Positions 1-64,000 of a stretch of DNA of 64,000 bases are shown here, piece after piece. Within the stretch, counting starts at the first letter, position 1. Every line of letters starts with the position of its first letter. Both the position numbers and the translations under genes were made by a program. The DNA lies in contig OZ241986.1 of assembly GCA_965204375.1 (NCBI GenBank), positions 3,168,001-3,232,000 on the forward strand, given 5' to 3'. The notes beneath the pieces were generated by a model. It ran no database searches. It worked only from the letters and a program-made list of their open reading frames with translations, and was not told the origin of the DNA. The stretch is from Candidatus Latescibacterota bacterium. Its GTDB lineage: Bacteria > Latescibacterota > UBA2968.

Positions 1-339
1 GTATTGCTCACCTCGCATTACATGGCCGATGTCGAAGCCCTGTGCAAGCGCGTCATTGTCATACACCACGGCGAACTGCTCTTCGACGGCGATTTGAGCG
101 CGCTCATCGAACGCTTTTCACCTCATAAAACCATAGTCGTCGATCTCGAAACCGAACGCGCCGACCTCTCCTCCTACGGCGAAGTCGTCACCGCGGAGGG
201 CAACAGCGTAACCCTCCGCGTACCCAAAACAAAAACCGCCGATGTCACCGGAAAATTGCTCGCCAATCTACCCGTCATCGACCTCACAGTTGAAGATCCA
301 CCCATAGAAGAAGTCATCGAACAGGTATTTTCAAATTGA
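1..339 (+). CDS. ABC transporter ATP-binding protein, C-terminal part (truncated by window edge)
   Basis: H-loop 'LTSHYMADVEALCKRVIVIHHG'; precedes two ABC-2 permeases. Confidence 0.9.
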   Translation, partial: VLLTSHYMADVEALCKRVIVIHHGELLFDGDLSALIERFSPHKTIVVDLETERADLSSYGEVVTAEGNSVTLRVPKTKTADVTGKLLANLPVIDLTVEDPPIEEVIEQVFSN

Positions 340-1139
340 AACATTATACCGCCACCTACTGGGCCTTTTTCAAGACCTCATTGCTCGAACAATTTCAATA
401 TCGCGCCGCCATGGCGATATGGATGATCGGCCGCATTCTCGAACCCATCATCTACCTCACCGTATGGACTACAGTCGCCCACGCACGCGGGGGCAGTGTG
501 GGAGCCTATTCACCTGCTGACTTTGCCGCTTATTACATCGTACTCATGCTCGTCAACCAATTCACCTTTTCCTGGATCATGCACATATACGACTTTCGCA
601 TTCGCCAGGGCGAACTCTCCAACTTCTTGCTCAAACCCATCCACCCCATACACGCCGACATAGCCGAGAACATCGCGTACAAAGTCCTGACCGCCATCAT
701 CATTTTTCCCACGGCAATATTGCTCTTCTTTCTCTTTGAACCCAATCTCGCCTTTCACATACAGACATTTGCCGTCTTTTTACTGGCACTGGGCATAGCG
801 TTCCTCATGCGATTCTTCATTGAGTGGACCCTCGCCCTCGTCGCCTTTTGGACCACGCGCAACGAAGCCATCAATCAGATGTACTTCACACTCGGCCTAT
901 TTCTCTCTGGACGCATCGCACCCATCGACCTGCTGCCGGGTGCCATCCAGACCCTCGCAGACGCACTCCCCTTTCGCTGGGCGGTCGCATTTCCCGTCGA
1001 ACTCATGCTCGGTCGCCTTTCGCAAGAACAGATTTGGAATGGATTCACCATGCAAGCCGTTTGGCTACTCGCGGGCTTTCTCTTAATCCAACTCACCTGG
1101 CGGTCAGGTGTAAAAAAATACTCGGCAGTTGGATCATAG
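336..1139 (+). CDS. ABC-2 family (DUF990-like) exporter permease
   Basis: Multi-TM protein with 'QYRAA', 'IRQGELSNFLLKP', 'LSGRIAP..LLP'; TTG start overlaps upstream stop. Confidence 0.85.
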   Translation: MKHYTATYWAFFKTSLLEQFQYRAAMAIWMIGRILEPIIYLTVWTTVAHARGGSVGAYSPADFAAYYIVLMLVNQFTFSWIMHIYDFRIRQGELSNFLLKPIHPIHADIAENIAYKVLTAIIIFPTAILLFFLFEPNLAFHIQTFAVFLLALGIAFLMRFFIEWTLALVAFWTTRNEAINQMYFTLGLFLSGRIAPIDLLPGAIQTLADALPFRWAVAFPVELMLGRLSQEQIWNGFTMQAVWLLAGFLLIQLTWRSGVKKYSAVGS

Positions 1140-1150
1140 GTACTTCACCC

Positions 1151-1936
1151 ATGTACTACTTAAAACTGATATGGACCTTCTTCCGCATTGGCATCCTCAA
1201 CGAAATGGCCTATCGCGTGAACTTCTACGTCCAACTCCTGCAATCCCTCCTCAACCTGGGCACAGCCATCGCGGGCCTGGCAATCGTATTTTCACACACC
1301 GATACCCTCGGCGGATGGCAGGCCGTTGATATCCTCGCCCTGCTCGGCGTATTTATGTTCGTAGGCGGCGTGATAGGCATGGTCATAAATCCCAGCATGA
1401 GCCAGCTCATGGACGATGTGCTACGCGGTCTATTTGACTACACCCTCACCAAACCGTGCGATGCGCAATTCCTCGCCAGCATTTCGCAAATCCGCTTATG
1501 GCGGCTCACCGATATTCTACTCGGCGCGGGCGTACTCATTGCCGCGCTGATCTATCGGGGCCTCGATATTGGACCGCGTGAAGCCCTCGCCTTCGCCTTT
1601 GTTCTCTGTACCGGGGGCAGCATCATCTACAGCTTCTGGCTCATGCTCGCCACCCTCACCTTCTGGTTCTTGCGCATCGAAAACATCCTCCACATCTTCC
1701 AGAGCATGTACGAAGCCGGTCGCTGGCCCATTGGCATCTACCCACACTGGCTGCGCTATATCCTCACATTCCTCGTACCCGTGGCATTTGCCATCACAGT
1801 ACCCGCCGAAGCACTCTCAGGTCGCCTGACACCCGAAAGCATGATCACATCTGGCCTGCTGTGTGTCTTTCTGATCGCATTCTCGCGCTGGTTCTGGAAA
1901 CGCGGCCTTAAAAATTACTCCGGCGCATCGGCATAA
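1151..1936 (+). CDS. ABC-2 family (DUF990-like) exporter permease, second subunit
   Basis: Probable start ATG 1151 (MYYLKL); 'MAYRVNF', 'GLFDYTLTKP', 'RWPIGIYP' motifs. Confidence 0.85.
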   Translation: MYYLKLIWTFFRIGILNEMAYRVNFYVQLLQSLLNLGTAIAGLAIVFSHTDTLGGWQAVDILALLGVFMFVGGVIGMVINPSMSQLMDDVLRGLFDYTLTKPCDAQFLASISQIRLWRLTDILLGAGVLIAALIYRGLDIGPREALAFAFVLCTGGSIIYSFWLMLATLTFWFLRIENILHIFQSMYEAGRWPIGIYPHWLRYILTFLVPVAFAITVPAEALSGRLTPESMITSGLLCVFLIAFSRWFWKRGLKNYSGASA

Positions 1937-1947
1937 CAGTCATCCGT

Positions 1948-1976
1948 TTGACTTTCCAGATTCTATCCGCTATTTT
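1948..1976 (+). promoter_or_regulatory. sigma70-like promoter for the sugar isomerase operon
   Basis: TTGACT-17 bp-TATTTT, then AGGAG RBS before ATG 2021. Confidence 0.6.
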
Positions 1977-2020
1977 ATGCCTGCTTTCAACACCAGACAA
2001 TACACATAAGGAGTTTCACA

Positions 2021-3679
2021 ATGGCGTACCAACTTCCCGAACTCGCCGAACCCGAAGCACCTGAAAAGAACGAAGTCGTACTCATTGCCAACGGCGACCT
2101 GCGCTTATCTGCCAACCAGATGTGCTGGCCTGCACAAGAAGCAATGGAAAAAACCATCACAGCGGCAATCCAACGCGAAGGATGGAAAGTCCGCCGCGGA
2201 CACCCCTACAAACAAGACGAGGAACACGGCTTTATCGGGTCACAAAAAGAGGGCATGGCCGTCTTCAAAAATATCCATCCCGACGCCCCCCTCATCGTAG
2301 CCGAAGCCGTCTGGCAATACAGCCACCACGTACTTCACGGCCTGATCTCACACCGCGGCCCCATCCTCACCCTTGCCAACTGGTCTGGGCAGTGGCCCGG
2401 TCTCGTCGGCATGCTCAACCTCAACGGCTCCCTCACCAAAGCCGGAGTTGAATACAGCACCCTGTGGAGCCTGGACTTTACCGACGACTTCTTCAAACGC
2501 GGCCTGAGCGAATGGCTCACCAGCGGCAGCGTCACCCACGACACCTCCCATGTACGCGACGCCAACACCTTCCGCCTGCCCGAAGCCGAAGCCCAACTCG
2601 GACAGGCACTTGCCGAACAACTCCAGCGCGAAAAAGCCATTATGGGCGTCTTTGACGAAGGCTGCATGGGCATGTTCAACGCCATCATCCCCGACCACTT
2701 GCTCAATCCCACAGGCGTCTTCAAAGAACGCCTCTCACAATCTGCGCTCTGGGCAGAAATGCAAACCGTCACAGATTCAGAAGCAAATGCTGTTCGCACC
2801 TGGCTCGAGGGCAAGGGCCTCACCTTTGTCACCGGCACAAACGCCACCGACGAACTCACCGACGACCAGATCGCAATGCAATGCAAAATGTACATCGCCG
2901 CCGTACGCATTGCCGATGACTTTGGTTGCGCCACCATTGGCATTCAATACCAACAGGGCCTCAAAGACCTGTGCCCGGCATCTGATCTGGTCGAAGGCAT
3001 CCTCAACAACGCAGATCGCCCCCCGGTCAAAGCGCGCGCCAATGGTCAGATCCTCTACGAAGGCGAGGCACTCCCGCATTTCAACGAAGTCGATGAATGT
3101 GCGGGCCTCGACGGTCTGATTTCCAACCGCATCTGGAAAGCACTGGAGCAGCCACCCGAAAACACCTTACACGACCTGCGCTGGGGCGAACACTACCAGG
3201 GGAATGGCATCGACGACTACGTATGGGTCTTCCTCATCTCTGGCGGCGCACCGCCCGCACACTATATCGGCGGGTACAAAGGCACCTCTTCTGAACGCCA
3301 GCCCAACATGTATTTCCCCCTCGGCGGCGGCACCTGCAAAGGCGTGAGCAAACCCGGCGAAATCGTCTGGAGCCGCATCTTCGTTCAAAATGACGAACTG
3401 CACATGGACATTGGTCGCGGTGGCGTCGTCGAACTCCCACAACCAGAAACCGACCACCGCTGGCGTGCCACCACCCCGCAGTGGCCCATTATGCACGCCG
3501 TCACCTACGGCATCTCCCGCGACCAGATGATGGCACGCCACAAAGCCAACCACATCCAGGTCGCATACGCCGAATCTACACAGGCAGCCGACAACGCGCT
3601 GGCCGTAAAAATCGCCATGATGCAAGCATTGGGCGTCAACGTTCATCTGTGTGGCACAAATAACGGATTGGTGGATTAA
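2021..3679 (+). CDS. L-fucose/L-arabinose isomerase-like family protein
   Basis: 552 aa; '[14 protein letters not shown]', 'GIQYQQG', metal-binding 'HFNEVDEC', 'HKANHIQV'. Confidence 0.75.
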
Positions 3680-3680
3680 C

Positions 3681-4691
3681 ATGGACCGTGTTCGCATTGG
3701 CGTTATCGGCGTGGGCAATATCGCTCGCAACTACCATTTACCCCCTGTACACGCACTCCCAAATGCCGAACTCGTCGCCGTTGCAGACCTCGACGAATCG
3801 CTCAGATTAAGCGCGCAGAAACAGTTCGGCTTTCGCGATGCGTACACCGATTACCGCCGCATTTTAGACCGCGACGACATTCACGCCATCATGCTCCTCA
3901 CCCGCGTGAATACACGCACCGAAATCATTCCCGCAGCCCTCGAAGCGGGCAAACACGTCTTCACCCAAAAGCCCTTTGCACTGACAAATGAAGACGCTGA
4001 ATTTCTCGCCCAGGCAGCCAGGCGCACGGGCAAGCGCCTTGTCTGCAGCTTCATGCATCGCTACTTTCCACATACCCAGGGGGCGAGTCAAATCCTGAAA
4101 GAAGGCAAAATCGGCCGCCTTGAAATGGTACGCCATCGCAACTGCATTGGCAGCCACTACGACAACGCCGTTCGCTTATGGGGTGGCGTCCTCGACATTG
4201 GTACACACGGCATAGACGTCATCCGGTATCTCACCGAACAAGACGTCGTCAAAGTGCAAGCCATGATGGACCCGTATCTCACCAATGCAAACCTGCCGAT
4301 AGACCCAACCATCAACCGCCCCAATGAAACCGCGGCCATCATGAATTTTGAAATGACTGGCGGCACCCTTGTCACCTTTGAAATGCACTGGACCCAACGC
4401 GGTGGCGCAGGAGGCTATTACGCCGAACACTACGGCGATGGTGGCTCGATGTTCATCAAACATCCCATTGCGCCAGCAACCCTCGTTTACACCCAGGGCC
4501 ACAAAGGAGACTGGATCCAACCCGACCTCGAACAACACCCCAAAGGCCACCTGCACCACAAAATCTTCATAGACGACATCCTCAACAACACCTGTGAAAG
4601 TGCCACCCCTGAAGACGCCGTAGCCACAGTAAAAATTATCAACGCCGCTTATGAGTCAGCACAAACCGAAAAAACCATTACAGTAGCCTGA
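3681..4691 (+). CDS. Gfo/Idh/MocA family oxidoreductase
   Basis: 'IGVIGVGNIA', 'AGKHVFTQKPF', 'GGVLDIGTHGID'. Confidence 0.9.
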   Translation: MDRVRIGVIGVGNIARNYHLPPVHALPNAELVAVADLDESLRLSAQKQFGFRDAYTDYRRILDRDDIHAIMLLTRVNTRTEIIPAALEAGKHVFTQKPFALTNEDAEFLAQAARRTGKRLVCSFMHRYFPHTQGASQILKEGKIGRLEMVRHRNCIGSHYDNAVRLWGGVLDIGTHGIDVIRYLTEQDVVKVQAMMDPYLTNANLPIDPTINRPNETAAIMNFEMTGGTLVTFEMHWTQRGGAGGYYAEHYGDGGSMFIKHPIAPATLVYTQGHKGDWIQPDLEQHPKGHLHHKIFIDDILNNTCESATPEDAVATVKIINAAYESAQTEKTITVA

Positions 4692-4709
4692 TGAAAAGGA
4701 CATAACACT

Positions 4710-5654
4710 ATGAAAATCGCGCTCGTCATTCGCCCGTTCACCAATGAAAATCTCCAGACCGCGCTTCAAATGGGCGTGGAAGACGTCGTAACCGTCTTAC
4801 CCAATGCTGGCCCCGTCTGGGATTATCTCGCCATCTTGCGCCACAAAAAACGCATTGAAGACCAGGGCTTACGCTGGTCTGTGGTCGAATCTGTGCCCAT
4901 CTCAGACAATATCAAACTGGGCCTTGAAGGTCGAGACCAGGAAATCGACCAATACTGTCAGACCATTCGCAACCTCGGCGCAGCGGGCATTCCCGTGATG
5001 TGTTACAACTGGATGGCGGTCTTCAACTGGATGCGCACCTCAATGACCACCCGCACGCGCGGCAATGCCCTGACCAGTACCTACGATCACAGCGACCTGG
5101 AAGACGCGCCCCCCATCACCGACTATGGCGACATTACCGAAGAACGCCTCTGGGAAAACCTCGAATACTTCCTCAAAAGAGTCATACCCGTTGCCGAAGA
5201 AGCCGGCGTCAAACAGGGCCTGCACCCCGACGACCCCCCGCTCTCGCCCATTCGCGGCGTTGCCCGCATCATCACCAGCCCCGAAGCCTATGATCGCGTC
5301 ATCTCCTTCATCCCCAGCGAATACAATGGCCTCACCTATTGTCAGGGCAACTTCAAAGCCATGGGTGCCGATATTCCAGCCACCATCCACCGCTTCAAAG
5401 ACCACATCCACTTCGCCCACTTCCGCGACCTTCACGGTCAGGTCCCCACCTTCTCCGAATCCTTTCACGACGACGGCGACACCGACATGGCAGAAGCCAT
5501 TCGCGCGTACAAAGCAATCGGCTTTAAGGGCGTCGTCCGCCCCGACCACACACCCACCTTTGCGATTGACGAGGAGGATACAGGAGGCTATAACTTTCTC
5601 GGACGGCTCTATGCGGTCGGGTATATGCGTGGTCTCATACACGGAACAGACTAA
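4710..5654 (+). CDS. uxuA: mannonate dehydratase
   Basis: 'MCYNWM', 'LWENLEYFL..VIPVAEEAGV', 'HPDDPP', 'RPDHTP', 'GRLYAVGYMRGL'. Confidence 0.92.
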   Translation: MKIALVIRPFTNENLQTALQMGVEDVVTVLPNAGPVWDYLAILRHKKRIEDQGLRWSVVESVPISDNIKLGLEGRDQEIDQYCQTIRNLGAAGIPVMCYNWMAVFNWMRTSMTTRTRGNALTSTYDHSDLEDAPPITDYGDITEERLWENLEYFLKRVIPVAEEAGVKQGLHPDDPPLSPIRGVARIITSPEAYDRVISFIPSEYNGLTYCQGNFKAMGADIPATIHRFKDHIHFAHFRDLHGQVPTFSESFHDDGDTDMAEAIRAYKAIGFKGVVRPDHTPTFAIDEEDTGGYNFLGRLYAVGYMRGLIHGTD

Positions 5655-5657
5655 TGC

Positions 5658-5691
5658 AAAAAAAGGCTGCGATCTTACGACCGCAGCCTTT
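5658..5691. terminator. hairpin terminator between convergent uxuA and the porV-like gene
   Basis: AAAGGCTGCG...CGCAGCCTTT 10-bp stem with an A-tract on the left (U-tract on minus strand). Confidence 0.75.
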
Positions 5692-5716
5692 AGTGTATCC
5701 GGTGAGAGAACTTCTC

Positions 5717-6772
5717 TCAGAACCCAAGCCCCACAGTCAACCAGTGATTATCCTGAAAGAACTCGGTCTTGCCAAAGGCATAATCCACTTGAAAAGCCAT
5801 ATTGCCCATGGGCACATTGAGACCAAAGCCAAACGTCGGGCCGAGAATATATTCCTTCTTAAACCCGTTGGGCAGGGCATCACCCGTTGGAGACGTCACA
5901 TACCCTCCGCGCAACTGAAGAATTTGCTTCATCGAATACTCAACGCCAGCCTGATATTCGTCAGTCGCCAGATTGTTATTGCGGAAGGTCGCAGAAAAAG
6001 TAGCTTTGCCCAGCGCGTCTTCATAGAAAGCATAGGAAAAACCGATTTCTATGGACGTGGGCAACTCAGCCGCTGCCAGTGACGTGCGGAAACTGCGCGA
6101 CCCGGCCTGGGGATCGGCCTCTGGAACCGCGTCTTGCAATCTCACCACCCGGTCCAGGTCCGGACCATCAAACCTCAGATCGGGACCAAAATTTTGCATG
6201 GCAATACCCAGCGTCAGACCTTTGAGTGCGGTTTTGTACTGGAAACCAAAGTCAAACGCCAGGCCATTGGCGACCTCGCGCTTAATCGCCTCGTGGATAT
6301 ATTTGATCGTGGTGCCAAACGACACGCGGTCTGTCAACAACTGCGAATACGTAAATGTCACGCACGAAAACCTCGGCGAGAGTATCTCACCCGTGCCTTC
6401 GGGCGACTCCTCAGTCGTCACAACAATATCGCCCACCGCAAACACGCGGGCACTAATCCCCACCGAAATATCATCCCGCAGACGCGTGGTAATCGCAAAA
6501 TAGTTCACATTCATATCCGCGATATAATCCAGATATGAAAATATGGCTTCGCGCTTATGCGTTCCAAATACCAATCCCGAAGGATTCCACTGCAATGCCT
6601 CGGCACCCTTTACATGGGCCAGGATGGCGCCCCCAAGAGCTGTACCGCGCGATCCAATTGGAATGCGCAACTCTTGTGCCGCGGCTGTGCCGATGCGGCT
6701 CTTATCGCCTGCACGGGCATCCTGAGCGATCAATGCCAGCGCGGCAAACAGAAAAATCATCTGCCTGAACAT
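5717..6772 (-). CDS. PorV/PorQ-family (UPF0164-like) outer-membrane beta-barrel
   Basis: Signal peptide; 'GTAAAQELRIPIGSRGTALG', 'WNPSGL'; C-terminal Phe. Confidence 0.8.
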   Translation of the reverse strand: MFRQMIFLFAALALIAQDARAGDKSRIGTAAAQELRIPIGSRGTALGGAILAHVKGAEALQWNPSGLVFGTHKREAIFSYLDYIADMNVNYFAITTRLRDDISVGISARVFAVGDIVVTTEESPEGTGEILSPRFSCVTFTYSQLLTDRVSFGTTIKYIHEAIKREVANGLAFDFGFQYKTALKGLTLGIAMQNFGPDLRFDGPDLDRVVRLQDAVPEADPQAGSRSFRTSLAAAELPTSIEIGFSYAFYEDALGKATFSATFRNNNLATDEYQAGVEYSMKQILQLRGGYVTSPTGDALPNGFKKEYILGPTFGFGLNVPMGNMAFQVDYAFGKTEFFQDNHWLTVGLGF

Positions 6773-6798
6773 AAGTTATTCCTCCATTCAGCGGTTCG

Positions 6799-9700
6799 TT
6801 AAAATGTATTCAGCGTCTCGGCTTCCATAAACACCGCGCACTTGATAAAATGCGTACCGATATTTGGCGCGTCAAAATGCGCGATATAAATGCCGCTGGC
6901 AACCAGCACGCCCTGATCTGTTTTCAGATCCCAGGTATCAAACGACAGACCGTTATTGTGGTTAATCGTTCGCACCAGATCGCCCGACAGACTGAAAATC
7001 CGGATCGTGCATTGCGCGGGAAGATTGGTAAAACGCATCTGGCGTGCGAGCGAACTAAATTCATAAGACGAACGCCCCAGATACGGATTGGGCACCGCCA
7101 GAACTTTGGTCAAATCCTCCACCGCCAACTCTTGATCGTTGTGGACAGCACCCTGCGTATTAAATGCAAACACATCGTTGGGACCATTGACGTGATTCGC
7201 CAGAATCAAAAACGAATCGCCATCCTGCGGAAACCGATCCACCACACGGCGCGCGGCCCAAATGATATACATAATGGGTGGTGCCGGATTGTCGTTGATC
7301 ATGCCCTGAGACAACTCCGCCACATTGGAATCATCACCTGGCTCGGTATAATCCCGATCAAAAATGAACAGCCACTCGCGCGGTCCGCCGCCAGCCAGAT
7401 TGCTGACATCGCCGTAAAATGCCGGACCATACGCACCGTTGACCAGACCGCCGGGCTGATTGTTTTCCAGCCAGCCAACTTCGAGGCGGCGGTTATTTTC
7501 CATATCCCATGCCGAAAGCGCAATTGGATTGCGTTCCTGATACACATATACGCCGGGACCCGATGTATTGATGATATAATGGCTCCAGTCATAAGGTGCC
7601 TGTGTCGTCGTCTGATCTGCAGGTGCAGGAGGAGGAGCACCTGCGCCGCGCAAATACCGATATCCATAAGACACATTGGGATTGGTCAGGTCAATGGGTT
7701 TGTACTGATCCTCGCCCTCATCTTCAATCACACTGGTAAATCGCAATTCCACATTGACCAACCGCGCAGGCGACACGCTCGTCGGACCAAACCACATATG
7801 AGCAACATCACCCGTCATCGCACCGTTAAAACCTTCAGCACCCCAGTTGGTATTTGCCCAGGTGTACCACCGCGCGCCCGATGGAATATCCCAATCTTTG
7901 ATGCCCAGAGGAGGACCAGTCACCCGCACGAGCAACCCCTCGACAATCGGATTGGAAATCGCCGCATCCAGTGAGGCGTGCTGCTGCATATCTGAAAGCA
8001 CGGTCTGACCGCTCGCCAGATTGATCAGATCCCAAACCGTTCCCGCATCGGTATCGCGGAAGCGTACTTCGTAAGGCGCGCCCGTGACCTGTGTATCGTC
8101 AACCACCTGCACGGCCACGACACCATCGCTCGAACCCGATGTATGCTCAACAGTACTATCCACCCCCACGGTATTGAATCGCGTACCCGCTGTGGGTCCG
8201 CGCGGCACAATGCCATTGGCTGGAATCAACTCATCCGAAAGGGGCTTAAACGTCATGCGCCCATCAGCCAGAGCCGAGATGGATGTCTCGAGCGTTTTGG
8301 GCGACCTGCTCGTATTCAACGAATAGGCCGTCACTGCAAAATAATAGGTTTTACCCGTCACCAGCCTACCGCCCAAAACCTTATCTTCGGTCAGTTCGAT
8401 ATAGCGCCGAATACCCGAGTCACCGCCAAATTGCACGGGCGAGTTGACCACCACACCGGCACCTTCATCGAACTGATTGTCAAAAATAATAGCCGAGCCA
8501 TTAATCATGTCATAAGTCGCAAGACGCCGCCAGGGACCGGCGATCGACTCGCCCTGATACACGTTATAGCCTTCAAATTCATAATCGCCCGAAGCGACTT
8601 CTGAGTCATCGCCCCAGGTCAACTGAACTTTGCCATTGCCCGTGTGATCACCCGTCACAGCCACCGATACTTTGGGTGCGGGCGGAGGCGATGGCAATGC
8701 AAAATTGGCATCAAAAGCCGATTGTGCAAATGTATCGTTAAAACGCACGGCCGTAATCGACGTGAGACGATCTTGGCCTTGCCCGATAATGATAGCGCCC
8801 ACTACTTCTTGTGTATCGCCGGGCGCAAAGGTAAACGGACCCGCCGTGAGCATAAAGCGCCGATCAGCCGGGTTTTCGTCAAGCCAGCCCGTACCCGCAA
8901 CCGGATCTCCATCGACCATAAAAGCCTTCACCTGACCCGTAATTGGATCGGTGTGGTCGGCCACGCCGCCATCCGGGTCAAGACCCTTCATATAATTATA
9001 GGTCTCTTCTGCGGTCTGAGGATCCGTGCCGTTGATGTATTTGTTAAACGACGTCATGGGCAATTCCACACCGTCATCGCCAATCGGCCCCTTGAAAAAG
9101 TCATACCCCACGGCCGGAGGTGAAGAACCATACTGCGCATCTACGTTTGACCCGTTATAACAAAACCCAAAGCTGGTCTCCACATCGCAGCCCACCAGGT
9201 CGTTATCGAATTGCCCCAGATCGGGATCAGACCACAGCGACACATACGTGCTATCGATGGTATTACCACCCTTGTTGATAATCAAAAATTTGACGAATAT
9301 CACATTGCCAAGAGGACCTGTGCGGTCAAATGCAAATGTCGTCTGCTGTATTTCAACGCCCAAAGGCGCGGTCTGCATATTGGTGTGGGAACCCGGGTCG
9401 GCATCGTTATAAACCGCCCACAAGGTCTGGTCACCCAGCACCATTGGCGTACCATCGGAATTGACCGGCGCGCCGTCTTCAACCGGCCACTGCGCGTAAT
9501 CCGGATTTTCCGGGCCGTCGCCTTTGTTGATCTTATACACCCGGTAGCGGTCGAGTTGCGGATCGGCGGGTGTGCCGTCGGGCAAAATAGGCCCGGGTGC
9601 AAACTCAAATGAATACTCGGCAATCGCCACGCGAATCTCTCCATTGACCTTGCCCGCAATCCACGGACCGGAAGCAAATACCGCGGTTTTGCCCGTGCCC

Positions 9701-9912
9701 TTGGGAAATTCAAGGCCCGAAGATCCGGTCGCCAGGTCCCAGGCGAATGATCCCTGGTTGGTCACAAACATTTTGATATTGTTCACATCAATCACTTGAT
9801 CATTGCTAATTTTACCCAGCCGCGGCTTTTGCGAGGGCGATACAGCCAGCGCAATGCCAGCCATGCTCACGCTCATCAAAGCCAGCGTCAGAATATTCAA
9901 AAAGCTTTTCAT
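6799..9912 (-). CDS. large secreted protein with C-terminal T9SS type A/FlgD-Ig-like sorting domain
   Basis: Signal peptide from ATG 9912; FN3-like 'FEGYNVY...YYFAVTAY'; C-terminal 'VPNPY..RFTNLP..CTIRIFSLSGDLVRT..WDL...VASGIY'. Confidence 0.75.
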   Translation of the reverse strand: MKSFLNILTLALMSVSMAGIALAVSPSQKPRLGKISNDQVIDVNNIKMFVTNQGSFAWDLATGSSGLEFPKGTGKTAVFASGPWIAGKVNGEIRVAIAEYSFEFAPGPILPDGTPADPQLDRYRVYKINKGDGPENPDYAQWPVEDGAPVNSDGTPMVLGDQTLWAVYNDADPGSHTNMQTAPLGVEIQQTTFAFDRTGPLGNVIFVKFLIINKGGNTIDSTYVSLWSDPDLGQFDNDLVGCDVETSFGFCYNGSNVDAQYGSSPPAVGYDFFKGPIGDDGVELPMTSFNKYINGTDPQTAEETYNYMKGLDPDGGVADHTDPITGQVKAFMVDGDPVAGTGWLDENPADRRFMLTAGPFTFAPGDTQEVVGAIIIGQGQDRLTSITAVRFNDTFAQSAFDANFALPSPPPAPKVSVAVTGDHTGNGKVQLTWGDDSEVASGDYEFEGYNVYQGESIAGPWRRLATYDMINGSAIIFDNQFDEGAGVVVNSPVQFGGDSGIRRYIELTEDKVLGGRLVTGKTYYFAVTAYSLNTSRSPKTLETSISALADGRMTFKPLSDELIPANGIVPRGPTAGTRFNTVGVDSTVEHTSGSSDGVVAVQVVDDTQVTGAPYEVRFRDTDAGTVWDLINLASGQTVLSDMQQHASLDAAISNPIVEGLLVRVTGPPLGIKDWDIPSGARWYTWANTNWGAEGFNGAMTGDVAHMWFGPTSVSPARLVNVELRFTSVIEDEGEDQYKPIDLTNPNVSYGYRYLRGAGAPPPAPADQTTTQAPYDWSHYIINTSGPGVYVYQERNPIALSAWDMENNRRLEVGWLENNQPGGLVNGAYGPAFYGDVSNLAGGGPREWLFIFDRDYTEPGDDSNVAELSQGMINDNPAPPIMYIIWAARRVVDRFPQDGDSFLILANHVNGPNDVFAFNTQGAVHNDQELAVEDLTKVLAVPNPYLGRSSYEFSSLARQMRFTNLPAQCTIRIFSLSGDLVRTINHNNGLSFDTWDLKTDQGVLVASGIYIAHFDAPNIGTHFIKCAVFMEAETLNTF

Positions 9913-9927
9913 GTCCTTATCTCCCAT

Positions 9928-12816
9928 TTAGAAGCTGAGCGCGAGTCCGAAGCGAACCTGCCGCGGCGTGCCAAAGTTGAATGGGCTTTTCTCTTTGAGC
10001 TTGTATTTGTCTTCGCCCAGTTGACCAAAGCGCTCCACAAATTTGCGGCCTTCGTCTGTATTCAACCAGCCCGAAGTCATTGGGCTACCCGTGCTCGAAT
10101 ACACGGGGCTGGTCGCGTTGGCGCGATTGAACAAATTGAGCACCCAGACGTATATGTCGCCCTGAAGCCCTATAATTTTGAAACGCTTATTCGCCTTCAC
10201 ATCGGTCCTGAATGTCCAGGGACCATAGCTGGAATTCACCGGTCCCGAAGGACGTGACGCCGAAGCCCCTGTGGTCACTTCATTAAACGTGAACGTGGGC
10301 GTATAGGGGAACCCACTCCCGGCTTCGAACAACACATTGATCCCTGCATTGGACAGCGGCTGACCACCCAAGAACCTCGGCCCATCTTTATCGACAAAGC
10401 GATAGTCGATCGATGCCGAAATTTTGTGGCGTTGATCAAAGTCGAGTGGTGAGGTCGATTTGGGCGGCTCGGTCACGCCGGGTTGGAAGCCCCAGGCGAT
10501 CCGCCGCTGAGTTTGTGGGGTTGATCCCGTGCCCGTCGCATAAGCCAGAGAATAAGACAAGCGTGCTGTTGTGCGCCCTATGCGACGCATGAGCAAACCA
10601 AAGTCCAGCCCCTTGATGGTTCCGTAGTCATTGTTGCGGAACGAGGAAAAGGCCGTGGGATCAGACGGAATTGTCGACACCTGAACGAGATTTTCCACGG
10701 CTTTGTAATACGCCGTCACATCAACACTGGCATGACCGCCCACCTGCTGCACCACACCCACTTCGTAAGCCGTGGTTTTTTCCGGCCTGAGATTCGGATT
10801 GCCAAAGGCGTAATAATATCCCCCCAGTGGCACTTTATATTCCAGATAATCCAGACCAACATACAGGTCTTCCAGCTTGGGTTGCTGGTAAAAAATGCCG
10901 TAGTTCATGTGGAACACGGTCTTATCTGTAACGGGAAACCCAACACCCAGGCGCGGGCTGAGCTTGTGATACACGCTATTGCCAGCCAGATCCGACGGAT
11001 CCAGCGTGGAATCGCCACCCAGTGGCACGCCTTCATTGGCGAGCACATCGGTACTCGCATTCAAATAATCGTACCGAACCCCCGCGTTGATAATCAACCC
11101 ATCGTATTCCATCTTGTCCTGCACGTAAAAAGAGGCCAAAATAGGCTCTTTTAGCGCATCGCGGGTCGAATCCAGAGGCTCGACTACCTGACCATTCCAG
11201 TTGTAATCATACCCGTAGCGATCTACATCCTGAAAGCCACCCCTGTCGTCTGTACTAACGAATGGACCGCGAAAGAGCAAAATGGGGGTCAGGTGCCGAT
11301 AATAACGCAACCGATGCATCTGCACATCAAAACCGAGCTTAAACTGGTGATTGCGGCTGATCTGGCTGGTCAAATCGAAGTCGATAGGCGTGAGATAAAA
11401 TGAGCTGGTTTGCTCAAAGTCATCATACACGCGCCCTTCATCGCCTTCAAAATACGTTATAGAGCGATCATTGATGGTTTCCGTTGTCCGCGTAATCTCG
11501 GTGGAATCCACATCGCCGCGAGCAAACAAACTTTCCGCGTCAAAACGCGAATTGCCCTGGGGACGGGCATAGTCGTGCAAATTGTCGAAATGAACCCCGT
11601 CGCCCGCCTTAAAATTCTGGTCGAACAGACTTGTTTGCAAAGTAAAAAAGGTCTTTGCACCGAGCGTATAGGTCACGCGGGCAAATGCCGAGTTGTTATT
11701 TCTTTTGACACGCGGCGCATGCCGCAAATTATAGCGATATGTGTGACTATAGCTCAAGCGATCCGTTTTTGAACCTACAATCCCGGCTTTCAGACCGATT
11801 TCGTCGGACAACCGATACGCCAGCTTGGCCTGCCAGCCCCATCTTTCGAGCGTATAATGCGGCAATATGCCCTCGCTGAGCAAATCGTACTCTTCCTGTG
11901 ACAACAAATCTTTTTCCCACTCGTGGGCTTCCACCCCCCAGCGCGGGCTGCGGTCGAGGCGATCGATGTATTCTCCGGAGACAAAAAACGAAGGCCCGTT
12001 CGTCCCGGGAACGAGCGGACCACCAAATGTCGCATCGGTGGTATTATACCCGTAAGAAGGCGCACCGGCCCAACTGCGGTCATTCATCTCATCGGTGATG
12101 TATTCCACAGACCCCGAATAATTCTGCCCGCCTTCGCGCGTCACCACCTTGACAACGCCCGACATCACGCGCCCATACTCCGCTTCAAATCCACCCACAA
12201 TCACAGATACTTGATCAATAGCGCCATTGCTCAGGGTCGTGGTCGATGAGCCGAATTGCAAATCCTTCTGCGATACCCCATCGACGATGTAGTCAACTTC
12301 GGAAAACCGCCCACCGCGTATGTAAAGCGCACCGTTTCGGTTCGTCACGCCCGCCTGCAAGGACGTGGCCGCTGCATATCCGCGAACGGGCATATACTCG
12401 AGTTCTTCGCTGGTTACGAGGCGCATCGAACTGGTTTTGTCTTTCTGCACCAGCGGGCGCACCGCCACCACTTCGATGGCTTCGGCTTCCAGAGCCTGTT
12501 CTGCGAGCACAAAATCAACTTCGGTGGTCAAATCGGGCAACACCTTGATGCCCTTGAGCACCACGTCTTGATACCCGATAAAACTGCATTTTACGTCATA
12601 CGTGCCTGCCGGCACATTCAAAATCACAAAATTACCTTCGGGATCGGATGTCGCACCAAAGACGCTGTGCAGGCCCAGAACCACCACATTGGCACCGGGC
12701 AATCCACCACCGTCGTCTTTATCGACAATCTGACCCGCAATTTTACCCGTCACCCCGGCCATCGCCGATGCGGATAAAAACGACATCGCAACAAATGCGA
12801 TTATCCATCTCGTCAT
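9928..12816 (-). CDS. TonB-dependent receptor (carboxypeptidase-regulatory-like N-domain, plug, barrel)
   Basis: 'GKIAGQIVD..GGLPGANV', plug 'IRGGR..EVDYIVDG', 'GGFEAEYG', 'GNPNLRPEKT', C-terminal 'PRQVRFGLALSF'; RBS GGGAG before ATG 12816. Confidence 0.9.
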   Translation of the reverse strand: MTRWIIAFVAMSFLSASAMAGVTGKIAGQIVDKDDGGGLPGANVVVLGLHSVFGATSDPEGNFVILNVPAGTYDVKCSFIGYQDVVLKGIKVLPDLTTEVDFVLAEQALEAEAIEVVAVRPLVQKDKTSSMRLVTSEELEYMPVRGYAAATSLQAGVTNRNGALYIRGGRFSEVDYIVDGVSQKDLQFGSSTTTLSNGAIDQVSVIVGGFEAEYGRVMSGVVKVVTREGGQNYSGSVEYITDEMNDRSWAGAPSYGYNTTDATFGGPLVPGTNGPSFFVSGEYIDRLDRSPRWGVEAHEWEKDLLSQEEYDLLSEGILPHYTLERWGWQAKLAYRLSDEIGLKAGIVGSKTDRLSYSHTYRYNLRHAPRVKRNNNSAFARVTYTLGAKTFFTLQTSLFDQNFKAGDGVHFDNLHDYARPQGNSRFDAESLFARGDVDSTEITRTTETINDRSITYFEGDEGRVYDDFEQTSSFYLTPIDFDLTSQISRNHQFKLGFDVQMHRLRYYRHLTPILLFRGPFVSTDDRGGFQDVDRYGYDYNWNGQVVEPLDSTRDALKEPILASFYVQDKMEYDGLIINAGVRYDYLNASTDVLANEGVPLGGDSTLDPSDLAGNSVYHKLSPRLGVGFPVTDKTVFHMNYGIFYQQPKLEDLYVGLDYLEYKVPLGGYYYAFGNPNLRPEKTTAYEVGVVQQVGGHASVDVTAYYKAVENLVQVSTIPSDPTAFSSFRNNDYGTIKGLDFGLLMRRIGRTTARLSYSLAYATGTGSTPQTQRRIAWGFQPGVTEPPKSTSPLDFDQRHKISASIDYRFVDKDGPRFLGGQPLSNAGINVLFEAGSGFPYTPTFTFNEVTTGASASRPSGPVNSSYGPWTFRTDVKANKRFKIIGLQGDIYVWVLNLFNRANATSPVYSSTGSPMTSGWLNTDEGRKFVERFGQLGEDKYKLKEKSPFNFGTPRQVRFGLALSF

Positions 12817-12959
12817 GGTTAACTCCCTTCTGAAATAATTTCGAAAACCAGACTTAAAAGATGCTTGTGCACCTCTGTCGTCTCCCCTCACGTAAACCGT
12901 TCTCAGCTATATCGCTACTACATCACCTCCTTGTTCTCCCCCGACAATAAGCCATTTGC

Positions 12960-14054
12960 TTATCGCACCGATGACAGCGACATACCTTGATGAATGGGCT
13001 TTCCCTGTGACCGGCGCACCTGAATGAGTTCGGAAACAATACTCACGGCGATTTCTTCGGGTGTATCTGCACCGATATCCAATCCAATCGGCGCATGCAC
13101 AACATCCAATTTTTCTCGCGGGATGCCTTTGGCTTCAAATTCTTTCCACATCAGCGCGATCTTCCGACGGCTGCCAATCATACCAACATACGCCGCCTGG
13201 GTATCAATCGCCTGCTCAATGACCGGTTTGTCGTGCTGATGCCCGCGCGTCACAGCCACCACATAAGACAAATCGTCAATAACCAGATGGTCAAAAGCCG
13301 TCTCCATCTCCAGCGTCAGCGTTTCACTCGCCATGGGAAACCGCTCTTTATTGGCAAACATGGGCCGGTCGTCAATAACCACAATTCGAAACCCGACCGA
13401 ATGCGCGATCTGCGCGATAGCAAAAGAGACATGCCCCCCGCCAAACAAAAACAGCGTGGGCTCGGGACAAATAGATTCCAAAAAGACCACAACGGGTTCT
13501 GAGCCGATATTTATGACCTTGAGCAAACTTTCCGGAATCGCCTCAAAAGCTGCCACTTCTTCGCGCACACAGGCTTCGGCAAGGGCATGGCCCAGACTAC
13601 CCACTGTTCTACCATCGGGATGGACCAATAACTTCGCACCCACCTGATCGCCGCCCGAAACCAGCGTTGCCAACACAGCCGAACCGCGCACTTTGCGAAC
13701 CCGAGCAATCTCGGCGAGCATATCATCTGCGCGATCGGGCAGTAGAGGCTCGGTAAAAATCTCGACATTACCGCCGCAATTGAGGCCATTTTCGCCCGCG
13801 TGTTTTTCCGTCAAAATAAACTTCTGCAAAGTCGGTGCTTCGGTTTCCATCACATGACGGGCTTCGGCCCACACATCGGCTTCCAAACAACCGCCACCCA
13901 CCGTACCTATAATCACGCCATCGGGACGCACGAGCATCTTGGCCTTTTTGCTCATCGGCAAAGATCCCTTGCTCGACACAATCGTCGATAAGGCGGCCTT
14001 TTCACCCTGAGAAACCAGGGTCAAAGCCTCTTGAAAAACATCTTGACCAGCCAT
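12960..14054 (-). CDS. xdhC: XdhC/CoxI/CoxF family molybdenum-hydroxylase accessory protein
   Basis: 'GTVGGGCLE', 'CGG', 'FGGGHV', 'YVGMIGSRRK', 'APIGLDIGADTPEEIAVSI'. Confidence 0.9.
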   Translation of the reverse strand: MAGQDVFQEALTLVSQGEKAALSTIVSSKGSLPMSKKAKMLVRPDGVIIGTVGGGCLEADVWAEARHVMETEAPTLQKFILTEKHAGENGLNCGGNVEIFTEPLLPDRADDMLAEIARVRKVRGSAVLATLVSGGDQVGAKLLVHPDGRTVGSLGHALAEACVREEVAAFEAIPESLLKVINIGSEPVVVFLESICPEPTLFLFGGGHVSFAIAQIAHSVGFRIVVIDDRPMFANKERFPMASETLTLEMETAFDHLVIDDLSYVVAVTRGHQHDKPVIEQAIDTQAAYVGMIGSRRKIALMWKEFEAKGIPREKLDVVHAPIGLDIGADTPEEIAVSIVSELIQVRRSQGKPIHQGMSLSSVR

Positions 14055-14063
14055 AACATCCCC

Positions 14064-15200
14064 CTACTTCCAAACAGACCGCAGTGTTCGGGCCAATTGA
14101 ATCAAACTCTCCAGATTGTGTGCGGGCAAAAAATAATCCAGATATGGAAGTGCTGTCTTCATCCCCAAACACAGGGGCTGATACCCCGGCGTGCCCAAAA
14201 GTGGATTGAGCCACATCAACTTATGCACGCGCTTTCGCAATCGCGCCATCTCTTGCCGCATCAAATCGGGATCGCCCCGGTCCCAGCCATCGCTCACAAT
14301 AATCATCACAGTGCGCGAGTGCAACATATCGCGCGCAAACTGGTCGTTAAACTCTCGCAAACACCCGCCAATATCTGTGCCACCCGCCCAGTCGTGTACT
14401 GTATCAGCCACTTCCACAAGCGATTCTTCAATACCTTTTGTTTTGAGCAAACGCGAAATTGCGGTCATCCGCGTGGAAAACACCCCGACCTCTACATCTC
14501 GGATTTCGCGCTTGAGCGCGTAGATAAAGCGAATCAGAAACCGGCTATAACAATCCATAGACCCGCTCACATCACACAACAACATCAGCTTGGTCTTTTT
14601 GATGCGCCGCCGCTTCATCATCAATTCGACACCATCAGAACCATACAGCGCATTGCGCCGCCATGTACGCCTGAAATCCAGTTCAGCCCCCCGATTTTCG
14701 GGCACGCGTCTGCGACTGCGGCGATTGGCAATAATATTCACAATCTCGTGGATCACCTTTCGAGCCTGCTCAATCTCGCGATCGGACATTGCGGCCAAAT
14801 CTTTTCCCATCAAAGCCTCATCGGGGCTATACCCAACTTCCTCGGATTCACCCTCCCCTTCGGCCTCTTCCTGCAAATCTGCGGTATCCACCACCTCATT
14901 GACATCTGCCTGAACATCGAGATCCGGGTCTCCGCCGGCATCCGTATCGGTCAGCGTCATATCGTCGGGCAAAATCGGCCGCGCCCAGAAAGCCCTGAAA
15001 ACCTCGTCAAAAGTCTCCAGATCGTCGTAGCGCGACACCAGTGTCGCACGCGCAGCAGCGTAAAAATCGCTCCGATTGTGCAGGTTGATATATCGAAAAC
15101 TGTCGCACAAATCAATGAGATTGCCCGCATTGACTTCAACGCCTGCACTGTGCAAAGCCCTTGAAAAACCGACAACTCGTCCCAGCATAGTTCCTGGCAT
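14064..15200 (-). CDS. coxE: CoxE-like VWA domain protein
   Basis: MIDAS 'DVSGSM', 'GGTDIG', 'SDGWD', 'WLNPL'. Confidence 0.88.
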   Translation of the reverse strand: MPGTMLGRVVGFSRALHSAGVEVNAGNLIDLCDSFRYINLHNRSDFYAAARATLVSRYDDLETFDEVFRAFWARPILPDDMTLTDTDAGGDPDLDVQADVNEVVDTADLQEEAEGEGESEEVGYSPDEALMGKDLAAMSDREIEQARKVIHEIVNIIANRRSRRRVPENRGAELDFRRTWRRNALYGSDGVELMMKRRRIKKTKLMLLCDVSGSMDCYSRFLIRFIYALKREIRDVEVGVFSTRMTAISRLLKTKGIEESLVEVADTVHDWAGGTDIGGCLREFNDQFARDMLHSRTVMIIVSDGWDRGDPDLMRQEMARLRKRVHKLMWLNPLLGTPGYQPLCLGMKTALPYLDYFLPAHNLESLIQLARTLRSVWK

Positions 15201-15208
15201 ATGATCTC

Positions 15209-16120
15209 CTAAACGGCAACTTGTGTGCGTTCTTTCAGCAATCGGGCCTTCTCAATCAGTTGTGGCAGGCCATCTTCCTGAATTTTTTCAATATCTTCTT
15301 TATACTTCAACACGCATCCCAATGTCGCATCAACCGTCTGCGGGTCCAATTCTTCAACTCGCATAGCCATTAAAGCCAGTGCCCAATCAATCGTTTCGGC
15401 AACACCGGGTTTTTTGTAAAAATCGCGATTGCGCAACAGTTGCATAAATCCACAAACCTGTTGTGCCAATTCGTCCTGCACACCCGACACACGCGACCGC
15501 ACAATATCCATTTCTTTGCTAAACGAGGGATAATCAATCCACAAATACAAACACCGGCGCTTCAGTGCGTCGTGCAACTCGCGCGTGCGGTTGGACGTAA
15601 GCACGACAAACGGCACCTGCATCGCTCTTATCGCACCAATCTCGGGAATCGTAATCTGAAAATCGGACAACACTTCGAGCAAAAACGCTTCAAACTCTTC
15701 ATCCGATCGATCCACTTCGTCAATCAACAACACCTGTTGCTTTTCTGCGCTACCCTCAAGAGCCGACAAAAGGGGACGCTTGAGCAAAAAATCTTCGCGA
15801 AAAATATTTTGACCAATTTCGGCCTTGTCGATTCCTCGCGCTTCTTCGAGCCTTAGCTCCAGCATCTGGCGCGGATAATTCCATTCGTACAATGCCGTAT
15901 TTGCATCAATGCCCTCGTAGCATTGCAATCGAATCAACTCAGTATCAAAAATACCGGCCATAACTTTGGCCACTTCTGTCTTTCCAACGCCTGGTTCCCC
16001 CTCCAGAAAAATTGGTTTGCCAAGAGACTGCGCCAAAAAAATCGTCGTTGCCAATGTGCGGTCCGTGATATACCCCTGCTCGGCAAACCGCTCTTCAACA
16101 TCTTCAATAGAATTCAGCAT
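15209..16120 (-). CDS. coxD: CoxD-like MoxR family AAA+ ATPase
   Basis: Walker A 'GEPGVGKT', 'LQCYEG', Walker B 'LLIDEVD', 'ELHDALKRRC'. Confidence 0.88.
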   Translation of the reverse strand: MLNSIEDVEERFAEQGYITDRTLATTIFLAQSLGKPIFLEGEPGVGKTEVAKVMAGIFDTELIRLQCYEGIDANTALYEWNYPRQMLELRLEEARGIDKAEIGQNIFREDFLLKRPLLSALEGSAEKQQVLLIDEVDRSDEEFEAFLLEVLSDFQITIPEIGAIRAMQVPFVVLTSNRTRELHDALKRRCLYLWIDYPSFSKEMDIVRSRVSGVQDELAQQVCGFMQLLRNRDFYKKPGVAETIDWALALMAMRVEELDPQTVDATLGCVLKYKEDIEKIQEDGLPQLIEKARLLKERTQVAV

Positions 16121-16653
16121 AATAACCTTTCTTTTGCGTACATTTCGCCGTACTGCGCCACCCAAATTTGCAATGCCTCTCTGGTCGTATCAAAAGCCAG
16201 ATCATTCCAGGGAATATCCTGGGGGGCAAATGTAGCTACAGCCTGCGATTCAAAATTGCCTTCCAACTTTCCGCCCACAACCCGCCCAGTATAAACAATC
16301 AGCACCACCCGTTCCCCTTCATAAGACAACACGCCGAGCAACTCGCCGATCTCAACATCTAACCCCACTTCCTCGCGGGTTTCGCGCACAGCCGCGACAT
16401 CGGTTGGCTCGCCTGCATCCACATATCCGCCGGGGAACACCCACTTGCCAAACCCGGGATCAATATTGCGCTTGAGCAAGACAACGCCACCATCGAGAGT
16501 TACAATAACCCCGGCTGCTACTTTGGGGTCGAGATAAGCCACAAATCCACACGACGGACAACACGGTCTCTCCCGATCTTCAACTGCTTTTACAACCAGC
16601 AAAGTCCCACAGCGCTCGCAAAACCGGGCTTCGGATTTTATGCAATTGGGCAA
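16114..16653 (-). CDS. NUDIX hydrolase with N-terminal zinc ribbon
   Basis: CxxC...CxxC and Nudix box 'GGYVDAGE....AAVRETREEVG'. Confidence 0.9.
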   Translation of the reverse strand: MPNCIKSEARFCERCGTLLVVKAVEDRERPCCPSCGFVAYLDPKVAAGVIVTLDGGVVLLKRNIDPGFGKWVFPGGYVDAGEPTDVAAVRETREEVGLDVEIGELLGVLSYEGERVVLIVYTGRVVGGKLEGNFESQAVATFAPQDIPWNDLAFDTTREALQIWVAQYGEMYAKERLLC

Positions 16654-16708
16654 AGGGATTAACCACCTTATTTCTTATTAATACTAAATAGTAGTATGTT
16701 CAAAGGGT

Positions 16709-16737
16709 AAAATACATAGGGATGTGTTTTGGGTCAA
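16709..16737 (-). promoter_or_regulatory. sigma70-like promoter for NUDIX-coxD-coxE-xdhC
   Basis: TTGACC-17 bp-TATTTT on minus strand. Confidence 0.55.
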
Positions 16738-16739
16738 CG

Positions 16740-16802
16740 AAAAAGCCCCGAATTTGAATTCGGGGCAAAAAAAATGGGAACCGGGTCGCGGGCCGGTTCC
16801 CA
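16740..16802 (-). terminator. two tandem intrinsic terminators downstream of phoU
   Basis: TGGGAACCGG/CCGGTTCCCA stem + U8 (16767-16802); GCCCCGAAT/ATTCGGGGC stem + U5 (16740-16766). Confidence 0.85.
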
Positions 16803-16824
16803 AGAGGGAGAATACGTCGTGCTT
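16767..16824 (-). ncRNA. candidate Pho-regulated small RNA (~57 nt) in the phoU 3' region
   Basis: Pho-box-like array and -10 element upstream, single-stranded AUUCUCCCUCU, strong terminator, no ORF. Confidence 0.5.
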
Positions 16825-16829
16825 GGAGT

Positions 16830-16885
16830 ATAATATCATCGCCGCGTTACAATCGCGTGTCATTTACGCGACAAAACCGTTAATT
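16830..16885 (-). promoter_or_regulatory. Pho-box-like array (4 units) plus extended -10
   Basis: AATTAAC/TTGTCGC/ATGACAC/TTGTAAC at exact 11-bp period; TGaTATTAT hexamer starts 10 bp after the last unit. Confidence 0.65.
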
Positions 16886-17561
16886 ATTCGCCCTCCCGCA
16901 ATTCCTCCTGTTGATGTCTCACAATGCGACCTTGCACGAGATAGACGACATTTTCGGCAATATTGGATGAATGATCGCCAATGCGCTCCAGATGCCGGGA
17001 CACGAGAATAAGCAAAATAGCCTGATCTACAGTTGAGGGAATACCCGTGTTTAAGTACGTCAACAACTCGCGGAAAATTTGATCGCGCAAGGCATCCATA
17101 GTATCGTCAATGCGGCGCACCTTATTGGCCAATTCCACATCGCGATTGACAAAAGCATCCAGAGCATCCCTGACCATGCCTCTTGCCAAATCGGCCATCC
17201 GCGGAATATCGATCAGCGGTTTCAATTGCGGCATCTGATTGAGCAAACGGGCGCGCTGCGCGATATTCACCGCCTGATCATTGATGCGCTCGAGATCGTA
17301 ATTAATCTTAATAATACTCGCCACCAGGCGCAAATCGCCAGCCACGGGTTGCTGCACAGCCAACACCCTCAAACACTCTTCTTCTATCGCCACTTCCCAA
17401 TCGTCGATGTGATGCCCACCTTCTTCAACCACATCGGCGAGGTGGTTGTCGCGTTCTACAAGTGATTGTACTGCCTGTTCAATCGACTCTTCCACCGCAC
17501 TGCCCATCTTCAACAACTCACCTTTGAGGTGGTCGAGATGCTGGTCAAGGGTACGCTCCAT
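16884..17561 (-). CDS. phoU: phosphate signalling complex protein PhoU
   Basis: 'QQPVAGDLR', 'DLERIND.A.NIA', 'LERIGDH..NIAE'; follows pstB. Confidence 0.95.
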   Translation of the reverse strand: MERTLDQHLDHLKGELLKMGSAVEESIEQAVQSLVERDNHLADVVEEGGHHIDDWEVAIEEECLRVLAVQQPVAGDLRLVASIIKINYDLERINDQAVNIAQRARLLNQMPQLKPLIDIPRMADLARGMVRDALDAFVNRDVELANKVRRIDDTMDALRDQIFRELLTYLNTGIPSTVDQAILLILVSRHLERIGDHSSNIAENVVYLVQGRIVRHQQEELREGE

Positions 17562-17578
17562 AATAATCACCCCGGTTA

Positions 17579-18388
17579 TTAGCCAAATCGCCCCGTCACA
17601 TAATCTTCGGTTTGTTTGAGTTGCGGATTGGTAAACATCTCGCTCGTTTCGGCCATCTCAATCAAACGTCCCAAATAGAAAAACGCCGTATAATCCGAAA
17701 TGCGCGATGCCTGCTGCATATTGTGTGTTACAATCACAATAGTATATTGCTTTTTGAGATCTTCAATCGTCTCTTCAATACGCCCTGTCGCAATTGGATC
17801 CAGTGCCGAACAGGGTTCATCCATCAAGATTACCGAAGGCTCAACAGCAATTGCACGCGCAATGCACAACCTCTGCTGCTGGCCTCCCGAAAGACCCAGA
17901 GCACTGTCATCAAGTCGGTCTTTTACTTCATCCCAAAGCGCGGCAGCTTGCAAACTGCGTTCCACGACTTCATCGAGTACCGCCCGCCGATTCTCACCTG
18001 CAATCCTCAAACCGTAAACAAGATTCTCGTAAATCGACTTGGGAAAGGGATTGGACTTTTGAAACACCATACCGACCTGGCGGCGCAGCGAAATCACATC
18101 GTATCCGGGGCCGTAAATATCGTCATTATCAATTTCAACCACACCCTCAATACGCACCGAATCGATCAAATCGTTCAGCCGATTCATGCACCGCAAGAGC
18201 GTTGACTTCCCGCATCCGGAAGGACCTATAAGAGCCGTCACCCGATGCTCGGGGATCTGCATGTCAATGTCAAAAAGGGCCTGCGTCTCGCCGTAATACA
18301 GGCTCAGATTCGATACAGTGACAATGGGATCCTGAATATCTGGAACAATTGTTTCGGACCGTGTATTTGCAAGTTCTGCTTCAGCCAT
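17579..18388 (-). CDS. pstB: phosphate ABC transporter ATP-binding protein
   Basis: 'GPSGCGKST', '[11 protein letters not shown]', 'LSGGQQQR', 'DEPCSALDP', '[10 protein letters not shown]'. Confidence 0.97.
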
Positions 18389-18402
18389 CGTGATTCCTTA
18401 GA

Positions 18403-18502
18403 TCAGTAGCCAGTTGTCAGTTGTCAGTTGTCAGCCCGCCCAGCCCCTCTTTATTTTTCTGCATTCATCTGCGTCATCTGCGTCATCTGCGGATCACACT
18501 TC
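18403..18502. repeat. composite mini-satellite element between pstA and pstB
   Basis: (CAGTTGT)n heptamers + CCAGCCCCTCTTT + (CATCTGCGT)n ending in CGGAT; inverted homolog at 22440-22590. Confidence 0.8.
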
Positions 18503-20108
18503 AAAACGTCGCGCCACCAAAGCGCTTGCGGAGTCGATTGCGAACCAGAATCGCCACCAGATTCAGAGCCAATACAATACCCATCAGCAACAAGGTCGTC
18601 GTATATACCATGGGGCGAGCCGCCTCGACATTGGGCGACTGGAAACCCACATCGTAAATGTGAAAACCCAGATGCATAAATTTGCGTTCCAGGTGAAAAA
18701 AGGGCCAGATACCATCCACGGGCAATGCAGGAGCCAATTTCACAACGCCAGTAATCATCAACGGAGCCACTTCGCCAGCACCGCGCGCGATCACGAGAAT
18801 AATGCCCGTGAGAATGCCCGGCAATGCGCCGGGCAAAACCACGCGCAAAATGGTCTGCAATTTGGTCGCCCCCAGTGCCAGCGACCCGGCACGTACATCA
18901 CTCGGCACGGCAGAAAGCGCTTCTTCGGCCGAAACAATCATCACCGGCACTGTCAACAATGCCAGCGTTAGCGAAGCCCACAGAATGCCGCCAGTGCCAT
19001 AAGTGGGCGTGGGCAACGCTTCGGGAAAAAAGAGTTGATCGATACTTCCGCCAATGCCGTAAACAAAAAATCCCAGTCCAAACATACCAAAAACAATAGA
19101 AGGTACGCCCGCCAGATTATTAACCGCAATGCGAATCACTCGAACTAAGATACCTTGCCTGGCGTATTCGCGCAAATAGAGCGCGGCTAAGATGCCAAAT
19201 GGCACAGCCGCCAAACTCATCAGAAAAACCATCATAACAGTGCCAAAGATTGCAGGAAATACACCGCCCTCTGTATTGGACTCGCGGGGTTCATCAAATA
19301 AAAATTCCCCAACGCGCGAAAAATAAACGCCCGTTTTTCCCAAAATTCCCAGTTGATTGGGACGATAAACGCGCACGACATCGGCCGTGGCAATCTGCCG
19401 CACCTCGCCGCTAATTAACCGCACATCTATGCGATAAATCTCGTTGGCTTCACGCAATTGCGCCAATTGGTCGGCCAATTGTTCATAAGCTTTCCAATAG
19501 GACCTGCTCTCTCGATCAATTGCGCCAATTTCATCGGCATTTCCATCACCTAATTCTATCTCGCGTTTTTTTAGTCGCAGGCTTTCAATTTGCCGATTTA
19601 AGTCGCCAATAGCATCTTCTTCAATTTGACGAATCTGTTCGTGTCGTTCCCGGGTATTATCCAATTGCGCTTGTAGCATATCCCATGTATTCGACACCTG
19701 GGTTTCACCTTCGTACAGAGCTTCGATAAACCCGTAAAAATTGCCCCACTCGCGCCGCTCAAAAACCACCGCATCTACGGGATAGTCTGTCGATTGAATA
19801 TCCGATTCATCAATCCATTGAAAATCGCTGCCATACACATCGCGATTGCCCACTTTGAGCTGAATGCGAAATTGCCCAGACCCCGTTCGATGCGACGCGG
19901 GAATTTCCTGTTTGTCCCACCGCTGTCCCATCGCCTTTCGATCATCTTTGAGTATCACTGCTTCGATATTCGAGGGCCAGAAAAATCCAGTGCCATTGTA
20001 CAAAACCAGCGCGATCAGCCCTGTAATCATAAGCAAACAAAGTGCCAGCGCACTGCCGGTCAACCAGATAAATGGCACACCTGTTTTCCAAAAATTTTTC
20101 ACATCCAT
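18501..20108 (-). CDS. pstA: phosphate ABC transporter permease PstA (long form)
   Basis: 'PRESNTEGGVFPAIFGT', 'NLAGVPSIVFG', EAA-like 'GSLALGAT'. Confidence 0.95.
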   Translation of the reverse strand: MDVKNFWKTGVPFIWLTGSALALCLLMITGLIALVLYNGTGFFWPSNIEAVILKDDRKAMGQRWDKQEIPASHRTGSGQFRIQLKVGNRDVYGSDFQWIDESDIQSTDYPVDAVVFERREWGNFYGFIEALYEGETQVSNTWDMLQAQLDNTRERHEQIRQIEEDAIGDLNRQIESLRLKKREIELGDGNADEIGAIDRESRSYWKAYEQLADQLAQLREANEIYRIDVRLISGEVRQIATADVVRVYRPNQLGILGKTGVYFSRVGEFLFDEPRESNTEGGVFPAIFGTVMMVFLMSLAAVPFGILAALYLREYARQGILVRVIRIAVNNLAGVPSIVFGMFGLGFFVYGIGGSIDQLFFPEALPTPTYGTGGILWASLTLALLTVPVMIVSAEEALSAVPSDVRAGSLALGATKLQTILRVVLPGALPGILTGIILVIARGAGEVAPLMITGVVKLAPALPVDGIWPFFHLERKFMHLGFHIYDVGFQSPNVEAARPMVYTTTLLLMGIVLALNLVAILVRNRLRKRFGGATF

Positions 20109-20118
20109 CTCCAGAACA

Positions 20119-22347
20119 TCAAATCCTGCTATACTTCTCGCGCAAACGCTGCCGCACCACTTCAGCCAGTGTATTGACCAAAAAAGTAAGCGCCGCCAGC
20201 AAAACCCCTGTCAAAAACAACACGCGATAAAGCGTACCTTCATGGGGTGCTTCGGGAATCTCCACGGCGATATTGGCCGACATAGTCCGCATGCCATTAA
20301 AAATGGTCCAATCCAGAATCGGCGTATTGCCCGTAGCCATCAACACAATCATCGTCTCGCCCACAGCGCGGCCAAAACCAATCATAGTCGCGGAAAAAAT
20401 ACCCGGGCTCGCCGTGGGCAACACCACGCGGATAGCCGTCTGCCAGGGCGTTGCGCCAAGCGCGAGTGATCCAGCGCGCAGATGCTGCGGTACACTCGAC
20501 AGAGCATCTTCGCAGATCGTGTAAATAATAGGCACCACGGCAAATCCCATCGCAAAGCCCACCACGAGACAATTGCGCTGATCGTAGCGCGTACCCGTTG
20601 TGCCGAGCAGCCAGCTTTGAAAATTGCCGCCGAACAAAAGCGATTCGGCTACTGGACCGAGTGCAAACGACAGATAGAGCGCGACCAACGCGATGCCAGC
20701 CAGCAAAGTTAGAATCCAGTGATCCGGTACTCTGCGTGCAAAATCCTCAGATATCTGCCCCCAGCCCCAGGCGCATATCACCACAACAATGGGCACACAG
20801 GGTAATAACAACAGCGCACCAACAATTCTCGTTTCCAGCAGCGGAGCCAACCACAAACCAGCCAAAAATCCCAAAATCACGCTGGGAAGCGAGGCCATCA
20901 ACTCCACCACAGGTTTGACCACACCACGCACGTTGGGAGACGCAAAATCCGATGTGTAAATCGCTGCCAGAACAGCCAGAGGCAGCGCGAATAACATGGC
21001 GTAAAGCGTGCCCTTAAATGTGCCAAATACCAGGGGTACGATACTCAACTTAGGCTCAAAATCATCCGACCCGCCCGTGGATTGCCACACGTATTGAGGC
21101 TCCGTATATCCCTCGTACCACACTTTGCCAAAAAGTGTTTGTAACGTCACTTCGGGATGTGGATTTTGAAGGTCGAAATCCGTTATCTGCCCCGACCTGC
21201 TCACAGTCAAAAAGCCATTTGCTTTTGGCGCGAAAGCCATGGTTTGGATGGGGCCATCACCGCGCAATTGAAAAAACGTTTGTTCCGATGTCATGTGATG
21301 CAACGCAACCATCCCCGATACATCGCTCGATAAAAACTGTTTGTCGCGAGCAGACGACGCCAGTGCAGTCACCGCCATCTGATGAGACTGCAAAGTGTGG
21401 ATCTTTTTGAACATCTTTTTATTGTCGTCCTCACCCGTCCTGACGGGCATCCAGACGGACACATGACCGCCCACATCGCCCACAACGAGCGACACATCAC
21501 CCAGCACAAAATCCAGCGCAGTCACCTCCTGATCGGAAACCCGAAAATAATCCAACAGCCTGGGATTGGAACTCGCCCGTCCGATTTCCCACCGAAATAC
21601 TTCACCGCGGTCTGTGCCCACCAGAACATAGCGTCCCGACTTCACCACGGCCCCCACTCTGGCGCGCCCTTTGATCTCAGCGGTCAAATCGTATCTGCGA
21701 ATCGTCGTTTTGCCATCACCTAAAAGACCGCGCTGTGTTTCGGAAATTCCCAAAACGAGTTGCCCGGAATCCGAAATGCCAAGTACTGTGCCTCGGGATT
21801 TTCCATCGTGCCGAAATACGAGATGCACAAGAGCCTTATCAGTTAGATTCATCGACGACTCAACGGAAAAAGACGGCGTCACAATCTGCTTTCCCTCCGC
21901 ATCGTAATCCACGGCAAAATTCACGCGGCAGCCCAGCATTGTACCGTCATCCAGACCCAGGCCAACATGCGTGTTATCCAGAGCGCGATAAGCTACCTGA
22001 ATGCGCCGTCCCTGTAGTTCAGGGGGATACACAGACTTTGTCACTGATTTTGTGCTCATATCCACAAAATCAATCCCCGCTTCATGCACGACAAACATCA
22101 CAGCCTGATAGGGGTCAACCCCCGTACACAGGACGGGCTGACGGTGCGAAAAATCAAAAGTATGCGCCCTGGACACGCTCGGCTTCAAAAACAGGGGATA
22201 GGACTCCATCAACACAAAAAGAAAAATGCCCAGCACCGACAGGATCACCCCGATGCCGCCGGCAGTGATCACCCACTGCCCGGTGCGATCCATCAGGCGT
22301 GCGCCTGGCGTAATACCGGGCAATTGTCGCTTTGATGCTGATTCCAT
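20119..22347 (-). CDS. pstC: phosphate ABC transporter permease PstC (long form with WD40-like periplasmic domain)
   Basis: 'KVWYEGY..P.YVWQS', 'KPVVELMASLPSV', 'GRAVGETMIVLMATGN'. Confidence 0.93.
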   Translation of the reverse strand: MESASKRQLPGITPGARLMDRTGQWVITAGGIGVILSVLGIFLFVLMESYPLFLKPSVSRAHTFDFSHRQPVLCTGVDPYQAVMFVVHEAGIDFVDMSTKSVTKSVYPPELQGRRIQVAYRALDNTHVGLGLDDGTMLGCRVNFAVDYDAEGKQIVTPSFSVESSMNLTDKALVHLVFRHDGKSRGTVLGISDSGQLVLGISETQRGLLGDGKTTIRRYDLTAEIKGRARVGAVVKSGRYVLVGTDRGEVFRWEIGRASSNPRLLDYFRVSDQEVTALDFVLGDVSLVVGDVGGHVSVWMPVRTGEDDNKKMFKKIHTLQSHQMAVTALASSARDKQFLSSDVSGMVALHHMTSEQTFFQLRGDGPIQTMAFAPKANGFLTVSRSGQITDFDLQNPHPEVTLQTLFGKVWYEGYTEPQYVWQSTGGSDDFEPKLSIVPLVFGTFKGTLYAMLFALPLAVLAAIYTSDFASPNVRGVVKPVVELMASLPSVILGFLAGLWLAPLLETRIVGALLLLPCVPIVVVICAWGWGQISEDFARRVPDHWILTLLAGIALVALYLSFALGPVAESLLFGGNFQSWLLGTTGTRYDQRNCLVVGFAMGFAVVPIIYTICEDALSSVPQHLRAGSLALGATPWQTAIRVVLPTASPGIFSATMIGFGRAVGETMIVLMATGNTPILDWTIFNGMRTMSANIAVEIPEAPHEGTLYRVLFLTGVLLAALTFLVNTLAEVVRQRLREKYSRI

Positions 22348-22349
22348 AA

Positions 22350-22444
22350 GAAGTGTGAAGTGTGAAGTGTGAAGTGTGAAGTGTGAAGTGTGAAGTGTGA
22401 AGTGTGAAGTGTGAAGTGTGAAGTGTGAAGTGTGAAGTGTGAAG
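22350..22444. repeat. perfect heptamer tandem repeat (GAAGTGT)x13.6
   Basis: 13 full copies + GAAG, two bases from the pstC start codon. Confidence 0.97.
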
Positions 22445-22712
22445 GCGATCCGCAGAATGAAGGCGAGTAATTCGAGCCTGAACGCAGAACGCGAGTAATT
22501 TGAGCGTTTTACTGAGCGTTTTACGCAGATAAAAAAGAGGGGCTGGAGGGTTGATGCGGGCTAACCACTAACCACTGACTGCTAACCGCATAACAGCCTT
22601 TGAGAAGGGTGAAGGGTGAAAGGCAGGTGAGACGTGAGAAGGGTGATGAGGCAGTAGCCCTGGGGCGGTGTTGGGTGGACTTCTTACTTCTTACTTCTCA
22701 CTTCTAACTTTC
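22445..22712. repeat. stacked degenerate short repeats in the pstS-pstC spacer
   Basis: ATCCGCAGA element; duplicated GCGAGTAATT and TGAGCGTTTTAC; (CTAACCA)n; (GAAGGGT)n; five (ACTTCTN)-like units next to the pstS stop. Confidence 0.8.
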
Positions 22713-23672
22713 TTACTGTAACTTTTCGAGTTCTTCTTTAACCACCTGATAGGGCACGGGCATATAGCCATCTTTAACCACAATCGCTTGCCCTTCTTGG
22801 GAAAAAATGAACTTACAAAACTCCCTCACGAGAGGATCGAGAGGTTTATTGGGTGCCTTGTTAATGTACAAATACAAAAAACGCCCCAGAGGATAAGATC
22901 CATCTATAACATTTTCTATCGTGCCCTCTCTAAAGGATTCGCCAGTTTCCAATGCCAGAGGTACGACGCGCACGCCAGATGTCTTGTAACCAATGCCACT
23001 ATAACCCATGCTATACCTGTCTTCGGCCACGCCCTGCACCACCGAGGCAGACCCGGGTTGCTCTTTTACTTCATCTTTGAAATCGCCCTTAAACAGCGCG
23101 TGATCTTTGAAGAAACCATAAGTACCCGATGCGGAATTGCGCCCGTAAAGACTGAATGCGGCATTTTTCCAATCGCCTTCCAAACCCAACTGCCCCCATC
23201 TCGCAATATTTTCCTTATATTCACCGCGGCGCGTCTTGGAAAAAATCGCATCTACCTGCTGCAAAGTCAACCCTTTTAGGGGATTGTCTTTATTGACAAA
23301 AACAGCCAGTGCATCCAGCGAAGTTCGCAACACTGTGGGTGGATAGCCAAAATGCTTTTCAAATTTGTCTATCTCCGAAGCCTTCATCGGACGCGACATA
23401 GGCCCGAATTGCGCGGTACCTTCAATCAGCGCGGGAGGCGCAGTACTCGACCCCTTACCCTCGACCTGAATTGTCACACTGGGATAGTGTTTGCGAAAGC
23501 CTTCCAACCACAGCGTCATCAAATTATTCATCGTATCTGACCCAATGCTGTTGGTACTTCCTGAAATCCCACTCACTTTTTGATACGCGGAAACAGGCGA
23601 ATCCTGCTGTGCCTGAGCCGTAGCCTGTGTTAAAACAGCCACACATGCAATCATATAAATAAATCTGGTCAT
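22713..23672 (-). CDS. pstS: phosphate-binding protein PstS
   Basis: 'GSDTM', 'GKGSSTA', 'PMSR', 'GRNSASGTY', 'YPLGRFLY'; signal peptide. Confidence 0.96.
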   Translation of the reverse strand: MTRFIYMIACVAVLTQATAQAQQDSPVSAYQKVSGISGSTNSIGSDTMNNLMTLWLEGFRKHYPSVTIQVEGKGSSTAPPALIEGTAQFGPMSRPMKASEIDKFEKHFGYPPTVLRTSLDALAVFVNKDNPLKGLTLQQVDAIFSKTRRGEYKENIARWGQLGLEGDWKNAAFSLYGRNSASGTYGFFKDHALFKGDFKDEVKEQPGSASVVQGVAEDRYSMGYSGIGYKTSGVRVVPLALETGESFREGTIENVIDGSYPLGRFLYLYINKAPNKPLDPLVREFCKFIFSQEGQAIVVKDGYMPVPYQVVKEELEKLQ

Positions 23673-23735
23673 TCAATTTCCTCTCTGTTATGCGACTTAC
23701 TGCGTTATAGAATGCAAAAAATAAACCTGTATCGC

Positions 23736-23775
23736 GTTACAATTATGTGACGAAAACACGACATTTATGTGATAA
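23736..23775 (-). promoter_or_regulatory. Pho-box-like array (4 units) upstream of pstS
   Basis: TTATCAC/ATGTCGT/TCGTCAC/TTGTAAC at exact 11-bp period. Confidence 0.75.
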
Positions 23776-23782
23776 CCCCTGC

Positions 23783-24736
23783 TCAAAACCTAACATATAG
23801 CGTCAGCCGGGGAATCATCTCAATATCTACATCTGGAGCCTGAAAATTTGTGGCCATCACATTGGGCATAATGTGAATATCCTTTACCGGCTCAATGTCA
23901 AGCCCTCCGAGAAAGCAATATTCCCCATCGTCGTCAGACTTATCGTCTGGATCAAAAAAATCGCCGCGAGCAAACACCTTTATCTTCTCGCTAAACTGTC
24001 CTGCGCCGAACAGTGAAAGCCCCCGCACCTGTGCGGTATGGTTGCGCCATTGCACAAAGCCTTCCAATCCACCGTGGAAATTTTTCTTTTTCAATCCGAT
24101 AAACGTAGCAAAAGTCGTGCGATCTCGATTATCTGGGCGTTTTTCCCAATCTACATAAGTCGTCACATTCAGGGTACCGGGATTAAAATGCAGCAGACCG
24201 TAAACTTTCTTGTATTGATCTGTCTCGGACTGCTGCCCGCTGCCATTGGCCAGCATAATCTGGGCATTTAACTTTCCAGCTTCATCCAATCGCGTGCGAT
24301 ATGCAATGCCTATATCAGCCGAAGAGGCAACCTTTTTTCGATCCATGAGGGTCTTCTCGACCGAGCGATACCCCCAAACAGACTCCGATACGTTCCATGT
24401 TGGCGTACCCGACAGTCCCATATAGAGCGCATGGCCATTTTTGCGATAGCGCAAATACGCGTGCTTTACAAAAGGTTCTATTTTCTTTTCACTATTAAAT
24501 CCCGCATCTTTGGCCTCCAGCCGAACCCGTCCAGAAAAAGCATCATTCCACTTCAGGTCATGGGTGAGATAAATGCGTCGAAACCGAAAGCCATTCTCTT
24601 CTTCTCCATTTCCCCTGACGATATAATAATCGGCAAACATAACACCCTGAAGCCTGGTATCTACAGCTTCACTCCGTCCCGCCAATACAAAACCCAAACA
24701 CAACAGTATTCTCCAAATTGCTTTACAAATGCACAT
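23783..24736 (-). CDS. outer-membrane porin, probably phosphate-selective (OprO/P-like)
   Basis: Signal peptide; 'NGFRFRRIYL', 'FVKHAYL'; amphipathic strands; C-terminal Phe; upstream of pstS. Confidence 0.7.
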   Translation of the reverse strand: MCICKAIWRILLCLGFVLAGRSEAVDTRLQGVMFADYYIVRGNGEEENGFRFRRIYLTHDLKWNDAFSGRVRLEAKDAGFNSEKKIEPFVKHAYLRYRKNGHALYMGLSGTPTWNVSESVWGYRSVEKTLMDRKKVASSADIGIAYRTRLDEAGKLNAQIMLANGSGQQSETDQYKKVYGLLHFNPGTLNVTTYVDWEKRPDNRDRTTFATFIGLKKKNFHGGLEGFVQWRNHTAQVRGLSLFGAGQFSEKIKVFARGDFFDPDDKSDDDGEYCFLGGLDIEPVKDIHIMPNVMATNFQAPDVDIEMIPRLTLYVRF

Positions 24737-24796
24737 GTGCTCTCCCTTCGAATAGGCAAATAAACGGCGTTCTCCGCGACAAGACATCGCCATAGT

Positions 24797-24858
24797 GTTA
24801 CAAATCACCTACAAAATCGTTACGGATCAGTCACGGAATTGTGACATTTGTGTTACAA
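24797..24858 (-). promoter_or_regulatory. Pho-box-like array (6 units) upstream of the porin
   Basis: TTGTAAC/ATGTCAC/CCGTGAC/CCGTAAC/TTGTAGG/TTGTAAC at exact 11-bp period. Confidence 0.85.
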
Positions 24859-24957
24859 ATGCGCCATTTCTCCCATTCTCCAGGGATTTTTCGGAGAAAA
24901 TCAAACTTGTGACCTTGACATCTCCCCAACGCTCTCCTCGCCTCGCAAACCATTGCT

Positions 24958-24997
24958 TTGTAGCCAAATCGTAACTCATTTGTAACTCCAACTCAAC
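24958..24997 (+). promoter_or_regulatory. Pho-box-like array (3-4 units) upstream of the divergent TonB receptor
   Basis: TTGTAGC/TCGTAAC/TTGTAAC/(ACTCAAC) at 11-bp period on + strand. Confidence 0.7.
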
Positions 24998-25091
24998 ATA
25001 GTCAAACTAAATTCGCACAGAATTATAAAGAACACTTACTTCTGTCGCGGAAGTTGTGGTTTAAACCGTATTAATGAAAGGATACGTCGTT

Positions 25092-27878
25092 ATGAAAAGA
25101 ATGTTATTGCTCTTACTTGCTCTTGGTTTCACCAGCGTTTCAATCCAGGCACAGGACATGGGCAAAATCCAGGGTGTTGTCGTGGATGCAGAAACAGGAG
25201 AACCGCTCATCGGCGCCAACATCGTCATCAAAGACGAAACTGGCGTACCAATGTATGGCACCTCCACCGACCTCGATGGTCGCTTTGTCCTCGCGGCTCC
25301 AACAGGCACGCACAACGTCGAATTTAGCTACATCTCTTATGCCACAAAAACAGTCACCGACGTCGAAGTCAAAACCGACGCCCCCACATCAATCAATATT
25401 TCACTGCCGCCAGAGGCCATGCAGGCCGATGAAATTGTCGTCACGGCCAAAGCCGTACAAGACAGCGAAGTATCGATGCTGGGCATTCAGCAAAAAGCGC
25501 CCGTGGTCACGGACGGCATCAGCGCCGAATTGATGAGCCGCGCCGCGTCTTCCGATGCGGGCGATGCACTCAAGCGCGTAACGGGGATCACCATTGTAGA
25601 TAAATTCGTGTACGTGCGCGGCCTGGGCGAACGCTATAGCAACACGCAAGTCAATGGCGCAGATATTCCCAGTCCCGAGCCAAACAAACGCGTTGTACCC
25701 ATGGACATTTTCCCCGCTGGCCTTCTCGAAAATATCCAGGTATCCAAAACCTTTTCTCCCGATCAACCAGGAGATTTTTCAGGTGGCTCCGTACAGATCA
25801 AAACCCGCGACTTTCCCAGCGAATTTACATTTTCGGTTTCCACATCAGCCGGGTATCACAGCCAAACCAGTTTCAAAGATATTCAGACCTACGATGGAGG
25901 CTCCTGGGACTTTTTGGGTGTGGATGACGGCACGCGTTCTCTGCCCGAACAGATCAAAACTCAGGCAGCTGAGGAACCAGTGCGCAAAAGTGGGCGTTTT
26001 ACCCCAGAAATCGGATTTTCCTCTGAAGAAATCCAGCAATTTGGGCAGGCTTTTGCCAACGTATGGCAGCCCAAAACCAGAACCGCACCAGTCAATCAAG
26101 GCTATAGCATCAGCATTGGCAACGCCATTGGCGGAAGCGAACGGGAACTCGGTTATGTATTCTCATTTACTTATGACAACAGCTTTAACAATAGAAGTGA
26201 AAACTGGAACTCCTTCCGCATCACTGCTGACGCATCGGGCGAACAAATACTCACGCCTTTTACCTCGTATGAAGTAAATAGCACGACCAACAATATTCTG
26301 TGGGGCCTGTTGTTCAACAGTAGCCTGCGGTTATCTCCCCTCCATAAAATCAGCTTAAAAACCCTCTTTAATCGCAACACCGACAACGAGGCACGAACCT
26401 ACACCGGTTACAATTCTGACCGGGGCACTGACCTCCGCGACTTCCGCTTGCGATTTGTCGAACGCGGTATTTTCACGGGGCAACTGTCTGGAGAGCATCA
26501 CATTCTCAATTCCAATATCGATTGGCTGTACAGTCTATCCAAAGCCACACGCGACGAACCCGATAACCGCGAAGTACTCTACGAAGACCGCAACGGCAGT
26601 TGGACCTTTTTTGACATCACGCAAAGCGGCAGCCGCTTCTTCTTTGATCTGATTGACAATGCCCAAAGTGGCAAAATCGATTGGACAATTCCCTTTACGG
26701 GTTTCAACAGTCTCTCTTCTAAAATTAAACTGGGTGGCAAAGCTCTCTCCAAAGACCGCACCTTTGATGCCCGCCGCTTTCGCTTTGAGCAATCCAGCGG
26801 CATCCGGCGACACGTTGATCTGACACTCGACCCCGAAGAAATTTTTATTTCAGACAATATCGCGCCCGGTCGATTTGAACTGCGCGAAACCACCCGCAAT
26901 GTCGATAACTACAGTGCCTCGCAGACCACCCGGGCAGCTTACGCGATGACCGACCTCCAGTTCTCTGGCCAATGGCGTTTTGTGGGAGGACTGCGCGTTG
27001 AGCAATCCAAACAGGAACTTACATCCTTTGATCCTTTTAGCACCACTGTTGACCCTATCCAGGTAACTCTGGACAATACAGATCTCCTGCCCGGACTCAA
27101 TCTGGTCTATAAACTGAATGACCGCACCAATTTCCGCACGGCTTACTCGCGTACATTGGCGCGTCCGGATTTTCGCGAACTCGCGCCTTTCGAATTTACG
27201 GACTTTATCGGCGGACGGGCGGTCTCGGGCAATCCCGAACTCCAGCGCAGTTCCATCGACAATTTTGATTTTCGATTCGAAATGTTTCCGCGCCTGGGCG
27301 AACTGGTAGCGATCAGTGCTTTCTACAAAAAATTCCACGATCCCATTGAGCAGATCATTCGCCCCACCGCACAACTCAGTGTCACATTTCAAAATGCCAA
27401 AGCAGCAACAAACTACGGTGTCGAATTTGAATTTCGGCGCCGCCTCGACATACTATCCCCATCCCTTGAACCCCTATCCATCAACACCAATGTCACACTG
27501 GTCAAATCGCAGATTGAAATCAATCCCGACATTGGCGTTCAGACATCCAACGAACGCGCCCTCCAGGGCCAATCTCCCTATGCGGTCAACGTAACCCTCG
27601 GCTACGACAAACTCAATCAAGATTTTCAAGCCAACATGCTCTACAATGTATTTGGCAGACGGATCAGCGAAGTAGGCGCGCAGGGGTTGCCCGATGTTTA
27701 TGAACAACCCCGACATCAACTCGATTTTAATATGAAGAAAAAATTCGGTCACTTCGCGTTAAAGGTATCGACGAAAAACTTGCTCGACAGTAAAGTACTC
27801 TTTAAGCAAAAGGAAGGCGTTTTCCGAGAATACAAGATCGGACGCTCCCTCTCGCTTGGCATAAGTTATGAATACTAA
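25092..27878 (+). CDS. TonB-dependent receptor
   Basis: 'GEPLIGANI', plug 'YVRGLGERYS', 'RPDFRELAPF', 'GNPEL', 'LQGQSPY'; C-terminal aromatic residue. Confidence 0.92.
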   Translation: MKRMLLLLLALGFTSVSIQAQDMGKIQGVVVDAETGEPLIGANIVIKDETGVPMYGTSTDLDGRFVLAAPTGTHNVEFSYISYATKTVTDVEVKTDAPTSINISLPPEAMQADEIVVTAKAVQDSEVSMLGIQQKAPVVTDGISAELMSRAASSDAGDALKRVTGITIVDKFVYVRGLGERYSNTQVNGADIPSPEPNKRVVPMDIFPAGLLENIQVSKTFSPDQPGDFSGGSVQIKTRDFPSEFTFSVSTSAGYHSQTSFKDIQTYDGGSWDFLGVDDGTRSLPEQIKTQAAEEPVRKSGRFTPEIGFSSEEIQQFGQAFANVWQPKTRTAPVNQGYSISIGNAIGGSERELGYVFSFTYDNSFNNRSENWNSFRITADASGEQILTPFTSYEVNSTTNNILWGLLFNSSLRLSPLHKISLKTLFNRNTDNEARTYTGYNSDRGTDLRDFRLRFVERGIFTGQLSGEHHILNSNIDWLYSLSKATRDEPDNREVLYEDRNGSWTFFDITQSGSRFFFDLIDNAQSGKIDWTIPFTGFNSLSSKIKLGGKALSKDRTFDARRFRFEQSSGIRRHVDLTLDPEEIFISDNIAPGRFELRETTRNVDNYSASQTTRAAYAMTDLQFSGQWRFVGGLRVEQSKQELTSFDPFSTTVDPIQVTLDNTDLLPGLNLVYKLNDRTNFRTAYSRTLARPDFRELAPFEFTDFIGGRAVSGNPELQRSSIDNFDFRFEMFPRLGELVAISAFYKKFHDPIEQIIRPTAQLSVTFQNAKAATNYGVEFEFRRRLDILSPSLEPLSINTNVTLVKSQIEINPDIGVQTSNERALQGQSPYAVNVTLGYDKLNQDFQANMLYNVFGRRISEVGAQGLPDVYEQPRHQLDFNMKKKFGHFALKVSTKNLLDSKVLFKQKEGVFREYKIGRSLSLGISYEY

Positions 27879-27925
27879 TCCGCAGATGAACGCAGATGAA
27901 CGCAGATGAACGCAGATGAACGCAG
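27878..27925 (+). repeat. decamer tandem repeat (CGCAGATGAA)x4.5
   Basis: Begins ATCCGCAGAT at the TonB receptor stop codon. Confidence 0.92.
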
Positions 27926-27963
27926 TAAAGTTAAGTATGCAACAAGAGATAGAATAGGTCTGC

Positions 27964-28033
27964 TTTCTCTCCCTTTCTCCCAGGCGCAGGGTGGCGGCTA
28001 TGCCACCCTGTAGCGGAAGTAAGAGAGGAGAAA
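27964..28033. repeat. REP-like hairpin
   Basis: CAGGGTGGC-ggctat-GCCACCCTG stem with imperfect outer TTTCTCTCC/GAGGAGAAA arms. Confidence 0.55.
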
Positions 28034-28232
28034 TCCCAAACCAACATTAGTTGAGAGTTTCATCATCGGGCCAAAACAGATCATCGCATTTGGCGTAGTC
28101 GCGGGCGCCATTTAGCACATTAAGGGTGACAGACAATAAGACAGGATAAGCCCCCTATATCCTGTCTATATACTGTACATCCTTAACATTTGATCTACAC
28201 AGGCTCATCACTCAAAATGAAAGGACACACTT

Positions 28233-29999
28233 GTGAGACGTTTTTACCGCGTATGCTTTATACTGGGGTTAACATTTGGCCTGGCTGGTTTTGCCCATGC
28301 ACAAACAGACCCGGCACAAGCTGACTTTGATGGCAATGGAAAGGTTGAATTTGCCGACTTCCTCCAGTTTGTCGCTCTTTTCGGCAAGACTTCAGCAGAC
28401 CCAGAGTTTGATAGCAGGATGGATTTTGATGGCAATGGAGCAATTGAATTTCCCGATTTTCTCCAGTTTGTATCCGTTTTCGGGCAATCATCTGGGATAA
28501 CCCCTGCAGCTCCTACCCCTACACTCGCAGTAGAAAGCAACATGTCCATTGCCCTAAGTTGGGCAGCTATTGCTAATGCAACAGGTTATAATGTAGAGCG
28601 CAGAATGCAGGGTTTGTCCGACTTCACAACTGTTGCTGAAAATGTGACTGGTACAAGTTACACAGATACCGGTCTGGTTCCCGGAACCGACTATACTTAT
28701 CGCATTGTGGTCATCAGTGCTGCAGGTCCTTCGGAACCAGGTTCAGTTGCTATGGCAATGACCACACCTTCGGGCATGGCATCTGGTATGCCCGAAGTCC
28801 TCACAGGCATGATCACCTCTGATCGCCTGCTCACATCCGACAAATACTATCTCCTGTCCGGCGCAGTCTTCATACAAGACGGTGCCACCCTCACAATCGA
28901 ACCCGGCACACAGATTTTCGGTGAAGGTGCGACAAACGGCACGCTCATCGTCGCGCAAGGCGGCAAACTCATGGCCGATGGCACAGCCAGCAGACCGATC
29001 GTCTTTACCTCTGACGCGGTAGAAGGCCAAAGAGACCGCGGACAATGGGGTGGCCTGATCATCAATGGCCGCGCCCCCGTCAACACAGGGGCTGTCGCAC
29101 AAGGCGAAGGCGACACAGGCACTTATGGCGGCTCTGACCCAACGGACAATAGCGGCGTTCTGCGCTACGTCCGCGTCGAGTTCGCCGGCATTGAATTCTC
29201 ACCCGACAACGAACTCAACGGCATCGCATTCCAGGGCGTCGGCTCTGGCACAGTCGTTGAATACGTCCAGGTTCACTACAACCAGGACGACGGCATCGAA
29301 TTCTTCGGTGGCACAGTCAATGCCAAATACCTCTACTGCACAGGCATCCGAGATGACTCTTTCGACTGGACAGACGGATGGACAGGCAAAGGACAATTCT
29401 GGGTCGCACAGCAGCGCGGCGACGACGCTGACAACGGATTTGAATCTGACAACGAAGGTGACAACAACGAAGCCATGCCAAGATCCAATCCCACCATCTA
29501 CAACGTGACCCTCGTCGGCGATCCCAACGGTCCCGAATCTGACACAGGTCTCTTACTGCGCGAAGGCACAGCAGGAACCTTGCGCAACTTCATAGTAATA
29601 GGCTTCAACAAGGGTGGACTCGACATTGATACTGGCTCCTCAATCCAACTGGCCAACAGTGGTGAATTGTCGGTACAGAACACCATCTTCTACAACAACA
29701 AGGTCGATGGCACACCTGGCAACTTTGAGGTTGATGACGATGAGATTGACGAAGCGGCCTGGGCGAGAATGCCTTCTTTCAACAATGCTGAAGTTGATCC
29801 CATGTTGATGGCACCCTACAGTCAATCTACGCCCGACTTCACACCCGAGTCTAATTCTCCTGCTGCTGATGGTACAGTGCCTGTGGCATCGCCTCCCGAC
29901 GATGGATTTTTCACATCTGTCAACTTTATCGGTGGCGTTGATCCCCTGAGAAATTGGTTGGCCGGCTGGACGACCAATGAAAGACCCGCAGGTCAGTAA
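28233..29999 (+). CDS. secreted protein: dockerin/EF-hand pair + FN3 + beta-helix-like core of the TonB-receptor-associated (ElpS-like) family
   Basis: Signal peptide; two 'DFDGNG..EF.DFLQFV..FG' repeats; FN3 'LSW..YNVER..YTDTGL.PGTDYTYR'; core 'PIVFTS', 'GQWGGL', 'DNSGVLRYVRVEFAG', 'DDGIEFFGG'. Confidence 0.75.
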   Translation: MRRFYRVCFILGLTFGLAGFAHAQTDPAQADFDGNGKVEFADFLQFVALFGKTSADPEFDSRMDFDGNGAIEFPDFLQFVSVFGQSSGITPAAPTPTLAVESNMSIALSWAAIANATGYNVERRMQGLSDFTTVAENVTGTSYTDTGLVPGTDYTYRIVVISAAGPSEPGSVAMAMTTPSGMASGMPEVLTGMITSDRLLTSDKYYLLSGAVFIQDGATLTIEPGTQIFGEGATNGTLIVAQGGKLMADGTASRPIVFTSDAVEGQRDRGQWGGLIINGRAPVNTGAVAQGEGDTGTYGGSDPTDNSGVLRYVRVEFAGIEFSPDNELNGIAFQGVGSGTVVEYVQVHYNQDDGIEFFGGTVNAKYLYCTGIRDDSFDWTDGWTGKGQFWVAQQRGDDADNGFESDNEGDNNEAMPRSNPTIYNVTLVGDPNGPESDTGLLLREGTAGTLRNFIVIGFNKGGLDIDTGSSIQLANSGELSVQNTIFYNNKVDGTPGNFEVDDDEIDEAAWARMPSFNNAEVDPMLMAPYSQSTPDFTPESNSPAADGTVPVASPPDDGFFTSVNFIGGVDPLRNWLAGWTTNERPAGQ

Positions 30000-30019
30000 A
30001 GCTGACACTGCAGATTCAC

Positions 30020-30059
30020 AAAAAGGTCGGATGGATTTATGCCCATCCGACCTTTTTTT
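30020..30059 (+). terminator. intrinsic terminator
   Basis: AAAAAGGTCGGATGG...CCATCCGACCTTTTTTT. Confidence 0.9.
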
Positions 30060-30141
30060 CTGGAATCATAGACTTTGAAAATTAAAATTGTTATATTTTT
30101 TAGCTTAAAGAATCACTCCTGTGAAAGGATTGAAGTATCAC

Positions 30142-30621
30142 ATGAAATGTCTTAAACTTATTGTTGCATGCTGCACACTTGTCATGTGCGCCTGCGGTGA
30201 CGCCACATTGAAACGCGGATATGGCGAAACGCCCGAAGATCTGGGACGCGCCGTTGTTGCGGCACTCAACGCCAAATCTGCCGAAAAACTCTTCCACCTG
30301 CGCGTAGATAAAGACCAGTACATCGACGAACTCTGGCCCCAATTTTCATCGCCGGGCATGACGGGTGAATTTGCCTGGAGCAACCTCAACAAAAGAAACT
30401 TGAAAGGCATCCCAAAGTGGGTGGAAAATTACGGCGGCAAAAATTACGCCTTTGTACGCATTCGGTTCACCAGACCCACGCGCGACTACAAAACATTTAA
30501 ACTGCGCGGAGGTACCGTACTCACCGTCAAAACGCCCGAAGGCAAAGAACGCGATCTGCACATCCTGGGTTCTGTTGTCGAAAAAGAGCAATACTACCGT
30601 TTATTGAGTTATGACGACTAA
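30142..30621 (+). CDS. hypothetical lipoprotein
   Basis: Lipoprotein-like signal 'MKCLKLIVACCTLVMCAC'. Confidence 0.65.
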   Translation: MKCLKLIVACCTLVMCACGDATLKRGYGETPEDLGRAVVAALNAKSAEKLFHLRVDKDQYIDELWPQFSSPGMTGEFAWSNLNKRNLKGIPKWVENYGGKNYAFVRIRFTRPTRDYKTFKLRGGTVLTVKTPEGKERDLHILGSVVEKEQYYRLLSYDD

Positions 30622-31564
30622 CTTCTCAAAAATCTCTTTTCCCGGGCTGGTGTGTGCAAGCATCAGCCTATTTTTTTTATTTTGGACAAACTCCTTTGCC
30701 CAACTCTACACCCCCGATCGCGTCCCCAGGCTCATTGATGATCTACCCGTCTTTTTTAAACCCCTCGAAATTCAACTCCTATCCGACACATCCGATGGTC
30801 TTCTCAACTCATTTACGCTGCTCGATGCCGGTCTAATTGCTTCTGGCGCCACCACTCCGGTATCTCTTTCTCAAAATCGCCGCCGCTTCAAACACCTCCA
30901 ACAACACGCGCTCTTATCCATCCCCTACCTCCTGCACACCGAACACAGAGCAGCCGAACTTTTTTTTTATCTTCACCGGCAAATTCTCCGTCGATTTGAA
31001 ACCCGCCCCGTCACGCTACTTGACCTCTGGGTACGCGGGCGCTACAACTGTATCACAGCCTCCTATCTCTATTTTGTATTCGCCCGTCGCTATGACCTGC
31101 CCGTTGCAGTTGTCGAAACCCCAATGCACGCTTATGTTCGTCTCAATACCCGTCCATCCCTCGCACTTGAACTCACACTCCCCAAACGCGGATTTGGCTT
31201 TTCACAGACCCGCGACGATGTACTTTCAAATCTGCTCAACGCAGGTCTGATCACACCTTATGACCTATCAACATCCGGTATAGATGCGCTATTTGAAGCG
31301 TATCGAGAACGCCAACGCATCCTGACACCCGTGCAAATTCTCGCCGTATTTTTCTACAATCGCGCCCTTGCCGCTTATGAACACCGCGACATGCCTTATG
31401 CATTCCAATATGCCTTAGCCGCTCACCTCATCCATCCAGAAGATGCGCGATATCGGCGCCTCACCTACGACTTTGCCCGCGCCTATGCCACAGCCCTTCG
31501 CCGCGACGAGGAAACCGAAAATCTCCAAGCGGTAATGGCCTTTTTGAAGGGCTTTGTACCATAG
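30611..31564 (+). CDS. secreted transglutaminase-like Cys-His protein with TPR-like C-terminus
   Basis: 'GRYNCITAS', 'TPMHAY', helical 'FYNRA..AY'. Confidence 0.55.
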   Translation: MTTNFSKISFPGLVCASISLFFLFWTNSFAQLYTPDRVPRLIDDLPVFFKPLEIQLLSDTSDGLLNSFTLLDAGLIASGATTPVSLSQNRRRFKHLQQHALLSIPYLLHTEHRAAELFFYLHRQILRRFETRPVTLLDLWVRGRYNCITASYLYFVFARRYDLPVAVVETPMHAYVRLNTRPSLALELTLPKRGFGFSQTRDDVLSNLLNAGLITPYDLSTSGIDALFEAYRERQRILTPVQILAVFFYNRALAAYEHRDMPYAFQYALAAHLIHPEDARYRRLTYDFARAYATALRRDEETENLQAVMAFLKGFVP

Positions 31565-31584
31565 GTAAAGACTGTTATTTTCAT

Positions 31585-31614
31585 TTGACAATCTGCCCCC
31601 CATCGCATTATAAT
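31585..31614 (+). promoter_or_regulatory. consensus sigma70 promoter of ppk1
   Basis: TTGACA-18 bp-TATAAT. Confidence 0.8.
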
Positions 31615-31661
31615 ACTGGACCTTTAACGCAATTCCGTTGCATCTTCCCCCGGAGTGTGTT

Positions 31662-33779
31662 ATGGACCTCGGAGATACCAGTCTCTATTTTAACAGAGAA
31701 CTTTCATGGCTGCGCTTTAATCAGCGCGTATTACAAGAAGCCCGTACCCCCGAAAATCCCCTGCTGGAACGGGTCAAATTCCTGGGCATTGTAGCCAACA
31801 ACCTCGACGAATTTTTTGAAGTGCGCGTAGCGGGACTGCTCCAGCAAGTAGAAGCGGGCATTTCCGATTACGGTCCCGATGGCCTCCTGCCCGAAGAACA
31901 AATTTCGGCCATTGCAAAAGAAGCCCATCGCATGGTCGATGAGCAATACGCCTGCTGGAATGATGAACTCCTTCCCGCATTGCGCGATGCAGATGTTCAC
32001 ATACGCACCATCAGCACGCTTTCCAAACGCGAAAAATCCTTCCTCGACGACTATTGCCACGCAGAACTCTACCCGGTTTTAACCCCGCTCACCATCAGTC
32101 CCGCACACCCATTGCCACGCCTGATCAACAAAGCCCTCTGCATCGCTCTTTTGCTCAAAAATCGCGAAGGCGAAACATTGCTCGGCGTCGTGCAGGTTCC
32201 CCGTCTATTGCCGCGTCTGATTCGCTTGCCCCGGGAAGAAGACAGCCAGCGCATCGACTTCGTCTTCCTCGCCGATATTGTCCAGGCGCACATTCCCGAA
32301 CTTTTCCGGGGATATCAAATCCTCGACTCGGCGGCATTCCGCATCACCCGAAATAGCGATCTCTACTTAGACGAAGAAGAAGCCGACGACTTATTGCTCG
32401 CCATTGAAGACGAATTGCAAAATCGACGCAAAGGCGACACCGTCCGCCTCGAAATCGAAGCCGATGCCAGCCGGGCACTTGTCAAGCGCCTACAATCGAC
32501 ATACAGTCTGAAAAACAATCAGGTGTATCAGGTCAACGGACCGGTGAATCTCAACCGTTTGATGGGACTTTATAGCGCGACTCCCAGACCCGATTTGAAA
32601 TATTCACCCTATCACCCGCCCGACCAGACGTATGAGGAAGTTGATACCCTCTTTGACCAGATCAGACAAAAAGATATACTGCTTCACCATCCCTACGATG
32701 CCTTTACACCCGTTGTTCAATTCGTCAATTCGGCAGCAACCGACCCCGATGTACTCGCCATTAAACAGACACTCTATCGCACCAGCGAAGATTCCCCCGT
32801 TATCGATGCACTGATTCGCGCAGCAGAGACGGGCAAAGAAGTAACAGTGGTTGTTGAACTCAAAGCGCGATTTGACGAGGCATCCAATATTCGATGGGCG
32901 CGCCGCCTTCAGGATGCGGGTGTATGCGTCGTATATGGGGTTGTGGGCCTTAAAACGCACTGCAAACTCTCGATGCTGGTCAGACGTGAAACCAATAACG
33001 GGCTACGCCGCTACGCCCACATCGGCACGGGCAATTACAATCCCTCAACCGCCCGACTTTATACGGACCTGGGATTGTTCACAGCACGCGAAGACATCAC
33101 AAATGATGTAGCCGAAGTTTTTAACCTGCTCACCACGCAATCTGCACATCCCCAGGTCAGCAAGATGCTCATTGCACCCTCTACCATGCTCGATTCCATC
33201 CTTCAAAAAATCGACCGCGAAATCGACAATGCGCGCCAGGGACGCACAGCCCGTATTGTTGCAAAAATGAATTCACTTCAAGACCCCAAAGTCATTCGCG
33301 CGCTATATCGCGCATCCCAAAACGGCGTGCAAATTGACCTGATCGTACGCGGTATATGCTGCCTGCGTGCGGGGGTTCCCGGTATAAGCGATAACATCAG
33401 AGTGCGCAGCATCATCGGGCGCTTTTTGGAACACAGCCGCATCTACTACTTTGAAAATAACGGAGATCCCGATGTGTACATCGGCAGTGCGGATTGGATG
33501 CCTCGAAATTTGCGCCGGCGCGTAGAAACGCTTTGCCCAATTGAAGACCCGGATTTGATTGCACGGATAAAAACAGAACTCCTCAGCACCTGCTTTGCCG
33601 ACAATGTCAAATCGCGCGAAATACTGCCCGATGGCACACATCGTCACATTACACCCGCCCAAAATGAACCCGCATTCTGCATGCACGACATGCTCATGAA
33701 CCTTTCCCTGGGTGAACCCGTCGATATCCCCGACTTTTTCCAAACACCATCCTCAATCGAATCGACCGCTGCTACTTAG
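31662..33779 (+). CDS. ppk1: polyphosphate kinase 1
   Basis: 'FNRELSWL.FN.RVL', 'NLDEFFEVRVAGL', 'LHHPY', 'ELKARFDE', 'KTHCK', 'GRFLEHSR', 'SADWMPRN'. Confidence 0.97.
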   Translation: MDLGDTSLYFNRELSWLRFNQRVLQEARTPENPLLERVKFLGIVANNLDEFFEVRVAGLLQQVEAGISDYGPDGLLPEEQISAIAKEAHRMVDEQYACWNDELLPALRDADVHIRTISTLSKREKSFLDDYCHAELYPVLTPLTISPAHPLPRLINKALCIALLLKNREGETLLGVVQVPRLLPRLIRLPREEDSQRIDFVFLADIVQAHIPELFRGYQILDSAAFRITRNSDLYLDEEEADDLLLAIEDELQNRRKGDTVRLEIEADASRALVKRLQSTYSLKNNQVYQVNGPVNLNRLMGLYSATPRPDLKYSPYHPPDQTYEEVDTLFDQIRQKDILLHHPYDAFTPVVQFVNSAATDPDVLAIKQTLYRTSEDSPVIDALIRAAETGKEVTVVVELKARFDEASNIRWARRLQDAGVCVVYGVVGLKTHCKLSMLVRRETNNGLRRYAHIGTGNYNPSTARLYTDLGLFTAREDITNDVAEVFNLLTTQSAHPQVSKMLIAPSTMLDSILQKIDREIDNARQGRTARIVAKMNSLQDPKVIRALYRASQNGVQIDLIVRGICCLRAGVPGISDNIRVRSIIGRFLEHSRIYYFENNGDPDVYIGSADWMPRNLRRRVETLCPIEDPDLIARIKTELLSTCFADNVKSREILPDGTHRHITPAQNEPAFCMHDMLMNLSLGEPVDIPDFFQTPSSIESTAAT

Positions 33780-33934
33780 CCTGACTAATTCATGAAAAGT
33801 CATGATTTGGGGTAGTATGTAAGCGCAAAGTTGCATTTTCGCCCTCTGGCTGGAAATTTTGGGGTACTTTATTTGAGCCGTTAGATTGCGCGACAAAGGA
33901 ATAGCCCACACCTTTGGCGCACCTCGAGTACAGA

Positions 33935-33967
33935 AAAAGCCCGTCGATTACCACATCGACGGGCTTT
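33935..33967. terminator. hairpin/terminator downstream of ppk1
   Basis: AAAGCCCGTCGAT...ATCGACGGGCTTT. Confidence 0.65.
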
Positions 33968-34031
33968 ACCTTTGAGGCTGTGTTTGCTGCGGCCTTTGCA
34001 GATTTTCGGCTATTTCAACTAAAAATAGGAC

Positions 34032-34139
34032 TTGACCTGAACTCTTGTTTAACGGTATATAGCATATAGCAAAAAAAAGCCAAACAAAATTTCGTTTGGC
34101 ACATATCATATTTATTAACAATTATTTAAAAAATAATTA
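34032..34139 (+). promoter_or_regulatory. AT-rich promoter region with palindromic operator-like sites
   Basis: TTGACC-18-TATATA; near-palindrome GCCAAACAAAATTTCGTTTGGC (34079-34100); AATTATTT-aaa-AAATAATT (34121-34139). Confidence 0.5.
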
Positions 34140-34205
34140 TTGGACGATATATAGACCTTATCAAAAATATTTTTGACTCGTTTGAAAGGAGATAGGAGGG
34201 GTACC

Positions 34206-34706
34206 ATGTTTAAGCAGGTGATGATGGTGGTTATCCTGCTACCTGCTTATGTACAGGCAGAACCGACTGTATCAGATTGCGATTTCAATAATAATGGCCA
34301 GGTGGATTTTTCCGATTTTATAGCATTTGCACAGGCGTTTGGGACAGATCAGGTACTGTTTGATCTGGATGGCAATGCCCTGGTCGATTTTCAGGACTTT
34401 ATCATTTTTGTCCAGTTCTACGGTCAGGAAACAACGCCCACATCTATTCCCATTGGCCTTCAAGTTGGGCAAAGAGCACCCGACTTTATGCTGAGAACGC
34501 TCACTGATACGCCTTTCAAACTTCATGATCAACGCGGTAAGCCCGTGTTCCTCAACTTCTGGGCGACATGGTGTGGCCCCTGTCTTGTCGAAATGCCCGA
34601 TATGGAAAAGCTGCAACAGGCTATGGGGGATCAAATTCTGATCGTTGGTATTGATATACAAGAACCGCTTCCGCAGGTACAGAGGTTTGTCCTGCTGTTC
34701 TCTTAA
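34206..34706 (+). CDS. dockerin/EF-hand + TlpA-like thioredoxin, C-terminally truncated (possible pseudogene)
   Basis: Two 'D..G.VDF.DF' repeats; 'NFWATWCGPC..EMP'; ends before the cis-Pro strand. Confidence 0.7.
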   Translation: MFKQVMMVVILLPAYVQAEPTVSDCDFNNNGQVDFSDFIAFAQAFGTDQVLFDLDGNALVDFQDFIIFVQFYGQETTPTSIPIGLQVGQRAPDFMLRTLTDTPFKLHDQRGKPVFLNFWATWCGPCLVEMPDMEKLQQAMGDQILIVGIDIQEPLPQVQRFVLLFS

Positions 34707-34787
34707 AAACCGAGCGGATACCGAATCAAAAAGTGCAAATTGCACTTTTTGGGAAAGCCGTTTATCACTCTTTCCAGGAGGATTGTC

Positions 34788-36221
34788 ATGTGGCGATTGA
34801 ATTCTCACAGATTGTTAGTTGCCCTGGTCATTATTTTTATCGGATGGGGACAGATGGAAGCACGTCCTCCCTGGATTGACCAAAAATTGGGTGCCCCGGA
34901 CGGCAGTCCCAATAGTGTTGCACAACAACAAGAACCTGAAACTATGGTAACTTCGTTTGTTATCGGCGGAGTGACGCTTCAGGAAGATGTAAAAAATCCG
35001 CCCGTGCCGAGCGGGATGCAGAGATTTGAAATCACAATGAATAAACCCGTCGTAACTGTTACCACATTAAGGGAACCGGAAATGATACCCAACTTCGATG
35101 GTGACACCATCACCCTGGTAACTGTCACCAGGGGCTTTGATATTGACCGAGATTTTGTCTCCTATCCCCTCGCGTTTCTTGCATCCATCTATACCGCGCC
35201 CGATCTGGCCGCCAGTCCGGATAGCTTGACACTAACAGGTACTATCAATTTACCCGAAGGTGTGGTCTATCAGGTGCTTATTGGCCAGTCAGACCCAGAC
35301 CCCATTGAAGAACAACAGCAGTATTTCTTCGGCACAGTAGAATTGCCAGAGACCACTGTTTCTGGCGTAGCGATATTGCCAGAGGGTTTTACTCCGAGCG
35401 AGAGAAGTGCCAGTTGGGTTGGACTGTTCGATCCCGCATTATATTCAAAAGCCTTGGAGATAATAGAAGAAGACACTGATCTAATCAACTTCGGCGTTGT
35501 TCGCGCAACCAATTTGAATGAACAACAGGAATTCGAGTTGCCACATGTGCAAGATGGATCTTATGCACTTATTGTAGGCCAACGTGCTGTGGATCCACAA
35601 GGAAACGAGGTTCAATTGCTTGCTTTTAGGGGAATAAATTCCGTAACGGGCGCGGTGACTGATCCCGAAGCATTGATTCAAGTGGTGGATGGGAAAAGTG
35701 TGACAGGCGTGGAAATTGTGTTGCAAAAGGAGCCAGAACCCGTTGAAATTCGAGAAGTCGGCGTTCAAAGCGTGGATGTTGAAAACAATTCGTTTTTCAT
35801 TCAACGCGGTATTCATCAAGTAAGAATAAGTGTCTCAGAAGCTTTGATGATTGACCTTGGCCAGAGGACTGTCGATGATATTCTCTCGATATTCTTTTCG
35901 GGCAATGTCGATAGTCTTGCCAGTCTGTTTTTCCCCATTTCTGACCTGATGCCGGGAGATACCGTCTCTATTCTTGGCATTCAAATATCTGATTCTCCAA
36001 CTGTGGTTCAAGCGGTAATCGTGATACGTGAGTCTCAACCGCTACGCGGCGATCTGGATAGGGATGGGGATATTGACTTCACCGATTTCTTGCTTTTTGT
36101 TGAGGCTTTCAATACAAACGCCGGGGATCCCAATTATAACCTGCTTGCGGATATAGACGATAATGGCGTCATTGACTTTACCGACTTTCTATCCTTCATC
36201 AACCTATTTGGAACCGCATAA
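34788..36221 (+). CDS. secreted protein with C-terminal dockerin/EF-hand pair
   Basis: AGGAGG RBS; signal peptide; 'GDLDRDGDIDFTDFLLF', 'DIDDNGVIDFTDFLSF'. Confidence 0.75.
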   Translation: MWRLNSHRLLVALVIIFIGWGQMEARPPWIDQKLGAPDGSPNSVAQQQEPETMVTSFVIGGVTLQEDVKNPPVPSGMQRFEITMNKPVVTVTTLREPEMIPNFDGDTITLVTVTRGFDIDRDFVSYPLAFLASIYTAPDLAASPDSLTLTGTINLPEGVVYQVLIGQSDPDPIEEQQQYFFGTVELPETTVSGVAILPEGFTPSERSASWVGLFDPALYSKALEIIEEDTDLINFGVVRATNLNEQQEFELPHVQDGSYALIVGQRAVDPQGNEVQLLAFRGINSVTGAVTDPEALIQVVDGKSVTGVEIVLQKEPEPVEIREVGVQSVDVENNSFFIQRGIHQVRISVSEALMIDLGQRTVDDILSIFFSGNVDSLASLFFPISDLMPGDTVSILGIQISDSPTVVQAVIVIRESQPLRGDLDRDGDIDFTDFLLFVEAFNTNAGDPNYNLLADIDDNGVIDFTDFLSFINLFGTA

Positions 36222-36386
36222 GTTGATCGGTGAAAAAGCTGAGATAACTATATGGACGAAGAAAAATGGCGGTCCCATACGCATAGCGGATAAAGAGACG
36301 GAGAGGAGGATATTAGAAATGGAGGAAAAGCTAAATGGTCTGGAAAATTTCATTGCTACTCTCTCCATTCCCAGCACTATCCACAA

Positions 36387-37679
36387 TCACCTCTTCACGC
36401 GCCTGTACCAATTTTGCAACACATCGTACAAATGCGCCTGTTTCTCGGCGTTTGTGGGATCGTCCAGCAGATTATTCATCTCGTAGGGATCATTTTCCAA
36501 ATCGAACAGATGTGTTGCCACAAAGCCTTCTTTCTCCACCACCAGCTTAAACGCGCCTTCGCGCACCATACACCAGGGCTGCATCTCTGAAAACACCGGT
36601 CGGTCTAAAGTATGCGAAGGATCGCTCATCAGAGGCGCGAAACTATCGCCTTCTACCGAAGGCTCGGGGGATTCTCCCGCATAATCTACACACGTCGCAA
36701 AAAAATCCACACCAGACACCAGATCATCCACCACCGCACCTGCCGCGCCCCCCGGTGCGCGAACAATCAGGGGAATGCGACTCGACTCCTCCCAGGCCTT
36801 GCCCTTATTCGTCTCTCCGTGACTGCCCTGCAAATCCCCGTGATCCGACGTAAACATCACCACCGTATTATCCCGCAACCCCATGCGATCCAGCGCATCC
36901 ATCATCCGCCCCACATTTGCATCCAACTGCGTCACCATCGCGTAATACGCGCGCAGATATTCATCGAGATCATTGCCATAGCGCTGATAAACCGGATCAT
37001 TCTCCTGGGGCTTGGGGCTCGGCGGACTATGCGTTCTCGTATAGGGATCAACCTCCACGCAATTCGGACGTCGCGCAAGGGGCACGCCCCGATACATCTC
37101 GTCGTATTCATATCCCGGCTGCTCGGGATAATGCGGATTCTGATAGGACACAAACAGCGCGAAAGGTGCGTTACCCACCATCTTCTCCATGCGCTCAATC
37201 GCAATATCACTCGTCACATCTGTTCGGTGATGATCGTACCAATGCTCATCGCCCGCTTCATCGTAAAATTTCACACTGTGCAAAAAATCGTTATAACACT
37301 GATACCCGATAAACTCCGTAAAATCCGCCCGCAACTCGGGTGGGATCCACACATTACCCGTTGCGCCCAAATGCCACTTGCCCACCCAACCGGTTCGATA
37401 CCCCGCATCATTCAGTGCACCTGCCAGTGTGCGCGTCCCCTCGGGAATATACCGCCCATTGCGCAACGTATCTGTCTGCGACCCGTATTGTCCCGAAATT
37501 AGCGTCGCGCGAAACGGCGTACAAACCGGTGCATTGGAATAACAATTGCGAAACAAAACCCCTTCTTGCGCCAGCTTGTCCAGATTTGGCGTATGAATAT
37601 CCTCCGTCCCCATACACCCCATTGCAAAAGCGTGCATCTGATCGGCAAAAAGAAACAGAATATTTGGTCTATCGCTCAT
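36387..37679 (-). CDS. sulfatase (S1, Cys-type)
   Basis: 'PNILFLFADQ', 'CTPFR', 'GKWHL', 'SDHG'. Confidence 0.93.
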   Translation of the reverse strand: MSDRPNILFLFADQMHAFAMGCMGTEDIHTPNLDKLAQEGVLFRNCYSNAPVCTPFRATLISGQYGSQTDTLRNGRYIPEGTRTLAGALNDAGYRTGWVGKWHLGATGNVWIPPELRADFTEFIGYQCYNDFLHSVKFYDEAGDEHWYDHHRTDVTSDIAIERMEKMVGNAPFALFVSYQNPHYPEQPGYEYDEMYRGVPLARRPNCVEVDPYTRTHSPPSPKPQENDPVYQRYGNDLDEYLRAYYAMVTQLDANVGRMMDALDRMGLRDNTVVMFTSDHGDLQGSHGETNKGKAWEESSRIPLIVRAPGGAAGAVVDDLVSGVDFFATCVDYAGESPEPSVEGDSFAPLMSDPSHTLDRPVFSEMQPWCMVREGAFKLVVEKEGFVATHLFDLENDPYEMNNLLDDPTNAEKQAHLYDVLQNWYRRVKR

Positions 37680-37709
37680 TAGTTGCTCCTTGTGTTGGTT
37701 AATATCTTT

Positions 37710-38720
37710 CTAAAACCGCGACCCTTCAAATTGTCCAAACGGCGACAAAACCCCGACACTATCACCTACTTTCTCCAGCAGGTCGCGATGCTCATCGGTC
37801 ATGGGAATACCGATCTCGCGGTGCTCTCTTTCCCATTGCCATTCCATGCCGCCGGCCAACTCGGCGCGATCATGCCCCGGCAGGGGTTTTGTGGCGCGCG
37901 CCTCGCCGACATAGAGATCCATCTCCTGCTTAAACGCCTCCACATCTGCAAATCGCCTCACATCAAACACCGCAATAAACGCACCTTGATGTGGCGCTGC
38001 ACCTTCACCTTCACCGGTAAACTCATACCCTTCATTCCAGATACCGGCCAAAATCCCTCCCATCGCCTGCAGCACAGCCGCCAGCCCCAAACCCTTGAAA
38101 ACTGCCGCGGGAAACTTCTCAAATGATTCTTCACTGTAAGGGATAAAGTGCGCCGCCATATCCATAACCAGAGGGGGTTGTTCCCCAGTGGGTACGGCAA
38201 TGCTAATCGGCGACCCACCCGACGCACTCATAACCGTCGCATCTGGACGCGGGCGATAGCGATGAGAAGACAGGGCCATCCCAATACAATCGCTGGCAAG
38301 CACCATGCGGGAATAATTGCCCGCCGCGCCAAAGTGGAAGTGATTCCGCGTCGTCACCGTACTCACCCCCACCTTTAACGCCTTTTCAATCGCCATCTCC
38401 GTTCCCCGATGCGAGGGGAAATACCCCAACCCGCCATCCCCATCCAGTATAGCCGTCGCCTCGGACTCGGACACCACCGTCACATTGGGTCTCGGATTGG
38501 TATGCCCATTCTTCATTTCGGATATATAACTATGCACCTGGCGCGTGCCGTGACTGAATACACAGCGCAAATCATTTGCCGTCAACGTAACCGCCATGTG
38601 CTGCGCGTGTTCTTCGGACGTACCCACAGCGAGAAAAAGCGCGCGTACAAATGATTCCATCACCTCACATGGCACGCGAATCCCGTGATCTGGATGTGAA
38701 TTGAACAATCGCGATGGCAT
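37710..38720 (-). CDS. Ldh_2 family (malate/L-lactate/ureidoglycolate-type) oxidoreductase
   Basis: 'DLRCVFSHG', 'LDGDGGLG', 'HFGAAGNY', 'VMDMA', 'KGLGL'. Confidence 0.85.
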   Translation of the reverse strand: MPSRLFNSHPDHGIRVPCEVMESFVRALFLAVGTSEEHAQHMAVTLTANDLRCVFSHGTRQVHSYISEMKNGHTNPRPNVTVVSESEATAILDGDGGLGYFPSHRGTEMAIEKALKVGVSTVTTRNHFHFGAAGNYSRMVLASDCIGMALSSHRYRPRPDATVMSASGGSPISIAVPTGEQPPLVMDMAAHFIPYSEESFEKFPAAVFKGLGLAAVLQAMGGILAGIWNEGYEFTGEGEGAAPHQGAFIAVFDVRRFADVEAFKQEMDLYVGEARATKPLPGHDRAELAGGMEWQWEREHREIGIPMTDEHRDLLEKVGDSVGVLSPFGQFEGSRF

Positions 38721-38732
38721 AAATCCTCCTTC

Positions 38733-40208
38733 TCACGCATGCCATTGAATCTGGGGCATATCGGATTTTGGGGGTGGGGGCCAGTGCAGCCCGCGCTGGC
38801 TGGTCAGCCCCCGGTTGGGACCGGGGTGATACGGCTGGTCTGGCAGGCCCACCAATTGTCCATTCTCGACCCATGCTTCATCCTCGCCGTAAAGTTCGCC
38901 AATCAAAAGCTCGGTCAACCGCGTCAGGGCCTCGGCGTGTTGCGGATCGGACGACAAATCCACGAGTTCACAGGGATCGTTTTTCAGATCAAAAAGCTGT
39001 CGAAAATTTCCCACAGAATAGTAAATCAACTTGTAGCGTCCATCGCAAATCATCCGCGTCGCGTGGGCATCTTCGCCAACCTCGCCGTAAAACCAATCCC
39101 GCTTCTGCTCGCCAACCATCGACATTCCCTCCACAGTATCGGGAATATCTACACCTGCCAGATCCAACAACGTGGGCATCACATCTTGCCACCCCACCAG
39201 GCGATCATCCACGCGATTGAACCCAACCCGCTCATCGCCAGCAGTACCGAGCAAAATCATTGGAATATTGGCCGACCCCTCGTAGAAAAGCCGCTTCGCC
39301 AACATATTGTGATTGCCCAACATATCGCCGTGATCCGACGTAAAACAAATAATCGTATTGTCGAGCAAACCTTCCTCCCTCAGCGTACCAATCAACACGC
39401 GCAGACTGTGGTCAATGTGGGTACACAGGGCATAAAACGCACGCCGCGCCATCTCGATTTGAACCGCACTGTGCTTGTCTCCTCGCGCAGTCATTGATTG
39501 GAGACTATAGGGAAGATTGCCAGACCGAACCCAATCGCCCATAAACGGCGTATCCATCTCCATATCCCGATAAAAATCCAGGTACTTCTGCAACGGCACG
39601 ATCGGAGGATGTGGATGCCGATAGGAAATAAACCAAAACGATGGACGCGTGGGATCTCGCCTTTTAATAAATCGCGCCATATTCTGAGTCGCCCAATTTG
39701 TCGCATGGGTTTCGTCGGGCAAATGCCAGGGCACCGCACCATACTCGTTATTGCTCATACCGTGATTAAAGTGCTCGCCCGCATAGCCCTGATCGCCTAA
39801 AAAAAGCTCGTAATCGTCGAGAACCCCGTACTGCGTGCGTCCCTCTTCGTCTAAAATCACATCGTCAAACCCAATGCGATCCCGCTGTGGAAACACATGC
39901 AACTTGCCCACGGCATACGCCTGATATCCCGCATCGCGAAAGGTCTGCGCCAGAGTTGGCATATCGGGCATTTCGAGTGTCTCCTTAAACACGCGATCCC
40001 CGTGTGTTCGCGGCGTGGTACCCATCATCAACGTGCGCCGCGCTGGAATGCACACCGGACATTCGGCATAACAATTGGAAAAACGCACACCACTTCGCGC
40101 CAATTCATCCAGCGTCGGCGTCTGAATAACAGGATGACCATCACATCCCAAAAGATGCGCCGGCCAGTGGTCTGTCGAAATCAACAAGACATTCGGTTGC
40201 ACAGACAT
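38733..40208 (-). CDS. sulfatase (S1, Cys-type)
   Basis: 'PNVLLISTD', 'CIPAR', 'GKLH', 'SDHGDMLG'. Confidence 0.93.
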   Translation of the reverse strand: MSVQPNVLLISTDHWPAHLLGCDGHPVIQTPTLDELARSGVRFSNCYAECPVCIPARRTLMMGTTPRTHGDRVFKETLEMPDMPTLAQTFRDAGYQAYAVGKLHVFPQRDRIGFDDVILDEEGRTQYGVLDDYELFLGDQGYAGEHFNHGMSNNEYGAVPWHLPDETHATNWATQNMARFIKRRDPTRPSFWFISYRHPHPPIVPLQKYLDFYRDMEMDTPFMGDWVRSGNLPYSLQSMTARGDKHSAVQIEMARRAFYALCTHIDHSLRVLIGTLREEGLLDNTIICFTSDHGDMLGNHNMLAKRLFYEGSANIPMILLGTAGDERVGFNRVDDRLVGWQDVMPTLLDLAGVDIPDTVEGMSMVGEQKRDWFYGEVGEDAHATRMICDGRYKLIYYSVGNFRQLFDLKNDPCELVDLSSDPQHAEALTRLTELLIGELYGEDEAWVENGQLVGLPDQPYHPGPNRGLTSQRGLHWPPPPKSDMPQIQWHA

Positions 40209-40279
40209 AAAATTCCTCGCATTTTGGTTAGTCACTATTAACCCCTTCTCACCTCTTTGACGAGCCGTAATACACAGAC

Positions 40280-40308
40280 TTGACACCGTGCAAAAGGTTC
40301 GCTAAGTT
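40280..40308 (+). promoter_or_regulatory. sigma70-like promoter
   Basis: TTGACA-17 bp-TAAGTT upstream of gene at 40359. Confidence 0.6.
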
Positions 40309-40358
40309 CGAGTATGAGCAGTTATTTTTGAAAAAGCTGCGTTTTATGGGAGATTGCC

Positions 40359-41498
40359 ATGGCGACAATTGTTGATGGCAAAAAAAGGATTCCATTTTTG
40401 CGGGGCATGCTGGCGCATTATTTAATCGAGCATGGATTCGCATTTCAAGAGGCATACAAATTCGCAGATGGCATCCGTCGGTCACTTCAAAAAGCGAAAG
40501 ACATCAACGCCGAAGATATGGCCGATCTGGTGCGCAAACAGGTGCAACGCGAATTTGGTGATCGGATAATTGGCGATGCCATTTTTTGGGAACCCACATC
40601 GCGGCAAATTTTTATCGAAGAAGGCGAAGATAGAACACTATTTTCTCTGGAGCGGCTCGCCGATTCACTCGAAGCTATTGGGCTGGATCACGACCTCACA
40701 CACCAGATTGCCTCAGAGGTCGAGCAACAACTTTCGCGGTCACAAGGCACGGTAATTAAGCGATCACAGATCTTTAAAATCACACTGAAAAGCTTAAAAG
40801 ATGGCTATGGATCTCAGTATGCCGAGCGCTATGAGGCATGGTATCGATTTCGCAAGGATCGACAACACAAGCCACTCATTATTCTCATCAGCGGCGCGAC
40901 TGGGGTAGGCAAAACATCCGTGGGAGTGGCATTGGCCAACCAGCTAAAAATTTCGCGTGTCGCATCCACCGATGCCATTCGACAGATTATGCGGTTGATG
41001 ATCGCACCCGAACTGATGCCCGCGTTGCACGCCTCCTCATTTTCTGCCTGGCAACATACGGGCGCGGAGTTGGCCGGTGAGAACCCACCGGTTGTACAGG
41101 CATTTCGCGAACAAGCTGTTCGCGTTGGCGTTGGCGTGCGAGCGATGATTGAGCGCGCCGTTGAAGAGCATGTCAACTTGATAATTGACGGGGTACATCT
41201 CCTGCCCGATTTGATCGATTTGAGCACCTATAAAGATCAGGCAACATTTATCTGGATGATTTTGTACCTGGATGACAAAAAGCAATATGTCGAGCGTTTT
41301 GAATTTCGCAGTGAAGAAGCAATGCAAAGAACATCGCACCACTATGTAGAAAACCTCGATGCCATTTTACAGATTCAGCAACATATCTTAGAGGTGGGCG
41401 AAGCCCATCGCATCATAACCGTTGAGAATGCAAATTTTGACGAAACCGTGCAATCGCTCTCAGCACACATTATGGATGTGTTGCGAAAACGCTACTGA
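40359..41498 (+). CDS. 2-phosphoglycerate kinase-like protein with ATP-cone domains
   Basis: ATP-cone-like 'PFLRGMLA' and 'FSLERLADSL'; P-loop 'GATGVGKT', 'STDAIRQIMR', 'LHASSF', 'DGVHLLP'. Confidence 0.8.
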   Translation: MATIVDGKKRIPFLRGMLAHYLIEHGFAFQEAYKFADGIRRSLQKAKDINAEDMADLVRKQVQREFGDRIIGDAIFWEPTSRQIFIEEGEDRTLFSLERLADSLEAIGLDHDLTHQIASEVEQQLSRSQGTVIKRSQIFKITLKSLKDGYGSQYAERYEAWYRFRKDRQHKPLIILISGATGVGKTSVGVALANQLKISRVASTDAIRQIMRLMIAPELMPALHASSFSAWQHTGAELAGENPPVVQAFREQAVRVGVGVRAMIERAVEEHVNLIIDGVHLLPDLIDLSTYKDQATFIWMILYLDDKKQYVERFEFRSEEAMQRTSHHYVENLDAILQIQQHILEVGEAHRIITVENANFDETVQSLSAHIMDVLRKRY

Positions 41499-41505
41499 TA
41501 CCCAC

Positions 41506-41811
41506 TCATTTTCTAATAATCACAGCGTATTGAAGCGGGCCATCGCCAATATTTTTTATCCCGTGCAAAATACTGCATTCGAGATGCATAGCTTCACCCG
41601 TATTGACCGGATGTGTTTGGTCGCCGTACAGAACTTCGCCATTGCCATTGATGACATAGAAAATCTCCCAACCATCGTGCCGGTGTGGCGGGTGAGCGCG
41701 CTGGCCTGGACCCACTTCTGAAACATGCAAGTGCAGACGGTCGGCATCTGTACCTTCGGTAAACAAAAAACGAGAAATGCCCTTGATATCGGTGCGGGTT
41801 TCGACAGACAT
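41506..41811 (-). CDS. cupin domain protein
   Basis: 'HPPHRHDGWEIFYV..G.G', 'HGIKNIG'. Confidence 0.85.
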   Translation of the reverse strand: MSVETRTDIKGISRFLFTEGTDADRLHLHVSEVGPGQRAHPPHRHDGWEIFYVINGNGEVLYGDQTHPVNTGEAMHLECSILHGIKNIGDGPLQYAVIIRK

Positions 41812-41828
41812 AGATGAACTCCTGAAAA

Positions 41829-42080
41829 TTAATGGGGATGGTCGTCGCAGTCGGGGCGGTTGGGATCATCGGTAAACGTACCTGTATCGAGATATTCGAG
41901 AGCCTTAGTATAACTACGGCGCTCGAGAAAATGTCTGAGTTGTGCCGGCGTATCGCGATCAAGGCTGCGCTGAATATCGTCGAGTTTGAGCAAATGCTCG
42001 GCGATATTTTCTTTTTTATCAATAGCCTCAAACATCGCAATGAGTGTGGATCGAATATCTGTAGCTTGATCTGAGGTCAT
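41829..42080 (-). CDS. small hypothetical protein
   Basis: GGAGG RBS; helical 83 aa with 'LRHFLERRSY.KAL.YL'. Confidence 0.7.
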   Translation of the reverse strand: MTSDQATDIRSTLIAMFEAIDKKENIAEHLLKLDDIQRSLDRDTPAQLRHFLERRSYTKALEYLDTGTFTDDPNRPDCDDHPH

Positions 42081-42200
42081 ACGCCCTCCATTGTATTTAG
42101 AATTGTAAAAAATAGGCGTGTATAAAGAACGCCCGTCAAAATGGACTGCTATTGCAGTTGTACACCAAATAACGGGCGTTTACTTATCATCTCACGAGTC

Positions 42201-42584
42201 TCAAACTTTTGCATCAGAACAAATCTTTGAAAATACCGAGCGATAGTGATATAGCAGGTAGAGTTCAAGAAAGAAAATGAACAAGCCCATCAGAAAGCCC
42301 GCTGGGTCGAGAAAAATATGAAAGAGAAAGATATTCACGACAATGGGCGCGAGAAGCAAGAGGGCAAACGGAATACAAATGCCAATCAGGAGCATAATCC
42401 CACCCACCAACTCCACAATTTTTATGAAATAGAACATATAGCCCGAATCCATCAGTGCTCCGAGGAATGCGCCAGCCTCTGGAGTAGGCTCTGGCATGGG
42501 CAAAAAGGGCACAAAGAAATTGATGCTGAACACAGTAAAAATCAGCCCCAGTATAATGCGAGCGATCAGTGGCAACTTACTCAT
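42201..42584 (-). CDS. DoxX family membrane protein
   Basis: 'ARIILGLIF', 'ELVGG..LL', 'PIVVNIFLFH'. Confidence 0.85.
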   Translation of the reverse strand: MSKLPLIARIILGLIFTVFSINFFVPFLPMPEPTPEAGAFLGALMDSGYMFYFIKIVELVGGIMLLIGICIPFALLLLAPIVVNIFLFHIFLDPAGFLMGLFIFFLELYLLYHYRSVFSKICSDAKV

Positions 42585-42610
42585 AATGTCCTCCCTGAAG
42601 AGATAGGATT

Positions 42611-42985
42611 TCATTTGAACTTTGCAGGCGATACATCACCTTGCCCACGCATGAATTGTCGAACTTCAATCCGCGTACATTGAAGTGCGCGTTTTAAGTG
42701 AGTCAAAGCGCGTCTCGGTCTGGTCTGCGTGCCACATGTGAACAGATCAACCGCTGCAAAACCCTGCTCTGGCCAGGTGTGGATGGTCAGATGGCTCTCC
42801 TGAATGACTACAACACCCGATACACCAAAGGGCGAAAAGTGATGAAACATACTATTGATTACCGTAGCACCTGCGCGTTGGGCAGCTTCAACCATAACCG
42901 CTTCAAGTGCGGCGACATCATTGAGCAGATCGGCGGGGCAACCGTGCAGATCGACGAGCAGATGTTTGCTCAGTGCATGGGACAT
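42611..42985 (-). CDS. speD: S-adenosylmethionine decarboxylase proenzyme
   Basis: 'FHHFSPFGVSGVVVIQESHLTIHTWPE', 'DLFTCG'. Confidence 0.93.
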   Translation of the reverse strand: MSHALSKHLLVDLHGCPADLLNDVAALEAVMVEAAQRAGATVINSMFHHFSPFGVSGVVVIQESHLTIHTWPEQGFAAVDLFTCGTQTRPRRALTHLKRALQCTRIEVRQFMRGQGDVSPAKFK

Positions 42986-42993
42986 AGGCTCAT

Positions 42994-43764
42994 TCAGGAT
43001 AAAATTTTTTCGACATATACACGCGCTGCAGCACAAGCCTGGGCAGGTTCGCCCCAGGTGACTTTTTCCAATTCAATGACGAGTTCACCCTCATAACCCA
43101 CGCCTTTGAGAATACCGATAACATCCTCAAAAGGCAAATCGCCCTCGCCAAAAGGCACGGGTATTTCCCCCTTCTGATCTCTCAGATGAACAAGGCCAAT
43201 GCGATCGGCAAAAGCTTCTGCAAAAGCGCGCACATCAACCCCTGCTGAAAGAAGATGCCCCGTATCCATCAGCACCCTGGCGCGATCGGGAAGCTCGGGC
43301 AAAATGCCCTGATAATCTTCGATATTCTCGAACAAATTCCCCTTGTGATTGCCTATGTTGAGGGTAAAGTTGGAGATGCGCTCGAGCACGTGATTAATAC
43401 CCGTAATAAAATCCTCCCGCGCTTCGTTTGTGCGATCACCGCCTTTGAGATTGGCACACTGTAGTCGCAGAGCGCGAGAAAGATGGATATCCCATTCGAC
43501 CTGGCGCATATTGTATCCCAAATCGCGTTCGTCCTTACTGGAATTGCGTCCCGTGATATTGCGAATATTGAGGCCCGTGAGCGTAACGCCCGCATTGTCC
43601 AGACGCTCGCGCACCATACGCACCGATGTATCCACGTGAACCGGCGAACTCTCGGTAAACGTGCGAAAAAGTTCAATGCGATCAAAACCCGCTGCTGTAG
43701 CAACGTTCAGCGCATCGGGCAAAAGTAAATCGGGACAAACAGTGGTGCTAAAAGTAAGTTGCAT
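42994..43764 (-). CDS. sugar phosphate isomerase/epimerase (xylose-isomerase-like TIM barrel)
   Basis: 'AGFDRIEL', 'MDTGH', 'VHLRD', 'PFGEGDLP', 'VIELE'. Confidence 0.85.
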   Translation of the reverse strand: MQLTFSTTVCPDLLLPDALNVATAAGFDRIELFRTFTESSPVHVDTSVRMVRERLDNAGVTLTGLNIRNITGRNSSKDERDLGYNMRQVEWDIHLSRALRLQCANLKGGDRTNEAREDFITGINHVLERISNFTLNIGNHKGNLFENIEDYQGILPELPDRARVLMDTGHLLSAGVDVRAFAEAFADRIGLVHLRDQKGEIPVPFGEGDLPFEDVIGILKGVGYEGELVIELEKVTWGEPAQACAAARVYVEKILS

Positions 43765-43826
43765 AAGGGTATCTCTATAAAAAAGTTGTCTGCAGCCAGT
43801 AGTCAGTTCCCCCATCCCCTCACATC

Positions 43827-44201
43827 TCACCTCAGATAAAGCACAACATCATCACCCTCGGCCTCCACGCGATAGGTACGCACGCGCAAATCGTCATCTG
43901 TAATAGACTTACCTGTCTTCAACTCAAACTCCCAGTTGTGCCAGGGGCACTTGATAATTTCGTTTTCGCGTTCATGCCCGATATCGGTAAAACGCCCACC
44001 GCCCACCTCTTCGCCCTCCCAAACGACCAATGGGCGTACACGGCCCTTGCAGAGCGGACCCAAGCGGTGGGGGCAGATATTGCGCAGGGCATAGAGATTA
44101 CCATCCACATTGAGAACACCAATTTCCCGGTTATTAATCGTCACAATTTTGCGCTCGCCAGGGGGCAGATCCGCTATTTTCGCTACCCTGTGTTTCGACA
44201 T
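43827..44201 (-). CDS. Rieske [2Fe-2S] ferredoxin
   Basis: 'CPH' and 'CPWH' ligand motifs. Confidence 0.92.
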   Translation of the reverse strand: MSKHRVAKIADLPPGERKIVTINNREIGVLNVDGNLYALRNICPHRLGPLCKGRVRPLVVWEGEEVGGGRFTDIGHERENEIIKCPWHNWEFELKTGKSITDDDLRVRTYRVEAEGDDVVLYLR

Positions 44202-45313
44202 CAGAAAAGCCCAAATATTTCGCTGGCATTCTCGCCCATAATACGCCTTTTCAGATCGCTGTCAATATTGCGAAGGACATGACCGGGCTCATCCCAGTCC
44301 CAATGTGGATAATCACTGGCAAAAACAAGGGTATCTTCGGCGTGCATCCAGCGCAGATAGGTTTCCAGATCTTCTTTTCCGCCGGGTATATCGGGCATAG
44401 GTTGCGTGCCCAGGCGGATGTGCTCGCGAATATATTCGCTGGGCAGACGTTTGACCCACGGCGTGTAATCTCGCAGCGCGCGCCAATCGAGATCGAGGTG
44501 CCACATAAGACCCGGCAGCCAGAAAGTATCCATCTCGACAAATATAAAGTGGAAATTCTGGAATTTCTCAAACACGCCCTCCACCACGAGACTCGTGACG
44601 TGAGCCTGTGCAATTTGGGGCCGCGCCATGCGCATCTCGAGATAATAGGTGGGATATCCCGCAGCAGTGGGCGGTGCTGCAAGACCCGCGCCTTCAGCCC
44701 CAAAATGAACCGAAACGGGCAACCCGTGTCTCTCACAGGCCTCGTAAATGGGATGGTAGTGGCGGTTGCCAAAAGGCATGCGGGCACCCGCGGGCATCAT
44801 AACCTGCACAAAATCCGGATCGGAACCCAGACGGTCAATTTCCACTACCGCGAGTTGCGGATCTACAGGACAAATATGAATCGAAGCCCGAAACCGCGGA
44901 TCGGCACTGATCCAGTGGTCTTTTGTCCAATCGTTAAACGCACTGCAATAAGCCGATGCGTAATCCGGGTTGTTGTGAACAGCTGCTGCATAAGGCCCAC
45001 CCGTGAGAACCGCGTAATCTATATCATACACATCGAGATGCTTCTCAATACAAACCTGTGGCTGATGGGCGGGATTTTCCTTTGGATCTTCCCACAAATC
45101 TTTTCGCGCACCGCCTCCCGGCATATTCGTATATCCGAGCCTGGGCATCATCGTACCAAAATCTTTGATATACTCGACAAAGTGGCGCGGCATATACGGA
45201 TAGAGCGCGTCACCCTTGTCCGGAGAATGGTGTACATCGCAATCTACAATCGTCATTTTTGTAAGAGCATTAGCCCTTCCATTGGCGCGCGGAGCAGTTG
45301 TAGTAGCAGACAT
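44201..45313 (-). CDS. Amidohydro_2-fold protein, probable amidohydrolase-related dinuclear oxygenase
   Basis: 'VDCDVH', 'VHFG', 'EGVFEKF', 'FVE', 'TQP', 'FASDYPHWDWD'; stop overlaps Rieske start. Confidence 0.8.
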   Translation of the reverse strand: MSATTTAPRANGRANALTKMTIVDCDVHHSPDKGDALYPYMPRHFVEYIKDFGTMMPRLGYTNMPGGGARKDLWEDPKENPAHQPQVCIEKHLDVYDIDYAVLTGGPYAAAVHNNPDYASAYCSAFNDWTKDHWISADPRFRASIHICPVDPQLAVVEIDRLGSDPDFVQVMMPAGARMPFGNRHYHPIYEACERHGLPVSVHFGAEGAGLAAPPTAAGYPTYYLEMRMARPQIAQAHVTSLVVEGVFEKFQNFHFIFVEMDTFWLPGLMWHLDLDWRALRDYTPWVKRLPSEYIREHIRLGTQPMPDIPGGKEDLETYLRWMHAEDTLVFASDYPHWDWDEPGHVLRNIDSDLKRRIMGENASEIFGLF

Positions 45314-45338
45314 CGCAACCTCCTATGTGATGGTCAGG

Positions 45339-45367
45339 AGAATAGATTACTTCCTTTTTAATGTCAA
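45339..45367 (-). promoter_or_regulatory. sigma70-like promoter for the amidohydrolase-Rieske operon
   Basis: TTGACA-17 bp-TATTCT, then GGAGG RBS. Confidence 0.7.
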
Positions 45368-45368
45368 G

Positions 45369-46115
45369 TCAAACGATATCAAACGTACGAGCCACCACCC
45401 AATCGGGTCGGGGACTATCCACCGCACGGGGCTTATTGGATATGGCATTGTACGCAATAATAAATGTCTTGCGAGGTAATGGCGACATATTGTGACCAGA
45501 GCCATGCACGATATTGCAATCAAAAAACAGCACATCGCCCGGTTTTCCCGTAATATGCTCAATATCTTCCTCACAGATTTTTTCTTTCAGAGTATCTGTA
45601 TCAATACACCACTGCTTATAGCTCGTCGTAACCGTATCCGCATAGTGCTCTTGACGTCCCCATTTATGAGACCCGGATACCACCATCAAACAGCCATTGT
45701 TGAGCGTGGCCCGATCGAGAAAAACCATAGCGGATACGAGACGCGGATCAACCCCATCCCACATCCAGTACCCATAGTCCTGATGCCACAGCCAGACCGT
45801 GCCCTCAAAAGCATCCTTGACATTGAGTTTCGAGTGCCAGATATACACATCGTCTTTGAGAACCTGCCGAACGGGATGCAGGATTTTGGGATGACTGATA
45901 AGCTCCTGAAAAGCGTCAACACTCCGATGGGCGAGATAAACCTGACGCACAGCCCCACCGCGTTCGCGTTCCCGATGCAACCCGTCGTTCTCTCCACTGA
46001 GCAAAAGCGGAACATCGCCATTGAGTGCATCGACCTCGTCGGATGAAAGCAGACCGGGCATAAAAAGATAACCCTGTTCATCGTATCGTGCGAGTTGTTC
46101 ATCTGTCCATTTCAT
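45369..46115 (-). CDS. phytanoyl-CoA dioxygenase family Fe(II)/2OG enzyme (ectoine-hydroxylase-like)
   Basis: 'WHQDYGYW', 'NGCL..V.GSH', 'HGSG.N.S..PR'. Confidence 0.88.
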   Translation of the reverse strand: MKWTDEQLARYDEQGYLFMPGLLSSDEVDALNGDVPLLLSGENDGLHRERERGGAVRQVYLAHRSVDAFQELISHPKILHPVRQVLKDDVYIWHSKLNVKDAFEGTVWLWHQDYGYWMWDGVDPRLVSAMVFLDRATLNNGCLMVVSGSHKWGRQEHYADTVTTSYKQWCIDTDTLKEKICEEDIEHITGKPGDVLFFDCNIVHGSGHNMSPLPRKTFIIAYNAISNKPRAVDSPRPDWVVARTFDIV

Positions 46116-46127
46116 GGGTAACTCCTA

Positions 46128-46964
46128 TTACTGAACGAGTTTGATCTCAAACAATTTGGGCCACCACTTGCCCGTAACAAAAATGCGGTCAGTCGCGGCA
46201 TCATAGGCAATGCCATTTAGCACGCCAACGCGGTGGTGCAAGCGATCGGTTTGAGAGAGAATACCCGTGAGATTAATCCATCCCGTAACCTTACCGCTTT
46301 TGGGGTCAATGCGGGCAATGCGATCGGTTTGCCACACATTTGCGAAAATCTGTCCCTTGATATATTCAAGCTCGTTGAGATAATGAACAGGCCCCGTACT
46401 ATCGGTCACTTCAATACGCCCAATTTCCCTGAATGTATTGGGATCTCGAAAATAAATAATATTCGTACCATCGCTCATAATCAGCTTTTCGCCATCGTGC
46501 GTAAGCCCCCAGCCCTCCGTAGAATATGTAAATTTGACCTGTAACTCAAATGTGTTCTTGTCGTACACAAAGCATATACCTGATTTCCACGTAAGTTGAT
46601 ACAGGCGGTCGCCAAAAATCGCGACACCCTCGCCAAAAAAATTGGACGCAATGCTTTTCTGCGTCAAAACCGCGCCTGTGGCGGGCACAACCTTGCGAAT
46701 GGTTGAAGCACCGTAGTTTCCGGTACCTTCATAAAAAAAACCATCTTCAAAAACCAAACCCTGAGTAAAAGCATTGGGATCGTGTAAATAGGTATTGACA
46801 ATAGTGTAGGTATAGATGGACGGAAGCGCAGATTCAGAAGAAGAGGAATCTGCACCTGGAAGAGGCGGCGTCTGGTTGCACATCGAAAAAAAGAAAATGC
46901 ACCAACAAATAGAGAAAACGCGAACACATCTTTTGGCATTGGCAATCAATGATTTAATTCCCAA
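46128..46964 (-). CDS. glutaminyl-peptide cyclotransferase (plant/bacterial type), probable lipoprotein; start uncertain
   Basis: 'HDPNAFTQGL', 'FFGEG', 'QLTWK', 'EGWGLT', 'LNELE', 'VLNGIAY', 'TGKWW'. Confidence 0.92.
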   Translation of the reverse strand: MGIKSLIANAKRCVRVFSICWCIFFFSMCNQTPPLPGADSSSSESALPSIYTYTIVNTYLHDPNAFTQGLVFEDGFFYEGTGNYGASTIRKVVPATGAVLTQKSIASNFFGEGVAIFGDRLYQLTWKSGICFVYDKNTFELQVKFTYSTEGWGLTHDGEKLIMSDGTNIIYFRDPNTFREIGRIEVTDSTGPVHYLNELEYIKGQIFANVWQTDRIARIDPKSGKVTGWINLTGILSQTDRLHHRVGVLNGIAYDAATDRIFVTGKWWPKLFEIKLVQ

Positions 46965-47071
46965 AAATTTTCATGTGCCTGGACAGTTGGTGTGACTCTT
47001 GTTAAATATACGATTATGGTGCATAATACTCAAGTAGATGAATATCCGAAAAACGCGAATGGAGGTTAATT

Positions 47072-48322
47072 ATGGCCGAAGGTAAATTCGACCTGCTGTT
47101 GAAAGGCGGGCGGGTGATTGATCCCGCCAACAAGGTAAATGGATTATGCGATGTGGGAATTGCAAATGGGAAAATTGCAAAAGTGGAAGCGGATATCGCC
47201 GCAGAAGAAGCAGACCATGTGGTAGATGTGTCAGACCTGATAGTAACACCCGGGTTGATCGATATTCACATCCACGCCTACTTCACCCGAGCATCAGGAG
47301 AGGGCCTCTTCAGTGCAAGCCTGAACCCAGATGCACATTTCCCACATTCTGGCGTAACAACATGCGTAGATACGGGCACCGCGGGATGCGAAGAAATAGC
47401 GCATTTTCGCCAAACCGTCATGGAACATGCAAAAACGCGGGTACTGGCCTATGTAAATATTTCCGCACCCGGTATGGGCGCGCCCGAGCAGGATATCCAA
47501 ACATTTGACGTAGATAGCGCTGCAAAAGCCGCCCTCGAACACAGCGAAGTAGTCGTCGGCATCAAAACAGCACATTACTGGACAAGCGCGCCATTTGACG
47601 ACATGCATCCACCCTGGGAATCAGTGGAAAAAGCAGTTGAAGCGGGCGATGGATGCGGCATGCCCGTCATGGTCGATTTTTGGCCGCGTCCCGAACGGCC
47701 CTATCCCACGCTGATTCTCGAAAAACTCCGCCCAAGTGATATTCACACCCATGTTTATGCGCGGCAATTCCCAGTAGTAGATGACAACGGAAACGTCGAA
47801 CCGTATATGTTTGAAGCCAGACAACGCGGAGTCTGGTTTGACCTGGGGCATGGCGCTGCGAGTTTCTGGTATCGAAACGGAGCGCGAGCCATTGCCAATG
47901 GATTTGCCCCCGACTCCATCAGCACAGACCTGCACATGGGCAATATTTCTGGTACCGTATTCAGCATGCAAGACACCATGTCAAAATGTCTGGCAATGGG
48001 CATGACCCTCGAAGACGTAATTTACAGATCAACCGCGACGCCAGCGCGTGCTATCGGACGACCGGAATTGGGCACCCTATCAGTGGGTGCAGAAGCGGAT
48101 GTTGCAGTCCTCGCTCTCGAAAAGGGGAACTTCTCATTTCAAGACTGCGGCTATACGCGGATAGATACAGATCAACGCCTGATCTGTCGGCTCACAATTC
48201 GCAATGGACAGATCATTTTTGATCGAGACGCGCGCACCGTACCCCATTGGGAAGATGCGCCCCCCGAATACTGGCCGGTAACTGAAATACCCGTCAGGGT
48301 CCCCAGATTGTGGCGGGCATGA
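47072..48322 (+). CDS. amidohydrolase/dihydroorotase-like metallohydrolase
   Basis: 'PGLIDIHIH', 'GVTTCVDTG', 'DLGHG..SF', 'SISTDLH', 'GAEADVAV'. Confidence 0.88.
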   Translation: MAEGKFDLLLKGGRVIDPANKVNGLCDVGIANGKIAKVEADIAAEEADHVVDVSDLIVTPGLIDIHIHAYFTRASGEGLFSASLNPDAHFPHSGVTTCVDTGTAGCEEIAHFRQTVMEHAKTRVLAYVNISAPGMGAPEQDIQTFDVDSAAKAALEHSEVVVGIKTAHYWTSAPFDDMHPPWESVEKAVEAGDGCGMPVMVDFWPRPERPYPTLILEKLRPSDIHTHVYARQFPVVDDNGNVEPYMFEARQRGVWFDLGHGAASFWYRNGARAIANGFAPDSISTDLHMGNISGTVFSMQDTMSKCLAMGMTLEDVIYRSTATPARAIGRPELGTLSVGAEADVAVLALEKGNFSFQDCGYTRIDTDQRLICRLTIRNGQIIFDRDARTVPHWEDAPPEYWPVTEIPVRVPRLWRA

Positions 48323-48426
48323 AAAGAACATTATCCGCAGATGGACGCAGATAAAAGCAGATGAAGGCAGATGAAGGCAGACAAAAGCAGATGAAGGCAG
48401 ATGAAGGCAGATTGTGGCGGGCATAA
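48304..48426 (+). repeat. (GCAGATGAAG)-type decamer array flanked by 17-bp direct repeats
   Basis: CAGATTGTGGCGGGCAT at 48304-48320 and 48408-48424 around ~7 decamers. Confidence 0.88.
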
Positions 48427-48433
48427 GTAAACG

Positions 48434-49441
48434 TCAACTCAGCGTTTCTGGGCGCACCATCTCGCCCCGTTCGGCCGATGTATCGGCCGCGCATGCCGCC
48501 GCGAGCGAGTCGAAGGCATCTTCACCGGTCACCGCGATCGGTGCATCGTTCACGACCGAATCGACAAACGCGTAAACGGCCCCCGCGATCCCCGACGCTG
48601 TACTGTTGTCCAAACCGCTTAAATCTTCCCAGTCTTCTGCCCCTTCACGATAGACATGCGATCCCACAATCATGCCTGCAGAAGCAACCACTCGGAACAT
48701 ATCGTCGAGAGAATTTGAACGCGGCCATCGCGCCTCGTAGGTCACCGTGACCTGACCCACGACATCACCTGCAAACTGGAACAGGGCGGATGTTGTCTTA
48801 TCTCTTGGGAACTCCAGATTACCGAGCCGATTGGCGAAAGCACAGACAGACTCGACAGGTCGCCCTGCGTAATGTCGCGCGAGATCCACTTCGTGAATGC
48901 CCGAACCGTTTAAAGCACTCCGCCCTGCCTCTACCGACGCATACCACGGCGAACGCGCAAACTGTCCGCGTTTGTCCTGAATTGCATCAATACGGAGGTG
49001 GATCAAATCGCCCACTTCGCCAGAATCGAGAATCGCTTTGATTCGCTTGAAGCGTGGCCGGAACCTGCGCTCGTGCGCCACCATCACTTTCCTCCCCGTC
49101 GCCTTTGCCGCGGCCAAAATTGCACGCGCATCCTCGAGGTTCGTCGCAAGCGGTTTCGTCTGCAACACATGGGCACCAGCCTCGAAACAAGCCGTTGAAT
49201 GTGGTCGATGGAGATGGTCGGGGGTCACGACACACACCGCGTCAGGACGCTCCTTTTCGAGCATAACCTCAATCATCTCATAGATGGCATCCACCTCGTC
49301 GTACTCATTATGAACCATTTCGGCTCGATCGGCGTCTGGATCCACCAGAACAAGCCTATCTATATCCGGATGCCCAGCCAGCGCACGAACAAAATACTGA
49401 CCCAACCCAAGCCCTACAACTGCTGCCTTTATTGATCCCAT
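48434..49441 (-). CDS. Gfo/Idh/MocA family oxidoreductase
   Basis: 'VVGLGLG', 'TPDHLH', 'HVLQTKPL', 'GIHEVD'. Confidence 0.88.
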   Translation of the reverse strand: MGSIKAAVVGLGLGQYFVRALAGHPDIDRLVLVDPDADRAEMVHNEYDEVDAIYEMIEVMLEKERPDAVCVVTPDHLHRPHSTACFEAGAHVLQTKPLATNLEDARAILAAAKATGRKVMVAHERRFRPRFKRIKAILDSGEVGDLIHLRIDAIQDKRGQFARSPWYASVEAGRSALNGSGIHEVDLARHYAGRPVESVCAFANRLGNLEFPRDKTTSALFQFAGDVVGQVTVTYEARWPRSNSLDDMFRVVASAGMIVGSHVYREGAEDWEDLSGLDNSTASGIAGAVYAFVDSVVNDAPIAVTGEDAFDSLAAACAADTSAERGEMVRPETLS

Positions 49442-49521
49442 AACGTCTCCTTCTGCTTTAGCAAAAAGGCGATCCATCGCCTGGTAGATCGCCTTTCTCT
49501 TGGATTATCATATTTATTGCA

Positions 49522-50379
49522 TCAATGCATTTCGTGCGTCTCCAACCCGTGCATAGCTCCGGACTCGATAAAATACAGCCCATACGCAAGAGCGATCCCC
49601 ACGAGCAAGGACACAGTGAGCTTGACTCGATCGTGACAGTGAAAATGGATTTCCGGCAGCAGATCGCTCAGGGAAATACACAGAAACGCGCCGGCTGCAA
49701 AAACCAGCACATAACCGACCACCTCTTCCTCCCAATGTCCCAAAAACCCAATCCCCCAAAAAGTCAACAAAGCCACCACCGGACAGAGCACCGCGAATCC
49801 GATATTAACTGCTATACGAGCACGGAGGCTATGACCCGCGGCCTGCAACAAACCGATAATGGAGAACGCGTCGAGTGGCTTGTGAAAAAGAATCGCAAGA
49901 AACACCCCAAGCCCCACCAAACCGGCTTCGCCCTCGTGTATTTCACCAACCCGGATACTGGTGCCCAAAGCGATGCCCTCGGTCACAGTATGCAAACCCA
50001 GACCCAGGCAGATGCCGATCAACCTGCTTTCGGGACTGGTATGCTCGCGGGCATGCTCATGGAGAAAATCACCTGCCTCATCGCTGAAATCGTGCTGGTG
50101 AAAATGGAAGATACGCAACAACAACACCATCATTATGATGCCGAACATCATCAATACCATGGCTTTTTCGACGGCACCCGGCCCGGGAATCCATACCAGA
50201 CCGTGCGGCAGGAGATGATACAGAGCGATGCCCAGAATGAAACCTGCAACAAAACTCATCACCGTCTGGATGCGCGTATGCGTCATGGTAACCTTTGCTG
50301 GCAGATATCCGCCGAACAAAGACGCGGCAATGATAGCGATAGAGTATCCTATAAAAAGAGGTAGAAAATTCGAATCCAA
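49522..50379 (-). CDS. ZIP family zinc/divalent metal transporter
   Basis: 'HLLPH', His-rich loop, 'HTVTEGIALG', 'HKPLD', 'DLLPE'. Confidence 0.9.
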   Translation of the reverse strand: MDSNFLPLFIGYSIAIIAASLFGGYLPAKVTMTHTRIQTVMSFVAGFILGIALYHLLPHGLVWIPGPGAVEKAMVLMMFGIIMMVLLLRIFHFHQHDFSDEAGDFLHEHAREHTSPESRLIGICLGLGLHTVTEGIALGTSIRVGEIHEGEAGLVGLGVFLAILFHKPLDAFSIIGLLQAAGHSLRARIAVNIGFAVLCPVVALLTFWGIGFLGHWEEEVVGYVLVFAAGAFLCISLSDLLPEIHFHCHDRVKLTVSLLVGIALAYGLYFIESGAMHGLETHEMH

Positions 50380-50415
50380 AGTGATTTAAACCCCAAAAAT
50401 CCAAATGATCTGATA

Positions 50416-51666
50416 TCAAAGTTTGAACAGAGGGCGGATATTGAACAACGTATCCTCATAGCCATTCTTAAAAGCACCTGCGCGGAATCGCCAAACGATC
50501 AAGGCGATCAGGGCAAAAGCACTGCCCCATTGGATGAGCTGAATGGTCTCTGACTCCGAGGGACCAAGGTACACGGGAATCGTCACGCCGAGGGCGAGAA
50601 GCAGAATATCAACTGCAATGCCCAGTACGACAGTAACTGCGATCACCGATGACACATAGATAGAGGCAAAGCGCGTGCCGAACTGGCTGACAATAATCGC
50701 AATAGTGCCCGTATTGGTCGCCGGTCCAGTCATCAGAAAAATCATCGCCGCGCCAGGACTAAACCCCTTGGCGACCAGCGCGGCGGCTATCGGAGTACTC
50801 GCGGACGCACAGATATAGAGAGGTACACCAACCAGCACCATAACGGGGTAGGACAACCAGCGCGCATACGCATTTGACATCAGATCGCTCGGAATCGCCA
50901 GATAGATCACGCCTCCCAGCGCGATGCCCACGATCAACGCAAACAGAATATCGTCCGCTATTTCGACAAAGCCATAGCGAAAAATATGCCTGACGACTTT
51001 TTTAAAACTCAGATCATCCGCAGAAATTTGTTTGTCGTCGGCCCGAACCATATCGCGTTTGTGGTGATTGATCATCCTCACCCAGCCAAAAAATAACGTC
51101 TTCAATTGTGAGGGACTAACGTAGCAATCGTCGCTTCCAGATACCAGAGGTTCGTGCCCATGGTCGTGGTCACATTCATGATCGCAGTCCTGGTCATAGT
51201 CACGACCGCGATCGCTCCTCTCAGTCTCGTCGCGATCATCTCGTATGAGACCCATACAAAAAATACCGGCGACGACAGCGGTAATAAAACTGATGATGGG
51301 CCTGATAATAGCGACGATAAATCCAAAAAATGCGTTCGTGACCAGAATCGAATCCGCACCTGTTTCCGGCGCCGTAATCAGGAAAGACATACAGGACGAA
51401 CGAGACGCGCCCTTATTGCGCATCTCGGCAACTATTGGCACAACCGAGCAACTGCAAAGCGGCACGGGCACGCCAACCGCCGCACTTGTACTCACCGATT
51501 TCAAGCTATCCTCACGCAACCATCGCAGAATGGCCTCACGCGAGATAAATACGTGAATCAGACCTGAAAGAAATAGCCCCAGCATTAGCATAGGTGCTAA
51601 CAACAGGAACGATAACCAGAGAAAATCAAAGAAATCAGTCAATATTTGGAGAACTTTTAAAACCAA
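50416..51666 (-). CDS. DUF318/ArsP-like (SO_0444-type) metal permease
   Basis: 'PLCSCSVVP', 'YICASASTP', 'GPATN', His/Cys/Asp-rich loop. Confidence 0.85.
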   Translation of the reverse strand: MVLKVLQILTDFFDFLWLSFLLLAPMLMLGLFLSGLIHVFISREAILRWLREDSLKSVSTSAAVGVPVPLCSCSVVPIVAEMRNKGASRSSCMSFLITAPETGADSILVTNAFFGFIVAIIRPIISFITAVVAGIFCMGLIRDDRDETERSDRGRDYDQDCDHECDHDHGHEPLVSGSDDCYVSPSQLKTLFFGWVRMINHHKRDMVRADDKQISADDLSFKKVVRHIFRYGFVEIADDILFALIVGIALGGVIYLAIPSDLMSNAYARWLSYPVMVLVGVPLYICASASTPIAAALVAKGFSPGAAMIFLMTGPATNTGTIAIIVSQFGTRFASIYVSSVIAVTVVLGIAVDILLLALGVTIPVYLGPSESETIQLIQWGSAFALIALIVWRFRAGAFKNGYEDTLFNIRPLFKL

Positions 51667-51775
51667 TTGACCTCACCTCTTCTGCCAGACCGATGTTGAC
51701 GTGCTGGCCATCAACCCGGGCGGTTGTTGGCCTTTATCATTTTCATTTGTATTTGCAGTTTTTTTAACTTCAAAC

Positions 51776-53038
51776 TCATTCACGTGTAAGATCGAGCCAG
51801 ACATTCACCTGACCGGATGCGCGGAGCCACTCAAACCAGGCCTGCCAGGTCTGACCGCGTAGATCAATAATACTTTCTTGTACATCCAGAGCCTCTCCCA
51901 ATTGTCCAAAATAGTCAGCCATATCCATATCCCCGGCTTGCCAGAGTCGGCGTAATTGCTCGCTTTGTCGGTCCAGGCTCTTTCGTCCTGTATGTTCCCA
52001 CTCATCCCAGGCAGAGCGCGATAACCCGTAGCGCTCTGCCGCACTAATCAGGGAAGCGTGTGCCATCTGCACCGCGTCATCGGCGAGTTGTTGAGCCTGG
52101 ACGCGCTCTGCCATAGCTGCGGTAACTTCATGTGCAAAGCGGTTCCTGATCGGAATCGGAATGGACAGGCCCAAACCGAGCAACCTTTCGCCATCTTCGT
52201 ACCCACCGGTGAAACTCAGTGTCGGGTCTGGGCGACGTTCGCGTCGTTGCAATCCCACCACAGCATCAGCCATAGTGACCCGCTGCCGCGCAGCTACAAC
52301 CCCCGGTAGCGCCAGCACCATGGCCTGCGAATCAGCACTTTGCTCAGGTATCTCTGGTAGTTTTTCGGGAAGAGAGGGCCACTGCGCCTCGGGGGTTCGC
52401 GGGCCAAGGCTGTACACCGCTTGTCGCGCCTCGGCCAAATCGGCGGCCGCCATTGCTTTTTGAATGCGTACCTCGGCCAAAGAGAGGAGAACTTGATCGA
52501 GTTCCACCTGGTCTAATTCGCCAGCCTCAAACTGACGCTGCGCCAATGTCGCAAACTCCTCCATCAACTGCTGGCGCGTCTGGGACAGGCGATTGCGTTC
52601 AAAGCCAGTTTGGTACTGCGCGAGACCATTGAGCAAATCTACTGCGACCACCCATCTGGCGTCCATGTACTCCGCCTCGGCAACGAGACGGTCCAACTCC
52701 GCCACTGCGGTACGCGCCTTGCGTTTGCCGCCCCAGTCCAGCGTCTGACTAATCGATAGTGTGCGTATTCTGGCCTGTGCATTCTCAGCATCCAGCGACA
52801 ATTCGGGATTGTAGAGGGGGCGCGACGCTGCATCTCTAAGCGCACCACTCGCTTCTAAACCTGCGCGTGCCGCCTGCACGCGGTGATTGGAATCAACCAC
52901 AGCTTGCACAAAACGCGTTAACGCGACACTGGCCCGGGCATCTCCCAGCACCGTTGTCTCGGAGACCAGTGTCGTCCATGACACCAATATCAGGCCACAC
53001 AATACGAAAACGTATCGATAACATAGTTTTGGCATCAA
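51776..53038 (-). CDS. TolC/CzcC family outer-membrane efflux protein
   Basis: 'NPELS', 'SQTLDWGGKRKAR', 'LGLSIPIP', OEP-like helices. Confidence 0.85.
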   Translation of the reverse strand: MMPKLCYRYVFVLCGLILVSWTTLVSETTVLGDARASVALTRFVQAVVDSNHRVQAARAGLEASGALRDAASRPLYNPELSLDAENAQARIRTLSISQTLDWGGKRKARTAVAELDRLVAEAEYMDARWVVAVDLLNGLAQYQTGFERNRLSQTRQQLMEEFATLAQRQFEAGELDQVELDQVLLSLAEVRIQKAMAAADLAEARQAVYSLGPRTPEAQWPSLPEKLPEIPEQSADSQAMVLALPGVVAARQRVTMADAVVGLQRRERRPDPTLSFTGGYEDGERLLGLGLSIPIPIRNRFAHEVTAAMAERVQAQQLADDAVQMAHASLISAAERYGLSRSAWDEWEHTGRKSLDRQSEQLRRLWQAGDMDMADYFGQLGEALDVQESIIDLRGQTWQAWFEWLRASGQVNVWLDLTRE

Positions 53039-53098
53039 TCATCCTCCCAATGGTGACAATCAAAAGTAATCCGGAAAATTTAGCGCGGAATATACAAC

Positions 53099-53297
53099 TA
53101 TATAACGTGATGTGTGACTTTAAAAGTAAATGTGCTACTATACCCTGTCATGCTGAGGAAGCCGATAGGCTGACGAAGCATCTGTTACCCATGCACACCG
53201 TTGAGGCAGCAGATTCTTCGACTCCGCTGCGCTCCGCTCAGAATGACAGTGCTCTTATGACCACTGATCTTGAAGTCACACATGGCGTAACTATATA
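53099..53297. mobile_element. MITE-like element with imperfect terminal inverted repeats enclosing a REP-like palindrome pair
   Basis: ATGTGTGACTT (53110-53120) / AAGTCACACAT (53273-53283) with TATA flanks; inner TGTCATGCTGAG...GAAGCATCT / AGATTCTTCG...CTCAGAATGACA (53146-53248). Confidence 0.65.
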
Positions 53298-53328
53298 CCC
53301 AAAATTGTTAATAGACAATTTGTAAAAA

Positions 53329-54711
53329 TCAAATCTGGTGCGTTTTCCAATGTCCCTGGGCAAATTTGCGAACGGTCAGTGCCCCCTGTACAATACTGTA
53401 AACAATAAGCGCGGCCCAGATACCGTAGATATCAAACCCAAGTGTAAACCCCAGGAGATATGCGACCGGCAGGCGAACCAGCCACTGGGCAATCAGGGTA
53501 TAATACATCGGAGGCATCGTATCGCCGGCACCTCTGAGACTGCCGCTACTCGTATTGGCAGCACACAAAAATGGTTCGGCAACGACCATCGCGTAAAGGT
53601 AGATGACACCGATGCCGATCACTTCCTGTGCATCCGTAAATATCGACATGAAAAACCCCGCAAACACCACGGCGGGCAGCGACAGGGCAATATTGGTCAC
53701 AACAGAAATAAAGAGAATCGTCCAACCGTGGCGCTCTGCACCAGCAGGCTCTTTCGCCCCCAAATGCTGCCCCACCATAGCCGTTGCAACCGTGCCAAAA
53801 GCCAGCCCGGTTCGCCGCAAAATGTGTTCCACCTGACTCCCAATCGCATACGCTGCAACCGCAGTTGTAGATAATGTGGACATTGCAATAAGTTTGAGAT
53901 AAACCACACCTGAGCCGTTGCGCAAAATCCCCTGAAGACCAGAAGGAACGCCAATCTTGAGGATGCGACGCGCAACATCCCAGTTAAACCTGTAGGACGT
54001 ATCGGGCAAAAGTGTGAGCGCGAAACGCCCACTATAAAGACACCCAAGCCCAATCAACGTTGCCGCACTGCGCCCCAAAAGACCGCCCACAGCAGCCCCC
54101 ACAACGCCCAATGCCGGCAAACCCCAGTGACCAAAGATGAGGAGATAACACATCACAATTTGAATGCTACTACTGATCAAACTCAGATAGAAAGGCGTAC
54201 GCGTATCTCCAGCACCCTGAAAACAACTCGCAATCGCGCGATTCAGCGTCATAAAAGGAACACCCAAAAAGAAAACCTGTAAATACGGCGTGCCCAGAGC
54301 CGCCACCTCGGAATCAGAAGTCATCATCGGAATCAAAAAAGGCGAAAGAGCCAAACTGCCCAGACCAAAAGCGATACTAAACAAAAAAAGCAGGGAAAAC
54401 GCCTGCTTCGCCGCTGCACTGGCTTCGCGCATAGAATCTGCGCCAATCGCCTGTGCGACCATCGTCAGCGCGCCCCTCGAAATGGACATCATCGCGGTAA
54501 AGAGCACGCGCGTAAACGCCTGGGCAATACCCACCGCAGAAAGGGCGACAGGACCGAGCTTCCCAATCATAAAGAGTTGCGCCATATACACAGCCGTCTC
54601 GATCATGCCTCCCCCAGCAACGGGTAAGGTCATCCAGAGGACCTTACTGGTTAGTGAAAGATCGACTTTGCGCTCGGTGGATTCTACTGTCGTTTCGAGT
54701 GGTTTAGACAT
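53329..54711 (-). CDS. MATE family efflux transporter
   Basis: ~12 TM; 'GAGDTRTP', 'LGVVGAA', 'RGAGDT'. Confidence 0.92.
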   Translation of the reverse strand: MSKPLETTVESTERKVDLSLTSKVLWMTLPVAGGGMIETAVYMAQLFMIGKLGPVALSAVGIAQAFTRVLFTAMMSISRGALTMVAQAIGADSMREASAAAKQAFSLLFLFSIAFGLGSLALSPFLIPMMTSDSEVAALGTPYLQVFFLGVPFMTLNRAIASCFQGAGDTRTPFYLSLISSSIQIVMCYLLIFGHWGLPALGVVGAAVGGLLGRSAATLIGLGCLYSGRFALTLLPDTSYRFNWDVARRILKIGVPSGLQGILRNGSGVVYLKLIAMSTLSTTAVAAYAIGSQVEHILRRTGLAFGTVATAMVGQHLGAKEPAGAERHGWTILFISVVTNIALSLPAVVFAGFFMSIFTDAQEVIGIGVIYLYAMVVAEPFLCAANTSSGSLRGAGDTMPPMYYTLIAQWLVRLPVAYLLGFTLGFDIYGIWAALIVYSIVQGALTVRKFAQGHWKTHQI

Positions 54712-54714
54712 GGA

Positions 54715-54904
54715 GAATTAGGAATTAGGATTAAAAATTAGGAGCGGTGCATAACTGGTGATAGCCATTTCATCAACGAAAGTACCCCTTCGTGTCCTTT
54801 GTGTCCTTCGTGGATCATTTTGGGTGGTAGGGCGGGGTTCGTCTATTCGTCTATGAACTGGCCTGAGAGTCGGCCAGTTGTACCCCGCTCCGTCTATTCG
54901 TCTA
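54715..54904. repeat. cluster of short tandem repeats
   Basis: (AATTAGG)n at 54716-54742; (CTTYGTGTC)n at ~54788-54812; (TTCGTCTA)n at ~54838-54854 and ~54891-54904. Confidence 0.7.
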
Positions 54905-55651
54905 AAGATGTTCGGGAATACCCTGTCCCATCACCATAGCTGCGACATCGTCCTGCGTAACATCACAGATCGGAAAATCGCCGACCTTTTCGCCGTGGCT
55001 GAGAATAGTTGCCCGATCAGCAACTTCAAACACATGAGTAATATTGTGCGTAATAAAAATGACACCTATACCTTTTTCTTTAGCAGCCGTGATATAGCCG
55101 AGCACCTTGCGCGTTTCGCCAACGGAAAGCGCAGAAGTCGGCTCATCGAGAATAAGCACGCGAGACCCAAAGTGAAGGGCGCGGGCTATGGCAATCGATT
55201 GTCGCTCCCCACCGGAAAGACGGGCAACAGATTCACTCGCATTGCGAATGTGAATACCTATCTCACCCAGCGCCGCAGCCGCACCTGCATCCATCGCCGC
55301 CTGATCGAAAAGCGCAAACGGACCGACCCGCTTGACGAGTTCCCTGCCCAGATAAAAATTGCGCGCAATGCTCATACTCGGCACGAGCGCGAGATCCTGA
55401 TAAACGGTCTCAATCCCCAGATCTCGGGCATCCTGCGGCGAGTCGAACCGAATAACTTCATCTCCAAAATACATATCGCCTTCGCTCGGCGGATAAACAC
55501 CCGTAATCACCTTAATCAGCGTAGATTTACCCGCCCCATTATCGCCTAAAAGCGCGAGAACTTCACCATCCTCAAGTGTGAAATCAATGCCTTTCAGCGC
55601 GACAATATGCCCAAAACGGCGACCGATATTTTTTAGCTCCAGCAAAGCCAA
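54902..55651 (-). CDS. sugar ABC transporter ATP-binding protein
   Basis: 'GDNGAGKST', 'IETVYQDLAL', 'LSGGERQ', 'DEPTSAL'; probable TTG start. Confidence 0.92.
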   Translation of the reverse strand: MALLELKNIGRRFGHIVALKGIDFTLEDGEVLALLGDNGAGKSTLIKVITGVYPPSEGDMYFGDEVIRFDSPQDARDLGIETVYQDLALVPSMSIARNFYLGRELVKRVGPFALFDQAAMDAGAAAALGEIGIHIRNASESVARLSGGERQSIAIARALHFGSRVLILDEPTSALSVGETRKVLGYITAAKEKGIGVIFITHNITHVFEVADRATILSHGEKVGDFPICDVTQDDVAAMVMGQGIPEHL

Positions 55652-55658
55652 AGTAGCC

Positions 55659-56837
55659 TCAGCGTTCTTTCCGCACAAAATTGTTAATCACAACAGCCGC
55701 GATCATAATAGCGCCAATAGCACCTCGAAAGGCATTGGAGGGAACCTGCATAAGAACAAGCCCCGTGCGCAACATACCCGTCAGCGCCGTGCCAATAGCC
55801 GAACCGATCAAACTGCCATACCCTCCTGTGAGCAGCGTTCCACCAATGACAACCGCGGCGATGACTTCGAGTTCCAGCCCCGTACCGCGCAATGGATCAA
55901 CACTCTTGAGGCGCGCGACCTGAATAATACCCGCAAGTGCGGCGAGAAATCCCGAAATGACAAAATTGATCACGCGCACGCGATCAATACGAATACCCTG
56001 CAAACGCGCCGCCTGGGCATTGCCCCCCGTGGCAAAAACAGCGTTGCCAAAGCGCGTTTGACGCAACACAATTGCAAAAACAGACGTAAGCCCAATCCAC
56101 CAGAGAATACTGGTGCGATAATTATCCGTTCCAATGCGTCCGTTGAGCGCATAAAAAAAATCAATTTTAACCGGCATCAAAGGATGGGGTACAAGTGCCT
56201 CAATGACGAGATAAGCGACAAAAAGAAGCGCGGCAATAACCAGAATTTTGGACTTTATGGATTGATTTCTCGCCCGCCAGATATCCCGCGCCGACCACAG
56301 AACAAGAAAAAAAAGTGCGAGCGTCAAAATAAAAACCACCAGACCGGGCACTTCGAGAATTGGAGACTCGCGCGAATAGTCGGCATATCGTATAATGCGC
56401 CCCCCAGAAATAGCCGTAAGGGGAATGGCGCGATAAGCGAGCATCGTCCCCAGCGTAATAATAAACGATGGAATGCCCGTGGATATGAGAAGCAACCCAT
56501 TGATCAGACCGAGCAAACAACCGACAATTAATCCAATGGCTGCCGCGAGTAAAACAGGTACACCATTTACAGTTGCATAGAGAAACGCGAGAGAAGACAC
56601 CCCGAGAATAGAACCAACTGAAAGGTCAAACTCTCCAGAAATCATCAAAAGCGTAATACCAATCGCGAGGATGCCTGGAACGGCCTGACTGTTGAGAATG
56701 GATGAAATTGCGCTATGGGAGAGAAATGTATCTGGCGTGGCGAATGCAAAGATCAAAAATATAACGGAAAAACCCGCTGCAGCGCCAGCTTCTGGAGAGC
56801 GCACAAAGCGGGTGCGAATGGCGTCATAAGGCTTCAA
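55659..56837 (-). CDS. sugar ABC transporter permease (RbsC-like)
   Basis: 'GEFDLSVGS', 'IPSFIITLG', 'ELEVIAAVVIGG'. Confidence 0.92.
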   Translation of the reverse strand: MKPYDAIRTRFVRSPEAGAAAGFSVIFLIFAFATPDTFLSHSAISSILNSQAVPGILAIGITLLMISGEFDLSVGSILGVSSLAFLYATVNGVPVLLAAAIGLIVGCLLGLINGLLLISTGIPSFIITLGTMLAYRAIPLTAISGGRIIRYADYSRESPILEVPGLVVFILTLALFFLVLWSARDIWRARNQSIKSKILVIAALLFVAYLVIEALVPHPLMPVKIDFFYALNGRIGTDNYRTSILWWIGLTSVFAIVLRQTRFGNAVFATGGNAQAARLQGIRIDRVRVINFVISGFLAALAGIIQVARLKSVDPLRGTGLELEVIAAVVIGGTLLTGGYGSLIGSAIGTALTGMLRTGLVLMQVPSNAFRGAIGAIMIAAVVINNFVRKER

Positions 56838-56845
56838 TAGAAATC

Positions 56846-57816
56846 CTATCTATAACCCGCGGTCACTAATCTGGCAATGCGGTCAACATTTGATGCATTA
56901 ATGGCGAAGGGACCTGTGAGCACATCCTGTGCGAGAGTGAGACCATAGGCATTATTCAAATACAAAAAAGAAACAGTCAGATAACCCTGCAAATAGGGCT
57001 GTTGATCAACAGCCTGAACCGTATATCCCCTCCGAATATGCTCAAATATGGACGTACTCGTATCGTGGGTAACATGCAAAATTTCGCCAGCTTTTTTTCC
57101 CGCTTCCTCCACAAAAAGGTAAAAAGCATCGGCTGGCAGTGGTCCCAGGGTGGCGATGGCATTGGTCTCAGGATGGCCGAGAAAATAGTCGCGCAACAAA
57201 CCCGCGGACTGCTCGACATCGTTCGATATGGTCAAGCCATCAACCACAATGCCTTTCTCCACAAAAATACTCGAGAACCCGGCAAACCGCGCTTCGAGAC
57301 CACTGTGCCCGAGTTCCTGGATAGGACATACCGCGCGTTGAACCGCTATCCCGCGCTTTTCCGCCTCGGCGAGAATAGCTCTTGCATTGGATTGACCGCC
57401 GAGATACTCGCTGGCACCCACATAGAATTGCGTGGGCAATGCATGATCTCCCCCCGCGTTGGGATCCGCCGTATTGAGCACAATAATGGGGATACCCGCC
57501 GCGTGTGCACGCACAACGCTCTCCCCCGGATAGCTTCGGGATCCGGGCACGTAATACCAATACCATTGACCTTATTTGCAATCGCATCGTCGAGAAAATT
57601 GGGCATATCCGCAATCGAAAATGTGGGATTGCTCAGCCATTGCACATCCACGTCATAGCGCTTAGCCGCATCTTCCATACCCTTAATCACCACATTCCAG
57701 AATGGATTTCCCGGCCCACCATGCGTGACAAAAGCAAATTTATAGCGTTCCTGAGCAATTGCCGGGTGCAGGCAAGAGAAAGCAAAAAAAAGTGCGAAAA
57801 TATAGCGAATAACCAT
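56846..57816 (-). pseudogene. sugar ABC substrate-binding protein split by a frameshift in a G5 run
   Basis: N-half 'THGG..NPFW..V.KG' (from 57816) and C-half 'AHAAGIPII..N..DQQPYLQGY' meet at ATC-CGGGGG-AGAGC (57523-57527). Confidence 0.85.
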
Positions 57817-57868
57817 TGAGAACTCCTATCTCAAAATGAAGGCTTCGCAAGATACGCGCCCAAAAAGA

Positions 57869-58546
57869 TCAAGTCAAGTTCGACAAACAGGCATGCGTGT
57901 ACGGTAAGGGATCTATGCCCGTAGCGAGTTTTGCAGCACGCGCATGGGCGAGAAGAAAATCGAGTTCATCGGGGGTATCGACATCAAACCAGGGAGGAAC
58001 GAGACCGAGCGTATTCCCCGCGCACTGAACGCGGTCAATGGTCTGCGATAGAACGCTGGGCGTGCTCCATTCGACATCCTCGAAAATTTCCGGCGTAGAT
58101 TTTGAAACACCAACGAGATAGTATCCGCCATCTATACTCGGACCCAAAACAACATCCTTTGTGTACAGCAGATCGAATGCCTGTGTAATATGGTGGGCTG
58201 GCAGAGAAGGGATATCCGTACCAATGAGAACGGCTGCTGATGCACCAGCGTCGAGTTCTTGAACAAGAGCTTCTCGCATACGCGCACCGAGATCATCCTG
58301 CACCTGAGGAACGTACTGCCATTGAGCCTTCCCACCACCAAAAAGCGCGCGCACCTCGGATTCTGCATCGGGCGGATCAAAAGCGATCACCCGTCGATCG
58401 ACATCAATACCTTCGACCCGCGCCAACACATCGCGCACAAACGCGGTGTAAAGGGCTGCAACCTGATCGGGTGCATAGCGCGTCTGCAAGCGGGTCTTAA
58501 CCGCACCGGGAATTGGGTTTTTGACAAAGACAATTAGAGACGTCAT
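57869..58546 (-). CDS. DUF2064/TIGR04282-like glycosyltransferase-fold protein
   Basis: 'FVKNPIPGAVKTRL', 'DLGARM', 'IGTDIP', 'LGPSIDGGYYLVG', 'DVDT'. Confidence 0.85.
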   Translation of the reverse strand: MTSLIVFVKNPIPGAVKTRLQTRYAPDQVAALYTAFVRDVLARVEGIDVDRRVIAFDPPDAESEVRALFGGGKAQWQYVPQVQDDLGARMREALVQELDAGASAAVLIGTDIPSLPAHHITQAFDLLYTKDVVLGPSIDGGYYLVGVSKSTPEIFEDVEWSTPSVLSQTIDRVQCAGNTLGLVPPWFDVDTPDELDFLLAHARAAKLATGIDPLPYTHACLSNLT

Positions 58547-58566
58547 GTGAAGTGTGAAGTGTGAAG
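58547..58566. repeat. (GTGAAGT)x~3 heptamer repeat abutting a start codon
   Basis: Same unit as 22350-22444; the mRNA reads CTTCACACTTCACACTTCAC-ATG. Confidence 0.85.
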
Positions 58567-58732
58567 CACCATCCAACACTACCCAATGCTTCATCTCACC
58601 ATTGTCGCATTGATAGGCTGTTTACGCAAACATAAAATTTTTGTATCATAACAAAGCCAATGAACATAGTACCGGAAAAAGATCTAAAAATCAAATTATT
58701 AACTCTCTCAACCCCAAAGGAGAACCTGAAAA

Positions 58733-60646
58733 ATGAGTTCCCGCTCCCAAAAATCTGATTTTATCCCCCTCACATATACCACCCCCGACCGTCTGGTCAC
58801 AGATTTTGCAAGCCGGGGCATTGTCATCCTTTCCCCTGAAGACCTGGGCATCCCCGCCGAAATCCACAAACGCGTTTACGATTTCGAAAAAAAGGCTTTA
58901 AGCGAAAAAAAGCGCGTCACAACAGGCATCATCCCCGACGTACTCGAAATCCTCAACGCACCCGGCCTCGTCTCTGCCTGCGACAAGCTCGCAGGTAAAA
59001 ACTGGGCCATCGTCCCCTTTACCCACAACGCAGTCTTTACCAGTGGACCCAGAGATCAACACTGGCACAAAGACGACAACGGTCCCTACAACAGCCGAAA
59101 ACAACGCCACCATCAGGCCGTCCAACTGGAAATGCTGTACTATCCTCAAGATGTCACAGCAGAAATGGGGCCCACAGCAACCATACCCTACTCACAATAT
59201 TGGACCTTTAACCACGAAGAAAACCACGACAACTTTGCGGGCGCAGACCACCTTGATTTTGCCTACTTCTTCGACATGCAAAGCGAACACGTCAGCGGCC
59301 CCCAATCCAAATACGACATCGAAGACATCGGCAACCAGCGCACCGCCCACGACATTCGCATGCGCGATGCCGTCACCAACACACAATGGCCCCTCGTACT
59401 CCCCTTTGAAGCGGGACCACTCCGCGCAGGCAGCGTGATCATCTACTCGCACAACACCTTCCACAGAGGCAACCACCGGCGCGATGACTGGCGCACCTGG
59501 GACGACAACCCGCGCTTTATGTGGCGCTTCTGGCTCTACCGCACCACCGATCCATCACCCAACGGATCAACAACCGTTGTGCCAATGAACGACCTCGGCA
59601 TCGACCCCATCACCTGCGTCAACCTCTCCGAGGCACCAGACAATGTCACCGAAGTGTGGCGCTATCATCACCACTGGATCAAAACCGGTCAGGCACCGCC
59701 GCCCCGGCCCGAATCAAAATCTGCTTCACCCGAACAAAAAGAGCGCGAAGCCGAAGCTCTGTTCGAACAACTCCACGCCAAATATGACGAAGCTGAACCC
59801 GTCCGAATTGGAGCAGCTTACAAACTCGCCTCAATTGGCGACCCGGCATTGGCGACCAAATTCCTCGGACGCGCGCTCCACACCGACCGCGAAAATGTCC
59901 GACGCGCAGCCACATATGGCCTGATCGCCGTGGGACCAGACGCGACAGACACACTCATCGAAGCAACCCGATCACCCATCAAATGGATTCGCAAAGCAGG
60001 CGTCTATGGTCTGGGCGACGCCAGCCATCTCACAAAGGATGTACTCGACGCAGTTACCTCCTGCTTACACAACGACTCCTCTGTCTATGTCCGCTCTGTA
60101 GCCGCGGGAACCCTGGGCTGTTTGGGTCGCCGTGCAGTAGCTACCAGCACGGGCACCGATCTCATTCCCAATTGCATTGACGCGCTCTTGCAAAGCCTCG
60201 GCCGCGAAGAAAACCGCCTCGGCATGGACAAGGCCCAAAAACGAAGCATCAAATTTGTTCGCCCAACCGACGACTGCGACGTCTGCGAAGGCGGTGGCGT
60301 CGATTTTGGCCTCGACCGCTTTGACCCTGTTCGCTCTGCCGTCCGGGAAAACGCCCTGTGGTCCATCGTCATCCTCTGTTCCCACGGCACCAAAATCCTC
60401 GGCAATGCACTTGAGCCGACAATCGAAACCTTAAAAGACATTATCCGAACGGACAAAAATGTCATCGACGTCGGATTCGCCATGGACGCGCTAATTCGCC
60501 TGGTCAACTTGAGCACGAAGGAAATTTCTCAAATCAACCGGGAAAATCTCCTGAATACCTTGAAAGAACTCCCCGTACACAGTTGGGAAACATTCATCCG
60601 CGGTGGCCTTAGTCTGGACACCGTATCAAAATTCAACAAACCCTGA
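58733..60646 (+). CDS. PhyH-like Fe(II)/2OG dioxygenase domain fused to HEAT (PBS-lyase-like) repeats
   Basis: 'WHKD', 'GPTATIPYS', 'AGSVII..HNTFHRG'; repeats 'VRIGAAYKL', 'VRRAATYGL', 'VRSVAAGTLG'. Confidence 0.8.
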   Translation: MSSRSQKSDFIPLTYTTPDRLVTDFASRGIVILSPEDLGIPAEIHKRVYDFEKKALSEKKRVTTGIIPDVLEILNAPGLVSACDKLAGKNWAIVPFTHNAVFTSGPRDQHWHKDDNGPYNSRKQRHHQAVQLEMLYYPQDVTAEMGPTATIPYSQYWTFNHEENHDNFAGADHLDFAYFFDMQSEHVSGPQSKYDIEDIGNQRTAHDIRMRDAVTNTQWPLVLPFEAGPLRAGSVIIYSHNTFHRGNHRRDDWRTWDDNPRFMWRFWLYRTTDPSPNGSTTVVPMNDLGIDPITCVNLSEAPDNVTEVWRYHHHWIKTGQAPPPRPESKSASPEQKEREAEALFEQLHAKYDEAEPVRIGAAYKLASIGDPALATKFLGRALHTDRENVRRAATYGLIAVGPDATDTLIEATRSPIKWIRKAGVYGLGDASHLTKDVLDAVTSCLHNDSSVYVRSVAAGTLGCLGRRAVATSTGTDLIPNCIDALLQSLGREENRLGMDKAQKRSIKFVRPTDDCDVCEGGGVDFGLDRFDPVRSAVRENALWSIVILCSHGTKILGNALEPTIETLKDIIRTDKNVIDVGFAMDALIRLVNLSTKEISQINRENLLNTLKELPVHSWETFIRGGLSLDTVSKFNKP

Positions 60647-60674
60647 ACAACACACATCAAAGAATGGAGAACCT

Positions 60675-62033
60675 ATGTCTCAGGACCGACCAAATATTCT
60701 CTATATCATGGACGATCAGCACCGATGGGATTATCTGGGATCAATGGGCGCTGATTTTGTCAAAACGCCTAATCTGGACCGACTGGCCGAGCGCGGCATT
60801 CAATTTACACAATGTATAACAAATTGCCCGGTTTGCGCGCCATCTCGCATTGCGGTCGCGTCGGGCCTGCAACCCGTTCGCCTGGGAGCACTGGGTAACA
60901 ACAACTTTTTGCCACGCACAGCCACGACGTATTACCAACGGCTACGCGATCACAATTACTACGTAGGCTGCGTGGGCAAACTGGATCTGGCAAAACCCGA
61001 TGGGTACAATGGACGCGACGGAGATAGGCCAGCTACATATATGTGGGGCTTTACGCATCCCGTTGAAGTCGAAGGCAAAAGCCATGCTGGGAAGAGCAGA
61101 ATTCCCCAGGGACCCTACAATCATTTTTTAAAGAAAAAAGGATTACTCGATGCATTTGTCGATGATTATTCAGCGCGAAGTGGTCCCAAAACAAGTCATG
61201 ATTCGGTACTACCGACCGAAGCATTTGCAGATACGTACATCGGACAGCGATCTGTACAATGGATCGAAGACATCCCAGACGATTTCCCCTGGCATTTATT
61301 TGTGAGTTTTGTGGGACCACACAGTCCATTTGACCCTCCGACTGAATATGCCGAACGATATCGCAATGCCGAAATGCCAGGTCCGATTCCAGCAACGAGC
61401 AAAGGAAAACCCAGAAATATCGAAAGCAGCAGAAAAGGCCTGACCGGGGCTGAAATCCTGAAGACGCGACGGCAATATTGTGCGTATATCGAGCTAATTG
61501 ACGCTCAAATTGGCGAAATATTAGACGCGGTTGAAAAGCGGGGCATGATGGACAACACGTACATTATTTTTGCCAGCGACCACGGTGAAATGCTCGGCGA
61601 CCACGGGCTATATGGCAAGAGCGTGGCCTATGAGGCTTCGCTGCGCGTGCCACTTATTGTCGCAGGACCTGGTATTGAAGGAGGCAGGGTATCGGATGAA
61701 CCCGTAGAATTGATCGATACCAACGCGACGATCTGCGAATGGGCCGGATTGTCACCGCAGGAAAATATCGACGCAAAATCACTGGGACCCGTCTTAAGAG
61801 GCGAGACGGATGATCACCGCACAGAATCAGTCAGCCAAATTCGCAATTTCAGGTTGATCCGCACCAAAACACACAAATTGATCGAAAACCAAAACGATAT
61901 GAATGAGCTTTACGACCTGAAAAATGATCCCAATGAACTGAACAATATTGCCCGTGAAAATCCAGATATCGTACAGAAACTTGGCAGTCGGTTAGACGAA
62001 AGATTCAAAGAAGGCGCCTGGCTACGCGGTTAA
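60675..62033 (+). CDS. sulfatase (S1, Cys-type)
   Basis: 'PNILYIMDDQ', 'CAPSR', 'SDHGEMLG', 'ELYDL..DP.E'. Confidence 0.93.
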   Translation: MSQDRPNILYIMDDQHRWDYLGSMGADFVKTPNLDRLAERGIQFTQCITNCPVCAPSRIAVASGLQPVRLGALGNNNFLPRTATTYYQRLRDHNYYVGCVGKLDLAKPDGYNGRDGDRPATYMWGFTHPVEVEGKSHAGKSRIPQGPYNHFLKKKGLLDAFVDDYSARSGPKTSHDSVLPTEAFADTYIGQRSVQWIEDIPDDFPWHLFVSFVGPHSPFDPPTEYAERYRNAEMPGPIPATSKGKPRNIESSRKGLTGAEILKTRRQYCAYIELIDAQIGEILDAVEKRGMMDNTYIIFASDHGEMLGDHGLYGKSVAYEASLRVPLIVAGPGIEGGRVSDEPVELIDTNATICEWAGLSPQENIDAKSLGPVLRGETDDHRTESVSQIRNFRLIRTKTHKLIENQNDMNELYDLKNDPNELNNIARENPDIVQKLGSRLDERFKEGAWLRG

Positions 62034-62049
62034 GGTAAGGAGATCAATC

Positions 62050-63567
62050 ATGAGTAAACCCAATATCGTCTTTATTCTGGCAGATGACCTCGGGTTTGGT
62101 GATGTACGAGCAAATAATCCCGAATCGAAGATACCAACACCAAATCTGGATCGGATAGCAGCGGAAGGGATGCGGTTTACCGATGCGCATACCAATTCGG
62201 CAATGTGTTCGCCTACGCGATATGGATTGATGACGGGAAGGTATGCGTGGCGCACCTGGTTAAAGAGGACCGTGTTGCCACACTTTTCGAAACCACTGAT
62301 AGACAAAGGACGAATGACACTGGCGTCGCTTTTAAAGTCGCATGGATATGCGACCGCAGCGGTTGGCAAATGGCATCTGGGTTTGGGGTGGCAGGCCAAA
62401 GATGGCGAGACATTTGATCCGGAGGTTTGGACACCGCATCAGATTGATGCGATTGATTTTACCAAACCACTAAAGGGAAGCCCACTGGATCACGGATTTG
62501 ATTATTTTTTTGGGTTGAACGCGTCAAACAATATGCTGCCGTATTGTTTTATTGAAAATGACCGCGCAGTTTTGGAACCGGATGAGCGGAAGTGGCCAGT
62601 GTATGATACCGAATCGCCCGTGGGATTGATGTCGCCAGATTACACATCGGAGAAAATTGATCAGGTTTTGTTTAGCAAAGCAAAAGCGTGGCTGAATACG
62701 CATTTTGAAGAGCGGCAGGATGATCCTTTCTTTTTGTATTTTCCATCGTCGGCGATCCATCGTCCGTGTTTGCCATCCCATAAGTGGATTGGAAAAAGTC
62801 AGGCGGGTTTGAGAGGTGATAAGGTTGCAGAATTAGATGATATTGTCGGGCGTTTGTTGGGAGAATTGGAAAAACACGGCGTACTCAATAACACGCTGGT
62901 GATCTTTTCAAGTGATAACGGTGCGCTTGCAGGCGATTCCGAGCAAGCGTTGCAGGAATTGGCGGACAATGGGTATGGTCAGGTTTGGCCATCCCAGCAA
63001 TTGTTGGGCAGAATCGATGAAGGGATTCACAATGTGCGCGACAGAAAACATTTGACGTATGGCCATCGGTGCAATGGAGCGTTTTTTGGTTATAAAACAG
63101 ATATATATGAGGGCGGACACCGCGTACCTTTTCTGGTACGCTGGCCAGGTAAGGTGACAGCGGGAACAGTTTGTGATGAGACGATTTGCATGACGGACAT
63201 GCTGGCGACTGTGGCGACGCTTTTGGGTGAGACTTTGCCTGAAGATGCGGGTGAGGACAGTTATAATGTATTGCCATTAATATTGGGCGAAGAAATTGAG
63301 AAGCCGATTCGAGAGGCGACGGTCCATCACTCAGGTCAGGGGATGTTTGCAATCAGGAAGGGCGAGTGGAAACTGGTATTGGGAAAAGAGTCGGGTGGTA
63401 GTCAGACGGATCGCACGGTTGAGACTGAGGGACAGCTTTACAATATGAAAACAGACAAAGAAGAAACCACGAATGTGTATGAAGAACATCCCGAAGTGGT
63501 AAGAGAACTGACTGCCTTGTTAGAAAAGTATGAGCGCGAGGGACGGAGTGCTCCGGTTATGGCTTAA
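62050..63567 (+). CDS. arylsulfatase (S1, Cys-type)
   Basis: 'PNIVFILADDLG', 'CSPTRYGLMTGR', 'GKWHLG', 'SDNG', 'YEGGHRVP'. Confidence 0.95.
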   Translation: MSKPNIVFILADDLGFGDVRANNPESKIPTPNLDRIAAEGMRFTDAHTNSAMCSPTRYGLMTGRYAWRTWLKRTVLPHFSKPLIDKGRMTLASLLKSHGYATAAVGKWHLGLGWQAKDGETFDPEVWTPHQIDAIDFTKPLKGSPLDHGFDYFFGLNASNNMLPYCFIENDRAVLEPDERKWPVYDTESPVGLMSPDYTSEKIDQVLFSKAKAWLNTHFEERQDDPFFLYFPSSAIHRPCLPSHKWIGKSQAGLRGDKVAELDDIVGRLLGELEKHGVLNNTLVIFSSDNGALAGDSEQALQELADNGYGQVWPSQQLLGRIDEGIHNVRDRKHLTYGHRCNGAFFGYKTDIYEGGHRVPFLVRWPGKVTAGTVCDETICMTDMLATVATLLGETLPEDAGEDSYNVLPLILGEEIEKPIREATVHHSGQGMFAIRKGEWKLVLGKESGGSQTDRTVETEGQLYNMKTDKEETTNVYEEHPEVVRELTALLEKYEREGRSAPVMA

Positions 63568-63689
63568 AATGCCTCATGATAAGTCGAACCATCTGCTGCA
63601 CAGCCCGCAAGTTCCGGAATCTCAGCGATAAATGCCTTGTCTTCCTCACTCCAATAAATGATGATTTAGTATTTGTGATTATTAGTCAT
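63564..63689 (-). pseudogene. hicB: HicB-family antitoxin remnant
   Basis: Translates MTNNHKY*IIIYWSEEDKAFIAEIPELAGCAADGSTYHEAF*; premature TAA at 63666-63668 and C-terminal truncation; too short for the ORF track. Confidence 0.85.
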
Positions 63690-64000
63690 TGCTTGAATTT
63701 CCCAACCGGTATATAATTCTTAAAAATAGATATGGAATATTAATACTCCATTGCGTTTCCATCGGTTTTGATAAAGAGGTTTATTTATAATCCAACGCAG
63801 TGCTACACATCCCACCTTTGATTTCTCCTGTTTACCAACCTTTTTGGCAGTACTTTGGCAACATCTCTTACGGCGAGATTGCTGGAAACGGAGCGTGATA
63901 TGAGCCGACGACAGTGCTCTTCTGCTCTAAATCAATGATTTGTATTTTTATATAACATATTGAAATAAATTAACTTATAATTCCACATTCAAAAAAAGAA

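Follow-up and report, generated by a model that had tools for sequence, protein, structure and literature searches.

A predicted Pho-box-driven small RNA gene downstream of phoU in a Latescibacterota bacterium

Results

A probable separate small-RNA gene at the end of the phosphate operon

Analysis of a 64,000-nt stretch of the genome of a Candidatus Latescibacterota bacterium (the window; contig OZ241986.1, positions 3,168,001 to 3,232,000) pointed to a small gene in its own right on the minus strand (~16822 to 16767), which would encode a regulatory RNA of ~56 nt that acts in trans. It is probably driven by its own Pho-box promoter, and its best target candidate is the mRNA of a TonB-dependent receptor. 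The main argument for a small-RNA gene comes from comparison with related genomes, in which the conservation pattern resembles that of a promoter followed by a short RNA.

The minus strand of the window carries, in this order, a porin-like gene, pstS, pstC, pstA, pstB, phoU, 230 nt of non-coding sequence and a Zn-ribbon NUDIX gene (Table 1). The original prediction had placed in the non-coding stretch, directly after the phoU stop, four heptamers with an 11-bp period, an extended -10 whose hexamer follows the last unit by 10 nt, an unstructured stretch, a 10-bp stem with U8 and a second terminator. All of these elements were present; the period of the heptamers was exact, the unstructured stretch measured about 20 nt, and the two hairpins folded as drawn. 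The consensus fit was weaker for units 1 and 3 than for units 2 and 4, and the unit sequence resembles the E. coli pho box. The sole -35-like match from a consensus scan pairs unit 3 with GATGAT. The NUDIX gene likewise has a sigma-70-like promoter of its own past the terminators (TTGACC, 17 nt, TATTTT), which begins 3 nt past the second T-run and is kept in three genera.

The statement that the region holds no ORF stood in substance but not to the letter: a mechanically called ORF of 59 aa (16684-16863) overlaps the module. It is the only ORF that does so, and it crosses both terminators. A small-protein reading of this ORF was rejected, since three genomes from two other genera lack the ATG, the length of the T-run varies from 7 to 9, and the frame spans both terminators. 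Judged from its sequence, the predicted RNA is non-coding.

Table 1 Positions of the module, of related promoters and of candidate target sites (window coordinates unless marked as genome)
Feature	Position	Strand	Remarks
Zn-ribbon NUDIX hydrolase gene	16114..16653	-	Pfam NUDIX and Zn_ribbon_Nudix; always directly downstream of the module
Sigma-70-like NUDIX promoter	16709..16737	-	TTGACC, 17 nt, TATTTT; sequence scan; kept in all three genera
Second intrinsic terminator (predicted)	16740..16766	-	Hairpin 16766-16745 and T5
Predicted small RNA, ~56 nt	16767..16822	-	20 unpaired bases, 10-bp hairpin and U8; fold and covariance model
Hairpin 1, 10 bp	16775..16802	-	Terminator stem-loop of the predicted RNA; T8 at 16774-16767
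Single-stranded pairing region GCACGACGUAUUCUCCCUCU	16803..16822	-	Unpaired, CU-rich
Discriminator	16823..16829	-	From -10 hexamer to predicted start; freely variable
Extended -10, TGaTATTAT	16830..16838	-	TG 16838-16837; hexamer TATTAT 16835-16830
10-nt spacer	16845-16836	-	From unit 4 to -10
Pho-box-like unit 4, TTGTAAC	16846..16852	-	Ends exactly 10 nt before the -10 hexamer
Pho-box-like unit 3, ATGACAC	16857..16863	-	
Pho-box-like unit 2, TTGTCGC	16868..16874	-	
Pho-box-like unit 1, AATTAAC	16879..16885	-	Overlaps the last two bases of the phoU stop codon
phoU stop, TAA	16886-16884	-	
phoU	16884..17570	-	Closes the porin-pstSCAB-phoU cluster; TIGR02135 score 219.8 bits (cut-off 130.25)
Four phased units upstream of pstS	23736..23775	-	TTATCAC, ATGTCGT, TCGTCAC, TTGTAAC
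Second complementary 9-mer by the porin gene, GGAGAATAC	24706-24714	-	
Porin ribosome-binding site, AGGGAGA	24741..24747	-	Target proposed originally
Six phased Pho-box-like units upstream of the porin-like gene	24797..24858	-	
Three phased Pho-box-like units upstream of the receptor gene	24958..24986	+	Rank 5 genome-wide
Candidate target site AGGATACGTCGT	25079..25090	+	Shine-Dalgarno and spacer of the receptor mRNA; pairs with RNA nt 3-14
TonB-dependent receptor gene	25092..27878	+	Pfam; likely true start ATG 25092 by 5'-end alignment
Second locus	genome 1,423,124-1,423,247		Four units, 10 nt, TATTTT, 7 nt, CAUCAGUCAGCUUCCGCGU, hairpin, U7

Rarity of the Pho-box array and a common promoter geometry

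The motif behind phoU had been described as that of the pstS and porin upstream regions. A position matrix was trained on only the 10 units at pstS and porin, with the phoU-downstream site left out, and was scored as four phased units on both strands of the 6.34-Mb genome (~12.7 million positions). The array behind phoU reached a score of 22.4, against a genome mean of -32.9 (sd 10.2), and ranked 9th, in agreement with that description; the array is more than chance. Ranks 1-3 were the training sites themselves, rank 4 lies 59 nt before the gene of an orphan regulator of the OmpR family, for which PhoB is the best-matching family, and rank 5 precedes the divergent TonB-dependent receptor gene.

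These promoters share one geometry: at pstS, the porin gene, the PhoB-like regulator gene, the receptor gene and the phoU-downstream site, a -10-like hexamer follows the last unit after exactly 10 nt. At the receptor promoter, three phased boxes were present in 13/13 orthologous loci. The available text of a study of E. coli describes PhoB as binding direct repeats and PhoB-activated promoters as needing strict spacing to the core promoter (PMC10294691). The genome analysed here contains two PhoB-like regulators, with 259.8 and 237.4 bits, both under the curated PhoB cut-off of 296.2; the lower score belongs to the orphan regulator behind the rank 4 array. The two regulators are encoded at genome 3,679,205-3,679,876 and 1,115,749-1,116,417.

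Conservation of the module in related genomes

With a 501-nt query, the region was recovered from each of the 20 other genus genomes. A covariance model that comprises the RNA and both hairpins (R1; alignment A1) revealed one copy in the own genome at 114.9 bits, the next matches having 22 and 21 bits. Across the order, the model found the module, always as a single copy, in 24 of 53 genomes, which belong to three genera of the same family: all 21 genomes of the genus (G000 included), 1/1 and 2/3 genomes of two other genera, none of 6 genomes in three further genera of the family and none of 22 in the sister family. Conservation of the boxes, the seed and the stem covariation, which the original prediction had named as a check, was thus found in three genera.

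The register of the promoter elements was constant, with no indel from unit 1 to the -10 box in 21/21 box-bearing genomes. Over 21 genomes, GCACGACGTA was invariant and TTCTCCCT differed by one base in one genome; unit 1 was the least conserved of the four units, with a mean identity of 54.5% and a different sequence in 7 genus genomes. Comparison of the five most divergent copies (G000, G001, G023, G048 and G049) revealed identities of 86% for unit 2, 77% for unit 3, 83% for unit 4 and 87% for the -10 hexamer. Identity in the same copies was 27.5% and 57.5% for the 4-nt spacers, 46% for the 10-nt spacer and 36% for the discriminator, in which 0 of 7 columns were invariant. The 18 bases after the discriminator, GCACGACGTATTCTCCCT, were invariant at every position (18/18) across the three genera. 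The TG of the extended -10 was kept in the genus; none of the three genomes examined from other genera has it.

High conservation thus sets in 7-8 nt past the -10 box. Transcription is expected to start 7-8 nt after a -10 box, so that the onset of conservation coincides with the expected start. The main irregularity of the pattern lies in three genomes, G011, G017 and G019, which keep the hairpins and UUUUCYCCC and have degenerate boxes and a different 5' part.

Position of the module relative to phoU

The description of the RNA as hidden behind phoU fits most of the genus, in which the boxes begin at the phoU stop, but the constant neighbour is the NUDIX gene, which the module adjoins in 24/24 genomes that have it. 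Other genes lie between phoU and the module in G001, G019, G048 and G049. A 1.9-kb insertion with other ORFs separates the two in G001, where three boxes, the 10-nt spacer, TATTAT and the RNA stay by the NUDIX gene, and G019 has a 3.1-kb insertion at this place. The gene upstream of the module in G048 and G049 encodes a secreted protein of 305-313 aa with no Pfam match; in G049, the phoU end lies ~4.1 kb upstream on the same contig. The boxes were kept in three of these four genomes (G001, G048 and G049; not G019). Since the module persists with its boxes away from phoU, it is more than the terminator of pst-phoU.

For most genus members, the arrangement appears to be that of a 3' UTR-embedded small RNA with its own promoter, which would share the terminator of the upstream mRNA; DapZ and MicL are known examples. 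It is unlikely that the RNA is only the conserved 3' UTR of pst-phoU, ending at the terminators of the operon, perhaps processed and with no promoter of its own, the heptamers being inert or a decoy. Such a UTR would abut the phoU stop, as the module does in most of the genus, and would agree with the three genomes that keep the RNA core without a clear box array, with one RNA-library contig that is continuous from phoU through the module, and with the many PhoB sites of E. coli that are transcriptionally inert according to the available text of the study cited above (PMC10294691). However, a UTR of this kind would not explain that three genera retain the boxes, the 10-nt spacing and the -10, with variable spacers and discriminator between them, that the boxes travel with the RNA in G001, G048 and G049, 1.9 to 4.1 kb from phoU or behind another gene, or that conservation starts exactly at the expected start.

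The RNA data available were assembled contigs, which cannot reveal transcript starts, ends, strand or level: fifteen runs contain part of the region, all in this form, and 4 of the 22 listed runs were examined. One 794-nt contig from a coral metatranscriptome (run X1; 16286-17079) extends across phoU, the module and the NUDIX gene and may be DNA carry-over. Contigs of relatives in runs X2 and X5 stop at 16816 and 16806, respectively, and resume near 16673, and the contigs of run X11 cover the flanks only. The public runs with the region come from coral and sponge metagenomes.

RNA fold and covariation

The predicted RNA folds at -18.7 kcal/mol, and its nt 1-20 have an unpaired probability of 0.83-1.0. 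Both hairpins were terminator-like by scan (z = -5.2 for the 96-nt stretch), and with a GC-rich stem followed by a U-run each is a predicted intrinsic (Rho-independent) terminator. In hairpin 1, 99.2% of cells were paired and 2 pairs had double changes; A-U is replaced by G-C at one or two pairs in other genera, and G-U occurs in four genomes. One-sided changes in this hairpin give G-U and therefore fit an RNA of the minus strand only. The second hairpin has another sequence and the same fold in each genus, with double changes in 6 pairs. Over both hairpins, 97.8% of cells were paired and 8 pairs were changed on both sides, with 0 of 500 shuffles as high, figures that come from an alignment (A2) fitted to the structure by the model. 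A plain MAFFT alignment of 22 sequences gave a weak signal, with 2 double-change pairs and 33 of 500 shuffles as high.

Structure alone would suit nothing more than a terminator, but a terminator would not account for the footprint of a promoter or for a single strand that does not vary. An accessible conserved seed followed by a structured terminator, as predicted here, is what would be expected of a small RNA.

The constant neighbourhood of the NUDIX gene raises another explanation, namely a phosphate-controlled leader or attenuator of NUDIX with conditional read-through, of which the short RNA would be a by-product. Besides the fact that NUDIX directly follows the module in all 24 genomes, there is a precedent in PsiR1, a Pho-box RNA that is thought, in the portion of the report available, to be co-transcribed with the downstream gene (PMC4195498). 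We regard this as quite improbable, given that two strong tandem terminators are present in every genus, the second with new sequence and the same fold, and that NUDIX has its own conserved promoter. There is also no alternative antiterminator fold, the 5' 20 nt being unpaired at >=0.83, and pairing of the RNA with the start region of NUDIX is poor (-5.4, rank 10,177 of 10,661 by duplex energy).

Complementarity to the receptor mRNA

On the reading of the module as a gene for a trans-acting RNA, the ribosome-binding site of the receptor mRNA appears to be a better target candidate than that of the porin. The 20-nt single strand was scanned for contiguous pairing (Watson-Crick with at most one G-U) against positions -30..+10 of 4,892 crudely called genes, and the receptor came joint first with 12 bp; 2 genes reached 12 and 7 genes at least 11. 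Note that the receptor site was first noticed in a scan of the window, before the genome-wide scan. The complementary bases lie immediately before ATG 25092, which is conserved among orthologs, whereas ATG 25074 is not.

Receptor orthologs (E <= 1e-60) were found in 13 of 31 family genomes. In all 11 genomes that have both the ortholog and the canonical RNA 5' part, the site AAAGG(GG)ATACGTCG forms a conserved island in a variable leader, and the duplex of each genome's own RNA and site has an energy of -16.1 to -18.4 kcal/mol, compared with about -6 to -9 for start regions after shuffling, with <=1.5% of shuffles equal. The RNAs of G011 and G019 are without CGACGUAU; their receptor spacers also differ, and the duplexes are at shuffle level. 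This joint change is probably one evolutionary event, and the support from co-change is moderate for that reason. Ten genomes of the genus have the RNA and no receptor ortholog at E <= 1e-60; therefore, other targets must exist.

The original prediction had proposed that a UCUCCCU seed pairs with AGGGAGA in front of the porin start (24747-24741). This ribosome-binding site exists, and among the 14 genus genomes whose porin start regions were aligned, 12 retain it. As a target it finds no support outside the genus: the corresponding sites of G049, G048 and G023 differ while the RNA is unchanged, and the porin ranks only 189 of 10,661 by duplex energy. Invariance of the RNA extends 5' beyond this seed, and it is the 5' half that would pair with the receptor ribosome-binding site.

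The target scan proposed at the outset gave a divided result, in that the contiguous-pairing scan favours the receptor but duplex energy does not. By energy, the 21-nt seed had no more targets among 10,661 candidate start regions than 6 shuffled seeds did, and the receptor ranked only 801 on this measure. Perfect complements of 9 nt to the last 14 nt (3' part) of the seed occurred at -30..+5 of 40 genes, compared with 4 to 44 in 20 shuffles; such matches reflect likeness to the Shine-Dalgarno sequence, not specificity. The two best 11-nt matches to ribosome-binding sites (genes at genome 2,907,306 and 466,795) were discarded as core targets, with no orthologs in the other two genera, and two 13-nt exact complements elsewhere in the genome are at about chance level (own estimate ~1.7).

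No Hfq (PF17209) was found in the 96%-complete genome; the control search found PF17209 in 5 of 14 control genomes. The conserved 18-20 nt might instead act as a DNA site or a protein-binding RNA site, for example by titration, with the receptor complementarity coincidental; this would fit the lack of a genome-wide target excess over shuffled seeds, the lack of an Hfq match and the ten genomes that keep the sequence without the receptor, but it is very improbable in view of a receptor site that is an island of conservation, complementary and not identical to the RNA, that changes where the RNA 5' part changes, and that is joint top of 4,892 genes.

A second locus of the same design

Rank 8 of the box scan falls at genome 1,423,124, directly after a gene of the histidine-phosphatase family, where the same order of elements recurs (Table 1). 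Of 20 genus loci aligned, 18 contain the RNA body of this second locus and two, those of G015 and G020, do not; 3 of the 18 lack units 3-4 through a 45-nt deletion, and no copy was found outside the genus. The single strand of this RNA matches the receptor leader at 25046-25056 over 11 bp (one G-U), which places the receptor third of 4,892 genes, and the pairing is shorter in G015-type leaders. This pairing is offered as a lead only.

Discussion

The original prediction of a phosphate-starvation small RNA of ~57 nt gains good comparative support insofar as it concerns a stand-alone Pho-box-driven RNA, through the boxes, the variable discriminator, the 18 invariant bases, the stems and the persistence away from phoU; its porin target is not supported. 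We propose that, under phosphate limitation, a PhoB-like OmpR-family regulator would bind the four 11-bp-phased units, which replace a -35 element, and would bring RNA polymerase to the TATTAT that lies 10 nt further on, in the same way as at the promoters of pstS, the porin gene, the receptor gene and the regulator gene. Transcription would end at hairpin 1 and U8, and the second terminator would stop read-through and insulate the NUDIX promoter. The unpaired 20-nt 5' region would then pair with ribosome-binding regions of mRNAs, apparently without Hfq. At the receptor Shine-Dalgarno sequence and spacer, 11-12 contiguous pairs with RNA nt 3-15 may form and limit translation. Induction of the receptor together with limited translation would constitute a feed-forward loop of the incoherent type. 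Because the pst-phoU 3' UTR includes the RNA in most of the genus, that transcript could be an additional source of it.

A wider scheme, which we put forward tentatively and as rather doubtful, is that the family uses at least two Hfq-independent Pho-box small RNAs against one receptor leader (25079-25090 and 25046-25056), so that the regulator both induces and throttles the receptor. If this were true, no riboregulator and no RNA-based feed-forward circuit would have been inferred earlier for this uncultured phylum.

To our knowledge, Latescibacterota have no cultured, genetically tractable representative. The kind of regulator is known from other bacteria, as in the case of the Pho-box small RNA PhoS, and our literature search found no small RNA described in Latescibacterota. 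Should the prediction be right, it would provide a regulator-binding motif together with a predicted phosphate regulon (two small RNAs, the regulator gene, pstSCAB-phoU, the porin and the TonB-dependent receptor). It would also add a new RNA family, for which a covariance model exists, and a concrete RNA-mRNA pair that is testable in a surrogate host.

A search of Rfam 15, also suggested at the outset, returned no family at its gathering threshold. Anti-hemB (RF02837; 20.4 against 49.5 bits) and mmgR/suhB (RF00519; 19.4 against 41 bits) resemble the RNA in having a CU-rich stretch and a terminator hairpin, but the scores are far under gathering, and the RNA belongs to neither family. PsiR1 of Synechocystis 6803 is described, in the part of the report available, as a phosphate-stress-induced non-coding transcript with tetrameric Pho-box repeats like those of pstS and phoA (PMC4195498). 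It shares with the RNA analysed here a Pho-box promoter as at pstS; in contrast, the same text gives it a length of ~500-600 nt, probable co-transcription with the downstream gene, possible peptides and boxes lying 61-182 nt upstream of the start (PMC4195498).

The conserved 5' end of OmrA/OmrB of Enterobacterales pairs near the starts of mRNAs for outer-membrane proteins, including the TonB-dependent receptor cirA, according to the accessible portion of one study (PMC2588501). The likeness consists in control by an OmpR-family response regulator and in a 5' end directed against start regions of outer-membrane mRNAs. OmrA/OmrB differ in answering to EnvZ-OmpR and not to phosphate, in showing no similarity of sequence to the RNA, and in requiring Hfq, as stated in the available text of another report (PMC12692685), whereas no Hfq was found in the genome analysed here.

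The closest analogue appears to be PhoS of Bacillus velezensis and B. subtilis, which the available text of its report describes as an RNA of 66 nt that is transcribed from a separate promoter, with an extended -10 and four Pho boxes situated at the phoPR 3' end; its C-rich 5' seed is 100% conserved, and a Rho-independent terminator comes after it (PMC11522486). As far as that text goes, PhoS (66 nt) and the predicted RNA (~56 nt) are both short and lie directly after the last gene of a phosphate-regulon operon, each with a promoter of its own that has four boxes and an extended -10, a conserved 5' seed and a terminator. They differ in that there is no sequence relation between them, that they belong to different phyla, and that the PhoS regulator is PhoP with another box sequence, PhoS lying behind phoR and not phoU. 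PhoS has moreover been shown experimentally, whereas the RNA described here is predicted, with an outer-membrane receptor as its candidate target. If the prediction is true, the placement of such a Pho-box-driven gene behind a phosphate operon would have evolved in a distant phylum independently of Bacillus PhoS.

A second Pho-box-driven RNA candidate and its possible leader targets

Besides the predicted ~56-nt small RNA behind phoU, the window's own genome (G000) contains a second candidate for a Pho-box-driven short transcript, located directly 3' of a His_Phos_1 (SixA-like) gene and recognized from its sequence anatomy. Four phased units and a 10-nt spacer precede TATTTT; downstream of this hexamer come an unpaired stretch of about 19 bases (CAUCAGUCAGCUUCCGCGU), then a hairpin followed by a run of seven U residues. 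The RNA body was found in 18 of the 20 genus loci aligned. This second candidate is complementary to the GTCGCGGA motif, which is conserved in the mRNA leaders of the TonB-dependent receptor and the divergent porin-like gene; the receptor site in G000 comprises 11 bp with one G-U pair. The CU-rich part of the RNA behind phoU is complementary to the ribosome-binding site (GGAGGGAGAAAGG) of a 412-aa gene, presumably an insertion-sequence transposase, which is present in G000 in at least seven identical copies, one of them truncated (e.g. at 628,796, 1,033,418 and 1,589,909).

Features in the window and in the G000 genome
Feature	Location	Strand	Remark
Second Pho-box-driven short-transcript candidate	G000 1,423,124–1,423,247 (locus L078:625–748)	+	sequence anatomy
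GTCGCGGA motif, receptor mRNA leader	window 25046–25056	+	conserved
GTCGCGGA motif, porin mRNA leader	near window 24766–24776	-	conserved
Pho-box-like array before regulator gene	G000 1,116,483–1,116,526 (locus L079)	-	same geometry (last unit, 10 nt, -10 hexamer)
Perfect 7-mer tandem repeat	window 22350–22444		13.6 copies, between pstS and pstC; CACACTT on coding strand
Imperfect 7-mer/21-mer repeat	window 22679–22724		straddles pstS stop

Regulator genes and a remnant behind phoU

The array before the regulator gene has TAGTAT as its -10 box, and 59 nt separate it from the gene downstream, which encodes an orphan response regulator of the PhoB-like type; the most PhoB-like regulator of G000 is located at genome position 3,679,205. 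Behind phoU in G001, another genome of the genus, a remnant (L021:3300–3400) consists of box-like units and TATACT, immediately followed by another hairpin and T-run. The intact module of units, -10 box and RNA lies 1.9 kb away, which suggests either a duplication event or an insertion that interrupted the promoter.

Neighboring genes

In the pst operon, PstC (window 20119–22347, minus strand) is unusually long, at 742 aa, with a beta-propeller/WD40-like segment (approximately residues 220–410) N-terminal to the permease domain. The search for Hfq (PF17209) gave no match in the whole 96%-complete G000 genome. The NUDIX gene (window 16114–16653, minus strand) always accompanies the RNA behind phoU, and its product, which carries a zinc ribbon at the N-terminus, matched the NAD+ diphosphatase and RNA pyrophosphohydrolase models weakly, below their cut-offs.
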